Shown piece after piece: positions 1 through 64,000 of a stretch of 64,000 bases of DNA. Position numbers and translations under genes: made by a program. Origin of the DNA: Arenimonas sp. (GTDB taxonomy: Bacteria; Pseudomonadota; Gammaproteobacteria; Xanthomonadales; Xanthomonadaceae); contig NZ_JAYSEG010000007.1 of assembly GCF_041913985.1 (NCBI RefSeq), positions 23,670 to 87,669 of the forward strand, written 5' to 3'. Every line of letters starts with the position of its first letter. Position 1 is the first letter of the stretch. Below the pieces are notes generated by a model. That model searched no databases and had not been told where the DNA came from. It worked only from the letters and a program-made list of their open reading frames with translations.

Positions 1-848
1 ATGGCGCGCACCGCGGCTTCGTCGGTCCATTCGATGTGGTCGGCCGAGAGGCCGCCAAACTCCGCCGCCAGCGCGGCGCCGCCGAGGTTGCTGAGCTGGT
101 CGGCGTGCAGCTTCACGGGCAGGTCGAGCGCGCGCGCGGCCTCGAACATGCGGCGGGTCTGCGCCGGCGTGAAGCCGATGCCTTCGCAGAAGGCGTCCAC
201 CGCGTCCACCAGGCCTTCGGCGTGCAGGCGCGGCAGCCATTCGCAGGCGGCGGCGATGTAGTCGTCGGGCCGGCCGGCGAATTCCGGCGGCAGCGCGTGC
301 GCGGCCAGGAACGTAGTGCGCACGGTGAGGCCGAGTTCCTCGCCGATGCGGCGCGCCACGCGCAGCATCTTGCGTTCTGAATCGAAGTCGAGCCCGTAGC
401 CGGACTTGATTTCCAGCGTGGTCACGCCGTCGGCGCGCAGGGCGCGGGCGCGCGGCAGCGAGGCCGCCAGCAGTTCGTCCTCGCTGGCCGCGCGGGTGGC
501 GCGCACCGACGAGAGGATGCCGCCGCCCTCGCGGGCGATCTGCTCGTAGCTGGCGCCCTGCAGCCGGCGCTCGAACTCCTGGGCGCGGTCGCCGGCGAAC
601 ACCAGGTGGGTGTGGCAGTCGACCAGGCCCGGCGTGATCCAGCGCCCCTCGGCCGATTCCACCCGGGCCGCCAGCGCCGCCGGTTCGCCCGGCAGTTCGC
701 CGCGCGGGCCGGCGAAGGCGATCAGCCCGTCCTTCCAGGCCAGGGCGGCGTCCTCGATGACGCCGTAGGCGCCGAGGTCGTTGCGCAGCGTGGCCAGCCG
801 CGCGTCGAGCAGCAGGCGGTCCCAGGGTGGGGCGAGTCGGCCGATCAT
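1..848 (-). CDS. hutI: Imidazolonepropionase (5' part; runs off the window edge)
   Basis: Manual minus-strand translation gives [39 protein letters not shown] and [11 protein letters not shown], typical HutI motifs. ATG at 848-846 overlaps the stop of the upstream gene (ATGA). Absent from the ORF track because it has no stop in the window. Confidence 0.93.
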
Positions 849-2005
849 CGCAGGGCCCCGGCCGCGCGCAGCGCTTCGGGGTCGAAGCCGCAGGCGCGGG
901 CGATTTCGTCGGAATGCTGGCCCAGGCGCGGCGGCGGCCGGTCGAGGCGGGCGGGGGAGGCGGAAAGCTTGAGCGGGCTGCCGACCATGGGAATGCCGTC
1001 CATTTCGATGCGCATGCCGCGGGCGGCGGCGATGGGGTGGTCGAGCGCCTGGCGCACGGTGTTGATGGGCGCCGCGGGCACGCCGGCGCGGTCGAACAGG
1101 GCCAGCCAGTGCGCGGCGTCGCGGGTGGCGAACAGCGCGGCCAGTTCGCCGCACAGCGCGTCGCGGTTTTCCACGCGGGCGGCGTTGTTGTGGAAACGCG
1201 GGTCCTGGCGCCAGTCGTCGCGGCCCAGCAGGTCGCACAGCTGCGCCCAGAGTTTTTCGCTCGCCACCGCCAGCACGAAGGCCTGGTCGCGGGCGTGGAA
1301 GGCCTGGTAGGGCACGATGCTGGCGTGGGCGTTGCCCTGCCGCGGCGCGTCGTGGCCGGTGAAGAGCGTGCTCGAGGCCACGTTCGCCAGCAGCGCCAGC
1401 TGGGTGTCGAACAGCGACACGTCGATGCGCTGGCCCAGGCCGGTGCGCCCGCGCTGCACCAGTGCGGCCAGGATGGCGGTGGCGGCGTTCTGGCCCGTGG
1501 CCAGGTCGGCCACGGCCACGCCCACCTTGTGCGGCTCGCCGTCGGCGGGGCCGGTGATGGCCATCAGGCCGGCCTCGGCCTGCACCACGTAGTCGTAGCC
1601 CGGGCGGTTCGCGCCGGGGCCGTCGCGGCCGTAGCCCGAGATCGAGCAGTACACCAGCCGCGGGTTGATCGCCGACAGCGCGTCATGGCCCATGCCCAGG
1701 GCTTCGGCGCCGCCGGTGCGGAAGTTTTCCACCAGCACGTCGGCCTTGCGCACCAGGGCTTCGAGCAGCGGCCGCGCCGCCGGCGCGCGCAGGTCCACGG
1801 CCAGCGAGCGCTTGTTGCGGTTGCAGCAGGCGAAGTAGGCCGACATGCCGTCCAGGAAGGGCGGGCCCAGGCCGCGGGTATCGTCGCCGTCGAAGGATTC
1901 AAGCTTGATCACGTCGGCGCCCAGGTCGGCCAGGGTCATGCCGCACCAGGGCCCGGCCAGGACCCGGGACAGTTCAAGCACGGTGATGCCGGAGAGCGCG
2001 CTCAT
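845..2005 (-). CDS. CaiB/BaiF family (class III) CoA-transferase
   Basis: [62 protein letters not shown]-terminal PPRLGQH; start trimmed to the ATG at 2005. Confidence 0.92.
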
Positions 2006-2054
2006 GGCCGGGGATTGTATGCGGCCCGCCCGGCGCCATGCGAAACTCGCCCGC

Positions 2055-3336
2055 ATGCCGCCCACCCCGCTTTCCGCCTTCCCGGCCAGCCGCCGGCCCC
2101 GCGCCGACACCGACGGGCACTGGCGCGTGCCGGGCCTGCCCAACCTGCATTCGCACGCCTTCCAGCGCGCCATGGCCGGGCTGGCGGAGCGCCAGAGCCA
2201 CCCCGAGGACAGCTTCTGGACCTGGCGCGAGCTGATGTACCGCTTCGCCGGCCGGCTCGACCCGGACACACAGTACGCGGTGGCGGCCCAGCTCTACGCC
2301 GAGATGCTGGAAGCCGGCTTCACCACCGTCTGCGAATTCCACTACCTGCACCACCAGCCGGACGGCCGGCCCTACGACGATCCGTCGGCGATGTCGCAGG
2401 CGCTGATCGCCGCGGCGCGCGACACCGGCATCCGGCTCACGCTGCTGCCGGTGCTGTACATGACCGGCGGCTTCGACGGCCGGCCGCTGTCGGAGCGGCA
2501 GCGCCGCTTCGGCCATTCGCTCGACGCCTACCTGGCGCTGCTGCAGTCGCTGCGCGCGCTCGAAGGTGAAAACCTGCGCGTGGGCATCGCCCTGCACAGC
2601 CTGCGCGCCGTGCCCGCCGACGCCATGGGCGAACTGCTGGCGGCCGTGGGCGACGCGCCGCTGCCCATCCACATCCACATCGCCGAGCAGGTGGGCGAGG
2701 TGCATGACTGCGAAGCCCTGCGTGGCGCCCGCCCGGTGGAATGGTTGCTGGCCAACGCCAACGTGGACGCGCGCTGGACCCTGGTGCACGCCACCCACCT
2801 GGTGCCGGCGGAAGTGCAGGGCATCGCCGCCAGTGGCGCCACCGTGGCCATCTGCCCCACCACCGAAGCCAACCTCGGCGACGGCCTGTTCCCGCTGCGC
2901 GACTACCTCGCCGCCGGCGGCCGCTGGGGCGTGGGTTCGGACTCGCACGTGTCGGTGTCGCCGGTGGAAGAGCTGCGCTGGCTGGAGTACGGCCAGCGCC
3001 TGGCCACGCGCCACCGCAACATCGCCGTCAGCGCCGGGGTGCCCAGCACCGGCGAGCTGCTTTATTCGCAAGCGCTCGACGGCGGCCTGCGCGCCTGCTT
3101 CCAGGGCGAGGCGGCCGAAGCTGACTGGCTGCAGCTCGACGGCGACGCCGCCGCGCTGGCCGGCGCGCGCGAGGCCGACCTGATGGACCGCTTCCTGTTC
3201 GCCGGCAACCGCCCGCTGGTGCGCGAAACCTGGGTGGCCGGGCAGCGCGTGGTGGCCGGTGGCCGCCACCGCGACGCCGAGGCCATCGCCGCGCGCTACC
3301 GCCGCGCCCTGGCCTCGCTGCTCGCGGGGGACGCCC

Positions 3337-3344
<8 letters not shown>
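2055..3344 (+). CDS. hutF: Formimidoylglutamate deiminase
   Basis: PGLPNLHSHAFQRAMAGLAE, SFWTWRELMY, EFHYLHH, HSLRAV, HIHIAEQ, CPTTEANLGDG, GSDSH; start chosen at ATG 2055. Confidence 0.93.
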
Positions 3345-4917
<1,573 letters not shown>

Positions 4918-4971
4918 GCCGCCCCGACAGGGGGTCGGCTTATACTGGGCGCCTGCCTTTGGGAGCCCGTT

Positions 4972-6663
4972 ATGCCCGCCAGCCGCAAAGACCCGTCCCG
5001 CCGCATCGCCGCCCCGCGCGGCAGCCAGCTCAGCTGCCAGTCCTGGCTCACCGAAGCCGCCTACCGGATGATCCAGAACAACCTGGACCCCGGCGTGGCC
5101 GAGAACCCGGCCGAACTGGTGGTGTACGGCGGCATCGGCCGCGCCGCGCGCGACTGGGAGTGCTACGACAGGATCCTGGAAACCCTGCGCACCCTGCGCG
5201 ACGACCAGACCCTGCTGGTGCAGTCCGGCAAGCCGGTGGGCGTGTTCCCCACGCATCCCGACGCGCCGCGCGTGCTGATCGCCAACTCGAACCTGGTGCC
5301 GCACTGGGCCACCTGGGAGCACTTCCACGAGCTCGATGCCAAGGGCCTGATGATGTACGGCCAGATGACGGCCGGCAGCTGGATCTACATCGGCACCCAG
5401 GGCATCGTGCAGGGCACCTACGAGACCTTCGCCGAAGCCGGGCGCCAGCACTACGGCGGCGCGAATGGTGAGGGATGGGCCGGCCGCTGGATCCTCACCG
5501 CCGGCCTGGGCGGCATGGGCGGCGCGCAGCCGCTGGCGGCCTCGCTGGCCGGCGCCTGCTCGCTCACCATCGAATGCCAGCAGTCGCGCATCGACATGCG
5601 CCTGCGCACGCGCTACGTGGACGAGCAGGCGAAGGACCTCGACGACGCCCTGGCGCGCATCGAGAAGTACACCTCGGAAGGCAAGGCCGTCTCGATCGCG
5701 CTGCTGGGCAACGCCGCCGAGATCCTGCCCGAGCTCGTGCGCCGCGGCGTGCGCCCCGACGCCGTCACCGACCAGACCAGCGCCCACGACCCGCTGCACG
5801 GCTACCTGCCGGCCGGCTGGACGCTGGAGGAGTGGTTCAGCGAGCAGAAGAACAACCCCGAGAAGGTCATCAACGCGGCCAAGCACTCGATGCGCATCCA
5901 CGTCGAGGCCATGCTGAACTTCGAGGACATGGGCGTGCCCACCTTCGACTACGGCAACAACATCAGGCAGATGGCCTTCGACGTCGGCTGCGAGGATGCC
6001 TTCGACTTCCCGGGCTTCGTACCGGCCTACGTGCGGCCGCTGTTCTGCCGCGGCATCGGTCCCTTCCGCTGGGTCGCGCTCAGCGGCGACCCGGAGGACA
6101 TCTACAAGACCGACGCCAAGGTGAAGGAACTCATCCCCGACAACCCGCACCTGCACCGCTGGCTGGACATGGCGCGCGAGCGCATTTCCTTCCAGGGACT
6201 GCCGGCGCGCATCTGCTGGGTGGGCCTGGGCGACCGCCACCGGCTGGCGCTGGCCTTCAATGAAATGGTGCGCAACGGCGAAGTGAGCGCGCCCATCGTG
6301 ATCGGCCGCGACCACCTCGATTCCGGCTCCGTCGCCAGCCCGAACCGCGAAACCGAGGCCATGCTCGACGGGTCCGACGCCGTGTCCGACTGGCCGCTGC
6401 TCAACGCCATGCTCAACGTCGCCGGCGGCGCCACCTGGGTGTCGCTGCACCACGGCGGCGGCGTGGGCATGGGCTACAGCCAGCACAGCGGCGTGGTGAT
6501 CGTGGCCGACGGCACCGACGCCGCCGCCGCCCGCCTGGGCCGCGTGCTCTGGAACGACCCCGGCACCGGCGTCATGCGCCACGCCGACGCCGGCTACGAC
6601 ATCGCCCAGGCCTGCGCCCGCGAGAAGGGCCTGCAGCTGCCCATGCTGGACAGCGGCCGGTGA
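4972..6663 (+). CDS. hutU: Urocanate hydratase
   Basis: [77 protein letters not shown]. Confidence 0.98.
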
Positions 6664-7442
6664 TCGCCGCGCTGCTGGCGGCGGCGCTGGCGGTGTCCGG
6701 CGCGTCGGCGGAAAAGGCCAGTGCCGGCCCGGAAGCCGGGGCGTGCCCGGCGCCGGTCAGGATCCAGCCGCGTTATCCCGTGAAGCTGGCGCGCGCGAAC
6801 AAGACCGGAACCGTGCTGGTCGGCGCGCGCTTCGACGACTGCGGGCGGGTCATCGAGACCCGCGTGGACGAAAGCTCCGGCGAGCCGCTCTTCGACGCCG
6901 CCGCGCGCGAATCCGTGGCCCGCTACGTCCTGTCCGAAGCGCAGCGTGCGAAGGCCCTCGACGGCTGGGTGCAGGCGCCGGTGAAGTTCGGCGGCTTCCG
7001 CGACGTGGTGCCGCGCGACGTTCCCTGGCCGCGTTCGCACCGCAAGCCGCGCTACCTGCCTGACGACCAGGCGGTCGGCTTCGACGACATCGCCGCGTTC
7101 AAGGCGGCACCCCGGGGCGACACCAGTCATTTCTATCGCGAGCCTTACGGGATGGTGCAAGCCAACACGGGCGAAGTGTTCCGCACCGTGATGGCGCCCG
7201 ACAAGGCAGACCCCTCGGTGTTCTGGCTCGAATACCTCATCCAGCCCGCGCCGCCGGCGTCGCCGGTCGAGCCTGCCGCACGCACCATCACGGCCGCCAT
7301 CGCCCGCTACCGCCTGGTCGAAGAGGGCGGCGAGCCCGTCGTCCGTCTCGGCATCCTGTGCGAGCGGCCGGCCGACGAATGCCAGAAGCTGCGCGACTTC
7401 CTTTTCCAGGGCCTGCCGTTCGCCAAGCCGCGCCGCCGCTGA
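6660..7442 (+). CDS. Exported protein with a TonB C-terminal-like domain and an unknown C-terminal domain
   Basis: Signal-like N-terminus; [29 protein letters not shown]...VDESSG..LFDAAA resembles TonB_C; GTG start overlaps the hutU stop. Confidence 0.7.
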
Positions 7443-7535
7443 GCCGGGCCGAATCCGACAGGCGCGGCGGAGGCCCCACTGGCGAAGCTTCCGGCAAGCC
7501 ACGATGATGGAGTCCACTTCACCGGAGCCCACCCC

Positions 7536-7907
7536 ATGATCGGTTACGTCACCCTCGGCACCAACGACATGGCGCGCGCCTGCGCCTTCTACGACGCCCT
7601 GCTGGGCGAACTTGGCGCGAAGCGCATCATGGAGGGCGAGCGCTTCGTCGCCTGGGGCACCGGCCCGCAGTCGCCCAGCCTGGGCGTGATCAAGCCCTTC
7701 GACGGCAAGGAAGCCTGCCGCGGCAATGGCACCATGGTGTCGCTGGTGGTGAAGAGCCCGGCCCAGGTGGACGCCATGCACGCGAAGGCGCTGGCCCTGG
7801 GCGGCACCGACGAGGGCGCGCCGGGCGAACGCTTCAAGGGCTTCTACGCCGGCTACTTCCGCGACATCGACGGCAACAAGCTCAACTTCTTCTGCATGGG
7901 CCACTGA
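7536..7907 (+). CDS. VOC/glyoxalase family protein
   Basis: MIGYVTLGTND..RA..FYD and GYFRDIDGNKL pattern. Confidence 0.88.
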   Translation: MIGYVTLGTNDMARACAFYDALLGELGAKRIMEGERFVAWGTGPQSPSLGVIKPFDGKEACRGNGTMVSLVVKSPAQVDAMHAKALALGGTDEGAPGERFKGFYAGYFRDIDGNKLNFFCMGH

Positions 7908-7917
7908 GCCCCGGGAC

Positions 7918-9600
7918 ATGCTCTGGGAAACCCTCAGCGCCGCGCGTGACCTGGGCCGCCTGCACGAGGTGGCCTCGGTGCTGGTGCGCTACGGGTTCGG
8001 CGACGTGGTGCGGCGCGTGGGCCTGGCCGGCGCGCTCGAACGCGCCGGCCGGCTGCTGCACAAGGACCACGTGGCCGAGCTGGCCACGCTGCCGCCGCCC
8101 GAGCGCGTGCGCCGCGCGCTGGAGGAAATGGGCCCGAGCTTCGTGAAGCTGGGCCAGCTGCTGGCCACCCGCGTCGACCTGTTCGCGCCCGAGTGGATCG
8201 CCGAATTCGAGAAGCTGCAGAACCAGGTGCCGCCGGTGGCCTTCGAGGCCATCCGCGCCCAGGTCGAGGAAGACCTCGGCGGCGCCATCGGCACCGTGTT
8301 CGCGGGTTTCGACCCGGAGCCCATCGCCGCCGCGTCCATCGCCCAGGTGCACCGCGCCGTGCTGCTCGACGGCAGCGAGGTGGCGGTGAAGGTGCGCCGC
8401 CCCGGCATCCGCCCGCTGGTGGAGGCCGACATGCGCCTGCTGCAGCGGCTGGCGCGCATCGTCGAAAGCGAATCGCCCGACCTGGCGCGTTACCAGCCGC
8501 GCGCGCTGGTGCGGCAGTTGCAGGCCTCGCTCTCGCGCGAGCTCGACCTGGCCGCGGAGTGCCGGCACGCCGAGCGCATCGCCGCCAACTTCGCCGGTGA
8601 GCCGGCGCTGGTGGTGCCGCGCGTGCACTGGCCCGCCACCAGCGAGCGCATGAACGTGCAGGAGTTCATTTCCGGCGTGCCGCTGGGCGACACCGGCGCG
8701 CTGCTGGGCGCCGGCGCCGACCTGGTGCGGGTGGCGCGGTTGGGCGCGCGCATCGAGATGAAAATGCTGTTCGAGGACGGTTTCTTCCACGCCGACCCGC
8801 ACCCGGGCAACGTGTTCTGGCTGCCCGGCAACCGCCTGGCGCTGCTCGACTACGGCATGGTCGGCCGCCTGTCCCCGGCGCGCCGCGGCCAGGTGGTGGA
8901 CCTGTTCGACGGCCTGGTGCGCCGCGACGCCGCCCAGGTGGGCGAGGTGCTGCTGGAGTGGTCGGCCGACGAACGCGTGGACGAAAGCGCGCTGTTCGAG
9001 GAAGTGGAGCAGTTCATCGACCACTACCACGGCGTGCCGCTGAAGGAGCTGCACCTGGGCGCCATGCTCGCCGAGATCACCGCGCTGCTGCGCGAGCACC
9101 GCGTCATGCTGCCGCCCGACCTGGCCATGATGGTGAAGGTGCTGGTGACGCTGGAAGGCGTGGGCCGCCGGCTCGACCCCGATTTCGACATGGCCGGCGA
9201 AGCCGCGCCCTTCCTGCGCCGGGTGATGCTGGCGCGTTACGCGCCACGCGCGCTGGCCCACCGCGGCCGGCGCGCCGTGGGCGACACCGTGGGCCTGCTG
9301 GCGTCGCTGCCGGCCCAGCTGCGCCAGGGCCTGCGCGCGCTGCGCCGTGGCCGCGTCAACATCAACCTCGACGTCGAGCGCCTGCAGCGTTTCGGCGAGC
9401 AGGTGGACCATTCCGCCAACCGGCTCACCGTGGGCATCGTCGTCGCCGCGCTGATCGTCGGCTCCTCGATCGTGATGACGGTGGAAGGCGGGCCCACGCT
9501 GCTGGGCCTGCCGCTGTTCGGCCTGCTGGGTTTCCTGGGCGCGGTGGCCGGCAGCCTATGGCTGCTGTGGACCATCTGGCGCAGCGGCGGCGGCCGCTAG
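7918..9600 (+). CDS. ABC1/UbiB (AarF) family atypical kinase
   Basis: GPSFVKLGQ, AAASIAQVHRA, VAVKVRRPG, FFHADPHPGN, LLDYGMVG, C-terminal transmembrane helices. Confidence 0.9.
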   Translation: MLWETLSAARDLGRLHEVASVLVRYGFGDVVRRVGLAGALERAGRLLHKDHVAELATLPPPERVRRALEEMGPSFVKLGQLLATRVDLFAPEWIAEFEKLQNQVPPVAFEAIRAQVEEDLGGAIGTVFAGFDPEPIAAASIAQVHRAVLLDGSEVAVKVRRPGIRPLVEADMRLLQRLARIVESESPDLARYQPRALVRQLQASLSRELDLAAECRHAERIAANFAGEPALVVPRVHWPATSERMNVQEFISGVPLGDTGALLGAGADLVRVARLGARIEMKMLFEDGFFHADPHPGNVFWLPGNRLALLDYGMVGRLSPARRGQVVDLFDGLVRRDAAQVGEVLLEWSADERVDESALFEEVEQFIDHYHGVPLKELHLGAMLAEITALLREHRVMLPPDLAMMVKVLVTLEGVGRRLDPDFDMAGEAAPFLRRVMLARYAPRALAHRGRRAVGDTVGLLASLPAQLRQGLRALRRGRVNINLDVERLQRFGEQVDHSANRLTVGIVVAALIVGSSIVMTVEGGPTLLGLPLFGLLGFLGAVAGSLWLLWTIWRSGGGR

Positions 9601-9603
9601 GGT

Positions 9604-9825
9604 TCAGCCTGCGGCGACCACGCGGATTTCGACATCGCCCAGCCGCACCACCTGGCCGGCGCGGATCTTCGCCGTCTTGCGCAGCTCCAGTTCGCCGTCC
9701 ACGCTCACTTCGCCCGCGGCCACCAGGGCCTTGCCCATGCCGCCGCTGTCGCAGACGCCGGCCAGCTTGAGCAGGTCGTTGAGCGCGACGAACTCGCGGT
9801 CGAGTTCGAATTCAATGCGGTTCAT
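9604..9825 (-). CDS. S4-domain RNA-binding protein (YbcJ/YaaA-like)
   Basis: LNDLLKLAG...SGG.GK...[18 protein letters not shown]. Confidence 0.85.
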
Positions 9826-10298
9826 GGCGTTTCCTGGGAAGGTTCGGGCGGGCGCGGCTGCTTCGCCAGCCAGCGGTCGAGGGCGTTGCCGAAGGCCTGG
9901 CGGTCGCGCGCGTGGAAGCCGCCGGGGCCGCCGGTGTCCACGCCGGCGCCGCGCAGTTCGTCCATGAAATTGCGCATGGACAGGCGCTGGGCGATGGAGT
10001 CGGGGGTGTAGAGCTCGCCGCGCGGGTTCAGCGCCAGCGCACCTTTTTCCAGCACCAGCGCGGCCAGCGGGATGTCGGCGGTGACCACCAGGTCGCCCGG
10101 GCCGCAGCGGCGCACGATTTCGCTGTCGGCCACGTCCAGCCCGGCGGGCACCTGCACCGAGCGGATGTAGCGCGAGAACGGCGTGCGCACCCAGCTGTTG
10201 GCCACCAGGGTCACCGGCACGCGCGTGCGCTCCGCGGCGCGGAACAGGATGTCCTTGACCACGTTGGGGCAGGCGTCGGCGTCGACCCAGATGTGCAT
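9822..10298 (-). CDS. YaiI/YqxD (UPF0178) family protein
   Basis: [29 protein letters not shown]; start trimmed to ATG 10298. Confidence 0.9.
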
Positions 10299-10341
10299 CG
10301 GCGGGCTTCGGAGGAAGGGCGGGCAGGATAACGCGCCGGGC

Positions 10342-11238
10342 TCAGGGTCCGAAGCGCGCCACGTCGGCCAGCAGCCAGTCGACGAAGGCGCGCGCGGGTG
10401 GCGCCAGCCGGCGATGCGCCGGGTAGATGACCCAGTATTGCCAGCGTGCCGGCATCGGCGGCAGCGGCAGCCGGCGCAGGCGGCCGTCGACCAGGAACGG
10501 GGCCAGGATGCGCTCGCGCGCCAGCGCCACGCCCAGGCCCAGGGCCGCCGCCAGGTGCGCGTCGGTGCTGTCGGCGAACTGCAGGCGCTCCGGCGGCAGC
10601 GCGGCGGTGACGCCAGCGGCGCGGAACCAGTCGGGCCAGCCATGGCGGGCCTTGTCGGCGATCAGCGGCAGCCTCAGCAGGTCGGCCGGTTCGCGCACGG
10701 CGTCGATCCCGGGCAGGGCGGGCGAGGCGACCGGCACCAGGGTGTCGTCCATCAGCGGGATCGCCGCCAGGCCGGGCCAGTCGCCGGGGCCGTGGCGGAT
10801 GCCCAGGTCCGGCCCGCCCTCGTCGAAGCGCGCCAGCGCCAGTTCGGTGTCGAAGGCCAGGCCGATGCCGGGGTTGGCCTCCAGGAAACGCGGCAGCCGC
10901 GGCAGCAGCCAGGTGTGCGCCAGCGAATGCAGGGTGGTGATGCGCACGCGCGGCGCCTGGTCGCGGCTGGCGCGCAGCGCGCGCAGGGTGCCGTCGAGTT
11001 CGGCCAGCGAATTGCCGGCCGCGTCGGCGAGCTGGCGGCCTTCGGCGGTGAGGCTGACGCCGCGCGCATGGCGCTGGAACAGCGCCACGCCCAGCCGGGC
11101 CTCGAGCTTGCGCACGTGGTGGCTCACCGCGCTCGCGGTCAGGTGCAGCTCTTCGGCGGCGTGGGCGAAATTCTGGTGCCGGGCCGCCGATTCGAAGGCC
11201 GCCAGGGCCGGCAGCCAGTCCGAACGCAGGGTTGCCAT
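10342..11238 (-). CDS. LysR-family transcriptional regulator (GcvA-like)
   Basis: [38 protein letters not shown]; divergent from a DMT exporter. Confidence 0.92.
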
Positions 11239-11334
11239 ATGCATGAGCAGGATTTGTGGCTTGCGAGGAAAGTACTCGCTTGTGTGGCTCTTGTCGCGGC
11301 CCATAATCACGTCCAGCCACGCGCCAGGTTTGCC

Positions 11335-12231
11335 ATGAAGAATCCCGCCCCGACCCCCGCCTCCGTCCTGCCCGCCGGCGTGCCGGCCTGGCTGACGCCG
11401 CTTGAACTGGGCCTGCTGGCCGGCGTCTGGGGCGCCTCCTTCCTGTTCCAGCGCGTGGCCGCGCCCGAGTTCGGCGCCGCGCCGCTGGTGGAGTTGCGGC
11501 TGGCCTTCGGCGCGCTGGTGCTGCTGCCCTTCCTCTGGCTGGCGCGGGCGAAGCTGCCGTGGCGGCTGTGGCCGCGGCTGGCGCTGGTGTCGGCCATCAA
11601 CACCGCGGTGCCCTTCACCCTGTTCGCCTGGGGCGCCCAGCGCGCGCCGGCGGGCGTGGGCGCCATCACCAACGCCATGGCGGTGCTGTTCACGGCGCTG
11701 GTGGCCTTCCTGTTCTTCCGCGAGCGCATCGCGCTGCGCAAGTGGATCGCGCTGGCGGTGGGTTTCCTGGGCGTGGTGGTGCTGGCCAGCGACAAGACCG
11801 GCGGCGGCGACATCGGCCCCGCGGCAGCCGCCGGCACCTTCGCGGCCTTCCTGTATGGCATCGGCGCCAACCTGGTGCCGCGCTGGTTCGCCGGCCTGCC
11901 GCCGGTGGCGGTGGCCGCGGCCACGCTGGTTTGCGCCTCGCTGCTGACGCTGCCGTTCGCGCTGGCCCAGTGGCCGGCGCAGCCCATTTCGGCGCCGGCC
12001 TGGGGTTCGGCGGTGGCGGTGGGCGTGCTCAGCACCGGCTGGGCGTACGCCATGTACTACAGGCTGATTTCGCGCGTGGGCGCGGCGCGCGCGGTGACGG
12101 TGACCTACCTGGTGCCGCTGGCCGCCGTGGCCTGGGCCTGGGGCCTGCTGGGCGAAGCGCTCACCTGGCCCATGGGCATCGCCTGCGGCCTGATCCTGGG
12201 CAGCGTGGCCATCAGCCAGCGCAGCCGCTGA
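11335..12231 (+). CDS. DMT/EamA family transporter
   Basis: WGASFLF, about 10 hydrophobic segments, VTYLVP..A..W...LLGE. Confidence 0.88.
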   Translation: MKNPAPTPASVLPAGVPAWLTPLELGLLAGVWGASFLFQRVAAPEFGAAPLVELRLAFGALVLLPFLWLARAKLPWRLWPRLALVSAINTAVPFTLFAWGAQRAPAGVGAITNAMAVLFTALVAFLFFRERIALRKWIALAVGFLGVVVLASDKTGGGDIGPAAAAGTFAAFLYGIGANLVPRWFAGLPPVAVAAATLVCASLLTLPFALAQWPAQPISAPAWGSAVAVGVLSTGWAYAMYYRLISRVGAARAVTVTYLVPLAAVAWAWGLLGEALTWPMGIACGLILGSVAISQRSR

Positions 12232-12267
12232 GGGCAAGCCGCGCCCGGCGCGCGGCAAGGAAGGCGT

Positions 12268-12611
12268 CGGCATTCGTCCGGCGCCGGCCCCACCGCGAAG
12301 GCGAGGGTCGCTTCCTGCTCGGTGAAGCCTTTATCTCGCAGGAAGCGACCCTCGCCTTCACGGCGCGTCCGGTACGGGGCGCCCGGTTGGCTGGACGAAA
12401 GGCCCGTGTCTGCCCGCTCCGATGCTTGCGCATCACGCTCGGGGGCCAAGACGGCACATTTTTCTTGCTGATCAGGTTGGGCTAACTCGGTTCAGGCGCG
12501 AACCACAGCGCGCCTCGTCGTTCGCGTCCCTCCGGACGCGGGGTGTGGCTGCTTCGCCAGCGCGGAAGACGGCCAGTGCGAACCGGCTCGCCGCCCGGCG
12601 GCGGGTGTGGG
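12268..12611. ncRNA. Putative structured non-coding element, copy A
   Basis: Perfect 22-bp stem 12297-12318/12338-12359 plus smaller hairpins; colinear homology to the reverse complement of 12686-13027; no credible ORF; active strand unresolved. Confidence 0.6.
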
Positions 12612-12685
12612 TTCGCGGCGGGCACACCGAAGCCTCCGGCATCTGAGCAGACTATCCGGGTTGGCGACGAGCCCTTCGCCTCAGC

Positions 12686-13027
12686 CCCGCACCCGCCGCC
12701 GGGCGGCGAGGACTCTCACGCTGGCCACCTTCCACGCTGGCCCTGCCGCCGCATCAAGTGTCCGAAGGGACACGCAGGCGTGCACGTGCTGGCGGCAAGT
12801 ACGCGGACCAGTTCAACCCACCTGATCGGCAAGAGAAATCGTTCCCTGCGGCCCGGGTCGGGACGCGCAAGCATCGCAGCGCGCGCTATCTGCCCTTCGT
12901 CACGAAACCGGATGTAATGCACCGGCGCCGCCGTGGAGGTGAAGGTCTCCTCCTGCGAAATAAGAGGCTTCACTGAGCAGGAGGAGACCTTCACCTCCGC
13001 GGTGGGGACGGCACCGGATGGATGCCG
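12686..13027. ncRNA. Putative structured non-coding element, copy B (inverted relative to A)
   Basis: Perfect 22-bp stem 12935-12956/12977-12998; its sequence differs from copy A only by compensated substitutions. Confidence 0.6.
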
Positions 13028-13068
13028 CCGAAACCAAAGCCGTGTCCCTGGGGGCCTGGGAGAAGGGC

Positions 13069-13116
13069 AAAAAAATGGCAGGGCCGCCTGTCCCGAAAAC
13101 AGCCGTTAGCCCTGCC
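13069..13116 (-). terminator. Rho-independent terminator
   Basis: Minus strand GGCAGGGC...GCCCTGCC stem (with an inner helix) followed by A and T7. Confidence 0.7.
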
Positions 13117-13265
13117 AAAGGGTGTCAACGCCAGGGGGCGGTTGACTTCAAATTGACTGCCGGGAGCCTCGACGAGGAGAGGGGGGGGGCCGGCGCAGGG
13201 CCACTGGACCACTTTCGGCGCCGGGCCGGCAAGGCCGCCCGGGAAGGAAAGGCAGGCTGGTCTGC
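13069..13265 (-). ncRNA. Candidate ~200-nt sRNA with C-rich segments
   Basis: Bounded by a promoter-like TTCGCG-N18-TAGTGT and an intrinsic terminator; contains the hairpin GTCAAC-C-GCC-CCCT-GGC-GTTGAC and a C9 run. Confidence 0.45.
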
Positions 13266-13271
13266 TCACAT

Positions 13272-13301
13272 ACACTAACGTCTTCACTTTCCGCCCGCGA
13301 A
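13272..13301 (-). promoter_or_regulatory. Candidate sigma70-type promoter
   Basis: TTCGCG-N18-TAGTGT, the same layout as TTCGCG-N18-TAGAAT upstream of pyrG in this window. Confidence 0.4.
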
Positions 13302-13379
13302 AATGCCGCTGGGCGCCCCAACCGCGCAGCAAATCCGGACAAGCTTTGGCTAGTTATGCTTTCGGGGGCAGCAATGCTG

Positions 13380-14681
13380 TCACCGGGTCGACGGAACGCC
13401 CGCCGCCTCGCGCTCGCGGCGGCCATGCGCCCGCGCCAGCGACCAGCCCGTGAATGCCCAGCCCAGGGCCAGCGCCGCGCCGGCCACGGCCACCACCGCC
13501 GGGTGCCCGGCGATGGCGTCCACGCCGGTCTTCACCCAGCCGCTCACGGCGTCGGCGCCGCGGTAGACGGCAGTGTCGATGACGTTCTTGGCCTTGTACT
13601 TGGCCTCGGCCGGCACCGCGGTGAACAGCATCTCGCGGCCCGGCCGGGCCAGCGCGTACTCGCCGGCGCGGCGCGTCACCATCACCACCGCGAACACCGC
13701 GAAGGTGGGCGCCAGCGCCAGCCACAGGAAACCCAGGGCCATCACCACCGGCACCGCGGTGAGCAGCACCACCAGCCCCAGCCGCTGCACGATGCGGCCG
13801 GTGAGGAATAGCTGCGTCAGGATGGCCAGCGACTGCACGATGAAGTCGAGCAGGCCGAACACCCGCGTCTGGTCCTCGCGGTCGGGGAAGTGCAGCTCCA
13901 CCAGCCGCGCCTGTTCGAAGTACAGGAAGGTGGTGACGCTGGCCAGCAGCACCACGAAGGTGGCGATGCCCATCAGGTAGGGCGAGGAGAACACCGTGGT
14001 CAGGCCGGCGAAGGGATTGCCGCCCAGCGGTTCGCGCCGCGCCACGGTTTCTTCCGCGCGCAGCGGGTGGCGGTCGCGCCAGCGCTGCAGCGCCACCGCC
14101 GCGCCGGCCGAGGCCAGCAGCAGCGCGGTGGCCAGCACCATCAGCCCGGCGTGGCCCAGCGGCCCCACCAGCAGCACGCCCAGCAGCGGCCCCAGCAGGC
14201 CGCCGGCGCTGGCACCCGCGGCCACCAGCGCGAACAACCGCTTGGCCTGCGCGGCGGCGAACAGGTCGGCCAGCACGCTCCAGGCCACCGAGATCGCCAG
14301 CAGGTTGAACACCGACAGCCACACGTAGAAACCGCGCGCCACCCAGGGGTTGTCCGGTGCCATGGCGATCGCGGCGGCGAAGGCCAGCAGGTTCAGCGCG
14401 AAGAAGCCGTAGGTCCAGGGCAGGATGCGCCGGCGCCGGGCCCGCGCGGCCAGCAGGCCGAACAGCGGGATGGCGGCGAGCGTGGCCACGAAGGTGGCCG
14501 TGAACAGCCACTGCAGGTTGTCCACGCCGCCGGCGATGCCCATGGTCTCGCGCACCGGCCGCAGCATGAAATAACCGGCGAACAGCAGCAGGAACATCGC
14601 CACGCCGGCCAGCACGGCCGGCGCTTCGTCGGGCGCGACGCCGAACAGCCGGGACAGGAAACGCGAAACGGGTCCCGGCAT
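13380..14681 (-). CDS. MFS transporter, NTP/NDP-exchanger (TLC/NTT)-like
   Basis: YFMLRPVRETMG, W....DLF...QAKRLF, RPGREMLFT...KYKAKNVIDTAVYRGAD. Confidence 0.8.
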   Translation of the reverse strand: MPGPVSRFLSRLFGVAPDEAPAVLAGVAMFLLLFAGYFMLRPVRETMGIAGGVDNLQWLFTATFVATLAAIPLFGLLAARARRRRILPWTYGFFALNLLAFAAAIAMAPDNPWVARGFYVWLSVFNLLAISVAWSVLADLFAAAQAKRLFALVAAGASAGGLLGPLLGVLLVGPLGHAGLMVLATALLLASAGAAVALQRWRDRHPLRAEETVARREPLGGNPFAGLTTVFSSPYLMGIATFVVLLASVTTFLYFEQARLVELHFPDREDQTRVFGLLDFIVQSLAILTQLFLTGRIVQRLGLVVLLTAVPVVMALGFLWLALAPTFAVFAVVMVTRRAGEYALARPGREMLFTAVPAEAKYKAKNVIDTAVYRGADAVSGWVKTGVDAIAGHPAVVAVAGAALALGWAFTGWSLARAHGRREREAAGVPSTR

Positions 14682-14691
14682 CGGGGGCTCC

Positions 14692-15609
14692 TCAGGTGAA
14701 CATCGCGACGAGCTCGGCGCACTGCGCCGCCGTCAGGGTGGGGCCGAAACCGGCGCGCAGGTTGTCGTCCTGGCGGTCGGGCTTGCCGGTGGCGGGAATC
14801 ACCACCGTCACGGCCGGGTGGGCCAGGGTGAACTTCAGGAACAGCTGCGCCCAGGACGTGACGCCCGCCTCGGCCGCCCAGCCCGGCAGCGGCTTGCCGG
14901 CGACGCGGGCGAACAGCCGGCCGTCGTCGAAGGCGCGGTTCACCATCACCGCCACGCCGTTGTCGGCGGCCGCCGGCAGCACGCGCTTGGCGGCATTCGC
15001 AGCCGACACCGAGTAGTTGATCTGCACGAAGTCGGGCTTCTCGGCGGCGACGATGTCGGCCAGCGTGTCGTGGGCGCTGTCGAGGTAATGGGTGAGGCCG
15101 ACGTACTTCACCTTGCCCTGGGCCTTGAGCTCGCGCGCCAGCGCCAGCTGGGTCTTCCAGTCGCGCAGGTTGTGCACGGCCAGCAGTTCCACCTTGTCGG
15201 TGCGCAGGCGGCGCAGCGAATCGGCGAACTGCGCCTCGCCCGCGGCGCGGCTGTCGGCGGCGAGCTTGGTGGCCAGGAAGATGCGCTCGCGCAGGCCCAG
15301 TTCGGCCATCAGGTCGCCCAGCACGTCCTCGGCGTTGGAATAGTTGGGCGAGGTGTCGATGACGGTGGCGCCGCCGGCGACGAAGCGGCGCAGCACCTCG
15401 CGCAGCGGCTCGCGCCCGGCGGCGTCCACCTCGAAGCTGCCGGAGGTGCCCATGCCGATCACCGGCACCGTTTCGCCGGAAGCCGGGATGGCGCGGCGCG
15501 CGATCGGCCGCGGGGCGGGGTTGCCCGCGGCGAAGGCGGTTGCGGCGGGCAGTGCCGCGGCAGCGGCGGCGGCGATCGCGGCGCTCAGGAATTCTCGGCG
15601 GTTGGCCAT
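14692..15609 (-). CDS. Aldo/keto reductase with a twin-arginine signal peptide
   Basis: N-terminal NRREFL + Ala-rich h-region; IDTSPNY, LATK, VHNL (catalytic D/Y/K/H); VIPAT. Confidence 0.88.
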   Translation of the reverse strand: MANRREFLSAAIAAAAAAALPAATAFAAGNPAPRPIARRAIPASGETVPVIGMGTSGSFEVDAAGREPLREVLRRFVAGGATVIDTSPNYSNAEDVLGDLMAELGLRERIFLATKLAADSRAAGEAQFADSLRRLRTDKVELLAVHNLRDWKTQLALARELKAQGKVKYVGLTHYLDSAHDTLADIVAAEKPDFVQINYSVSAANAAKRVLPAAADNGVAVMVNRAFDDGRLFARVAGKPLPGWAAEAGVTSWAQLFLKFTLAHPAVTVVIPATGKPDRQDDNLRAGFGPTLTAAQCAELVAMFT

Positions 15610-15742
15610 GGCGGGGGACCTCGGTCGGCTGGGGGTGCCCGGATCGTCCCGCAGGCTACGTTAACGCCTTGTCCAGTCGCCCCTGCCGGTGGTCAGGGGG
15701 GACCCGTGGTAAATTCCCAAGGGCACAGGGAGGGGGTCGGGG

Positions 15743-16963
15743 ATGGCGGTCGAAGAACGGCAGATGCTGGTGGGTCTGCTTGAGAAGGGCATGTACGTCA
15801 ATCGCCTCGACCGCGATTGGGTCGGCACGCCCTTTCCCTTCCAGGGCTTCGTGATCGCCAGCGACGAAGACATCGAACTGCTGGGCCTGTACTGCACCAG
15901 CGTGTTCATCGACGTCGAGAAGAGCGCGGCGCCCAGCCGGCTCTCGATGCGCATCGCCAGCGCCGGCTCGCGCCAGGTCTTCCCCAAGCGCGGCCCCGAA
16001 TACGTCAACATCGTGGCCGTGCAGGAGGAAGTGCCGCGCGCCCGCGAGGCGCACGCCGGGCTGCACAAGCTGGCCGAGCGCATCGCCGACGACGTGCGCG
16101 CCGGCCGCCGGCTCGAACCCGGCGTGGTGCAGGAAGCCGTCGAGCCGATGGTGGAGAGCCTGCTGCGCAACGCCGACGCGCTGTTCTGGCTGATGGCGCT
16201 GATGAAGCGCGACGACTACGCCTACAGCCACGCCGTGAACTGCAGCGCCCTGGCCGCCGCCTTCGGCCGCCACCTGGCGCTGCCGCGCGAGGTGCTGGTG
16301 GAACTGGCCACCGGCGGTTTCCTGCTCGACGCCGGCATGGTCACGCTGCCCGACGACCTCACCCGCCACACCGGCAAGCTCGACGGCGAAGCCGTGCAGC
16401 TCATGCGCAGCCACGTGCAGCGCAGCATGGACGTGCTCGACCAGGCCGGCGTCACCGGCAAGTGGGCGCGCGAACTGGTGGCCGGCCACCACGAGCGCCA
16501 CGACGGCAGCGGCTACCCGCAGGCCCTGGTGGGCGACCGCATTCCGCTGGCCGCGCGCATGGGCGCGGTGGTGGACACCTACGACGCGCTGCGCAGCGAC
16601 CGCCCGCACCGCACCGGCGACTCCCGCCACGGCGCGCTGCAGACGCTCTACCGCGCCCGCGACCGCCTGTTCCAGGCCGAGGTGGTGGAACAGTTCCTGC
16701 AGTGCCTGGGCGTCTATCCCACCGGCTCGCTGGTGGAACTGAGCACCGGCGAAGTGGGCATCGTGATGGCGCAGAACCAGGTGCGCCGCCTGCGCCCGCG
16801 CGTGATGCTGCTGCTCGACGGCAACAAGCAGCCCTACCAGCCCTACCGCGACGTCGACCTGATGGCCGGCGACCCGGACATGGCCGAGGGCAGCGTCAAG
16901 ATCCGCAGCGCGCTCGAGCCCGGCGCCTACGGCCTCGACCCGGCCGACCTGTTCCTGCTGTGA
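15743..16963 (+). CDS. HD-GYP domain protein with DUF3391-like N-terminus; HD dyad degenerate
   Basis: LEKGMYVNRLDRDW..TPF, DDYAYSHAVN, HHERHDGSGYP, VDTYDA; the expected LHDxG reads LLDAG. Confidence 0.88.
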   Translation: MAVEERQMLVGLLEKGMYVNRLDRDWVGTPFPFQGFVIASDEDIELLGLYCTSVFIDVEKSAAPSRLSMRIASAGSRQVFPKRGPEYVNIVAVQEEVPRAREAHAGLHKLAERIADDVRAGRRLEPGVVQEAVEPMVESLLRNADALFWLMALMKRDDYAYSHAVNCSALAAAFGRHLALPREVLVELATGGFLLDAGMVTLPDDLTRHTGKLDGEAVQLMRSHVQRSMDVLDQAGVTGKWARELVAGHHERHDGSGYPQALVGDRIPLAARMGAVVDTYDALRSDRPHRTGDSRHGALQTLYRARDRLFQAEVVEQFLQCLGVYPTGSLVELSTGEVGIVMAQNQVRRLRPRVMLLLDGNKQPYQPYRDVDLMAGDPDMAEGSVKIRSALEPGAYGLDPADLFLL

Positions 16964-16976
16964 GCGCGCCGCGGCC

Positions 16977-18218
16977 ATGGTGATCGACAGCGGCCTGCTC
17001 GCGAAGCTCGGCCCGCTGGTGGACGCCAGCCGCAGCCAGGGCGCGCCGCTGGGCCTGCTCATGGTGGGCCTGCAGGGCCTGCGCGAGCTGCGCATCCGCA
17101 GTGGTTACGCCGCCGCCGGCGAGCTGGTGGAACGCGCCGGCGCGCTGCTGCGCGAGGCGCTGCGCCCCGGCGACGAAGTGGTGGAACTCGGCCGCGGCGA
17201 CTTCGCCGTGCTGCTGCCGAACCTGCGCGACGGCCAGCACGCGCTGCTGGCCGCGGCGCGCCTGCTGCGCCAGTTCGAGCAGCCGGTGTTGGCCGACGGC
17301 CAGCCCGTGCTGGCGTCGGTGGCGGTGGGCATCGCCATGTGCCCGGAGCACGCCGACCAGCCCGAGCGCCTGTGCCGCCAGGCCGAGCAGGCCATGCTGA
17401 TGGCGCGCCAGGAACCCGACCGCATGCGCCTGTGCGGCGATTGCCTGGTGGCGCCGGGCATCGACCCGGCCGACCTGCTCGAGGCCATCCACGGCGGCCA
17501 GCTGGAAATGCACCTGCAGCCGGTGCTCGACATCCGCCGCAAGGCCATCATCGGCGCCGAGGCGCTGGCGCGCTGGACCCACCCGCAGCGCGGTCCGGTC
17601 AGCCCGGCGGTGTTCGTGCCGGTGGCCGAGAACTCCGGCATGATCAGCCAGTTCACCCGCTGGGCCATCAATGCCAGCCTGCAGCACGCCGCCGAAGCGC
17701 GTGCGCAGGGCCTGGCGCTGGCCATTTCGATGAACCTCTCGGCCACCGCCTTCGCCGAACGCGGACTGGTGGAGCAGATCCTCGGCGCGCTGCGCCTGTG
17801 GGACGCCTCGCCCAAGGACCTGGTGGTGGAAGTGACCGAAACCGCCATCGTCGCCGACCTCAGGCGCGGCGCCACCCAACTCAAGCGCCTGAACGCCGAG
17901 GGCATCCGCGTTTCCATCGACGACTTCGGCGTCGGCAACGCCTCGGTGGCCTACCTCAAGGAATTCCCGGCCACCGAGATGAAGATCGACCAGTCCTTCG
18001 TCACCCACATGCTGGGCGACCTGCGCTCGATGCAGCTGGTGAAGGCGATGATCGGCTTCGCCCACACCCTGGGCATGCGCGTGGTGGCCGAAGGCGTGGA
18101 AGACACCGACACCCTGCAGGCCCTGGCCGACCTCAACTGCAACCTGGCCCAGGGCTACGGCATCGGCCGGCCGCAGCCGGCGGCCGGGTTCATCGCCGAA
18201 TTCGCGCGCAAGCGCTGA
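16977..18218 (+). CDS. Degenerate GGDEF + EAL c-di-GMP phosphodiesterase
   Basis: GGDEF position reads GRGDF; EAL domain has QP, EALARW, EVTE, DDFGVG, KID, AEGVE, QGY. Confidence 0.88.
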   Translation: MVIDSGLLAKLGPLVDASRSQGAPLGLLMVGLQGLRELRIRSGYAAAGELVERAGALLREALRPGDEVVELGRGDFAVLLPNLRDGQHALLAAARLLRQFEQPVLADGQPVLASVAVGIAMCPEHADQPERLCRQAEQAMLMARQEPDRMRLCGDCLVAPGIDPADLLEAIHGGQLEMHLQPVLDIRRKAIIGAEALARWTHPQRGPVSPAVFVPVAENSGMISQFTRWAINASLQHAAEARAQGLALAISMNLSATAFAERGLVEQILGALRLWDASPKDLVVEVTETAIVADLRRGATQLKRLNAEGIRVSIDDFGVGNASVAYLKEFPATEMKIDQSFVTHMLGDLRSMQLVKAMIGFAHTLGMRVVAEGVEDTDTLQALADLNCNLAQGYGIGRPQPAAGFIAEFARKR

Positions 18219-18227
18219 GCGGCGCGC

Positions 18228-18806
18228 TCAGGCGGTTTCTTCATCGTCCTGGCCCGCCCGGGCGCCGGCGGGCAGGCGCCGCGGCACGCGCTGGGCGTCG
18301 AGCAGGCGCTCGATGCGGGCGAACACCTCGGCGCGCGAGAACGGCTTCTTCATGAAGTCGTCGGCGCCGATGCGGTGCACGTAGAACTGCTCGGTGGCCT
18401 GCTCGTTGCCGCTGATCATGATCACCGGGATGTCGCGCGTGTACGGGTCGCGGCGCAGCTGGCGCAGGGCGGCGAAGCCGTCCATGCCCGGCAGCACGAT
18501 GTCGAGGAAGATGAGCTCCGGCGACTGGGTGCGGGCGATCTCCAGGCCCTGCTCGGCGTCGCCGGCCTCGAGCACGTGGTAGTCGTTCTGGCGCAGCATG
18601 CGCGAGAGCAGGGCGACGATGGTGGCCGAATCGTCGATCACCAGCATGCGGGTGCCGGAGCGCGCGTTGGTGCGGGGCTTGCCGCGGCGCTCGGGGCCGG
18701 CGGGATTGGCGGGCGTGGCCTCGGCCTCGCCGGCGGCCGGCGCCACGACCGGCGCGGGCTTCCTGCCCCAGCCGAACAGGCGCTTGATCTTCTCGTAGAC
18801 GTCCAA
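18228..18806 (-). CDS. Single-domain response regulator (PilH-like) with N-terminal extension
   Basis: LVIDDS, IFLDIVLPGMDGF, IPVIMIS, KKPF; TTG start inferred from an upstream AGGGGA RBS. Confidence 0.82.
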   Translation of the reverse strand: MDVYEKIKRLFGWGRKPAPVVAPAAGEAEATPANPAGPERRGKPRTNARSGTRMLVIDDSATIVALLSRMLRQNDYHVLEAGDAEQGLEIARTQSPELIFLDIVLPGMDGFAALRQLRRDPYTRDIPVIMISGNEQATEQFYVHRIGADDFMKKPFSRAEVFARIERLLDAQRVPRRLPAGARAGQDDEETA

Positions 18807-18937
18807 CTTGGCGCTTCCCCTGGATTTCCCCGGCGCACAGTGTCCACGCCGGCGCGGCCGCTGGCAAACGGCCGGGGCTGGACAGCGCCCGCCGGCTCGC
18901 GCAGGCTGCGCGGCCCACCCCCGCGCCCGGAGCGCCC

Positions 18938-19483
18938 ATGGCCCCCAAGGCAACCGTGTACAAGGCCACGCTGCAGGTCAGCGACATGGACCGGCACCAC
19001 TACGCCGGCTACGAACTGGTGCTCGCCCAGCATCCCTCGGAAACCGAGGAGCGGCTGATGCTGCGCCTGCTGGCCTTCGCCCTGTTCGCCGACGAGCGCC
19101 TGGCCTTCGGCGGCGGCGTCAGCACCGAGGACGAGCCGGCGCTCTGGCGCAAGGACCTCACCGGCGCGGTGGAGCAGTGGATCGAGCTGGGCCAGCCCGA
19201 CGAATCACGCGTGCGCAAGGCCTGCGGCCGCGCCGGCGAGGTGGTGGTGCTCACCTACGGCGGCCGCGCCGCCGACCTGTGGTGGGAGAAGAACGAAGCG
19301 GCCCTGGCCCGCTGCCGAAACCTTTCGGTCGTGGATATTTCCGCGGAGGACGGCAAGGCGCTGGCCGCGCGCATCGCCCGCGGCATGGACGTGCAGGTGA
19401 TGGTGCAGGACGGCGTGCTGCAGTGGGTGGACGCCGCCGGCACGCTCGAGATCAGCCCGCGCTGGCGCCGCCGCGACGGCTAG
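18938..19483 (+). CDS. yaeQ: YaeQ family protein
   Basis: MAPKATVYK, QHPSETEERLMLRLLAF, DEPALW, WIELGQPDE. Confidence 0.9.
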   Translation: MAPKATVYKATLQVSDMDRHHYAGYELVLAQHPSETEERLMLRLLAFALFADERLAFGGGVSTEDEPALWRKDLTGAVEQWIELGQPDESRVRKACGRAGEVVVLTYGGRAADLWWEKNEAALARCRNLSVVDISAEDGKALAARIARGMDVQVMVQDGVLQWVDAAGTLEISPRWRRRDG

Positions 19484-20406
19484 TCGAGCGACTTGGCCTC
19501 GGCGGTGCCCAGCATCGCCGGGTCGGGCTTGTGCGGCGGCTGCCGGGTGAGCAGCGGGTGCGAGAACACGCCGGCCAGGATGATCGCCACGCCGGCGTAG
19601 AACACCGGCCCGAGCTCGCGCTGTTCGCCCAGCAGCACGATGGCCAGCACGATGGCGTAGATGGGCTCCAGGTTCACCGCCAGCTGCGCCGAGAACGCGC
19701 TCATGCGGCGCAGCGCCACCAGCGACAGCGCGAACGGCAGCAGCGTGCAGGCCATGGCCAGCACCAGCAGCAGGCCGGCATCCTGCCAGCCCGGCAGCAC
19801 CAGCGGCGAGCCGAACCAGGGCAGGGCCGGCGCCAGCAGCGCCAGGATCAGGCCGCCCGCGCCGAGCTCGACGCCGGTGACGGTGAGCGGGTCGGCGTGT
19901 TCGACGTAACGCTTGTTGAGCGCGCCGAAGAAGGCCACCAGCACCGCCGAGATCGTGCCCACCACGATGCCGGCGCGCATGCCGTCGGGCACGCCGCCCA
20001 CCACCAGGGCCACGCCCGGCACCACCGCCACGCCCACCAGCAGTTCGCGCGGCTCGAAGCGCTTGCCGGTGACCCAGGGCTCCACCAGGGGCACGAACAC
20101 CGTGGCCAGCGCCAGGCAGGTGACCGCCACCGAGGCGTTGGCCAGCTTGATGGCGCCGTAGAAGGTGAGCCAGTGCAGCGCCACCAGCGCGCCGATGCCG
20201 GCGTAGATGCCCCACAGCCGCGCCGGCAGCGCGCGCAGGCCGCGCCAGACGCGCGGGAACAGCAGCAGCGCCGCCGCCACCAGGCCCATGCGCCAGACCA
20301 CCAGCGCCATCGCCGGCAGCGTGATGGCCTTGCCCAGGATGGCGGTGAAGCCCCACAGCAGCACGCAGAAGTGCATCTGCCAGAGCGCCTTGGTGTTCGG
20401 TGTCAT
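19480..20406 (-). CDS. DMT/EamA family transporter
   Basis: LLWGFTAILGK, about 10 TM segments, NLEPIYAIVLA..LLGE. Confidence 0.88.
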   Translation of the reverse strand: MTPNTKALWQMHFCVLLWGFTAILGKAITLPAMALVVWRMGLVAAALLLFPRVWRGLRALPARLWGIYAGIGALVALHWLTFYGAIKLANASVAVTCLALATVFVPLVEPWVTGKRFEPRELLVGVAVVPGVALVVGGVPDGMRAGIVVGTISAVLVAFFGALNKRYVEHADPLTVTGVELGAGGLILALLAPALPWFGSPLVLPGWQDAGLLLVLAMACTLLPFALSLVALRRMSAFSAQLAVNLEPIYAIVLAIVLLGEQRELGPVFYAGVAIILAGVFSHPLLTRQPPHKPDPAMLGTAEAKSLD

Positions 20407-20657
20407 GCGGTATCCGTGCCCTGCGCGAGCGCGCGCTTGTCGGTGGGGGAGAGCTGCTTGATGGCGTATTCGGCCTTGAGCGCGGCCGAACGGTCGGGGT
20501 GCTCGAAGCGCGCCAGCAGCCGGCGCGGCGGGTGCGAACGGGTGTAGCGCGCGCCCTTGCCGGCCACGTGCTCGGCGTAGCGCTTGTCCACGTCCACGGC
20601 CACGCCGGTGTAGATGCTGCCGTCGGCGCATTCGAGCAGGTAGACGAACCAGGGCAT
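20403..20657 (-). CDS. GIY-YIG nuclease family protein (UPF0213)
   Basis: WFVYLLECADGSIYTG...R..EH..GKGARYTR...ALKAEY.IK. Confidence 0.9.
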   Translation of the reverse strand: MPWFVYLLECADGSIYTGVAVDVDKRYAEHVAGKGARYTRSHPPRRLLARFEHPDRSAALKAEYAIKQLSPTDKRALAQGTDTA

Positions 20658-20947
20658 CAGCGCAGGCTCAGGGCGATGCGGCGCCAGTCGGTGCGGACCT
20701 CGCGGCAGTCGTCGCCGTCCATGGCGAACTCGCGGCAGACGAAGGGGCGCTGTTCGTAGATGCCGCAGCACATGCGCTCGCGGTCGAGCGCCACGCACCA
20801 GCCGTCGTCGGCCTTGGCCATGATGAGGTAGCCGTCTTCGTCCTCGTCGAGCATGTGCTCCGGCGGCGCGTCGCCCGGCAGCACCCGCACCGGCAGCTGG
20901 CAGCAGCAGGCCTGGCATTGGTCGCAGCGGGCGGGGGTGGGGTCCAT
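20657..20947 (-). CDS. YkgJ-family (CxxCxxCC) cysteine-cluster protein
   Basis: CDQCQACCC...C..LD...CGIYEQRPFVCREF. Confidence 0.85.
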   Translation of the reverse strand: MDPTPARCDQCQACCCQLPVRVLPGDAPPEHMLDEDEDGYLIMAKADDGWCVALDRERMCCGIYEQRPFVCREFAMDGDDCREVRTDWRRIALSLR

Positions 20948-21018
20948 GGTGGCCATTGTCCCACGCCGGCCGGCTGCCGCTGGCGTAGCATCCGGAAGGA
21001 ATCCCGGGGGAGCCTGCC

Positions 21019-21933
21019 ATGCACCGCGCCGCGCGTTCGCCACTGCTGCTGTTGCTGCTCCTGCCGGCGGCCGTGTCCGCCGCGCCGCCGCCGGCCGGCT
21101 GCGACGACGGCCCCGCCATGAAGGCACGCGTGCAGGCCGCCGGGCCCGCCGGCTCGCGGGAGGCGGCGGCCGGGCGCCAGTCGCTCGCCCTGGCCCTGGC
21201 CGGCTGCCTGGGCCACCCCGACCCGGCGCTGCGGGACGGCCTGGCCTACGAAACGCTCGCCGCCTGGCTGCGTGCCGACGCGCTAGACCCCGAAACCCGG
21301 CGCCTGCTGCGCGACCGCCTGCTGGGCTGGCTGGCCCCGGCGGAGGCCGACGCCGGCGGGTTCCGGGCGCCCTTCGCGGCGCTGGTGCTGTCGGAAGTGG
21401 CGCGCACCGACCGCATCTCGCCGTGGATGTCGCCCGCCGAGCGCGAGGCGCTGGTGGCCGCCGCGGCCGGCTACGTTCGCGACCTGCGCGACTACCGCGG
21501 TTTCACCGACGGCGAAGGCTGGCGGCATGGCCTGGCGCATGGCGCCGACCTGCTGATGCAGCTGGCGCTCAATCCCGCGCTCGACCGCGGCCAGCTCGAC
21601 CGCGTGCTGGCCGCGGTGGCGGCGCAGGTGGCGCCGGTGGGCGCGCCGCCGTTCGTGCATGGCGAACCCGGGCGCCTGGCCCGGCCCGTGCTGTTCGCGC
21701 TGCAGCGGGGCCTGCACGACGACGCGGCGTGGACGGCCTGGCTGGCAGACGCAACGTCGCCGGCGCCGATGGCGGACTGGTCCGCGGCCTTCGGGTCCGA
21801 AGCCGCGCTCGCGCGGCGGCACAACGCCAGGAGCTTCCTGCTGGCGCTTTACGCCGGCCTGGCCGAAAGCGGCGACGACGGCCTGCGCGCGCGCCTGCCG
21901 CCGGTGGCGGCGGCACTGCGCGCCATTCCCTAG
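21019..21933 (+). CDS. Exported DUF2785-like protein
   Basis: Signal peptide; PDPALRDGLAY, RDYRGF...GWRHGLAHGADLL. Confidence 0.75.
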   Translation: MHRAARSPLLLLLLLPAAVSAAPPPAGCDDGPAMKARVQAAGPAGSREAAAGRQSLALALAGCLGHPDPALRDGLAYETLAAWLRADALDPETRRLLRDRLLGWLAPAEADAGGFRAPFAALVLSEVARTDRISPWMSPAEREALVAAAAGYVRDLRDYRGFTDGEGWRHGLAHGADLLMQLALNPALDRGQLDRVLAAVAAQVAPVGAPPFVHGEPGRLARPVLFALQRGLHDDAAWTAWLADATSPAPMADWSAAFGSEAALARRHNARSFLLALYAGLAESGDDGLRARLPPVAAALRAIP

Positions 21934-21939
21934 CGCGGC

Positions 21940-22884
21940 TCAGGGCGCGGCGGGCTTGCGCTCCACGGCGCGCACCGGGACGGTGAGGTTGCATACGTCC
22001 ACGTGGCCGGCCGGGTGCACGTACCACTCGTCGCGGCGGTTGCGGCGCGACTCCACCAGGGCCTGCCAGGTGGCGGTGTCGGTGCGCAGCACTTCGATGT
22101 TGGCGCGCGCTTCCGGCGCCACGTCCGAAGCCAGGCGCGCCGCCAGGATGGGTGCGCGCTGCGCGGGCTCGGTGTAGAAGCCCAGCGGGCCGGAGCCGCG
22201 CGGCAGCACGCTCAGCCGTTCCATGCCGACGATGACGCGGCCCACGGTAGTGATGTTGAGGTCGAGCTGGCGCGGCGACTGCCCGGTGACGACGTAGAGC
22301 TCGGTGCCGTTGCTGCTGTCGGGCGCCATGGCGCGGCCGGCGCCGACCACGCCGTAGCAGTGCGCCAGCCAGGCGCGCCCGGCCTTGGGGTCGCGCGCGG
22401 CCGGGAAGCCGTCCACGAAGCCCACCTGCGGCGCCCAGCCGTCGACGTCGGGCAGGGCGGTGAAGGCCAGGCCCTCGGCGGCGCGGCTGAATTCGGCGGG
22501 CAGCGCTTGCTTCGCCTCGCCCAGCGGGCGGCGCAGCGCCAGCTCGTCGCCGGCCGGGTCGCCCCACTGCACCACGAAGTTGTCCTGCGAACGGTTGATG
22601 GACAGGCCGTCGTAGTAGTGGCCGCGCGCCAGCGTGCGGATGTTGGCCACGTGTTCGGGCGCGAACTGCGGCGCCAGTTCGATCACCACCATGCCGCTCT
22701 CGAGCTGAACGTAAAGGGTGTTCTCCGGGTCGAGCGGGCGCCAGTCCTCCGGCTTCGAGGCGTCCAGCACTTCCTGCGTGGTCAGCGGCTTCGCGGCGGG
22801 CGTGGCGGCCGGGGCGTGCACGCAGGCGGCCAGCGGCAGCGCGAGCAGGACGGCGGTGGCGAGCAGGGCGGGGCGCAGGGTCAT
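21940..22884 (-). CDS. Cyclophilin-type peptidyl-prolyl isomerase, probable lipoprotein
   Basis: Lipobox LAAC; [42 protein letters not shown]. Confidence 0.85.
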
Positions 22885-22934
22885 GCGGGGTCCTTGGTGG
22901 CGCGGGTCGGGGAAGCAGGGTAGCGCAGGCGCGC

Positions 22935-23912
22935 TCAGGCCGGTTCGGGCGGCGGTTCGTGCAGGGCGGCCAGCTGTTCCTGCATCTGGGTGATCACCGA
23001 TTCCCAGTGCCGCGGCGCCTCGAACCAGGGGAAGGCCGCGGGGAAGGCCGGGTCGTGCCAGCGCCGCGCGATCCAGGCGTTGTGGTGCAGCAGGCGCAGG
23101 GTGCGCAGGGTTTCCACCAGATGCAGCTCGCGGCGGTCGAAGCGGCGGAACTGCTCGTAGCCTTCCAGCAGCCAGGCCCAGGGTTTCGCGCAGTCCTCGC
23201 GGCGGCCGGCCAGCATCCACAGGTCCTGCACGGCGGGGCCGGTGAGGCAGTCGTCGAGGTCGACGAAATGCGCCTGGCCGTCGCGCCACAGGATGTTGCC
23301 GGGGTGGCAGTCGCCGTGCAGGCGCAGTTCGCGTACGTCGCCGGCGCGGTCGGCGCAGGCGTCCATGGCGTCGAACAGGGCTTCGGCCAGGCGTTCGAAG
23401 TTGCCTTCGAGGTCGGGCGGCAGCCAGCGGTTTTCCAGCAGGTAGTGCACGGCGTCCTCGCCGTGGCTTTCGATGCCGATGCGGCCGCGGTGCGCGAAGC
23501 GCTGGCCGTCGCCGACCGCGTGCATGCGGCCCAGCACGCGGCCCAGGTGGGTGAGCACGGCACGGTCGCCCAGCTCGGGCGCGTGGCCGCCGCGCATGGG
23601 GAACAGCGCGAAGCGGTGGCCGCCGAAGGCGTGCAGGGTGGCGCCGGCGTGTTGCAGCGGTGCCACCACCGACAGGTCGGCGGCCAGCAGTTCGGCCGCG
23701 AAGGCGTGTTCTTCCAGGATGGCGGCGTCGGTCCAGCGACCCGGGCGGTAGAACTTCGCCACCAGCGGCGCCTCGCCTTCGATGCCGATGCGGTAGACGC
23801 GGTTCTCGTAGCTGTTGAGCGCCAGCACGCGGCCGTCGGCGTGCAGGCCCAGCGATTCGACCGCGTCGAGGATGCGGTCGGGGTCGAGGTCGGCGTAGGG
23901 CGTGTCGCTCAC
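22935..23912 (-). CDS. srkA: Stress-response Ser/Thr kinase SrkA/RdoA/YihE
   Basis: [52 protein letters not shown]. Confidence 0.93.
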
Positions 23913-23930
23913 GGCGCGCTCGCGCCCACG

Positions 23931-24521
23931 TCAGGGCAGCTCGAGCTTGGTGGCCCGGATGGCGAGCGCGTCGCTGAGGTAGCAGTGCGAACCGGCGGCG
24001 CGGAAACCGGCGCGCGCGAAGGCCCTGCGGTACCAGGCCGCGGGGCGGCGGAACATGCCCTTGAGGTCGCCGATGATCTCGTCGCCCTCGGCGAACACCT
24101 CCAGGAAGGCCACGCCGTGGCACAGGCGCGAGAACTCGCGCAGGCCGCGCAGCAGTTCTTCTTCCTCCAGGTAATGCATAACGTCCGAGCACACCAGCAG
24201 GTCCACCGGCGGCGCGGGCGGCAGCGCCGCCAGGTCGCCGAAGGGCAGCCAGTGCAGGTTGCGGCGCGGGCCGAAGCGCTCGATCGCGTAGTCGCTGTTG
24301 TCCAGGCCCATGTAGCGCAGGCGCGGGCGCAGCTTCAGCAGCGGCGCGCGCCAGGCGCCCTCGCCGCAGCCCACGTCGAGCACCGACTTGATGGGCCGGC
24401 CCAGGTGGTATTCGGCCAGGGCCACGGCCAGCGCCACCTTGCGGCCGAGCGCCGCGGGGCCGCCGAGGTCGCGCTGGCGGTACCAGGTGTCGAAGTAGCG
24501 GCGGTCGTAGACCTTGTTCAC
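23931..24521 (-). CDS. Class I SAM-dependent methyltransferase
   Basis: [10 protein letters not shown] motif [12 protein letters not shown]; GTG start overlaps the upstream stop (GTGA). Confidence 0.85.
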
Positions 24522-25394
24522 GGCGTGCGTTCCTTGCGGCGGTGGAGCAGCCAGGCCGCGAACAGCGCCCCGGTCAGGTACATGCTCAGTGCATAGACCG
24601 CCGGCGCGATGCTGGCCTGCGCGCGGCCCAGCACTTCGATGGCGATGAAGATGGCAAGGGTACCGTTGTGGATGCCGATCTCGAAAGCGATGGCGATGGC
24701 CTGCGGCTCGGCCAGGCGCACCAGGCGCGCGGCGAAGTAGCCCGAGAGCAGGCTGGCCAGGTTGAACAGCACGCAGGCCGCGCCCACCACCGGCGCGTAG
24801 GCGCGCACCAGCGCCCACTCGGACACGAAGGCCATCACGATCAGCACGCCCAGCAGCAGCGAGGACAGGTGCCGCACGGGCTTTTCCGCCGCCGCCGCCA
24901 GCGCCGGGCGCCAGGCGCCAGGCGCGCAGCGCCATGCCCAGGGCCACCGGCACGATCACCAGCACCGCCACTTCCACCACCTTGCCGGTGGGCGGCGGCA
25001 CGCTGGCCCCGGAGCCCAGGAAGGACGACAGCGCCAGCGCGGTCCAGGCCGGCAGCGTGAGCAGGGCCAGCAGGCTGTTGATGGCGGTGAGGCTGATGTT
25101 GAGCGCCACGTCGCCACGCGCCAGGTGGCTGAAGAGGTTGGCGGTGACGCCGCCCGGCGAGGCCGCCAGCAGCACCAGGCCCACGGCCAGTTCGCCGGGC
25201 AGGCCAAAGCCGCGCGCCAGCGCGAAGGCCACTGGCGGCAGCACCAGCACCTGCACCGCCAGCGCCACCGCGACGGCCTTGGGCAGGGCCAGCACGCGGC
25301 GGAAGTCGGCCAGGGTCAGGTGCAGGCCCAGGCCGGCCATCACCACGGCCAGCGCCAGCGGCAGGAGCAGCACCAGCAGCGGGTTGTCGGCCAC
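24518..25394 (-). pseudogene. Bile acid:sodium symporter (BASS) family gene, frameshifted
   Basis: The N-half (MAGLGL.L, ASPGGVTANLFSHLARGDVALNI) and C-half (IAFEIGIHNGTLAI) are in different frames. Removing one GGCGCCA unit at 24907-24920 restores LRAWRPALAAAAEKPVRHLS. Confidence 0.85.
24907..24925. repeat. 7-bp tandem repeat (GGCGCCA x2.7) at the frameshift site
   Basis: ggcgcca ggcgcca ggcgc read directly from the sequence. Confidence 0.9.
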
Positions 25395-25399
25395 GGGGC

Positions 25400-26197
25400 T
25401 CAGGCCCCGATCAGCACGGAGCGCATGGAGATGGGGCCGACCACGTCCTCGTTGAAGAACTCCACCGCGTCGCCCTCGCGCTGCAGGCCCAGCACGTAGA
25501 GCAGCGGCAGGTAGTGCTCGGGCGTGGGCACGGCCAGCAGGGCGTCGGGGCCCAGGGTTTCGTAGCCCATCATGCCTTCGTGGTGGCCTTCGGCGATGCG
25601 TCCGGCGATGTCCTCGTCGAAGCGCTGCGCCCAGTCCAGCGGCTCGGTCTGGCCCATGCGCCAGTAGCGCAGGTTGTGCACGATGTTGCCGCTGCCCACC
25701 ACCAGCACGCCCTCGTCGCGCAGCGGGCCGAGCTGGCGCGCCAGGTCGTAGTGCCAGGCGCCGGGTTGCAGGCTCGACAGGCTCAGCGGCACCACCGGGA
25801 TGTCGGCTTCGGGGTACATGGGCTGCAGCACGCTCCAGACGCCGTGGTCGAGCCCTCGGTGCGAGTCGAAGTGCACGCGCGGCGTGCGCACCAGTTCGGC
25901 CACCCGGTGGGCCAGTTCCGAGCTGCCCGGGGCCGGGTAGCGCACGTCGAACAGGGCCTTGGGGAAGCCGCGGAAGTCGTGGATGGTCTCGGGGTGCTCG
26001 GCGCTGCCGACGTAGACGCCCTGGGTTTCCCAGTGCGCCGAGATGCACAGGATGGCCTTCGGGCGGGGCAGGCGCCGGCCCAGGGCCTGCCAGCCGCGCC
26101 GCCAGGCATTGTCCTCGATGGCGTTCATGGGCGATCCGTGCCCGAGGAACAGCACGGGCATCGGGCCAGGCATGGACGCAGCGCTCATCGAGGACAA
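25400..26197 (-). CDS. ygiD: 4,5-DOPA extradiol dioxygenase (LigB family); start uncertain
   Basis: MPVLFLGHGSPMNA, ISAHW, TIHDF.GFP, GLDHG.W, GSGNIVHNL, PTPEHYLPL. Confidence 0.88.
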   Translation of the reverse strand: MSSMSAASMPGPMPVLFLGHGSPMNAIEDNAWRRGWQALGRRLPRPKAILCISAHWETQGVYVGSAEHPETIHDFRGFPKALFDVRYPAPGSSELAHRVAELVRTPRVHFDSHRGLDHGVWSVLQPMYPEADIPVVPLSLSSLQPGAWHYDLARQLGPLRDEGVLVVGSGNIVHNLRYWRMGQTEPLDWAQRFDEDIAGRIAEGHHEGMMGYETLGPDALLAVPTPEHYLPLLYVLGLQREGDAVEFFNEDVVGPISMRSVLIGA

Positions 26198-26373
26198 CTC
26201 CGCGGATTGGGCTTGGCCCCCACAGTACCCAAGGCCGCGAGGGAATCAAGCCGGCCCCGCCGGGCGCCCGGCAAGCGCCATGACTTGCGGCACTCCCCGG
26301 GTTCGTTGGCCTCGCTATTATTGACTCCACAGTATCCACAGCAAGCGGGTACTACCGACACCGGAACAGGGCG

Positions 26374-26739
26374 ATGGACGAGACCGAGCCGCACCTGAAG
26401 AAATTCCACAAGGAGCTCAGCGCCGGGACCGTGTCCCTGGTCCTGCTGGCCGTGCTGGCGCGCTCGGACGAGCCGCTCTACGGCTACCAGATCGCCAAGC
26501 GGCTCGAGCAGACCGGCGACCCGCTGCTGGGCGGCAAGCAGAGCGCGCTGTACCCGGTGCTGCGCAACCTCAGCGCCGCCGGCCTGGCCGAGAGCCACGT
26601 GGAGCCTTCCGTCAGCGGCCCGCCACGCCGCTACTACCGCATCACCACCCTGGGCAGGCAGGTGCTGGCCGAATGGGCCGGCGCCTGGCGCACCACCCGC
26701 GACTCCGTCGATTCCGTGCTGGAAGGAAACCTGCGATGA
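26374..26739 (+). CDS. PadR-family transcriptional regulator
   Basis: YGYQI, LYPVLR.L...GL, GPPRRYYRIT..G. Confidence 0.92.
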   Translation: MDETEPHLKKFHKELSAGTVSLVLLAVLARSDEPLYGYQIAKRLEQTGDPLLGGKQSALYPVLRNLSAAGLAESHVEPSVSGPPRRYYRITTLGRQVLAEWAGAWRTTRDSVDSVLEGNLR

Positions 26740-27647
26740 CCGCCGCCACCCCGAAGACCATCCCCGAGTACCTCGAGCAGCTGCGCGTCGCGCTGCGCAA
26801 CGCCGACCCGGCGCTGGTGCAGGACGCGCTCTACGATGCCGAGGAATACCTGCGTTCGGAGCTGGCCGAAAACCCCGGCACCGACGAGGCCACCCTGCTG
26901 GCCAACATCGCCACCAGCTACGGCGCGCCGGAGGAAGTGGCCGACATCTACCGCGACACCGAGGTGCAGGTGAGCCAGGCCCTGCGCACGCCGCCGCCGC
27001 GGCCGCGGCGCGGACTGCTGGGCCAGTTCTTCGGCGTCGCCGCCGACCCGCGGGCGTGGACGGCCATGTTCTACATGCTGCTCTCGCTGGCCACCGGCAT
27101 CGTCTACTTCACCACGGTGGTGACGGGCATCAGCGTCTCGGCCGGCTTCGCCATCCTGGTCATCGGCATCCCGGTGGTGATCCTGTTCATCGGCCTGGTG
27201 CGGCTGCTGTCGCTGGTGGAAGGCCGCATCGTCGAAGTGCTGCTGGGCGAACGCATGCCGCGCCGCCCGCTGTACGTGGGCCGCGGCCAGCCCTGGCTGG
27301 CGCGCATCGGCGCCATGTTCACCGACCCGCGCACCTGGTCCACCATGCTCTACATGCTGCTGATGATGCCGCTGGGCACGGTGTACTTCACCCTGGTGGT
27401 GACGGCGCTGTCGGTCTCGCTGGGCCTGGTGTTCGGCGGCATCGCCGGGCTGCTGCACGTGGCCGGCGTGCCGGGCGACTGGATGCTGGTGGACGGCGTC
27501 ATCGTCACCCCGTGGCCGGGCGTGCTTCCGCTGCTGGTGCTGGTGGGCGTGCTGGGCCTGTTCGTCACCCTGCACGTGGCGCGCGGCATCGGCATGCTGC
27601 ACGGCCAGCTGGCCAAGCACCTGCTGGTGAAGACCGCCCAGCATTGA
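26736..27647 (+). CDS. Membrane sensor-domain protein with N-terminal HAAS-like helical domain
   Basis: EYLEQLRVAL...YGAPEEVA N-terminus followed by duplicated DPRxW..YMLL TM units; ATGA-coupled to PadR. Confidence 0.75.
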   Translation: MTAATPKTIPEYLEQLRVALRNADPALVQDALYDAEEYLRSELAENPGTDEATLLANIATSYGAPEEVADIYRDTEVQVSQALRTPPPRPRRGLLGQFFGVAADPRAWTAMFYMLLSLATGIVYFTTVVTGISVSAGFAILVIGIPVVILFIGLVRLLSLVEGRIVEVLLGERMPRRPLYVGRGQPWLARIGAMFTDPRTWSTMLYMLLMMPLGTVYFTLVVTALSVSLGLVFGGIAGLLHVAGVPGDWMLVDGVIVTPWPGVLPLLVLVGVLGLFVTLHVARGIGMLHGQLAKHLLVKTAQH

Positions 27648-27673
27648 TGCGGAGGCGCGCGCGGCGCCGCTGC

Positions 27674-28588
27674 TCAGCGCGCGCCGGGGCGCGCCAGGAT
27701 GTCCACCCGCCGGTTCAGGGCGCGGCCTTCCTCGGTGTCGTTGGTGGCCATGGGCTTGCGCTCGCCGTGGCCCACCACGGTGGCCGCGTTGGCGGGCAAT
27801 GCCAGCCTCGCGCGCAGCGCCTCCCAAACGGCCGCGGCGCGCGCCTCCGAAAGCGCCTGGTTGTCGCCGTCGCCGCCGGTGGCGTCGGTGTGGCCCTCGA
27901 TGGCCAGGCGCGCCGGGCCCAGGGCCTTCACCTTCGCCGCAAGTTCGTCCAGCGCGGCCGCTGCCTCGGGTCGGAGCGTGGCGCGGCCCACGTCGAACAG
28001 CACCGCGCTGTCGAGCGAAAGCCGCATCGCTGCGCCCACCGCGGCCACCGCGTCGATGTCGGCGCCGGAGTGGCGGCCGCCGCACTGCTTGCTGGCATTG
28101 GCCAGGCGCACGAAGGCGAAGCTGTCGCCGGGTTCCGCCACCCCGGCGATGTCCACGTCCGAGCGCGCGCCTTCGATCTGGCCCACGTCCAGCCACTCGC
28201 GGCCGTCGCGGGAAATCGACAGGCGCGTGGTCTCGACCATCGGGCCCACTTCGAACACGTAAAGATCGGGGCCGTCGACGTCGACCAGCACGTTGTCGTC
28301 GAAGCGCAGCACCACCTCGCCGTCGCAGCCCAGCGACAGGAAGCCTGGCTTGGAGGTGGCCACGTAGTCGGGCTCGCCCAGGGTGTAGCCGGGTTCGGCG
28401 AACACGCCCGAGGAGGGCCGCTCGCCGGGCGCGGACGACACCACGGCGTCGGCGAACGAGGCGGCGCCCAGCGGCAGGCAGATGGCGCGCTTGCCCTTGC
28501 CGTAAAGCTTCCCGGGGCAGTCGTCGGTGGCAAACGCCGGGGCCGCGGCCAGCGCGGCGGCGAGCAGGGGCAGGGCGATCAGGCGCAT
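27674..28588 (-). CDS. OmpA-family peptidoglycan-binding protein with an uncharacterised N-terminal domain
   Basis: Signal peptide; VLFD, IEGHTD, NQALSEARA, GRALNRRVDI. Confidence 0.88.
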   Translation of the reverse strand: MRLIALPLLAAALAAAPAFATDDCPGKLYGKGKRAICLPLGAASFADAVVSSAPGERPSSGVFAEPGYTLGEPDYVATSKPGFLSLGCDGEVVLRFDDNVLVDVDGPDLYVFEVGPMVETTRLSISRDGREWLDVGQIEGARSDVDIAGVAEPGDSFAFVRLANASKQCGGRHSGADIDAVAAVGAAMRLSLDSAVLFDVGRATLRPEAAAALDELAAKVKALGPARLAIEGHTDATGGDGDNQALSEARAAAVWEALRARLALPANAATVVGHGERKPMATNDTEEGRALNRRVDILARPGAR

Positions 28589-28627
28589 GGGCGTCCTCCT
28601 TCGGCGGGGTCCGCGCCCGATGGTGCG

Positions 28628-29020
28628 TCAGCCCGTCGCCAGGGTCCAGCCCAGGCCCCACAGCGCCTGCACCACCAGGGCCAGGATCGACAGCGAGGAC
28701 AGCGCGAAGGCCGGGCCGCGGTTGCCGGCCGGATCCAGGTAGGCCACCGCGTACCAGGCCCGCGCCAGCAGCCAGACGGCGCCGAACGCGGCGCTCAGCC
28801 ACGGCGCGCCGAAGGCCGCGGCGGCCCACAGCGCCGGCAGGAACATCAGCGCCGACTCCTGGGTGTTCATCTGCACCCGGAAGGCGCGCTCGAAGCCTTC
28901 CGGCCCCTGCGTGGCCGGCGCCTTCACGCCGTGGCGCCCGCGGGCCCGGCCGACCAGGCCCATGGTGGTCATCAGCAGCAGCACGGTGAGCACGGTGACG
29001 AGGGCGACGAGGGGATGCAT
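28628..29020 (-). CDS. MAPEG family membrane protein
   Basis: GRAR..GVKAPA, FERAFRVQMNTQE, four TM segments. Confidence 0.85.
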   Translation of the reverse strand: MHPLVALVTVLTVLLLMTTMGLVGRARGRHGVKAPATQGPEGFERAFRVQMNTQESALMFLPALWAAAAFGAPWLSAAFGAVWLLARAWYAVAYLDPAGNRGPAFALSSLSILALVVQALWGLGWTLATG

Positions 29021-29101
29021 GGCGGGCTCCGCGGTGGGCGAGCGCGCACTGTAGCCGATTGCGGTAGGGTGTCCGCCTGACCGCGACACCGGAGGCCGAC
29101 G

Positions 29102-30418
29102 ATGTCCGATCCCCTGGCCCAGCCGCTGCGACTGCCCTGCGGCGCCGTGCTGAAAAACCGCCTGTGCAAGGCGGCCATGACCGAAGGCCTGGGCGACGCG
29201 CGCCTGCGCGCCACCGCCCGCCACGAACGCCTCTACGAAGCCTGGAGCGAAGGCGGCGCCGGCCTGCTGGTCACCGGCAACGTGATGGTCGACCACCGCG
29301 TGCTCGAGCGCCCGGGCAACGTCGCCATCAATCCGGATTTCGCGCCCAGCGTGGATGCCGAGGCCCGCGCCCGGCTGCGCGCCTGGGCCGCCGCCGGCAC
29401 CCGCGCCGGAAACGCCTTGTGGATGCAGGTGTCGCACGCCGGCCGGCAGTCGCCGCGTTACGTCACGCGCCAGCCGGTGGGCCCGTCCGACGTGCAGCTC
29501 GACCTGCTGGGCAACTACGCCCGGCCGCGGGCGCTGCGCGAGGACGAGATCCTGGCCCTGGTGCAGCGCTTTGCCAGGGTGGCCGTGATCGCCCGCGAAA
29601 CCGGCTTCACCGGCGTGCAGGTGCACGGCGCGCACGGCTACCTGCTGTCGAGTTTCCTCTCGCCGGTCACCAACCGGCGCACCGACGCCTGGGGCGGGCC
29701 GCTGGAAAACCGCGCGCGCTTCCTGCTCGAGGTGGTGCACGCAGTGCGCAAGGCGGTCGGTGCCGATTTCCCGGTGTCGGTGAAGCTCAATTCCGACGAC
29801 TTCCGCAAGGGCGGCTTCAGCCACGCCGACTGCCTGGGCGTGGTGCAGCTGCTCAACGGCGAGGGCGTCGACCTGCTGGAGATTTCCGGCGGCAACTACG
29901 AACAGCCGCGCCTGCTCGGCGTCACCGGCCGCGACGGCGACGCGGTGGAGGTGCGCGCCAGCACGCGGGTGCGCGAAGCCTATTTCCTCGAGTACGCCGC
30001 CGCCATCCGGCGCGTGGCGACGATGCCGCTGATGGTGACCGGCGGCTTCCGGACCCGCGCCGGCATGGAGGCCGCGCTGGCCAGCGGCGACACCGACGTG
30101 ATCGGCATCGGCCGCCCCTTCTGCACCCACCCCGACGTGGCGCGCCGCCTGCTGGCCGGCGAGATCGACGAACTGCCGGCCTTCGAGCACCAGCTGCACC
30201 TGCGCCCGCGCGGCCGCCTGTCGCCGGCCAGCCCCTGGCTCGCCGCCAAGATGGTGAACGTGCTCGGCGCCCAGGGCTGGTACTACCACCAGATGGAGCG
30301 CCTGGCCGACGGCCGCCCGATCGAGCCGCGCCGCGGCATGGTGCGCTCCTTCGCGCGATACTGGTGGAACGACCTGACGCGCGCCGCCGCGCTGCGGCGC
30401 CAAGGAGGCACGCCATGA
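29102..30418 (+). CDS. NADH:flavin oxidoreductase (Old Yellow Enzyme family)
   Basis: LKNRLCKAAMTE, HAGRQ, QVHGAHGYLLSSFLSP..NRRTD.WGG.LENRAR. Confidence 0.92.
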   Translation: MSDPLAQPLRLPCGAVLKNRLCKAAMTEGLGDARLRATARHERLYEAWSEGGAGLLVTGNVMVDHRVLERPGNVAINPDFAPSVDAEARARLRAWAAAGTRAGNALWMQVSHAGRQSPRYVTRQPVGPSDVQLDLLGNYARPRALREDEILALVQRFARVAVIARETGFTGVQVHGAHGYLLSSFLSPVTNRRTDAWGGPLENRARFLLEVVHAVRKAVGADFPVSVKLNSDDFRKGGFSHADCLGVVQLLNGEGVDLLEISGGNYEQPRLLGVTGRDGDAVEVRASTRVREAYFLEYAAAIRRVATMPLMVTGGFRTRAGMEAALASGDTDVIGIGRPFCTHPDVARRLLAGEIDELPAFEHQLHLRPRGRLSPASPWLAAKMVNVLGAQGWYYHQMERLADGRPIEPRRGMVRSFARYWWNDLTRAAALRRQGGTP

Positions 30419-30987
30419 CCCACGACCCCCTGCACGGCGACGAGCCCATGACCGACGAAGCCGTGGTGGCCGCCACCCGCGAATGGCTGGAGAAGGCCGT
30501 GATCGGCCTGAACCTGTGCCCCTTCGCCAAGGCCGTGCACGTGAAGCGGCAGGTGCGCTACGTGGTCAGCCAGGCCACCGACGAGGAAGGCCTGCTCGAC
30601 GACCTGCTGCACGAACTGCAGCTGCTGGCCTCGGCCGACCCGGGCGATATCGAGACCACGCTGCTGATCCACCCCTACGTGCTGGCCGATTTCCTCGACT
30701 ACAACGACTTCCTCGACATCGCCGACGCGGCGGTGGAGGAAGTGGGGCTGGAAGGCGTGCTGCAGGTGGCCAGCTTCCACCCGCGCTACCAGTTCGCCGA
30801 CAGCGACCCGGACGACATGGGCAACTTCAGCAACCGCGCGCCGTTCCCCACGCTTCACCTGCTGCGCGAGGACAGCGTGGACAAGGCGGTGGCGGCCTTC
30901 CCGGACGCCGACCGCATCTACGAAGCCAACATCGAGGCCCTGCGCAAGCTGGGCCCCGAGGGCTGGAAGGCGCTCTGGCGCAAGTAG
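30415..30987 (+). CDS. DUF1415 family protein
   Basis: WLEKAVIGLNLCPFA, ETTLL, QVASFHP.Y, NRAPFPTLHLLRE. Confidence 0.88.
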   Translation: MTHDPLHGDEPMTDEAVVAATREWLEKAVIGLNLCPFAKAVHVKRQVRYVVSQATDEEGLLDDLLHELQLLASADPGDIETTLLIHPYVLADFLDYNDFLDIADAAVEEVGLEGVLQVASFHPRYQFADSDPDDMGNFSNRAPFPTLHLLREDSVDKAVAAFPDADRIYEANIEALRKLGPEGWKALWRK

Positions 30988-30988
30988 C

Positions 30989-32767
<1,779 letters not shown>

Positions 32768-32836
32768 GGGGCGTGGCCGGTGCTCTTGGGGAGGCCCGAC
32801 TCTACCATACCTGTGCGTACGGGCCGGGTGAACGCC

Positions 32837-34015
32837 TCAGGCGGCGCTTCCCGCCGCGTGGCCCGAGGCCCAGGCCCACTGGAAGTTGTAGCCGCCCAGC
32901 CAGCCGGTCACGTCCAGCACTTCGCCGACGAAGAACAGGCCCGGCTGCAGCTTCGATTCCATGGTGGTCGACGACACGCCGTCGGTGTCCACGCCGCCCA
33001 GGGTCACCTCGGCGGTGCGGTAGCCCTCGGTGCCGCTGGCCACGATGGGCCAGTTCGCCAGCTGGCGGGCCAGGTCGGGCAGCTGGCGATGGGTGTACTG
33101 GCGCATCGGCTTGCTGGGGAACCAGGCTTCGCACAGGCGCTCGGCGAAGCGCCGCGGCAGCACGTCGGCCAGCACGGTGCGCAGTTCGGCATTGGGCTGG
33201 GCGCGCTGGCGTTCGAGCAGGAAGGCTTCGGCGTCGAGCCCGGGCAGCAGGTCGAGCAGCAGTTCCTTGCCCGGCTCCCAGTAGTTCGAGATCTGCAGGA
33301 TGGCCGGGCCGCTCAGGCCGCGGTGGGTGATGAGCAGGGCGTTGTCGAAGCGCGCCTTGCCGCAGCGCGCCGAGACGGGAAAGGCCACGCCGGCGAGGTC
33401 GGCGTAGTGCTCCTGGTGCTTGCCGCTCAGCGTCAGCGGCACCAGCCCGGCGCGCGTGGGCAGCACCTCGTGGCCGAAACGGCGCGCGAGTTCATAGCCG
33501 AAGCCGGTGGCGCCCATCGAGGGAATGGAAAGGCCGCCCGTGGCCACCACCAGCGACGGCGCCTGCATCGTGCCGCGCGTGGTGCGCAGCTGGAAGCCGC
33601 CGCCGGGCAGGGCGTCGACGGCCTCGACGCTGCACCCGGTTTCCACCTGCACGCCGGCGTCGGCGCATTCGTCGAGCAGCATGGCCACGATCTGCTTCGA
33701 GGACTCGTCGCAGAACAGCTGGCCCAGCTCCTTCTCGTGCCAGGCGATGCCGTGCGCCTCCACCATGTCGATGAACTGCGCGGGCCGGTAGCGCGCCAGC
33801 GCCGACTTGCAGAAGTGCGGGTTGGCGGAAAGGAAATTCGCCGGCGTGGTGCCGGTGTTGGTGAAGTTGCAGCGGCCGCCGCCCGACATCAGGATCTTCT
33901 TGCCGCAGCGGTTGGCGTGTTCGAGCACGCGCACGCGGCGGCCGCGGCGTCCCGCCGTGAGCGCGCACATCAGCCCGGCGGCGCCGCCGCCGATCACCAG
34001 CACATCCGATTCCAT
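32837..34015 (-). CDS. HI0933/BaiN(YhiN)-family flavoprotein
   Basis: IGGGAAG, GKKILMSGGGRCNFTN, VTLGGV, GEVLDVTGWLGGYNFQWAWASG. Confidence 0.92.
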   Translation of the reverse strand: MESDVLVIGGGAAGLMCALTAGRRGRRVRVLEHANRCGKKILMSGGGRCNFTNTGTTPANFLSANPHFCKSALARYRPAQFIDMVEAHGIAWHEKELGQLFCDESSKQIVAMLLDECADAGVQVETGCSVEAVDALPGGGFQLRTTRGTMQAPSLVVATGGLSIPSMGATGFGYELARRFGHEVLPTRAGLVPLTLSGKHQEHYADLAGVAFPVSARCGKARFDNALLITHRGLSGPAILQISNYWEPGKELLLDLLPGLDAEAFLLERQRAQPNAELRTVLADVLPRRFAERLCEAWFPSKPMRQYTHRQLPDLARQLANWPIVASGTEGYRTAEVTLGGVDTDGVSSTTMESKLQPGLFFVGEVLDVTGWLGGYNFQWAWASGHAAGSAA

Positions 34016-34081
34016 GGCGCGGACTGTAGCCGCTCGCCGGGTGGCCGACTATCCTCGGGCCATCGGACGAGGGGGAAGACC

Positions 34082-34738
34082 ATGGCCGCGAAGAAGCTGC
34101 TGACCGGTTGCCTGGTGGTGCTGCTGCTGGCGGTGGCAGTCGCGGGCCTGGCCTGGCAGTTCGTGCTCAGGCCGATGTGGCAGGCCGGCGGCGGCCTGGT
34201 CGAGGGCGCGCGCGAGTGGGCGAGCGCGGTCGACCTGGGCGACGACATCGTCAACCAGGCGGCCTACGCCGCGCCGCCCGACGGCAAGCTCACGCCGGCG
34301 CAGGTGGACGCGTTCGTGCGCGTGCAGTCGGTGGTGGCGCGGGAGATGGGCGCGGACCTCGCGCTGATGGGCCGGCGCGCGCAGGCCGCGGCGGCGGAAC
34401 GGGCCAACGGCGGCGGGCCGTCACTGCAGGACGTGGGCCAGGCCTACCAGGAACTCTCGGGCCTGCTCTCGCGCTGGCGCATCGCCCAGGCCAAGGGCGT
34501 GAACGAAGTGGGCCTGTCGCGCGAGGAATACGCCTGGGTGCGTCGCCAGGCGCTGGCGGCGATGCCGCTGCTGGTGGAACTGCCGGCCGCGCCGGCCCTG
34601 CCGGGCCTGCCTTCCGTCGGCGCGCCCGACCCGGACGACGAGCAGGCCATGGCCGCGGCGCGCCACAACGCGGCGCTGCTGCGCCCGCACCTGCCGCTGC
34701 TGGAAAAAACCCTGGGCGCCCTGCCGCTGGCGCCCTGA
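34082..34738 (+). CDS. Hypothetical membrane-anchored protein
   Basis: ATG after a GAGGGGG RBS, N-terminal TM, GC3-rich codons, fills the gap between two genes. Confidence 0.72.
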   Translation: MAAKKLLTGCLVVLLLAVAVAGLAWQFVLRPMWQAGGGLVEGAREWASAVDLGDDIVNQAAYAAPPDGKLTPAQVDAFVRVQSVVAREMGADLALMGRRAQAAAAERANGGGPSLQDVGQAYQELSGLLSRWRIAQAKGVNEVGLSREEYAWVRRQALAAMPLLVELPAAPALPGLPSVGAPDPDDEQAMAAARHNAALLRPHLPLLEKTLGALPLAP

Positions 34739-34744
34739 GGCCGC

Positions 34745-36631
<1,887 letters not shown>

Positions 36632-36799
36632 GGGAGTTCCGGTGGAATTCGGGGCGCTTCGCATGCCGGCACACCACGGACACGAAGGAAACGCGCTTAT
36701 TGTACCCCAGAACGGACGCAAGCGCCTGAACCCCAACGGTATTGCGGCCCCGGCCCGATGCCGGAATCATGGGGGCCCCGCGAGCCGAGGAGAACGACG

Positions 36800-37594
36800 A
36801 TGCGCGCCATCCACGCGAGCCTCACGACCGCCCTGGCCGGCCTGCTGCTGGCCGCCTGCGCCACCGCCCCGTCCGGGCGCTCCCAGCTGATCCTGGTGAG
36901 CGACGGCGACATGGACAAGATGGGCGCCAGCGCCTTCGACCAGATCAAGGCCGGCGGCAAGCTCGCCAACGACCCGGCCAGGGCCCGCTACGTGCGCTGC
37001 GTCGCCGACGCGCTGATCGCCGTGCTGCCCGAATCCTCGCGCCGCCAGGCCTGGGAAGTGGTGCTGATCGCCGACGACACCCCCAACGCCTTCGCGCTGC
37101 CCGGCGGCAAGGTGGGCGTGCACACCGGCCTGCTGAAGGTGGCCACCGACCAGGACCAGCTGGCCGCGGTGGTCGGCCATGAGCTGGGCCACGTCATCTC
37201 GCGCCACGCCGCCGAGCGCGTCTCGCAGCAGTTCGCCGCCGAGACGGCGCTGCGGGCGCTGGACTCGGCCACCGGCGGCGAGCGCCGCCAGCTGCTGGGC
37301 CTGCTCGGCGTGGGCACCCAGGCCGGCGTGCTGCTGCCGTTCTCGCGCAAGCATGAAAGCGAGGCCGACGTGCTCGGCCAGCGCTACATGGCCCAGGCCG
37401 GCTTCCAGCCTCACGCCGCCGCGACGCTGTGGGAGAACATGATCCGCGCCTCGGGCGGCAGCCGCACGCCGACCTGGCTGTCCACCCATCCCGACCCGCA
37501 GCAGCGCATCGCTTCGCTCAAGGCCGCCGCGCCGGGCCTGCAGGCCACCTACGACCAGGCCCGCGCCGCGGGCCGCAAGCCCAACTGCCGCTGA
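36800..37594 (+). CDS. M48 family metallopeptidase, lipoprotein
   Basis: LAAC lipobox, NAFALPGG, HELGH, E.EAD, LSTHP. Confidence 0.92.
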   Translation: MRAIHASLTTALAGLLLAACATAPSGRSQLILVSDGDMDKMGASAFDQIKAGGKLANDPARARYVRCVADALIAVLPESSRRQAWEVVLIADDTPNAFALPGGKVGVHTGLLKVATDQDQLAAVVGHELGHVISRHAAERVSQQFAAETALRALDSATGGERRQLLGLLGVGTQAGVLLPFSRKHESEADVLGQRYMAQAGFQPHAAATLWENMIRASGGSRTPTWLSTHPDPQQRIASLKAAAPGLQATYDQARAAGRKPNCR

Positions 37595-37617
37595 CGCGGC
37601 CCCGAAAAGGACTTCCC

Positions 37618-38034
37618 ATGTACCTCTGGACCAAGCTCTTCCACGTGCTGTTCGTGATTTCCTGGATGGCCACGGTGTTCTACCTGCCGCGCATCCTGGT
37701 GAACCTGGCCGAAGCCGGCGCCGAGCCGGCCGTGCGCGACCGGCTGGCGCTGATGGGCCGGCGCCTTTACCGCTTCGGCCACGTGATGTTCGGTTTCGCC
37801 CTGCTGCTGGGCCTGACCCTGTGGCTGCACTTCGACCGCAGCGGCGGCTGGGTACACGCCAAGCTCACCCTGGTGGCGCTGATGCTGGCGCACTTCATCT
37901 TCACCGGCCGCTGGATCAAGCGCGCCGGCACGGGCGCGCCGCTGCCGTCGCCGACGACGCTGCGCTGGTTCAACGAGGTGCCGCTGCTGCTGGCGATCCC
38001 GGTGCTGTGGCTGGTCTACTTCAAGCCGTTCTGA
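37618..38034 (+). CDS. HemJ/CopD-family membrane protein (possible protoporphyrinogen oxidase)
   Basis: W.K.FHV..VISWMA..FYLPR, WVHAKL, RWFNEVP, KPF end. Confidence 0.8.
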   Translation: MYLWTKLFHVLFVISWMATVFYLPRILVNLAEAGAEPAVRDRLALMGRRLYRFGHVMFGFALLLGLTLWLHFDRSGGWVHAKLTLVALMLAHFIFTGRWIKRAGTGAPLPSPTTLRWFNEVPLLLAIPVLWLVYFKPF

Positions 38035-38037
38035 GTT

Positions 38038-39111
38038 TCACCCGCGCCGCCGGGTGCGAAGTTCGCGCCAGGCCACCACGGAAAGCGTGACCACGGTGAG
38101 CGGGATCACCACCGTGCGCATCACCAGCGTGAACTCGTCCAGGGCATCGTGCTCCTGGGCGTAAAGCACGAGGTAGGCGGTGTAGAAGACGTAGTAGGCC
38201 AGGAACAGCGCGCCTTCCCAGCGCGCCACCATGTGCCCGGTGAACAGCACCGGCATGCAGGCCACCGACACCGCCACCATCACCGGCAGGTCGAAGGCCA
38301 TCAGCGGGCCCGGCACCCCGAGGCCGCCTTTGGCGACGACCGCGCTGAAGCCCAGCACGCACACCAGGTTGAAGATGCAGCTGCCCAGCACGTTGCCCAC
38401 GGCGATCTCGCGTTCGCCGCGCAGCGCGGCGATCACCGAGGTGGCCACTTCCGGCAGCGAGGTGCCCGCGGCCACGATGGTCAGGCCGATCACCAGCGGG
38501 CTCACGCCCAGCATCGTGGCGAATACCGTGGCCGCCTCGACCAGCCAGCGCGAGCCCAGCACCAGCATCGCCAGGCCCACCACGATCAGCGCCAGCTGCA
38601 CCGGCAGCCGCGACAGCCAGGGCGAAGGCGGCTCGGTCACCAGCGTGTCCGCCACCTCGGCAGGTGCCGCCTTCGTGCCCTGGCGGTAGAGCAGCACGGT
38701 GTAGGCCACCAGCAGCGCCACCAGCAGCAGGCCGTCGGCGCGCGAGATGCCGCCGTCGAGTGCCATCCAGGCGACCAGCAGGCTCAGTCCCATCAGGATG
38801 GGCACTTCCTGGCGCACCAGCTGGCGGTCCACCACCAGCGGCGCCAGCAGGGCCGAGACGCCCAGGATGAAGAGCACGTTGAAGATGTTGCTGCCCACCA
38901 CGTTGCCCAGGGCCAGGTCGGTCTGGCCGTCGAAGGCCGCCTTGAGCGAGATGGCGAGTTCGGGCGCGCTGGTGCCGAAGGCGACCACGGTGAGGCCAAC
39001 CACCAGCGGGGCGATGCCCAGGCGCAGGGAAAGGCGCGAGGCGCCGCGCACGAGCAGGTCGGCGCCGACGATCAGCAGGGCCAGGCCGGCCAGGAAAAGG
39101 ACGAGGGTCAT
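38038..39111 (-). CDS. Calcium/sodium antiporter (YrbG/CaCA family)
   Basis: Two alpha-repeats, GTSAPE...GNVVGSN and GTSLPE...GNVLGS. Confidence 0.92.
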   Translation of the reverse strand: MTLVLFLAGLALLIVGADLLVRGASRLSLRLGIAPLVVGLTVVAFGTSAPELAISLKAAFDGQTDLALGNVVGSNIFNVLFILGVSALLAPLVVDRQLVRQEVPILMGLSLLVAWMALDGGISRADGLLLVALLVAYTVLLYRQGTKAAPAEVADTLVTEPPSPWLSRLPVQLALIVVGLAMLVLGSRWLVEAATVFATMLGVSPLVIGLTIVAAGTSLPEVATSVIAALRGEREIAVGNVLGSCIFNLVCVLGFSAVVAKGGLGVPGPLMAFDLPVMVAVSVACMPVLFTGHMVARWEGALFLAYYVFYTAYLVLYAQEHDALDEFTLVMRTVVIPLTVVTLSVVAWRELRTRRRG

Positions 39112-39231
39112 GGGGTCTCCGGGGCAGGCCGCCATTATCACGCAACGGTGTGTTTCCGCCGGTGACGAAAGGCGTGACCGGGGGGCGGGGGGCCGCTATC
39201 GTCGGCCTTCGTCCCACCCCCGAGTCCGCCG

Positions 39232-40503
39232 ATGGCCCTGGTGTCCGCCTGGTTCCGCATCCCGTTCTGGCAGCGCGTGCTCGCCGGCTTCGCGCTGGGC
39301 GCGCTGGCCGGCTGGGCCCTGGGCGGCGCCGCGGCCACCTGGTTCCAGCCGCTGGGCACGCTCTACGTCACGCTGATCAAGATGATCGCGACGCCGCTGG
39401 TGTTCTTCGCGGTCATCAACGCCGTGTCCGGCCTGGCCGGGCAGCGCTCCATCGCCGCGCTGGGCGGCCGCACCTTCCTGTGGTTCGCGGCCACCGCGGC
39501 GCTGGCGGTGGGCGTGGGCCTGGGCGTCGGCCTGCTGCTCAAGCCCGGCGAAGGCCTGGGTGCGCTGGCCATGGCCGCCGACTACCAGGTGCGCCAGGTG
39601 CCGGGCCCGGTGCAGGTGCTGCTGGACGTGGTGCCGGCCAACCCGTTCGCGGCGCTGGCCGAGGGACGCATCCTGCAGGTGATCTTCTTCGCCGGCCTGC
39701 TCGGCTTCGCGCTGGTGAAGCTGGGCGAGAAGACCGCGAAGCTGCGCGCGCTGGCCGCGGAGGCCAGCGACGCCATGATCCAGGTGACCCGCTTCGTGCT
39801 CGAGTTCACGCCGATCGGCACCTTCGGTCTCATCGCGGCGCTGGTCGGCACCTACGGCTTCGAGCGGCTGCTGCCGCTGGGCGGCTTCGTGGCGGCGATC
39901 TTCCTGGCCTGCGCGCTGCACATCGTGGTGGTCTACGGCGGCCTGCTGCTGGCGCATGGCCTGAATCCGCTGAAGTTCTTCCGCGGCGCGGCGCCGGCGA
40001 TGCAGGTGGCCTTCGCCACCGCGTCGAGCTTCGGCGCCCTTCCGGTGTCGCTGCGCGCGGCCGTGCACAACCTGGGCGTGCGCCAGGAGTACGCCGCGTT
40101 CGCGGTGCCGCTGGGCGCCAGCATCAAGATGGACGGCTGCGGCGCCATCTACCCGGCGCTCACTTCGCTGTTCGTCGCCCAGTACTTCGGCATCGAGCTC
40201 AGCGTTTCGCAGTACTTCATCATCCTGCTGGCCTCGGTGCTGGGCAGCTTCGGCACCGCCGGCGTGCCGGGCACGGCGGTGGTGATGGCCACGGTGGTGC
40301 TCAGCGCCGCCGGCCTGCCGCTGGAAGGGCTGGGCTACCTGCTGGCCATCGACCGCGTGCTCGACATGATGCGCACGATGACCAACGTCACCGGCCAGGT
40401 GCTGGTGCCGGTGCTGGTGGCGAAGGAGAGCGGCCTGCTCGACCAGGCGGTGTACGACGCCGCGCCGAGCAACGTCGGCCTGGAGGCCGGGGACCCGCGA
40501 TGA
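39232..40503 (+). CDS. Dicarboxylate/amino acid:cation symporter (DAACS)
   Basis: AFATASS, PLGASIKMDG, GVPG, IDRVLDMMRTMTNVTG. Confidence 0.92.
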   Translation: MALVSAWFRIPFWQRVLAGFALGALAGWALGGAAATWFQPLGTLYVTLIKMIATPLVFFAVINAVSGLAGQRSIAALGGRTFLWFAATAALAVGVGLGVGLLLKPGEGLGALAMAADYQVRQVPGPVQVLLDVVPANPFAALAEGRILQVIFFAGLLGFALVKLGEKTAKLRALAAEASDAMIQVTRFVLEFTPIGTFGLIAALVGTYGFERLLPLGGFVAAIFLACALHIVVVYGGLLLAHGLNPLKFFRGAAPAMQVAFATASSFGALPVSLRAAVHNLGVRQEYAAFAVPLGASIKMDGCGAIYPALTSLFVAQYFGIELSVSQYFIILLASVLGSFGTAGVPGTAVVMATVVLSAAGLPLEGLGYLLAIDRVLDMMRTMTNVTGQVLVPVLVAKESGLLDQAVYDAAPSNVGLEAGDPR

Positions 40504-41369
40504 CGCCGCGCACGCGCGCCACCGCGGCGGGTTTCGCCGCCGTGCTGCTGTGGTCCTCGCTGGCGGTGCTCACCACCGCCACCGACGGCATCCCGCCGTT
40601 CCAGCTGCTCGCCCTCGGCTTCGGCATCGCCGGCGTCGCCGGCGTGGCGCTGCTGCTGCGGCCCGGCGGCCCGGGGCTGGCGGCGCTGCGGCAGCCGTTG
40701 GCGGCGGGCGTGCTGTGCATCGGCGCGCTGTTCGGCTACCACGCGCTGTTCTTCCTCGCGCTCAAGCGCGCGCCGGTGGTGGAAGCCAACCTGCTCAACT
40801 ACCTGTGGCCGCTGCTGATCGTGGTGTTCGCGGCGCTGCTGGGCGGCGCGCGCGTGCGGGCGGGGCAGTGGCTGGGCACGCTGCTGGGCCTGGCCGCGGC
40901 GGCGCTGCTGGTGCTGCGCGGCGGCCGCCTCGATCTGGCGCCGGCGCACCTGGCCGGCTACCTCGCCGCTCTCGGCGCGGCGGTGATCTGGGCGCTGTAC
41001 TCGGTGCTCAACCGGCGCTTCGAGGCCGTGCCCAGCAGCGCCATGGCCGGCGCCTGCCTGGCGGTGGGCCTGCTGGGCGCGGCGGCGCATGCCGCGGTCG
41101 AAACCACGGTGGCGCCGACGGCCGTGCAGTGGCTGGCCATCGTCGCGCTGGGCCTGGGGCCCACGGGCGTCGCCTTCTGGCTCTGGGACATCGGCACCAA
41201 GCGCGGCGACATCGCCGTGCTGGGCACGCTGTCGTACGCGGCACCGCTGCTGTCCACCGGCCTGCTGCTGGCCTTCGGCCGCGCCCAGCCGCACTGGACC
41301 CAGGCCGTGGCGGTGTTCCTGCTGCTGCTCGGCGCCTGGCTGAGCGTGCGGGCCGGCCGCGACCCATGA
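40500..41369 (+). CDS. DMT family transporter (YddG-like)
   Basis: LLWSSLA, EANLLNYLWP, WDIGTKRGD, SYAAPLLST; ATGA overlap with the upstream gene. Confidence 0.86.
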   Translation: MTPRTRATAAGFAAVLLWSSLAVLTTATDGIPPFQLLALGFGIAGVAGVALLLRPGGPGLAALRQPLAAGVLCIGALFGYHALFFLALKRAPVVEANLLNYLWPLLIVVFAALLGGARVRAGQWLGTLLGLAAAALLVLRGGRLDLAPAHLAGYLAALGAAVIWALYSVLNRRFEAVPSSAMAGACLAVGLLGAAAHAAVETTVAPTAVQWLAIVALGLGPTGVAFWLWDIGTKRGDIAVLGTLSYAAPLLSTGLLLAFGRAQPHWTQAVAVFLLLLGAWLSVRAGRDP

Positions 41370-41439
41370 CTTCCTGCACGGTGGGAGCCCGCGCCCGGGA
41401 CCGGTAGCCTCGGGGGCTTACCCGCTGCGAGGACGCCCC

Positions 41440-42819
41440 ATGCGAACGATGAACCGCCGACTGCTCTGGCTCGGCCTGCTGCTGGCCGCGCCGGCTTTCG
41501 CCGACAACCCCGACCGCTGGGAAATCCCGGTGTCGGTGAAGACCCTCGACAACGGCCTGACCGTGGTGGTCTCGCCCGACCCCAGCGCGCCGGTGGTGGG
41601 CGTGAGCGTGGTCTACAAGGTGGGCATGCGCCAGGAGCCGCGCAACCGCACCGGCTTCGCGCACCTGTTCGAGCACCTGATGTTCGAAGGCACGCCGGTG
41701 GCGGGCGAGGGCGTGTTCGACAAGGTGATCACCTCCGGCGGCGGCCGCAACAACGGATCCACCCGCCCCGACTTCACCAACTACATCGAGGTCGCGCCGG
41801 CCTCGGCGCTCGAGCCCATCCTGTGGCTCGAGGCGGACCGCATGACCACGCTCGACTTCAACGAGCGCACCCTGCGCAACCAGCAGGACGTGGTGAAGGA
41901 AGAGATCCGCGTGAACGTGAAGAACCAGCCCTATGGCGGCTTCATGTGGCTCGACATCAACCAGGCCGCCTTCTCGAAGTGGGAGAACAACCACGACGGC
42001 TACGGCAGCTTCGAGGACCTCGAGGGCGCCACCGTCGCCGACGTGGCCGCCTTCCACCGCGACTACTACGGCCCGAACAACGCGGTGCTCTCGATCGCCG
42101 GCGACGTGACGCCCGAGCAGGGCTTCGCGCTGGCGGAGAAATACTTCGGCAAGGTCGCCGCGCGTCCCACGCCGCCGCGTCCGGACGTGGCCGAGCCGCT
42201 GAACACGAAGGAGATCCGCGTCACCCAGCCCGACGCGCTGGCCCAGGTGCCGGCGCTCGCGGTGGGCTGGAAGATCGCCGAGCGCGGCAGCCCCGACCAC
42301 GCGCCTGCCGCCGTGCTGGCCGAAGTGCTGGCCGGCGGCGACGCCTCGCGCGTCTACCAGGGCCTGGTGAAGGGCCGCGAGATGGCCATCAACGGCGAGT
42401 ACCTGTTCGGCCTCACCAGCCCCTGGGAGTTCGACGGCCCCACGCTGCTGACGCTGTTCGCGCTCTACAAGCCGCAGTACGACGCCGACCAGGTGCTGGC
42501 CGCGCTCGACGAGGAAATCGCCCGCATCGCCAGGGATGGCGTTGGCGACGAGGAGCTGGCGCGGGTGAAGACCCGCATGCTGGCCGACTGGAACAACGGC
42601 ATGGAAAGCTACCTCGGCCGCGCCGACACGCTGGCGCGCCTGCAGGCGATCTGGGGCGACGCCACCGTGGCCAACCGCATCCCCGGCTGGATCGAGGCCG
42701 TGGATTCCGAGGACCTGCAGCGCGTCGCGCGCACCTACCTCACGGTGGCCAACCGCACCGTGATCGACCGCAAGCCCGCCGCCATGCTGGCCGCGCCCGC
42801 CGCCGACGCGGGCAAGTGA
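41440..42819 (+). CDS. M16 (pitrilysin-type) zinc peptidase, catalytic subunit
   Basis: Signal peptide; GFAHLFEHLMF (HxxEH), LEADRM, VVKEE. Confidence 0.93.
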   Translation: MRTMNRRLLWLGLLLAAPAFADNPDRWEIPVSVKTLDNGLTVVVSPDPSAPVVGVSVVYKVGMRQEPRNRTGFAHLFEHLMFEGTPVAGEGVFDKVITSGGGRNNGSTRPDFTNYIEVAPASALEPILWLEADRMTTLDFNERTLRNQQDVVKEEIRVNVKNQPYGGFMWLDINQAAFSKWENNHDGYGSFEDLEGATVADVAAFHRDYYGPNNAVLSIAGDVTPEQGFALAEKYFGKVAARPTPPRPDVAEPLNTKEIRVTQPDALAQVPALAVGWKIAERGSPDHAPAAVLAEVLAGGDASRVYQGLVKGREMAINGEYLFGLTSPWEFDGPTLLTLFALYKPQYDADQVLAALDEEIARIARDGVGDEELARVKTRMLADWNNGMESYLGRADTLARLQAIWGDATVANRIPGWIEAVDSEDLQRVARTYLTVANRTVIDRKPAAMLAAPAADAGK

Positions 42820-42829
42820 GGAGACGACC

Positions 42830-44239
42830 ATGACCAAGACCCTGATCGCCCTGTTCGTTTCCGCCGCGCTCGCGCCGCTGGCCCTGGCCGCCGCCGAGCC
42901 GCCCGCCATGCCCGCCGGCCTGCCGGCCTTCGCCGCCGACAAACCGCTGCCGGTGCCGCAGGTGGAGCGCAAGACGCTCGCCAACGGCCTGCAGGTGTGG
43001 GTGGTGCCGCGCGACGGTGTGCCGCGCGTGGACTTCGTGCTGGCCTTCCGCGGCGCCGGCCTGGCCGCCGACGACCCGGCCACGCCGGCCTTCGCGTCCA
43101 TGCTCGCCGGCCTGATGCCCGAAGGCACGGCGACGCGTGATTCGCGCGCCATCGCCGAAGCCGCGCAGTCCTTCGGCGGTTCGGTCGGCGCCTTCGCCAG
43201 CAACGACGGCCTGAGCCTGAGCGCCAATGCCCTGGCCTCGAAGTCGGCCGACATGGCCGGCCTGCTGGCCGACGTGGCGCGTTCGCCCGCCTTCCCCGAG
43301 GAGGAAGTGCGCCTGGCCAAGGCCAACGCGCTGCAGGGCCTGAAGGCCGCCGAGGCGCAGCCGGGCTTCCGCGCCGAGCGCGCCATGCTCGCGGCGCTGT
43401 ACGGCGACCACCCGTATTCGCGCACCCAGTCCACCGAGGCCGGCATTGCCGCGGTGGACCGCGCGCGCCTGCAGGCCGAATACGCACGCCGCATCCGGCC
43501 CGACCGCGGCCTGCTGGTGGTGACCGGCCGCATCAGCGCCGACGACGCCTTCGCGCTTGCCGAGCGCCACTTCGGCGACTGGAAGGCCGAAGGCGAACCG
43601 CTGGCCGCCACGGCGCCGTCGCGCGCCGAGGCGCCGCCCGCGCGCGTGCACCTCGACCGTCCCGGCAGCGTGCAGTCCACGCTGCGCCTGGGCCGCCCGG
43701 CGGTGCCGGCGACGCACGAGGACGCCATCCCGCTGCGCCTGGCCAGCACCGTGCTCGGTGGCAGCTTCAGCAGCCGCCTGATGCAGAACCTGCGCGAGGA
43801 GAAGGGTTACACCTACGGCGCCGGCCTGGGCCAGCGCAGCCTGGCGGCGGGCGGCGCGCTGGTGGCCAATGCCGATGTGCGCAACGAGGTCACCGGCGCG
43901 GCGCTGAAGGAGTTCTTCGCCGAATTCGAGCGCCTGGGCCGCGAACCGGTGCCGGCCGTCGAGCTGGAGATGAACAAGCGCTACGTCGCCGGCAGCTACC
44001 TGGTGTCGAACCAGCTGCAGGCCTCGGTGGCCGGCAGCCTGGCCTCGAACTGGCTGGTGGGCCTGCCGCCCGAATACCTGGGCGAGTACGTGCCCAAGGT
44101 GCGCGCGGTCACCGCGGAGCAGGTGCAGGCGATGGGCGCGAAGTACTTCGTGCCGGCGCAGCAGTCGATCGTGGTGGTGGGCGACAAGGCGGTGATGGAG
44201 CAATTGGCGGACTACGGCGAATTCACCGAAGCCAGGTGA
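42830..44239 (+). CDS. M16 peptidase-like partner subunit (no HxxEH)
   Basis: LANGLQV, SRLMQNLREEKGYTYG (R/Y pair), no zinc motif. Confidence 0.9.
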   Translation: MTKTLIALFVSAALAPLALAAAEPPAMPAGLPAFAADKPLPVPQVERKTLANGLQVWVVPRDGVPRVDFVLAFRGAGLAADDPATPAFASMLAGLMPEGTATRDSRAIAEAAQSFGGSVGAFASNDGLSLSANALASKSADMAGLLADVARSPAFPEEEVRLAKANALQGLKAAEAQPGFRAERAMLAALYGDHPYSRTQSTEAGIAAVDRARLQAEYARRIRPDRGLLVVTGRISADDAFALAERHFGDWKAEGEPLAATAPSRAEAPPARVHLDRPGSVQSTLRLGRPAVPATHEDAIPLRLASTVLGGSFSSRLMQNLREEKGYTYGAGLGQRSLAAGGALVANADVRNEVTGAALKEFFAEFERLGREPVPAVELEMNKRYVAGSYLVSNQLQASVAGSLASNWLVGLPPEYLGEYVPKVRAVTAEQVQAMGAKYFVPAQQSIVVVGDKAVMEQLADYGEFTEAR

Positions 44240-44258
44240 CGGCGCCGTGCGCGACCTG

Positions 44259-44296
44259 AAATGGAAAGGGCCGCCCTGGGGCGGCCCTTCTCATTT
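44259..44296. terminator. Hairpin between convergent genes, likely a bidirectional terminator
   Basis: AAGGGCCGCC-CTGG-GGCGGCCCTT flanked by AAATG/CATTT. Confidence 0.65.
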
Positions 44297-44310
44297 GCAG
44301 CGGGTGCTGT

Positions 44311-45639
44311 TCAGCGCGCCGCGGTGGCCTCGCGGCGACGCTCGCCGCCGCGGCCGCCGGTACCCTTCGGGCCGGCGTGCGCGTGGCGGTCATCGCCGCC
44401 GGCGTGCGGGCGACGACCCTGGCGCGGGTCGCCGTCGCGGCGCGGCGGGCGGTTGCCCGACGGGCGGCCGTTGGAGGCGTTGTCGTTGCCCATGCGGATG
44501 CCGCGGCTGGGCACGAAGCCTTCGACCTCGACCAGGGCGATGTCGGCCTTGAGCAGGCGCTGGATGGCGCGCAGCAGGCCGCCCTCGTCGGTGCCCACCA
44601 GCGACACGGCTTCGCCGCTGGCGCCGGCGCGGCCGGTGCGGCCGATGCGGTGCACGTAGTCCTCGGCCACCATCGGCAGGTCGAAGTTGATCACCAGCGG
44701 CAGCAGCGGGATGTCGAGGCCGCGGGCGGCGACGTCGGTGGCCACCAGCACGCGGGCCTGGCCCGACTTGAAGTCGCGCAGGGCCTTGAGGCGCTGCGAC
44801 TGGCTCTTGTTGCCGTGGATGGCGACGGCGTTGATGCCGGCCTTCTCGATCTGCTCGGCCAGGCGGTTGCAGCCGTGCTTGGTGCGGCCGAACACCAGGA
44901 TCTGGTCCTGGTAGCGCTTGCTCAGGATCTCGATCAGCAGGTCCTTCTTGCGCGACGCGTCCACCGGGTGCACCACGTGGGTGACGCTGGTGGCCACGGC
45001 GTTGCGCACGGTCACCTGGACCTCGCGCGGGTCGCGCAGGAACTCCATGGCGAGCTTCTTGATGGCGTCCTCGAAGGTGGCCGAGAACAGCATGGTCTGG
45101 CGCTGCGGCGGCACCTTGGCCAGCACGCGCTTGATCGCGGGCAGGAAGCCCATGTCGAGCATGCGGTCGGCTTCGTCGAGCACCAACGCCTCGACCGCCG
45201 ACAGGTCGGCGGTGCGCTGCTGCAGGTGGTCGATCAGGCGGCCCGGGCAGGCCACCAGGATGTCGACGCCGCGGCGCAGGGCTTCGACCTGCGGCTGCAT
45301 GCCGGCGCCGCCGTACACGGTGGCGACGCTCAGGCGCAGGTGCTTGCCGTAGGCGCGCAGGCTGTCGCTGACCTGCACGGCCAGTTCGCGGGTGGGCACC
45401 AGCACCAGCGCGCGCGGCTTGCGCGGGCCGCGCTGCGGGCCGGCCTGGGCCAGGCGGTGCAGCAGGGGCAGGGCGAAGGCGGCGGTCTTGCCGGTGCCGG
45501 TCTGGGCGCCGCCCATCAGGTCATGGCCGGCCAGGGCCAGCGGGATCGCCTCGGCCTGGATCGGGGTGGGAGTGGTGTAGCCGACGTCCGACAGCGCACG
45601 GACGAGCTCGGGCGCGAGCCCAAGGGACTGGAAAGACAT
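44311..45639 (-). CDS. rhlE: DEAD-box RNA helicase RhlE-like
   Basis: MSFQSLGL, AQTGTGKT, DEADRMLDMGF, HGNKSQSQR, EDYVHRIGRTGRAG, short RG-rich tail. Confidence 0.88.
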   Translation of the reverse strand: MSFQSLGLAPELVRALSDVGYTTPTPIQAEAIPLALAGHDLMGGAQTGTGKTAAFALPLLHRLAQAGPQRGPRKPRALVLVPTRELAVQVSDSLRAYGKHLRLSVATVYGGAGMQPQVEALRRGVDILVACPGRLIDHLQQRTADLSAVEALVLDEADRMLDMGFLPAIKRVLAKVPPQRQTMLFSATFEDAIKKLAMEFLRDPREVQVTVRNAVATSVTHVVHPVDASRKKDLLIEILSKRYQDQILVFGRTKHGCNRLAEQIEKAGINAVAIHGNKSQSQRLKALRDFKSGQARVLVATDVAARGLDIPLLPLVINFDLPMVAEDYVHRIGRTGRAGASGEAVSLVGTDEGGLLRAIQRLLKADIALVEVEGFVPSRGIRMGNDNASNGRPSGNRPPRRDGDPRQGRRPHAGGDDRHAHAGPKGTGGRGGERRREATAAR

Positions 45640-45925
45640 GAGTTTTGCTCCGTTGTGTAACCCGGAGCGTTCCCTGAAACCGCGCTGCGAGTAGTGCTTC
45701 AAGTTTTGACGCCAGGGCCGGATGGGCCTGGCGGGTTTGCGCAGCGAAAGGCGTGCGGAGTGGGGCCTGGCGCAGGACGGGAGCGGGGCTCGGGGCCTGG
45801 CGGCGGGGCATACCGGGGGAAAACGGTCAGCCGGTGCAGCAAACGCCGTGCACTCTACGCGAAATCCGCCCCGCCGGCCAGTTCGCGTGCAGGCGGCGTG
45901 AATATCGTGTTCAGGCTGGCGTACG

Positions 45926-46495
45926 ATGGCGGCCATGCGAATCACCTTCGAACTCGAGCCCGGCGACATCGAACGCTTCCACGAGGCCCTGGAGCGGGCC
46001 GACCGGCGCGTGGCCAGCGCCGACGAGTGCGACATCGTGGCCGCTGCCCGGCACAGCCTGGAGACCCTGCCCATCGACTGCGCGCCCGGCTACATCCGCC
46101 GGCGCATGCAGGAGGTGGCCCGGCTGGTGGACATGCTCGAGGACGAAGCCTGGGCCCTGCCGCAGGTCGAGCGCGCCGAGGTGCTCAAGCTGCTGGCCTA
46201 CTTCAGCGACCCCGAGGACCTGATCCCCGACGACGTGGCGGTGATAGGCCTGCTCGACGACGCCATCATGCTCGAGCTGCTGCTGCGCCAGATCCGCCAC
46301 GTGGTGGCGGCCTATGCCGAGTTCTGCACCGCCCGCGGCGCCCAGCCCGACGCCGGCGGCGGCGACGAACGCATCGCCCTGGCCCGGGCCCTGGCCCGCA
46401 CCCGCGAGCGCCTGCACGCGCGCATGCGCCGGCGCCGGGTGCGCGAGGCCATGGTCGCCGCCGCGGCCAAGGCGGCCACCGCGCCGGCCGGATGA
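45926..46495 (+). CDS. YkvA/DUF1232 family protein
   Basis: LAYFSDPEDLIPD....IGLLDDA. Confidence 0.85.
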   Translation: MAAMRITFELEPGDIERFHEALERADRRVASADECDIVAAARHSLETLPIDCAPGYIRRRMQEVARLVDMLEDEAWALPQVERAEVLKLLAYFSDPEDLIPDDVAVIGLLDDAIMLELLLRQIRHVVAAYAEFCTARGAQPDAGGGDERIALARALARTRERLHARMRRRRVREAMVAAAAKAATAPAG

Positions 46496-46875
46496 GCCCG
46501 CTCGTCCACGTCCGCCGCTGGATGTGGCTGCTGCTGGCCTACGCCGCGCTGGCGCTGGGCATCATCGGCATCTTCGTGCCCGGCCTGCCCACCACGCCCT
46601 TCGTGCTGCTCTCGGCCTTCGCCGCCGCGCGCGGCTCCCGGCACCTGCATGACTGGCTGCTGGCGCACCGCGTCTACGGCCCGATGATCCGCGACTGGCA
46701 GGCCACCGGTTCGGTGAACCGGCGCGCCAAGCAGTGGGCCATCGGCACCATGGCCGCCAGCAGCCTGCTGATGTTCGCCACCGCGCCGAAATGGTGGATG
46801 GCCGCCACCGGCACCGCCATCATGGCGGTGGTGGGCACCTGGCTGTGGCTGCGGCCGGAGCCGCCGGCGAACTAG
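46492..46875 (+). CDS. YbaN (DUF454) family membrane protein
   Basis: LGIIGIFVPGLPTTPFVLL, RGS..LHDWL, GP.I.DW. Confidence 0.88.
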   Translation: MSPLVHVRRWMWLLLAYAALALGIIGIFVPGLPTTPFVLLSAFAAARGSRHLHDWLLAHRVYGPMIRDWQATGSVNRRAKQWAIGTMAASSLLMFATAPKWWMAATGTAIMAVVGTWLWLRPEPPAN

Positions 46876-47447
46876 TCGAGCACGCGGCGGGCGCCGGCGT
46901 AGTGCCGGCCCCAGTAGGGCCCGTCCAGGCGGTCCAGGCGCACGGTGCCGCCGGTGCTGGGCGCGTGCACGAAGCGGCCTTCGCCGACGTAGATGCCCAC
47001 GTGGAAGATGGCGCCGCGGTCGCCGAACAGCACCAGGTCGCCCGGCGCCAGCCGGTCGCGCGGCGGCGTCCGGGCTTCCACCTTCGCGATCTCGCGGGTG
47101 GTGCGCGGCAGGTAGACCTTCGCCGCGTCGAGGAACACGTAGCCCACCAGGCCGCTGCAGTCGAAGCCGCCGTCGGGCGTGTTGCCGCCCCAGCGGTAGG
47201 GCGTGCCCACCAGGCCGAGCGCGCGCATGAGCACGTCGTTGGCGCGCAGCGGGTCGGCGGGCGCCACGTCCACCACCTGCAGCGCGCGCGGCGCGGCGGC
47301 CTGTGCGGCGGGGCGTTCGGGGCTTGAGGAGCACCCTGCCAGCAGGGCCAGCAGCAGGGGGAGTGCGAACCGGCCCCGGGGAACTGGCGCCGGGCGGGAG
47401 GGGCCGGGATAATGCGCTTTCGCTGTCACGGGCCGAGTGTGCCCCAT
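46872..47447 (-). CDS. NlpC/P60 (C40) peptidase lipoprotein; start uncertain
   Basis: LAGC lipobox, GTPYRWGG, FDCSGL, HVGIY, FVHAP. Confidence 0.9.
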   Translation of the reverse strand: MGHTRPVTAKAHYPGPSRPAPVPRGRFALPLLLALLAGCSSSPERPAAQAAAPRALQVVDVAPADPLRANDVLMRALGLVGTPYRWGGNTPDGGFDCSGLVGYVFLDAAKVYLPRTTREIAKVEARTPPRDRLAPGDLVLFGDRGAIFHVGIYVGEGRFVHAPSTGGTVRLDRLDGPYWGRHYAGARRVLD

Positions 47448-47485
47448 CCCGCCGGTCGCGTCACCGGCCCCTCCACGGAATCCCC

Positions 47486-47965
47486 ATGAAGATCGAGAAG
47501 AACCACGTCGTCCGTTTCCACTACACCGTCTCCGAGCCGGGCCAGCCGGCCATCGAGACCTCGAAGGACCGCGAGCCGCTGGCCATCCTGGTCGGCCACG
47601 GCAACATCATCCCGGGCCTCGAGGCCGCGATGATGGACAAATCCGAGGGCGACAGCTTCGAAGTGACCGTCGGCCCGGAAGAGGCCTACGGCGAGCGCCG
47701 CGAGGGCTTCGTGCAGCGCGTGCCCAAGAAGCACATCCGCGAAACCCGCCTCAAGCCGGGCCAGCAGGTCATCATCAACACCTCGATGGGCCCGCGCGCG
47801 GTCACCGTCATGAAGGTGGGCGCCACCGTGGTGGACGTGGACCTGAACCACCCCATGGCCGGCAAGACCCTGCAGTTCCAGGTGGAAGTGGTGGGCGTGC
47901 GCGCGGCCGAGCCGGTCGAGATCGAGCATGGCCACGTGCACGGCGACGGCGGCGTGCAGCACTGA
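47486..47965 (+). CDS. slyD: FKBP-type PPIase SlyD (short His tail)
   Basis: IIPGLE, PEEAYG, VDLNHPMAGKTL.F.VEV, HGHVHG. Confidence 0.9.
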   Translation: MKIEKNHVVRFHYTVSEPGQPAIETSKDREPLAILVGHGNIIPGLEAAMMDKSEGDSFEVTVGPEEAYGERREGFVQRVPKKHIRETRLKPGQQVIINTSMGPRAVTVMKVGATVVDVDLNHPMAGKTLQFQVEVVGVRAAEPVEIEHGHVHGDGGVQH

Positions 47966-48004
47966 ATTAGGTAAAGTGGCGCCGGGGCGGGGAGGCCCCG
48001 GGCC

Positions 48005-49255
48005 ATGAACGAACCCGCTTCGCTGGCGCCGGTCACCGGCGTCGAACGCATCCAGGCCCTGGACGTCGTCCGGGGCTTCGCCCTGCTGGGCATCCTGCTG
48101 ATGAACATCGAGGGCATGGCCGGGCCGCTGATGGCCTCCATGACCGGCCTCGACCCGCAGCTCACCGGCGCCGACCGCTGGGTGGACGGCGCCATCTACC
48201 TGCTGGTGCAGGGCAAGTTCTTCCCGCTGTTCTCGCTGCTGTTCGGCATGGGCTTCACCGTCATGCTGATGCGCGCCGAGGCGGCGCAACGGCCGTTCTT
48301 CGGCCTGTACCTGCGCCGCGTGCTGGCGCTGCTGGCCATCGGCCTGGCGCATGCGCTGCTGGTGTGGTCGGGTGACATCCTGGTCACCTACGCGCTGATG
48401 GGTTTCCTGCTCCTGCTGTTCTTTCGGCGCACGCCGCAGTCGCGGCTGCCGAAGTGGGGCGTGGCGCTGATGCTGGTTCCGACCGTGCTGACGCTGTCGT
48501 TCGGCCTGCTCGGCAGCGCCATGCAGGCGATGCCGGAAGAGGCGCGCGCCAGCTTCGACCAGGCCATGGCCCAGCAGGCCGTGCAAATGGCGGCGGAAAT
48601 CGACTCGCAGCGCCAGGCCTACGGCAGCGGCAGCTTCGCCGAGGCCACCGTGCAGCGCCTGCACGACTTCACCAGCATGATCGGCTTCATCCTCATCTAT
48701 GGCGCCTTCATCCTGGGCCTGTTCCTGGTGGGCGCCTGGTTCGCGCGCAGCGGCGCCATCGCGCGCCCCGGCGAATTCGAACGGGTGCACTGGCGGCTGC
48801 GCTGGGTGGCGCTGCCGGTGGGCATAGCCATGGTGCTGGTGTCGTTCTGGCTCGAGCCGACGCTGGACTTCGGGCGCCTCGACCTGCGTGCCTCCACGGC
48901 CCAGGTGCTGCAGATGCTGGGTGGCGCGGTGATGGCCCTGGGCTACCTGGGCTGGGTGGTGCGCGGGCTGGGCTGCCCCGCCGTGGCGGGCTGGCTGAAT
49001 CTGCTGGCGCCGGCCGGGCGGATGGCGCTCACCAACTACCTGATGCAGTCGCTGGTGATGACCACGGTGTTCTTCGGTTACGGCCTGGGCTGCTTCGACC
49101 AGCTGCCGCGCGCCTGGCAGCCGCTGCTGGTGCTGGGCTTCTTCGCCGTGCAGGTGGCGCTGAGCCACTGGTGGCTGGCGCGCTTCCGCTTCGGCCCGGC
49201 CGAATGGCTCTGGCGCGCGGCCACCTACGGCAGCCTGCCGCCGATGCGGCGCTGA
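48005..49255 (+). CDS. DUF418 (YeiB-like) membrane protein
   Basis: RIQALDVVRGFALLGI, KFFPLFSLLFG, GRMALTNYLMQS, GPAEWLWR. Confidence 0.9.
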   Translation: MNEPASLAPVTGVERIQALDVVRGFALLGILLMNIEGMAGPLMASMTGLDPQLTGADRWVDGAIYLLVQGKFFPLFSLLFGMGFTVMLMRAEAAQRPFFGLYLRRVLALLAIGLAHALLVWSGDILVTYALMGFLLLLFFRRTPQSRLPKWGVALMLVPTVLTLSFGLLGSAMQAMPEEARASFDQAMAQQAVQMAAEIDSQRQAYGSGSFAEATVQRLHDFTSMIGFILIYGAFILGLFLVGAWFARSGAIARPGEFERVHWRLRWVALPVGIAMVLVSFWLEPTLDFGRLDLRASTAQVLQMLGGAVMALGYLGWVVRGLGCPAVAGWLNLLAPAGRMALTNYLMQSLVMTTVFFGYGLGCFDQLPRAWQPLLVLGFFAVQVALSHWWLARFRFGPAEWLWRAATYGSLPPMRR

Positions 49256-49293
49256 GCCGCGCCGCCCGCGCGGCCGCCGGGTAGAATCGCCGC

Positions 49294-50547
49294 ATGAGCC
49301 AAGATGCGGATGTGCTGGTCCTCGGCGGTGGCGTGATCGGCCTCGCCTGCGCCCATTACCTGCTGGCCGAGGGGCGCTCGGTGCGCGTGCTCGAGGCCGG
49401 GCGCGTCGGCGCCGCCACCTCCTGGGGCAACTGCGGCACGCTCACGCCCAGCCACGCCGCGCCGCTGGCGGCGCCGGGCATGGTGGGGCAGGCGCTGCGC
49501 TGGATGCTCAGCCCCTCGGCGCCGCTGTACGTGAAGCCGCGCTGGGACCCGGCGCTGATGCGCTGGCTGGCGAAGGTGGCCGGCCGCTGCAACCGCCGCG
49601 ACTGGCGCGAGAGCGGCCTGGCCAAGGGCGCGCTGCTGAAGTATTCGCGGGCGCTCATCGAAGACCTCGTCTACGGCCAGGACCTGGACTGCGGCTTCGA
49701 GGCCGGCGGCCTGCACTACGTGTTCCGCACCGAACGCGCGCTGGAGAAGCAGCGCCGCGACCTGCCCCTGCTCGAAGAGCTCGGCATCCCCGCCCGCGTG
49801 CTCGATGGCGCCGCGCTGGCCGCCGACGAACCGGCGCTGCGGCCGGGTCTGGCCGGCTCGGTGTTCTTCCCGGGCGACGCCCAGCTGCGGCCCGACCGCT
49901 ACACCGCCGAGCTGGCCCGCGTGGTGCGCGCCGACGGCGGCGTGATCGAGGAGGGTGTGCGCGTCACCGGGCTCGAGCGTGGCCGCAACGGCATCGAGGC
50001 GGTGCACACCAGCGAAGGCCGCCGCACCGGCGGGCGCGTGGTGATGGCGCTGGGCGCCTGGTCCACCGAATTCGCGCAGATGCTGCGCCTGCAGATCCCC
50101 ATCCAGCCGGGCAAGGGGTATTCGATCACCTACGACCGCCCGGCCGCGCCGCCGCGCCGGCCGCTGGTGCTCAAGGAGCGCAGCGTCTGCGTCACCACCT
50201 GGGGCGACGGCTACCGGCTGGGCAGCACCATGGAATTCAGCGGCTACGACGACAGCCTCAACCGCGCGCGCCTGGACGCGCTCGAGCGCGGCGCCGGCGA
50301 ATACCTGCTCGAACCGGTGGGTCCGGCCAAGCGCGAGGAGTGGTGCGGCTGGCGGCCCATGACCTGGGACGACCTGCCGCTGCTGGGCCGCGCGCCCGGC
50401 TTCAACAACCTGTTCCTGGCCACCGGCCACGGCATGATGGGCATGGGCATGAGCGCCGGCACCGGCCGCCTGCTGGCCGACCTGGTCACCGGCCGCGCGC
50501 CGGCGATCGACCCGGCGCCGTACGCGCCCGCCCGCTTCGCCGGCTAG
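49294..50547 (+). CDS. FAD-dependent oxidoreductase, D-amino acid dehydrogenase (DadA)-like
   Basis: LGGGVIG, TSWGNCG, PGKGYS, GWRP, ATGHG. Confidence 0.85.
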   Translation: MSQDADVLVLGGGVIGLACAHYLLAEGRSVRVLEAGRVGAATSWGNCGTLTPSHAAPLAAPGMVGQALRWMLSPSAPLYVKPRWDPALMRWLAKVAGRCNRRDWRESGLAKGALLKYSRALIEDLVYGQDLDCGFEAGGLHYVFRTERALEKQRRDLPLLEELGIPARVLDGAALAADEPALRPGLAGSVFFPGDAQLRPDRYTAELARVVRADGGVIEEGVRVTGLERGRNGIEAVHTSEGRRTGGRVVMALGAWSTEFAQMLRLQIPIQPGKGYSITYDRPAAPPRRPLVLKERSVCVTTWGDGYRLGSTMEFSGYDDSLNRARLDALERGAGEYLLEPVGPAKREEWCGWRPMTWDDLPLLGRAPGFNNLFLATGHGMMGMGMSAGTGRLLADLVTGRAPAIDPAPYAPARFAG

Positions 50548-50556
50548 ACTCGGGGC

Positions 50557-51336
50557 ATGGACGACGTCTACACGCTGCACCGCGGTTCGCTGCCGCTGCT
50601 CATCAGTCTGCCGCACGACGGCATCGCGCTGCCCGAGGACATCGCCGTCCGCGTCACCGACGCCGCCCGCGGCGTGCCCGACACCGACTGGTTCGTCAGC
50701 CGCCTGTACGACTTCGCGCGCGGCCTGGGCGCCTCGGTGCTGGTGCCGCAGTACTCGCGCTACGTGGTGGACCTCAACCGCCCGCCCGACGACGTGTCGC
50801 TGTACCCGGGCCAGAACACCACCGGCCTGTGCCCCGCGGTGCGCTTCAGCGGCGACCCGGTGTACCTCGAGGGCCAGGCGCCCGGCCCGGACGAAGTGGC
50901 GGCGCGCGTGCAGCGCTACTGGCGCCCCTACCACGACGCGCTGGCCGGCGAACTCGCGCGCCTGAAGCAGGCGCATGGCCGCGCCGTGCTGTGGGAAGGC
51001 CACTCCATCCGCAGCGTGGTGCCCTTCCTGTTCGAGGGCCGGCTGCCCGACCTCAACCTCGGCACCGCCGGCGGCGCCAGCTGCACACCGGCCACGCAGG
51101 CGCGGCTGGAGGCGGTGCTGGCGGGGCAGGGCGATTACACCCACGTGTGCAACGGCCGCTTCAAGGGCGGCTACATCACGCGCCACTACGGCCAGCCGGC
51201 GACGGGCGTGGAGGCGATCCAGCTCGAGCTGGCGCAGTCCACCTACATGGACGAAGCGACGGGGCGTTACGACCGCGAGCGCGCGGGCAGGCTGCAGGGC
51301 TTGCTGGAAGCGCTGCTGCGCGCCGCGCTGGGCTGA
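50557..51336 (+). CDS. hutG: N-formylglutamate deformylase
   Basis: ISLPHDG, DTDW, SRYVVDLNR, YWRPYH, HSIRS, NGRFKGGYITRHYG, QLEL. Confidence 0.92.
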   Translation: MDDVYTLHRGSLPLLISLPHDGIALPEDIAVRVTDAARGVPDTDWFVSRLYDFARGLGASVLVPQYSRYVVDLNRPPDDVSLYPGQNTTGLCPAVRFSGDPVYLEGQAPGPDEVAARVQRYWRPYHDALAGELARLKQAHGRAVLWEGHSIRSVVPFLFEGRLPDLNLGTAGGASCTPATQARLEAVLAGQGDYTHVCNGRFKGGYITRHYGQPATGVEAIQLELAQSTYMDEATGRYDRERAGRLQGLLEALLRAALG

Positions 51337-51557
51337 GCCGCGGGGACGAGCGCCGGGTGCCTGAGCACCCGGGCGGCGCGGGCGGCGGCCGGCTCGCCGC
51401 AGGCTTCGGGCAGCACGGGGGCCGGTTTGGCGGCCGGCGCCGGCGAGTTCGCGGCGCGGCCCTCGCTGGCCTGAAGGCCCACCGCGAGCGCGGCCGCCAC
51501 CACCAGGCCGGCCAGGCGCAGGACGATGCCCTTGGGGTGCGGGATGCGCGGCTTCAT
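51267..51557 (-). CDS. Small hypothetical exported, Ala/Pro-rich protein
   Basis: ATGA-coupled to the upstream usher-like gene; basic N-terminus + hydrophobic stretch; the 3' end overlaps hutG by 70 bp, which lowers confidence. Confidence 0.45.
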   Translation of the reverse strand: MKPRIPHPKGIVLRLAGLVVAAALAVGLQASEGRAANSPAPAAKPAPVLPEACGEPAAARAARVLRHPALVPAAQPSAARSSASSKPCSLPARSRS

Positions 51558-53545
51558 CGCTGGCGCCTCGCGCCGATGTCCACGCGCGCCGCGTCGCGCA
51601 CCTGCACCTCGACCGCACGGCGGTCGCCCTGTTCGTCGAGGAACCAGGGCAGGGGCAGGTTGTCGGGCACCACTTCGATGGTGTGCGCACCCACCGCGAC
51701 GCGCGGGAATTCGAAATTGCCCTGGCTGTCGGTTCGCACCGAGTAGCGGCCGTCGAGCAGCACGGTGACGTTGCTCGCGGGCAACTCGGAGGCGGCGCGC
51801 TCGCCGTCGCCGTTCTCGTCCAGGAAGACGCTGCCCGTGATGCTGCCGAAGGCCGAACCCGGCGCGCCGCCGAGCACGCCGGCGCTGGTGCCGGCTTCGC
51901 GCTCGTAGCGCAGGCTCAGGAAGATGGCGCGGTCGCGCGGCAGCGCCACGAAGGGCTGTTCGGTGGCGAGCGGGTCGATGATGAAGGGCGAGCGGCGCGT
52001 GCCCTGGTTCTCGTACACCGTGGCCACCAGCCACCAGCGGTTGGCGACGCGCCAGGCCAGGTTGAGGTTGAGGTCGGTGCCGCGGAATTCGTCGCCGCCG
52101 CTGCTGCGGTTCCAGCGCGCGGTGCCGTCGATGGTGAGGCGGCTGCCGATGTCGAAGCCGCCATAGGCCGACAGGGTGGCGACGCCGGTGGCGGGCAGGC
52201 CGTCGTAGGCGAGCTCGCCATAGGCCGCGCTGAGCGACAGGCGCTGGCCGCGGCGCATGGGCAGGGCCTGGTCGAGCGTGACGCGCCAGCTGTCGTCGCC
52301 CTGGTCGGCGCCGCGGCTGCTGGTGTGCTCGAACTGCAGCCGGCTCGTGCCCCAGCGGCTGCCGCGGTCCATGAACCATTGGCCCGACAAGGTTTCGGCG
52401 GAGCCCGAGCGGCGCACGGCCAGGTTGCCGCCGTAGCCGGTGGTCGCCGTGGCCTGGTAGCGCGCGTAGCCGGTGCCGTACCAGCCGTCGAAGCTGTTGC
52501 CCGAAATGCTGGTGATGCGGTCGATGCCCGCGCTCCAGTTCCAGCGCGCGTGCTGGTAGGCGGCGCGGTAGTAGGCGCCGCGGCTGTCGTTGGCGATGGG
52601 CTGGGCGCCCCAGGCCAGGGCCGGCTCGAGGTTGAACACGCCGTAGCGGTGGGTAATCCGGCCCTGCTGCAGGCGGCCGTCGGCCCAGGCGCCCCAGGCG
52701 CCGCCGAGGTCGCCGTCGCTGGACTGCAGGTTGAAGTTCAGGGCGTGCTTGCCCGCCTCCCAGCCGGTGGCGAAGTGCACGGCCTCGGTGCGGGCGTCCT
52801 GGTAAAGCGTGCCACCCAGGTCGTCGGGGAGCAGGCGGCCGTCGGTGGCCAGCGCCGACACCGCGCCCCGCCAGTGCCGCGACCACTTCCACTGCGCGCC
52901 CAGTGCGCCGACATTGCCGTCGGCCAGGTCGAAACCGACCACGCGCGCGCCTTCGAACACGCCGGCGCGACCCAGCGCCGCCTGCAGCTGCAGCCCGCGC
53001 TCGGACTGCCGCCACTCGGTGCTGGCGCCGGCGAAGGGCACGCTGGGCAGGAAGAAGCGGAACTGCTCGCGCGCCAGGTCCGGCGACGGCGTGTTGAGCA
53101 CGCCCAGGCCGTTGTTGCCGCGCCAGCCGCCGCCCATGAACAGCCCGCGCTGCCAGAGCGTGGCGATGCCGCCGATGGCGCCTTCGCCCCCGGTGTTGCG
53201 GTTGGAGTGGATCAGGGATGCGTCGAGCGAGAGGTTTCCGTAGGCCTCGGTTTCCCGGAAGCCGCTGAAGCTGAGGCCGCCCTCGTTGAAGGTCTCGTCA
53301 CCGCGTTCGGTGCGGCTGAGCAGGGCCTCGAGCCGGAAGGAGCGCGGCAGGCCGGTGGCGTCGAAACCCTCGCTCTCGTCGGGCGGCAGCGGCGCCAGCT
53401 GGTCGGGCGCGATCACCTGGTCCTGCCAGGCCTCTTCTTCCTCGCCCGTCACCGGATCCTGCGCGGCCAGCGCCAGGGACGGGGCGAACAGCAGCGCCGC
53501 GGCGATGCTGGCGGCCAGTCGCCGGTGGGGAGGCGCGCCCGCCAC
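51554..53545 (-). CDS. Usher-like outer-membrane beta-barrel protein with a C-terminal SdrD-B/CnaB-like domain
   Basis: GTG start, signal peptide ending ALA; many alternating aromatic/polar strands; C-terminal GSITGSVFLDENGDGER...VTVLLDG..VRTDSQGNFEF. Confidence 0.65.
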   Translation of the reverse strand: MAGAPPHRRLAASIAAALLFAPSLALAAQDPVTGEEEEAWQDQVIAPDQLAPLPPDESEGFDATGLPRSFRLEALLSRTERGDETFNEGGLSFSGFRETEAYGNLSLDASLIHSNRNTGGEGAIGGIATLWQRGLFMGGGWRGNNGLGVLNTPSPDLAREQFRFFLPSVPFAGASTEWRQSERGLQLQAALGRAGVFEGARVVGFDLADGNVGALGAQWKWSRHWRGAVSALATDGRLLPDDLGGTLYQDARTEAVHFATGWEAGKHALNFNLQSSDGDLGGAWGAWADGRLQQGRITHRYGVFNLEPALAWGAQPIANDSRGAYYRAAYQHARWNWSAGIDRITSISGNSFDGWYGTGYARYQATATTGYGGNLAVRRSGSAETLSGQWFMDRGSRWGTSRLQFEHTSSRGADQGDDSWRVTLDQALPMRRGQRLSLSAAYGELAYDGLPATGVATLSAYGGFDIGSRLTIDGTARWNRSSGGDEFRGTDLNLNLAWRVANRWWLVATVYENQGTRRSPFIIDPLATEQPFVALPRDRAIFLSLRYEREAGTSAGVLGGAPGSAFGSITGSVFLDENGDGERAASELPASNVTVLLDGRYSVRTDSQGNFEFPRVAVGAHTIEVVPDNLPLPWFLDEQGDRRAVEVQVRDAARVDIGARRQR

Positions 53546-53547
53546 GG

Positions 53548-54327
53548 TCAGCGCCCCGCCGCGAGGTCGATGTCGAGGCGCTCGGTGCGCCAGTCGAGGC
53601 GGCCCTTGAGCTGGACCGGGAAGGAAATGCGGACCGGCTCGCCTTCGTTGACGATGGGATAGAGCGCGATCTCGCGCTCCAGCCCGGGCATGATGGGCGC
53701 GCTGGTGGGGGCCAGCGTCCAGCGCTTGCCCTCGGCGTCGACGCCGTCGACGAAGCCGTCGAGGCGGCCGTGGGCGTTGCCCTCGTTGCGCACCCGCAGG
53801 TACGGCACGTCCACTCCGTTGAGTTCGGTGACCCCGCTGCCGGCCAGCCGCAGGCGCGCGGCGCCCTTGCCGATGTCGAGGTAGACGATGATGCCGATGC
53901 GGCCCGCCACCGGCAGCACCATGCCCGGCACCGGCGTCGGCTCGCCCTCGAACATGATGGCGAAGCGGCACTGGCCGTCGGGGGCATCCGCGGGCACCCG
54001 CACTTCGAAGCGGAAGCGGCGCCGGCCGTTGGGCGGGACTTCGATCTCGGTCGCTTCGAGCGCGGTCCAGGGGCGGCAGCTGCCGGGCGCGAGCGCGGAG
54101 GAGAACTGCGCCGTGCCCTTCTCGTCCAGCACCCAGTCGGCCGTGCTCACCTTCATGCGCGAGGCCACCGGCGAGATGTTCGAGACTTCGATGACGTCGC
54201 GGAAGACGCCACCCGGCTGCGCCCGTTCCTCGAAGCGCGGCGGCATGATCTGGGCGGAGAAGCCCTGCGCGAGCGCGGGCGCCGGGGCGAGCAGGAAGAG
54301 GGCGAGAAGCCACGCCGACAGCCGCAT
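53548..54327 (-). CDS. Putative periplasmic pilus chaperone (PapD-like two-domain Ig fold)
   Basis: Signal peptide ALA-Q; IMPPRFE, IEVSN, ADW, VRVPADA, second domain LRVRNEGNAHGRLDG. Confidence 0.68.
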   Translation of the reverse strand: MRLSAWLLALFLLAPAPALAQGFSAQIMPPRFEERAQPGGVFRDVIEVSNISPVASRMKVSTADWVLDEKGTAQFSSALAPGSCRPWTALEATEIEVPPNGRRRFRFEVRVPADAPDGQCRFAIMFEGEPTPVPGMVLPVAGRIGIIVYLDIGKGAARLRLAGSGVTELNGVDVPYLRVRNEGNAHGRLDGFVDGVDAEGKRWTLAPTSAPIMPGLEREIALYPIVNEGEPVRISFPVQLKGRLDWRTERLDIDLAAGR

Positions 54328-54788
54328 CAGGTGCCCTCCGCTTCGATTTCGAACGAGAACTCGAGCTGCTCCGGGCGGACCATCTGGTCGCCATCGGCGC
54401 GCAGCTGCATCACGAAGGTGTCTTCGAGCAGGTCGGTGGTGATCGGGCCGGAGTACACCAGCGTGCGCTCGCCGTCGCGCACCGCGCCGGCGAGCAGCAC
54501 GCCGCGGGTGGTCCAGCTGGCGAGAACGCGGCCCTGCGGCTGCGGCGCCAGCACGTGGTAGATGCGGGCGTTGCGGCCGCGCCAGGGCGAGACGTCCAGG
54601 CGCACCAGCACGGTGACCTGGCCGACGAGGTCGTCGGAGCCGCCCGGGGCCAGGTCTTCCCACTTCATGCGCACCAGCGGGCTGAGCACCTGACTGGCGC
54701 TGTCGTCCACGCGCTGGGCCTGGGCCATCGCCGGGAGCGGCGCGACCAGCGCGGCCAGCAGCAGGAGGAAGGCGAGGGCGCGGCTCAT
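54327..54788 (-). CDS. Secreted beta-rich hypothetical protein
   Basis: Signal peptide AMA-Q, ends LEFSFEIE; overlap-coupled to both neighbours. Confidence 0.75.
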   Translation of the reverse strand: MSRALAFLLLLAALVAPLPAMAQAQRVDDSASQVLSPLVRMKWEDLAPGGSDDLVGQVTVLVRLDVSPWRGRNARIYHVLAPQPQGRVLASWTTRGVLLAGAVRDGERTLVYSGPITTDLLEDTFVMQLRADGDQMVRPEQLEFSFEIEAEGT

Positions 54789-55423
54789 GGCGCGGTGAGG
54801 GTGTAGGTGATACGGGCGGTGTAGGTGCCGGCGCCGACGATCTGGCTGTTGGCGTAGCGGAAGCTCAGGCAGCTTTCGCGCCAGGTGTTGCGGAAGAAGT
54901 TGGTCTGCAGCGTCTGCTGGCCGCCCTGGAAGGTGCCGGCGAGGACCGGCTGGGTGGCGCCACCGTCGCCGTTGCCGCTGCTGGTCCAGCTGATCTCGGA
55001 GATGGGGATGGTGTCGCCGTTGGCATTGGTCAGCGTCGCCGGGGCGGTGACCGTCAGGATGGCGTCGAGGCTGCCGCCCTGGGCGTTGCCCGGGCGGCGG
55101 AAGAAGCCGCCGACATAGAGCTGGCCGGCGTTGCAGAACTGGTAGCCGTCCCAGTCACTGGTGGTGCGGCCGTTGGCCGCCATCGGCAGGGAGGTGCCGT
55201 TGCCGACCTGTGCCGCCGGCACCGTGACCGCGACGCGGGAGATGGCGCCGCCGGACAGCGGCGTGCCGCCATTGGAGTAGCGGCCGGAGAAACGGCCGTC
55301 GCCCACCCGGAGGTAGACCGCCCGGTCGCCGCTGTTGATGGTGACGATGTACGCATGCGCCTCGCCGGCCCCGGCCAGGGCGGCCAACAGGAGCACGGCG
55401 GTGGTCGCGCGGACAGGGGTCAT
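54785..55423 (-). CDS. Putative minor pilin subunit
   Basis: Signal peptide AHA-Y; one Cys pair; C-terminus FRYANSQIVGAGTYTARITYTLTAP; paralogous to the upstream subunit. Confidence 0.68.
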   Translation of the reverse strand: MTPVRATTAVLLLAALAGAGEAHAYIVTINSGDRAVYLRVGDGRFSGRYSNGGTPLSGGAISRVAVTVPAAQVGNGTSLPMAANGRTTSDWDGYQFCNAGQLYVGGFFRRPGNAQGGSLDAILTVTAPATLTNANGDTIPISEISWTSSGNGDGGATQPVLAGTFQGGQQTLQTNFFRNTWRESCLSFRYANSQIVGAGTYTARITYTLTAP

Positions 55424-55448
55424 GGGCGGGCGTGCAGGGGGTGGGGGT

Positions 55449-55476
55449 CGCGGGGCGGGCCTGGGCCCGCCCCGCG
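55449..55476. other. Intercistronic 12-bp GC hairpin without a U-tract (mRNA stabiliser or partial terminator)
   Basis: CGCGGGGCGGGC-CTGG-GCCCGCCCCGCG directly after the first pilin gene. Confidence 0.7.
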
Positions 55477-55496
55477 CATTCAACGCCGGGGCCCGG

Positions 55497-56072
55497 TTAC
55501 GGGTTCGAGGCGGTGAAGGTCACCGAGCCGGTGTAGGTACCGGCGCCGATGATGTCGGTGTTGCTGTAGGCGAAGGTCCAGTCGGCGCTGCGGTTGACGA
55601 CGCTGTTGCCGACGTTGGCGGTGATGGTCTCGGCGGCGCCGGTGGCACCGTCGACGATCGCCGGGACGTCCAGGGCGGCGTCGTCGGAAGTGGCGAGGAT
55701 CTCGGCCCAGGACAGGGTGTCGGGGCCGTTGCTCAGCGGGCCGGTGGTGGTGGCGTCGAGGCTGATGTCGCCGACGTTGCCCAGCAGGGAGACCGCGAGG
55801 GTGCCGTTGGAGGTGGCGGCGATGTCGGCGTCGTCGCCCATGGTGGCGGCCGGGACGTCGAAGCTCACCAGGTCCTGGGTGGCGCCGTTGCTGCCGACCT
55901 GGAAGCGGATGAAGCGGGGAACGTTGATCTCGAAGTCAACGGCGGCGTTGGCGGCGATGGCGCCGTTGCCGGTGACGAAATCGGACTCGGCCATGGCCGG
56001 GGTCATCGCGATCAGGCCGAGGGCCGCCACGCCGGTGAGGGCGAGGCCTCGGAAAGCACGGACGTTCTTCAT
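55497..56072 (-). CDS. Putative major pilin subunit
   Basis: Signal peptide AMA-E; Cys-free, acidic, Ala/Thr/Gly/Asn-rich; C-terminus FAYSNTDIIGAGTYTGSVTFTASNP; first gene of the operon. Confidence 0.7.
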   Translation of the reverse strand: MKNVRAFRGLALTGVAALGLIAMTPAMAESDFVTGNGAIAANAAVDFEINVPRFIRFQVGSNGATQDLVSFDVPAATMGDDADIAATSNGTLAVSLLGNVGDISLDATTTGPLSNGPDTLSWAEILATSDDAALDVPAIVDGATGAAETITANVGNSVVNRSADWTFAYSNTDIIGAGTYTGSVTFTASNP

Positions 56073-56183
56073 GAGCAGGTTTCCTAAGGTGTTGTTTGCA
56101 GGGTGAAACGACTGGATTGTTGGGTAGACATTCCGGGCCGGCTCACCGACCAGGGGCACGCAAACAGCGGGCAGGGAGTCAAA

Positions 56184-56199
56184 TGCATGAACCGTGCCA
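56184..56199 (-). promoter_or_regulatory. sigma54 (RpoN) -24/-12 promoter
   Basis: Minus strand TGGCACGGTTCATGCA: GG-N10-GC with a perfect TGGCACG. Confidence 0.8.
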
Positions 56200-56253
56200 A
56201 CCCGGGGGTTCAGGTCGGTGACGGGCGCGTAAACGCCGTGAATTGCGCACTAC

Positions 56254-56400
56254 GTCACAGTATGTGAAGGCCCGGGCCGACGCAAACCGGGGCGCTTACC
56301 GGCCGTCCGGCCGACGGGCGGCCGCTTTTCCGGGTCAGGCGGGGACGATGCGGGGCAGAATTGTGACGCGCAGCGTCACATTTCCGGGCGGCAGGTCACA
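56254..56400. promoter_or_regulatory. Candidate upstream activator sites
   Basis: Palindrome TGTGACGC-GCA-GCGTCACA (56362-56380), TCACA-GTA-TGTGA (56255-56267), extra GTCACA (56395-56400). Confidence 0.55.
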
Positions 56401-56437
56401 GTTTCGGCCGGGGAGGGGCCGGAGCGGCCCTTGGGGC

Positions 56438-57586
56438 TCAGCCCTTCCAGTGCTTGTGGCTGGGGTCCACCAGCATGTCCTGCAGGTCTTCCAGGCGCAG
56501 GCCGGCGGCGTCGCCACCCTGGGGCGCGGGGCCTTCCAGGCGCACCCGCAGCGACAGGTCGGTGCGGGAATCGGCGTTCTCCAGGGCCTCCTGGTAGGTG
56601 ATCTCGCCGGCGGCGTAGAGCTTGTACAGGGCCTGGTCGAAGGTCTGCATGCCCTGTTCGTTGCCCTGCTTCATGGCCTCGCGGATGGTGGCGATCTCGC
56701 CCTTCTCGATCAGGTCGGAGATGTAGGCCGAGGACAGCAGCAGTTCGATGGCCGGCACCCGCTTGGTCTTCACGCCCTTGAGCAGGCGCTGGCCGATGAC
56801 CGCCTTGAGGTTGAGCGACAGGTCGATCAGCAGCTGGTGGCGGGCCGTTTCCGGGAAGAAGTTGATGATGCGGTCGAGGGTCTGGTTGGCGTTGTTGGCG
56901 TGCAGCGTGGCCAGGCACAGGTGGCCGGTCTCGGCGTAGGCGATGGCGGCCTGCATGGTCTCGCGGTCGCGGATCTCGCCGATCATGATCACGTCCGGCG
57001 CCTCGCGCATGGCGTTCTTGAGCGCGTTGGCGTAGCTCTGCGTGTCCAGGCCGATCTCGCGCTGGTCCACCACCGACATCTTGTGCGTGTGCACGTATTC
57101 GATGGGTTCCTCGACGGTGAGGATGTGGCCGGTGCGGTTCTCGTTGCGGTAGTCGATCATCGAGGCCAGGGTGGTGGACTTGCCCGAGCCGGTGGAGCCG
57201 ACCACGAGCACCAGCCCGCGCGGCATCATGATGATTTCCTTGAGGATCTGCGGCAGGTTCAGGCTTTCGATCGACGGGATCTTGTTGGTGATGAAGCGCA
57301 CCGCCATGGCGATCTCGCCGCGCTGGCGGTAGACGTTCACGCGGAAGCGCCCCATCTCGCCCAGGGCGATGGCCAGGTTCATCTCCCAGTTCGCCTCGAA
57401 GTCCTTCATCTGCCGCTCGTTCATGACCGAATAGGCCATGTTCCGGACCTCTTCGCCGGTGAGCATCTGGTTGCCGATGTGCCGGGTGTGGCCCTCGATC
57501 TTGATGCTCGGCGGCGCGCCCGCGCTCAGGAACAGGTCCGAGGCGTTCTTCTGCGCCATCAGGCTGAGAAATGCGGTCAGTTCCAC
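56438..57586 (-). CDS. pilU: PilT/PilU family type IV pilus retraction ATPase (PilU-like)
   Basis: ASDLFLSAGAPP, RFRVN, GSTGSGKST, QREIGLDT, APDVIMIGEIRD, TLHANNANQTLDRIINFFP, GMQTFDQAL. Confidence 0.82.
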   Translation of the reverse strand: MELTAFLSLMAQKNASDLFLSAGAPPSIKIEGHTRHIGNQMLTGEEVRNMAYSVMNERQMKDFEANWEMNLAIALGEMGRFRVNVYRQRGEIAMAVRFITNKIPSIESLNLPQILKEIIMMPRGLVLVVGSTGSGKSTTLASMIDYRNENRTGHILTVEEPIEYVHTHKMSVVDQREIGLDTQSYANALKNAMREAPDVIMIGEIRDRETMQAAIAYAETGHLCLATLHANNANQTLDRIINFFPETARHQLLIDLSLNLKAVIGQRLLKGVKTKRVPAIELLLSSAYISDLIEKGEIATIREAMKQGNEQGMQTFDQALYKLYAAGEITYQEALENADSRTDLSLRVRLEGPAPQGGDAAGLRLEDLQDMLVDPSHKHWKG

Positions 57587-57650
57587 GAACGGCTCCCCGG
57601 TTGATCCCCTTGCCGCCGGACTATAGCCGAAGGCCGGCCGGCGTCTTCAT

Positions 57651-59540
57651 TCACACCTCGAGCGAGGCGAGGTCGCCCTTGGCCTCCAGCCAGGCCTTGC
57701 GGTCGCCGGCCCGCTTCTTGGCCAGCAGCAGGTCCATCAGGGCCCGGGTCTGCTCGGCGTCGTCCACGGTCAGCTGCACCAGCCGGCGGGTGTCGGGGTG
57801 GATGGTGGACTCGCGCAGCTGCGAGGGGTTCATCTCGCCCAGGCCCTTGAAGCGGGTGACGCTGACCTGGCCGCGGATCTTCTCGCGCTCGATCTTGTCG
57901 AGCAGCAGGCGCTTTTCCTCTTCGTCCAGGGCGTAGAACACCTGCTTGCCCACGTCCACGCGGAACAGCGGCGGCATGGCCACGAACACGTGCCCGGCCC
58001 GCACCAGCGCCGGGAAATGGCGCAGGAACAGGGCAGAGAGCAGGGTGGCGATGTGCAGGCCGTCGGAGTCGGCGTCGGCCAGGATGATGACCTTGCCGTA
58101 GCGCAGGCCGTCGATGGCCTCCACGCCCGGGTCGCAGCCGATGGCCACGGCCAGGTCGTGCACCTCGTTCGAGGCCAGCACGCCGCCCGATTCCACTTCC
58201 CAGGTATTCAGGATCTTGCCGCGCAGCGGCAGGATGGCCTGGAATTCCTTGTCGCGGGCCTGCTTGGCGCTGCCGCCGGCCGAGTCGCCTTCCACCAGGA
58301 ACAGCTCGGTGCGGCCCAGGTCCTGGCTGATGCAGTCGGCCAGCTTGCCGGGCAGGGCCGGGCCCTGGGTGATCTTCTTGCGGGTGACCTGCTTTTCGGT
58401 CTTCAGGCGCGCCGCGGCGCGATCGATGGCCAGCTGGGCGATCTGCAGGCCGGTTTCCACGTGCTGGTTGAGCCACAGCGAGAATGCGTCGTGCGCCGCG
58501 CCCTCGACGAAGGCGGCGGCCTGGCGCGAGCTCAGGCGTTCCTTGGTCTGGCCGCTGAACTGCGGGTCGGTCATCTTCAGGCTCAGCACGTAGCTCACGC
58601 GGTCCCAGACGTCCTCGGGCGCCAGCTTCACGCCGCGCGGCAGCAGGTTGCGGAAGTCGCAGAACTCGCGCAGCGCGTCGGTGAAGCCCGAGCGCAGGCC
58701 GTTCACGTGGGTGCCGCCCTGGGCGGTGGGGATGAGGTTGACGTAGCTTTCCTGCACCAGCTCGCCTTCCGGTACCCAGGCCACGGCCCAGTCCACCACC
58801 TCGGTGTCCTTGGACAGGTGGCCCACGAACAGTTCGGCCGGCAGCAGGTCGCGGCCCGCCAGTTCGCCGCGCAGGTAGTCGCGCAGGCCGTCCTGGTAGA
58901 ACCACTCGTTGCGCTCGCCACTGGCCTCGTCGAACAGCTTCACGGTCAGGCCGGGGCAGAGCACGGCCTTGGCGCGCAGCAGGTGGCGCAGGGCGCGCAC
59001 GGCGATCTTGGGCGTGTCGAAGTACTTCGGGTCCGGCCAGAAGCGCAGGCGGGTGCCGGTGTTGCGCTTGCCCACGGTGCCCACCACCTCGAGCGGCGAG
59101 CTGCGGTCGCCGTCGCGGAACTCCATGCGGTGTTCCTGGCCCTCGCGGCGGATCAGCACCTCGACCTTCTTCGACAGCGCGTTCACCACGCTCACGCCCA
59201 CGCCGTGCAGGCCGCCGGAGAAGGTGTAGTTCTTGCCGCTGAACTTGCCGCCGGCGTGCAGGCGCGTGAGGATCAGCTCGACGCCGGGGATCTTCTCCTC
59301 GGGGTGGATGTCCACCGGCATGCCGCGGCCGTCGTCGGCCACCTCGACGCTGCCGTCGGCGTGCAGCACCACTTCCACCGTCTTCGCGTGGCCGGCCAGG
59401 GCCTCGTCCACCGAGTTGTCGATCACCTCCTGGGCCAGGTGGTTCGGGCGGGTGGTGTCGGTGTACATGCCGGGGCGGCGCTTGACCGGGTCCAGGCCCG
59501 AGAGCACTTCGATGTCGGCGGCGTTGTAGCGGGTGTTCAT
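57651..59540 (-). CDS. parE: DNA topoisomerase IV subunit B
   Basis: RPGMY, EVIDNSVDE, GGLHGVG, EGDSAGG, PLRGKILN, DADSDG, RFKGLGEM; 629 aa. Confidence 0.96.
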   Translation of the reverse strand: MNTRYNAADIEVLSGLDPVKRRPGMYTDTTRPNHLAQEVIDNSVDEALAGHAKTVEVVLHADGSVEVADDGRGMPVDIHPEEKIPGVELILTRLHAGGKFSGKNYTFSGGLHGVGVSVVNALSKKVEVLIRREGQEHRMEFRDGDRSSPLEVVGTVGKRNTGTRLRFWPDPKYFDTPKIAVRALRHLLRAKAVLCPGLTVKLFDEASGERNEWFYQDGLRDYLRGELAGRDLLPAELFVGHLSKDTEVVDWAVAWVPEGELVQESYVNLIPTAQGGTHVNGLRSGFTDALREFCDFRNLLPRGVKLAPEDVWDRVSYVLSLKMTDPQFSGQTKERLSSRQAAAFVEGAAHDAFSLWLNQHVETGLQIAQLAIDRAAARLKTEKQVTRKKITQGPALPGKLADCISQDLGRTELFLVEGDSAGGSAKQARDKEFQAILPLRGKILNTWEVESGGVLASNEVHDLAVAIGCDPGVEAIDGLRYGKVIILADADSDGLHIATLLSALFLRHFPALVRAGHVFVAMPPLFRVDVGKQVFYALDEEEKRLLLDKIEREKIRGQVSVTRFKGLGEMNPSQLRESTIHPDTRRLVQLTVDDAEQTRALMDLLLAKKRAGDRKAWLEAKGDLASLEV

Positions 59541-59658
59541 TCGGTTCCGGGGGCCTGCGGTTCGGGGGTGTCGGCGGGTCGCCCAGAATGGCGGGCCGCC
59601 CCGGTTCCATCAAGCCCGGCGCGTCGGCGCGCCCCGGGGCCGCGCAAGTGCTTGATAA

Positions 59659-63528
<3,870 letters not shown>

Positions 63529-63537
63529 GCCACGCCC

Positions 63538-63879
63538 TTGCGTCGCTGGTGGCTCTATGCCTTGCTCCTGCTGGCCTTCGCGGGCCTGCAGGCGAAGCTT
63601 TGGTGGGGCGACGGCGGCATGCGCGAGGCGCGCCAGCTTGAAGTGCGCGTCGAGGACCAGCGGCGCGAGAACGCCCGGCTGCAGCAGCGCAACGACGCGC
63701 TCTCGGCCGAGGTCGAGGACCTGAAGTCGGGCGAGGCCGCGGTCGAGGACCGCGCGCGCAGCGAGCTGGGCATGATCAAGCCCGGCGAAACCTTCTACCG
63801 CGTGGTCGAGCCCGCCGGGCCCGATGGCGCGCCGCCCACCGTGTCGGTGCCGCCGGTCGAGCAGGAGCCCCGTCCGTGA
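63538..63879 (+). CDS. ftsB: Cell division protein FtsB
   Basis: TM + LQ.KLWWGDG, coiled coil, [18 protein letters not shown]; eno-ftsB-ispD order. Confidence 0.94.
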
Positions 63880-64000
63880 CCTGGGCGGTGGTGCCCGCCG
63901 CGGGCCGCGGCACCCGCTTCGGCGCCGAAACCCCCAAGCAATACCTGATGCTGGCCGGCCGCCCGGTCATCGAACACAGCCTGCGCGCCGTGCTCGACCA
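63876..64000 (+). CDS. ispD: MEP cytidylyltransferase (5' part)
   Basis: GTG start; [33 protein letters not shown]. Confidence 0.9.

What the first reader, a model, noticed from the sequence alone, without database searches (positions are those of the whole stretch)
12268..13027. Inverted pair of diverged ~350-nt structured elements with fully compensated 22-bp stems: candidate new ncRNA (or ssDNA) family
Seen: the gap between the DMT and MFS genes holds two homologous, colinear copies in opposite orientation (A 12268-12611, B 12686-13027). Each has a perfect 22-bp stem: A GAAGGCGAGGGTCGCTTCCTGC/GCAGGAAGCGACCCTCGCCTTC and B GGAGGTGAAGGTCTCCTCCTGC/GCAGGAGGAGACCTTCACCTCC. The arms differ at 5 of 22 positions between copies, and every change is matched on the partner arm. 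A sixth compensated pair (G-C vs A-T) sits just beyond a symmetric 2x2 internal loop. The capping loop is conserved (TCGGTGAAGCCTTTATCTC vs TCAGTGAAGCCTCTTATTTC). A second hairpin also covaries (GCGTCC-N4-GGACGC at 12524-12539 vs GTGTCC-N4-GGACAC at 12758-12773). Sequence blocks such as ATTTYTCTTGCYGATCAGGT and CGATGCTTGCGC are kept while the linkers drift. Inference: selection acts on local fold and loop sequence, not on coding or on A-to-B pairing (the A/B differences would create A.C and G.A mismatches). This points to two paralogous functional RNAs or ssDNA structures. I do not recognise them as tmRNA, RNase P, SRP, 6S or a riboswitch, and no RT, transposase or nuclease gene is adjacent.
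Basis: partly seen in the sequence, partly recalled or inferred. Interest (0 to 1): 0.88.

Follow-up and report, generated by a model that had tools for sequence, protein, structure and literature searches.

The report
Foldback transposon with two structured arms
The two hairpin-rich copies are the two arms of one ~800-base gene-less repeat found about ten times per genome in one group of Arenimonas bacteria, likely spread by a known transposase (ISL3), and each arm keeps a strand-specific fold that likely works in RNA but whose job is untested.

Summary
Observation confirmed: perfect 22-bp stems, 5/22 compensated changes, no Rfam family. But this is not a solitary pair of ncRNA genes. It is one copy of a dispersed ~800-bp element (arm + variable centre + inverted arm). 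There are at least 7 loci in this genome, 10 pairs in a single-contig relative, matches in 25 of 83 genus genomes (2 spurious) and in 0 of 150 other genomes of the order. The site is empty in several relatives. 33 of 141 distinct ends match the terminal repeats of an autonomous Arenimonas ISL3 (at least 15/20; background 4/942), and 5 of 9 two-ended copies show a 7–8/8 match of the 8-bp flanks, as ISL3 does. So it is most likely an ISL3-moved foldback MITE; the window copy's ends are eroded. The structural claim survives and strengthens. Across 121 arms the long stem shows 178 double changes, G·U over A·C 45:7 on the centre-outward strand, and a near-invariant tandem G·A. 105 of 141 ends have no ISL3 trace, so the arms outlast the transposon ends. 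Their function is inferred (RNA processing or protection of read-through transcripts), not shown. An IS30 inserts in the conserved loop in two genomes.

The parts
11335..12231 (+). DMT/EamA-type transporter gene (host, left flank; points into the element)
   Evidence: TIGR00950, below cut-off
12256..12263 (+). Likely eroded left copy of the A-rich target (CAAGGAAG here; CAAAAAAA in the orthologous G082 copy). The left ISL3 end is not detectable in this copy
   Evidence: (10/20 to ISL3 ends)
12275..12611 (-). Arm A (~335 nt); the folded, centre-outward strand is the window minus strand
12281..12374 (-). Long hairpin of arm A: perfect 22-bp core 12297-12318/12338-12359, extended to ~28 bp with G.U on the minus strand, 2x2 tandem G.A loop, one closing pair, conserved ~14-nt loop (12319-12337 in all)
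12327..12328 (.). Loop position equivalent to where an IS30 is inserted in other copies of this genome (not in this copy)
12524..12539 (-). Second 6-bp hairpin of arm A (2 of 6 pairs covary across the family)
12589..12603 (.). Inner GC palindrome of arm A, bordering the centre
12612..12685 (.). Variable centre; 100% identical in G000 C2, C7 and C22, present in the opposite orientation (82%) in C3 and C41; about 35-220 nt and unrelated in other genomes
12686..13022 (+). Arm B (~335 nt); the folded, centre-outward strand is the window plus strand
12694..12708 (.). Inner GC palindrome of arm B
   Evidence: (sequence)
12758..12773 (+). Second 6-bp hairpin of arm B
12922..13015 (+). Long hairpin of arm B: perfect core 12935-12956/12977-12998, tandem G.A loop, conserved loop 12957-12976
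13050..13069 (-). Eroded ISL3-type terminal repeat (12/20, below my 15/20 threshold, but at the ~50-nt offset seen in intact extended ends; the orthologous G082 copy scores 17/20 at both ends)
13068..13075 (+). A-rich target tract (CAAAAAAA), single in empty alleles
13076..13260 (.). Separate conserved host non-coding block present at empty sites too (not part of the element)
   Evidence: no Rfam match
13380..14681 (-). MFS-like transporter gene (host, right flank; points into the element)
   Evidence: weak TIGR00880 match

Best explanation
The pair is one ~800-bp gene-less palindromic repeat (arm, variable centre, inverted arm) dispersed in a group of Arenimonas genomes, likely a foldback-type MITE moved by an ISL3 transposase, whose arms each keep a conserved fold that likely acts in RNA. 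Shown: it is multi-copy, has filled and empty sites, carries ISL3 terminal repeats on about a quarter of ends, has 8-bp A/T-rich flank matches, and sits at gene 3' ends, often just past intrinsic terminators. Inferred step 1: an ISL3 transposase from elsewhere inserts the unit into A/T tracts beside terminators. The ends then erode and the copy is stranded, as in this window. Inferred step 2: recombination and conversion between copies and between stem halves homogenise the arms and flip the centre. Inferred step 3 (least certain): an insertion cuts a gene off from its terminator, so the transcript runs through the element and, from either side, ends with a 'sense' arm. That arm's ~28-bp hairpin would be an RNase III-type processing site or a 3' exonuclease block. 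This would make insertion tolerable in either orientation and keep both arms under selection.
For: Copy number and spread. Empty alleles of the window site in G003, G014, G017, G035, G067 and G076 and in a contig of run X18. ISL3 identity of the autonomous element: NF033550, 339 bits against a cut-off of 180; 1311-1312 bp with perfect 8-bp duplications in 3 of 3 copies. Its 20-21-nt end matches element ends at up to 100% in G000. 33 of 141 distinct ends score >=15/20, against 4 of 942 background windows, mostly at offsets 19-20 or ~50. One copy is bounded by a left-type and a right-type ISL3 end (L276). Flank matches in 9 two-ended copies: 8, 8, 7, 7, 7, 6, 5, 5, 1 of 8. The autonomous ISL3 also lands in A/T tracts, in several copies next to terminator-like hairpins. 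45 of 141 ends have a terminator within 70 nt, against 0.3% of 3000 random windows. The neighbouring gene points into the element at 85 of 123 ends, away at 17, unclear at 21 (heuristic). Arms group by genome and by left/right subtype. Strand-specific fold. Precedent for MITE RNAs acting through RNase III or on mRNA stability: passages of PMC2229807 and PMC3184786.
Against: 105 of 141 ends show no ISL3 trace, and a position-specific test for eroded repeats in them was not significant (best z 1.6). So ISL3 origin of those copies is assumed. No ISL3 transposase was found in G000, G014, G015, G023 or G034; of 23 credible carrier genomes only G086 (intact) and G082 (contig-end pieces) have one. 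Most flank matches lie in A/T runs, so they carry little information. Only AAACAAAA (L057) and the C50/C22 pair (AAGTGAAA/AAATGAAA) are non-homopolymeric. A DDE transposase needs no 330-nt structured arm, and the arm interior has no detectable ISL3 ancestry. The processing-site idea does not explain the conserved loop or the conserved, non-covarying blocks in the arm middle. No transcript was shown. Some sites are filled in several distant genomes, which old insertion with loss explains as well as repeated insertion.
Confidence: 0.6

Rival explanations
1. The arm-centre-arm core is a selfish element in its own right. Each strand ends in the same structured 3' domain, which an unidentified enzyme recognises as RNA or ssDNA to copy or home the unit next to terminators. 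ISL3 ends were captured later in some lineages.
For: 105 of 141 ends lack ISL3 repeats, yet the arms stay conserved. The fold is strand-specific with a near-invariant tandem G.A and a conserved loop. Short tandem duplications of the arm's outer 20-40 nt recur, triple in L242. The single-contig genome G014 has 10 pairs and no ISL3, IS110 or RT match.
Against: No arm was found beside any RAYT, IS110, RT or ISL3 gene in the fetched loci. IS110 occurs in 3 and RT in 5 of the 25 matching genomes. G000's RT is an ordinary group II intron. The idea that the loop guides insertion to terminators ending in GCC was not supported (8/45 vs 29/242). Outer duplications and stem deletions also follow from replication slippage at a hairpin.
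Confidence: 0.17
2. The arms are host-useful small RNAs (~330 nt) transcribed outward from the centre. The ISL3 ends merely amplified them.
For: The centre-outward strand is the folded one (G.U 45 vs A.C 7, p 7e-8, with no such bias in the unpaired middle). Sequence blocks are conserved across arms about 69% identical on average. Some sites are occupied across several genomes.
Against: No sigma-70-like promoter in 12100-13450. The centre differs in length and sequence between genomes and flips. The family is missing from 58 of 83 genus genomes searched, including near-complete ones. Copies are often truncated, collapsed or interrupted by IS30 in the conserved loop.
Confidence: 0.13
3. There is no RNA role. 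The covariation comes from DNA-level palindrome repair (one stem half copied from the other) and gene conversion in a decaying MITE family.
For: Double changes (178) outnumber single mismatches (82) on the tree, more than stepwise RNA evolution usually leaves (the expectation is my own knowledge). A collapsed copy carries a re-homogenised hybrid stem (L044). G000 copies are mosaics.
Against: Repair is strand-symmetric and cannot by itself give 45:7 G.U over A.C, nor keep a non-Watson-Crick 2x2 G.A loop in 120-121 of 121 arms.
Confidence: 0.1

Closest known systems
ISL3-family insertion sequences and bacterial MITEs (Correia/NEMIS, RUP, ERIC)
   Same: No gene; terminal repeats shared with an autonomous IS of the same genus; 8-bp AT-rich target as reported for the ISL3 member ISCg1 (PMC8715038 passages); intergenic, multi-copy, filled and empty sites; structured transcript predicted.
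   Different: ~800 bp against the ~100-450 bp listed in PMC3184786 (table passage); ~330-nt inner inverted arms unrelated to the IS body; local folds in each arm instead of one end-to-end stem; three quarters of ends lack the terminal repeat.
YPAL/RU-2 of Yersinia
   Same: GC-rich palindromic repeat, target next to dyad symmetry, filled and empty sites, proposed effect on upstream RNA stability (PMC2229807 passage).
   Different: YPAL is ~168 bp, has 3-26-bp duplications and no named transposase; this element is five times larger, two-armed and ISL3-ended. No sequence comparison with YPAL was run.
bcr1 of the Bacillus cereus group; CIR of Caulobacter
   Same: Mobile or dispersed repeats with compensatory changes (bcr1), or two independently folding arms joined by a linker (CIR) (PMC3184786 and PMC2229807 passages).
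   Different: 110-155 bp; other phyla or classes; arms not two homologous 330-nt domains.
REP/REPIN/BIME with RAYT
   Same: Inverted doublet at gene 3' ends, one functional strand per half, target of other IS elements.
   Different: No GTAG-tagged 20-40-bp unit; the RAYT genes fetched are flanked by other repeats, none matching the arm.
Drosophila Foldback-type elements (recalled, no paper read)
   Same: Long inverted arms, variable centre, internal duplications, inversions and asymmetric deletions.
   Different: Eukaryotic, different transposases; a likeness of architecture only.

Membership tests
MITE of the ISL3 family | No transposase or other protein gene inside | tested here: met
   No match of arm translations to ISL3 profiles (best E 0.22-0.34); frequent 1-nt indels across the alignment
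MITE of the ISL3 family | Terminal inverted repeats matching an autonomous ISL3 | tested here: met
   33 of 141 ends >=15/20 vs 4 of 942 background; met for the family, not for the window copy (10/20 left, 12/20 right) nor for 105 ends
MITE of the ISL3 family | 8-bp target duplication | tested here: inconclusive
   8, 8, 7, 7, 7, 6, 5, 5, 1 of 8 in 9 two-ended copies; mostly A/T runs; consistent but low in information
MITE of the ISL3 family | Dispersed copies with filled and empty orthologous sites | tested here: met
MITE of the ISL3 family | Mobilised in trans by the transposase | not testable with these tools
   Element and intact ISL3 co-occur in G086; no assay possible
Known Rfam ncRNA family | Score at or above the gathering threshold | tested here: not met
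Structured ncRNA (any) | Covarying, strand-specific secondary structure | tested here: met
   limited to the long stem, the 6-bp hairpin and the inner palindrome; none found in the arm middle
Structured ncRNA (any) | A discrete transcript | tested here: inconclusive
   Only assembled contigs were available; none of the two true RNA runs (one study) covered the arms
REP/REPIN (RAYT-associated) | The repeat flanks a RAYT gene | tested here: not met
   No arm match in the RAYT loci fetched, a subset of those listed
IS110/IS1111 bridge or seekRNA | Homology to the non-coding end of an IS110 element | tested here: not met
   No arm match in 29 IS110 loci of the genus
Group II intron or retron | Intron domains or a linked RT | tested here: not met
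   No Rfam intron match in the element; RT loci carry no arm; G000's RT belongs to a separate group II intron

The most novel reading that the evidence does not exclude
The core is a new kind of protein-free selfish replicon. Both strands end in the same ~330-nt structured domain (28-bp stem, tandem G.A, conserved loop) that a host or mobile enzyme reads as RNA or ssDNA to copy the unit next to transcription terminators. It later hitch-hiked on ISL3 ends, and an IS30 now uses its loop as a landing pad.
Probability: 0.17. Interest if true: 0.8.

Novelty: new variant of a known kind. Interest (0 to 1): 0.42.

Why it matters
As a MITE it is an ordinary class, but an unusually large and ordered one. 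Strong, strand-specific structural selection persists inside a gene-less transposon, even in copies and genomes where the transposon ends and the transposase are gone. That makes it a clean, testable case of how a bacterial repeat earns its place at gene ends, or of a repeat being domesticated into an RNA element. It also shows three-tier nesting: terminator, ISL3-ended repeat, IS30 in the repeat's loop. And it warns that covariation screens will call such repeats 'new ncRNAs'.

Tried and rejected
Rfam: no family. Plasmid and phage collections with the whole element and viral contigs with the loop pattern: no match. Promoter and terminator consensus scan of 12100-13450: 0 and 0. Arm as a decayed piece of the ISL3 gene: a short look-alike of the transposase's last codons sits in the arm middle, but DNA and protein profiles gave nothing significant; rejected. 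The extra ~30 nt in extended ends as ISL3-derived: 10-13 of 26 identical; not claimed. Eroded ISL3 ends in the 105 end-less termini: z<=1.6; not shown. Loop as guide to terminator 3' ends: 8/45 vs 29/242; not supported. A-to-B pairing: no consistent within-element excess. RAYT, IS110 or RT as cognate enzyme: no arm near those genes. Single-copy PF01610 hits at E~1e-5 in many genomes look like one housekeeping gene and were disregarded. Model hits in G063 and G094 are spurious on inspection, an unrelated repeat and a coding region. Expression: runs X19 and X20 (one study, 2-4 million letters, a ~93% identical strain) have a contig over the DMT gene that stops at 12290/12295, at the foot of the hairpin, and nothing inside the arms; X16-X18 are probably DNA. 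This is uninformative either way. Rows dropped: 3 poor or gapped arms before (61 to 58); duplicates merged. Literature searches that found no description of this element: (open-licence library only; subscription papers and the ISfinder database were not searchable; no supplements were read).

Full report
Observation. Both 22-bp stems are perfect, they differ at 5 positions, and the loops and small hairpins are as quoted. Shuffles of the region reach at most 10 bp (100 shuffles). The copies align at 71.8% over 351 nt. Rfam has no match at gathering score here or in six related loci.

It is a dispersed repeat. The window's genome G000 (58 contigs, 89% complete) holds near-complete arms at 7 loci (C2, C3, C7, C8, C22, C41, C47) and pieces at 7 further contig ends. 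The single-contig genome G014 has 10 full pairs and one collapsed hairpin. A sequence-only model of 50 arms matches 25 of 83 genus genomes, two of them spuriously, and 0 of 150 other genomes drawn from the order. An exact loop pattern found 59 loci among the species genomes, nearly all titled Arenimonas or Lysobacteraceae. The contigs titled Rhizobium and Ramlibacter mostly have flanks matching G000 genes and are probably mislabelled. It found 23 loci in metagenomes and none in viral contigs. The unit is arm, centre, inverted arm. Arms group by genome and by left or right subtype. The centre is 35-220 nt, unrelated between genomes, and lies in both orientations among G000 copies. G000 arms are mosaics of one another.

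It has moved. The window site is empty in G003, G014, G017, G035, G067 and G076, where the DMT gene is followed by the same A-tract and downstream block. It is filled in G082 and G034, with the other arm type on the left. A contig of run X18 joins 12234 to 13069 with 22 other letters, an empty allele (one contig, depth 2.9). Many sites filled elsewhere are empty in G000. Some 'empty' sites keep a remnant of the arm's end, so loss by deletion also occurs. 45 of 141 distinct ends have an intrinsic-terminator-like hairpin within 70 nt, against 0.3% of random windows. The neighbouring gene points into the element at 85 of 123 ends by a rough frame heuristic.

The ends belong to ISL3. Many ends read as a 20-22-nt motif beginning GG, preceded by an A/T tract. 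I recalled that ISL3 elements have GG ends and 8-bp duplications, and tested it. Seven of 83 genus genomes have strong ISL3 matches. Three complete copies are 1311-1312 bp with perfect 8-bp duplications and terminal repeats that match the element's ends. The protein is an ISL3 transposase (NF033550). 33 of 141 ends score at least 15/20, against 4 of 942 background windows; 3 score 14 and 105 score below 14. Nine copies have both ends, with flank matches of 8, 8, 7, 7, 7, 6, 5, 5 and 1 of 8; the 1/8 case (L192) joins flanks of two different sites. These flanks are mostly A/T runs, so the duplication evidence is consistent but weak. An 8-bp AT-rich target is reported for the ISL3 member ISCg1 (PMC8715038, passages). 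In the window copy the left end is gone and the right scores 12/20: a stranded copy. Against this reading: three quarters of ends show no trace even in a position-specific test, and no ISL3 transposase was found in G000, G014, G015, G023 or G034. The arm interior is not ISL3-derived by any profile I built. An earlier AI note on another genome (e1-5234361) reached the same ISL3-MITE reading. I saw it after my own test and count it as no independent support.

The fold is real and strand-specific. On 50 arms, 96.8% of cells pair, 27 of 36 pairs change on both sides, 0 of 500 shuffles reach this, and slid controls give 41-46% (the shuffles ignore relatedness). On 121 arms the stem extends to 28 bp with 25 covarying pairs; no covarying helix appeared in the arm middle, which keeps sequence blocks only. 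Parsimony on a tree gives 178 double changes, 45 changes to G.U and 7 to A.C on the centre-outward strand (binomial p 7e-8). The unpaired middle shows no such bias (C>T 0.035 and A>G 0.048 against G>A 0.043 and T>C 0.048 per base). The 2x2 loop is G.A in 121 of 121 and A.G in 120 of 121 arms on that strand, which fits a sheared tandem G.A pair (motif recalled, not from a call). So a single strand is under selection: minus for arm A, plus for arm B. RNA is likelier than ssDNA but they cannot be separated here. The excess of double over single changes suggests that hairpin-templated repair adds to the signal (inference).

Other enzymes. No arm lies near the RAYT, IS110, RT or ISL3 genes fetched. 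RAYT is common in carriers and non-carriers alike (66 of 83) and is flanked by other repeats. The RT of G000 is a separate group II intron.

Mechanism. Shown: repeat status, filled and empty sites, ISL3 ends on a quarter of termini, site preference, strand-specific fold. Inferred: ISL3 mobilisation in trans; erosion of ends; conversion among copies. Inferred and weakest: function. An insertion beside a terminator leaves one gene reading into the element, and symmetry means the transcript always ends with a sense arm whose long hairpin lies just inside the far end. I commit to this hairpin being an RNase III-type processing or 3'-protection signal, by analogy with NEMIS and YPAL (PMC2229807 passages; PMC3184786 passages). 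It does not account for the conserved loop or middle blocks, which is why the selfish-replicon (0.17) and host-sRNA (0.13) rivals stay open. RNA data were uninformative.

IS30 in the loop. Four of four IS30 ends assembled in G000 abut the conserved loop at the same two bases. In G086 two of four flanking ends (apparently one insertion) do so one base away, and the other two lie in another repeat. Ends in G091 and G094 lie elsewhere. The transposase is IS30 (NF033563).

Verdict. Not a solitary pair of ncRNA genes, and not an artefact. It is a genus-restricted, foldback-type MITE with unusually large, structurally selected arms. Eight literature searches found no description. PMC3733652 was read in passages only, and PMC12288879 was seen only as a listing. 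New variant of a known kind; interest 0.42.

Noticed in passing
G000 C10 end, C22 start, C41 start, C47 end; G086 L431, L448, L443: An IS30 (NF033563) inserts in the conserved loop of the long hairpin with an apparent 2-bp duplication, at nearly the same base in two genomes. In G086 it also hits a different repeat (L439, L446).
   Followed up: yes
window 13069-13260: Conserved non-coding block with several hairpins and C/G-rich loops, ending in a T-tract on the minus strand, present downstream of the DMT gene in at least 8 relatives with or without the element. Candidate host sRNA; no Rfam match.
   Followed up: partly
G000 C2:38326-38848, C21:15212-15767, C17:18085-18533: A second ~450-bp imperfect palindromic repeat family (3 copies). 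It occupies two sites where other genomes carry the element studied here, and L113 joins one arm to a piece of it. No similarity to the arm.
   Followed up: partly
L195:1465-2690: An element whose left arm is interrupted by ~1.2 kb of lower-GC DNA with short ORFs and attC-like GTTAGGC/GCCTAAC sites (likeness recalled), bounded by its own inverted repeat; possibly a gene-cassette array.
   Followed up: no
G000 C20:17185-17267 and orthologues (L045, L047, L052, L067, L078, L276, L280): The terminator behind an inositol-monophosphatase-like gene (name by eye, not from a call) is filled in at least 6 genomes and empty in G000. A hot spot or an old insertion; in L052 the terminator is present on both sides as an inverted copy.
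   Followed up: partly
G000 C1:39148-39801 (L322): Group II intron with a 573-aa RT/HNH-type ORF, shared with G082 and G086.
   Followed up: partly
G000 C24, C30, C6, C19 (L031-L034): Four Y1 tyrosine-transposase genes; C30's is flanked by long AT-rich inverted repeats. A GTAG-type REP is abundant at contig ends.
   Followed up: no
L044, L094, L054: Collapsed derivatives in which the two arms have fused through their stems, leaving one hybrid hairpin of 100-300 bp; L094 keeps both ISL3 ends and an 8/8 flank match.
   Followed up: yes
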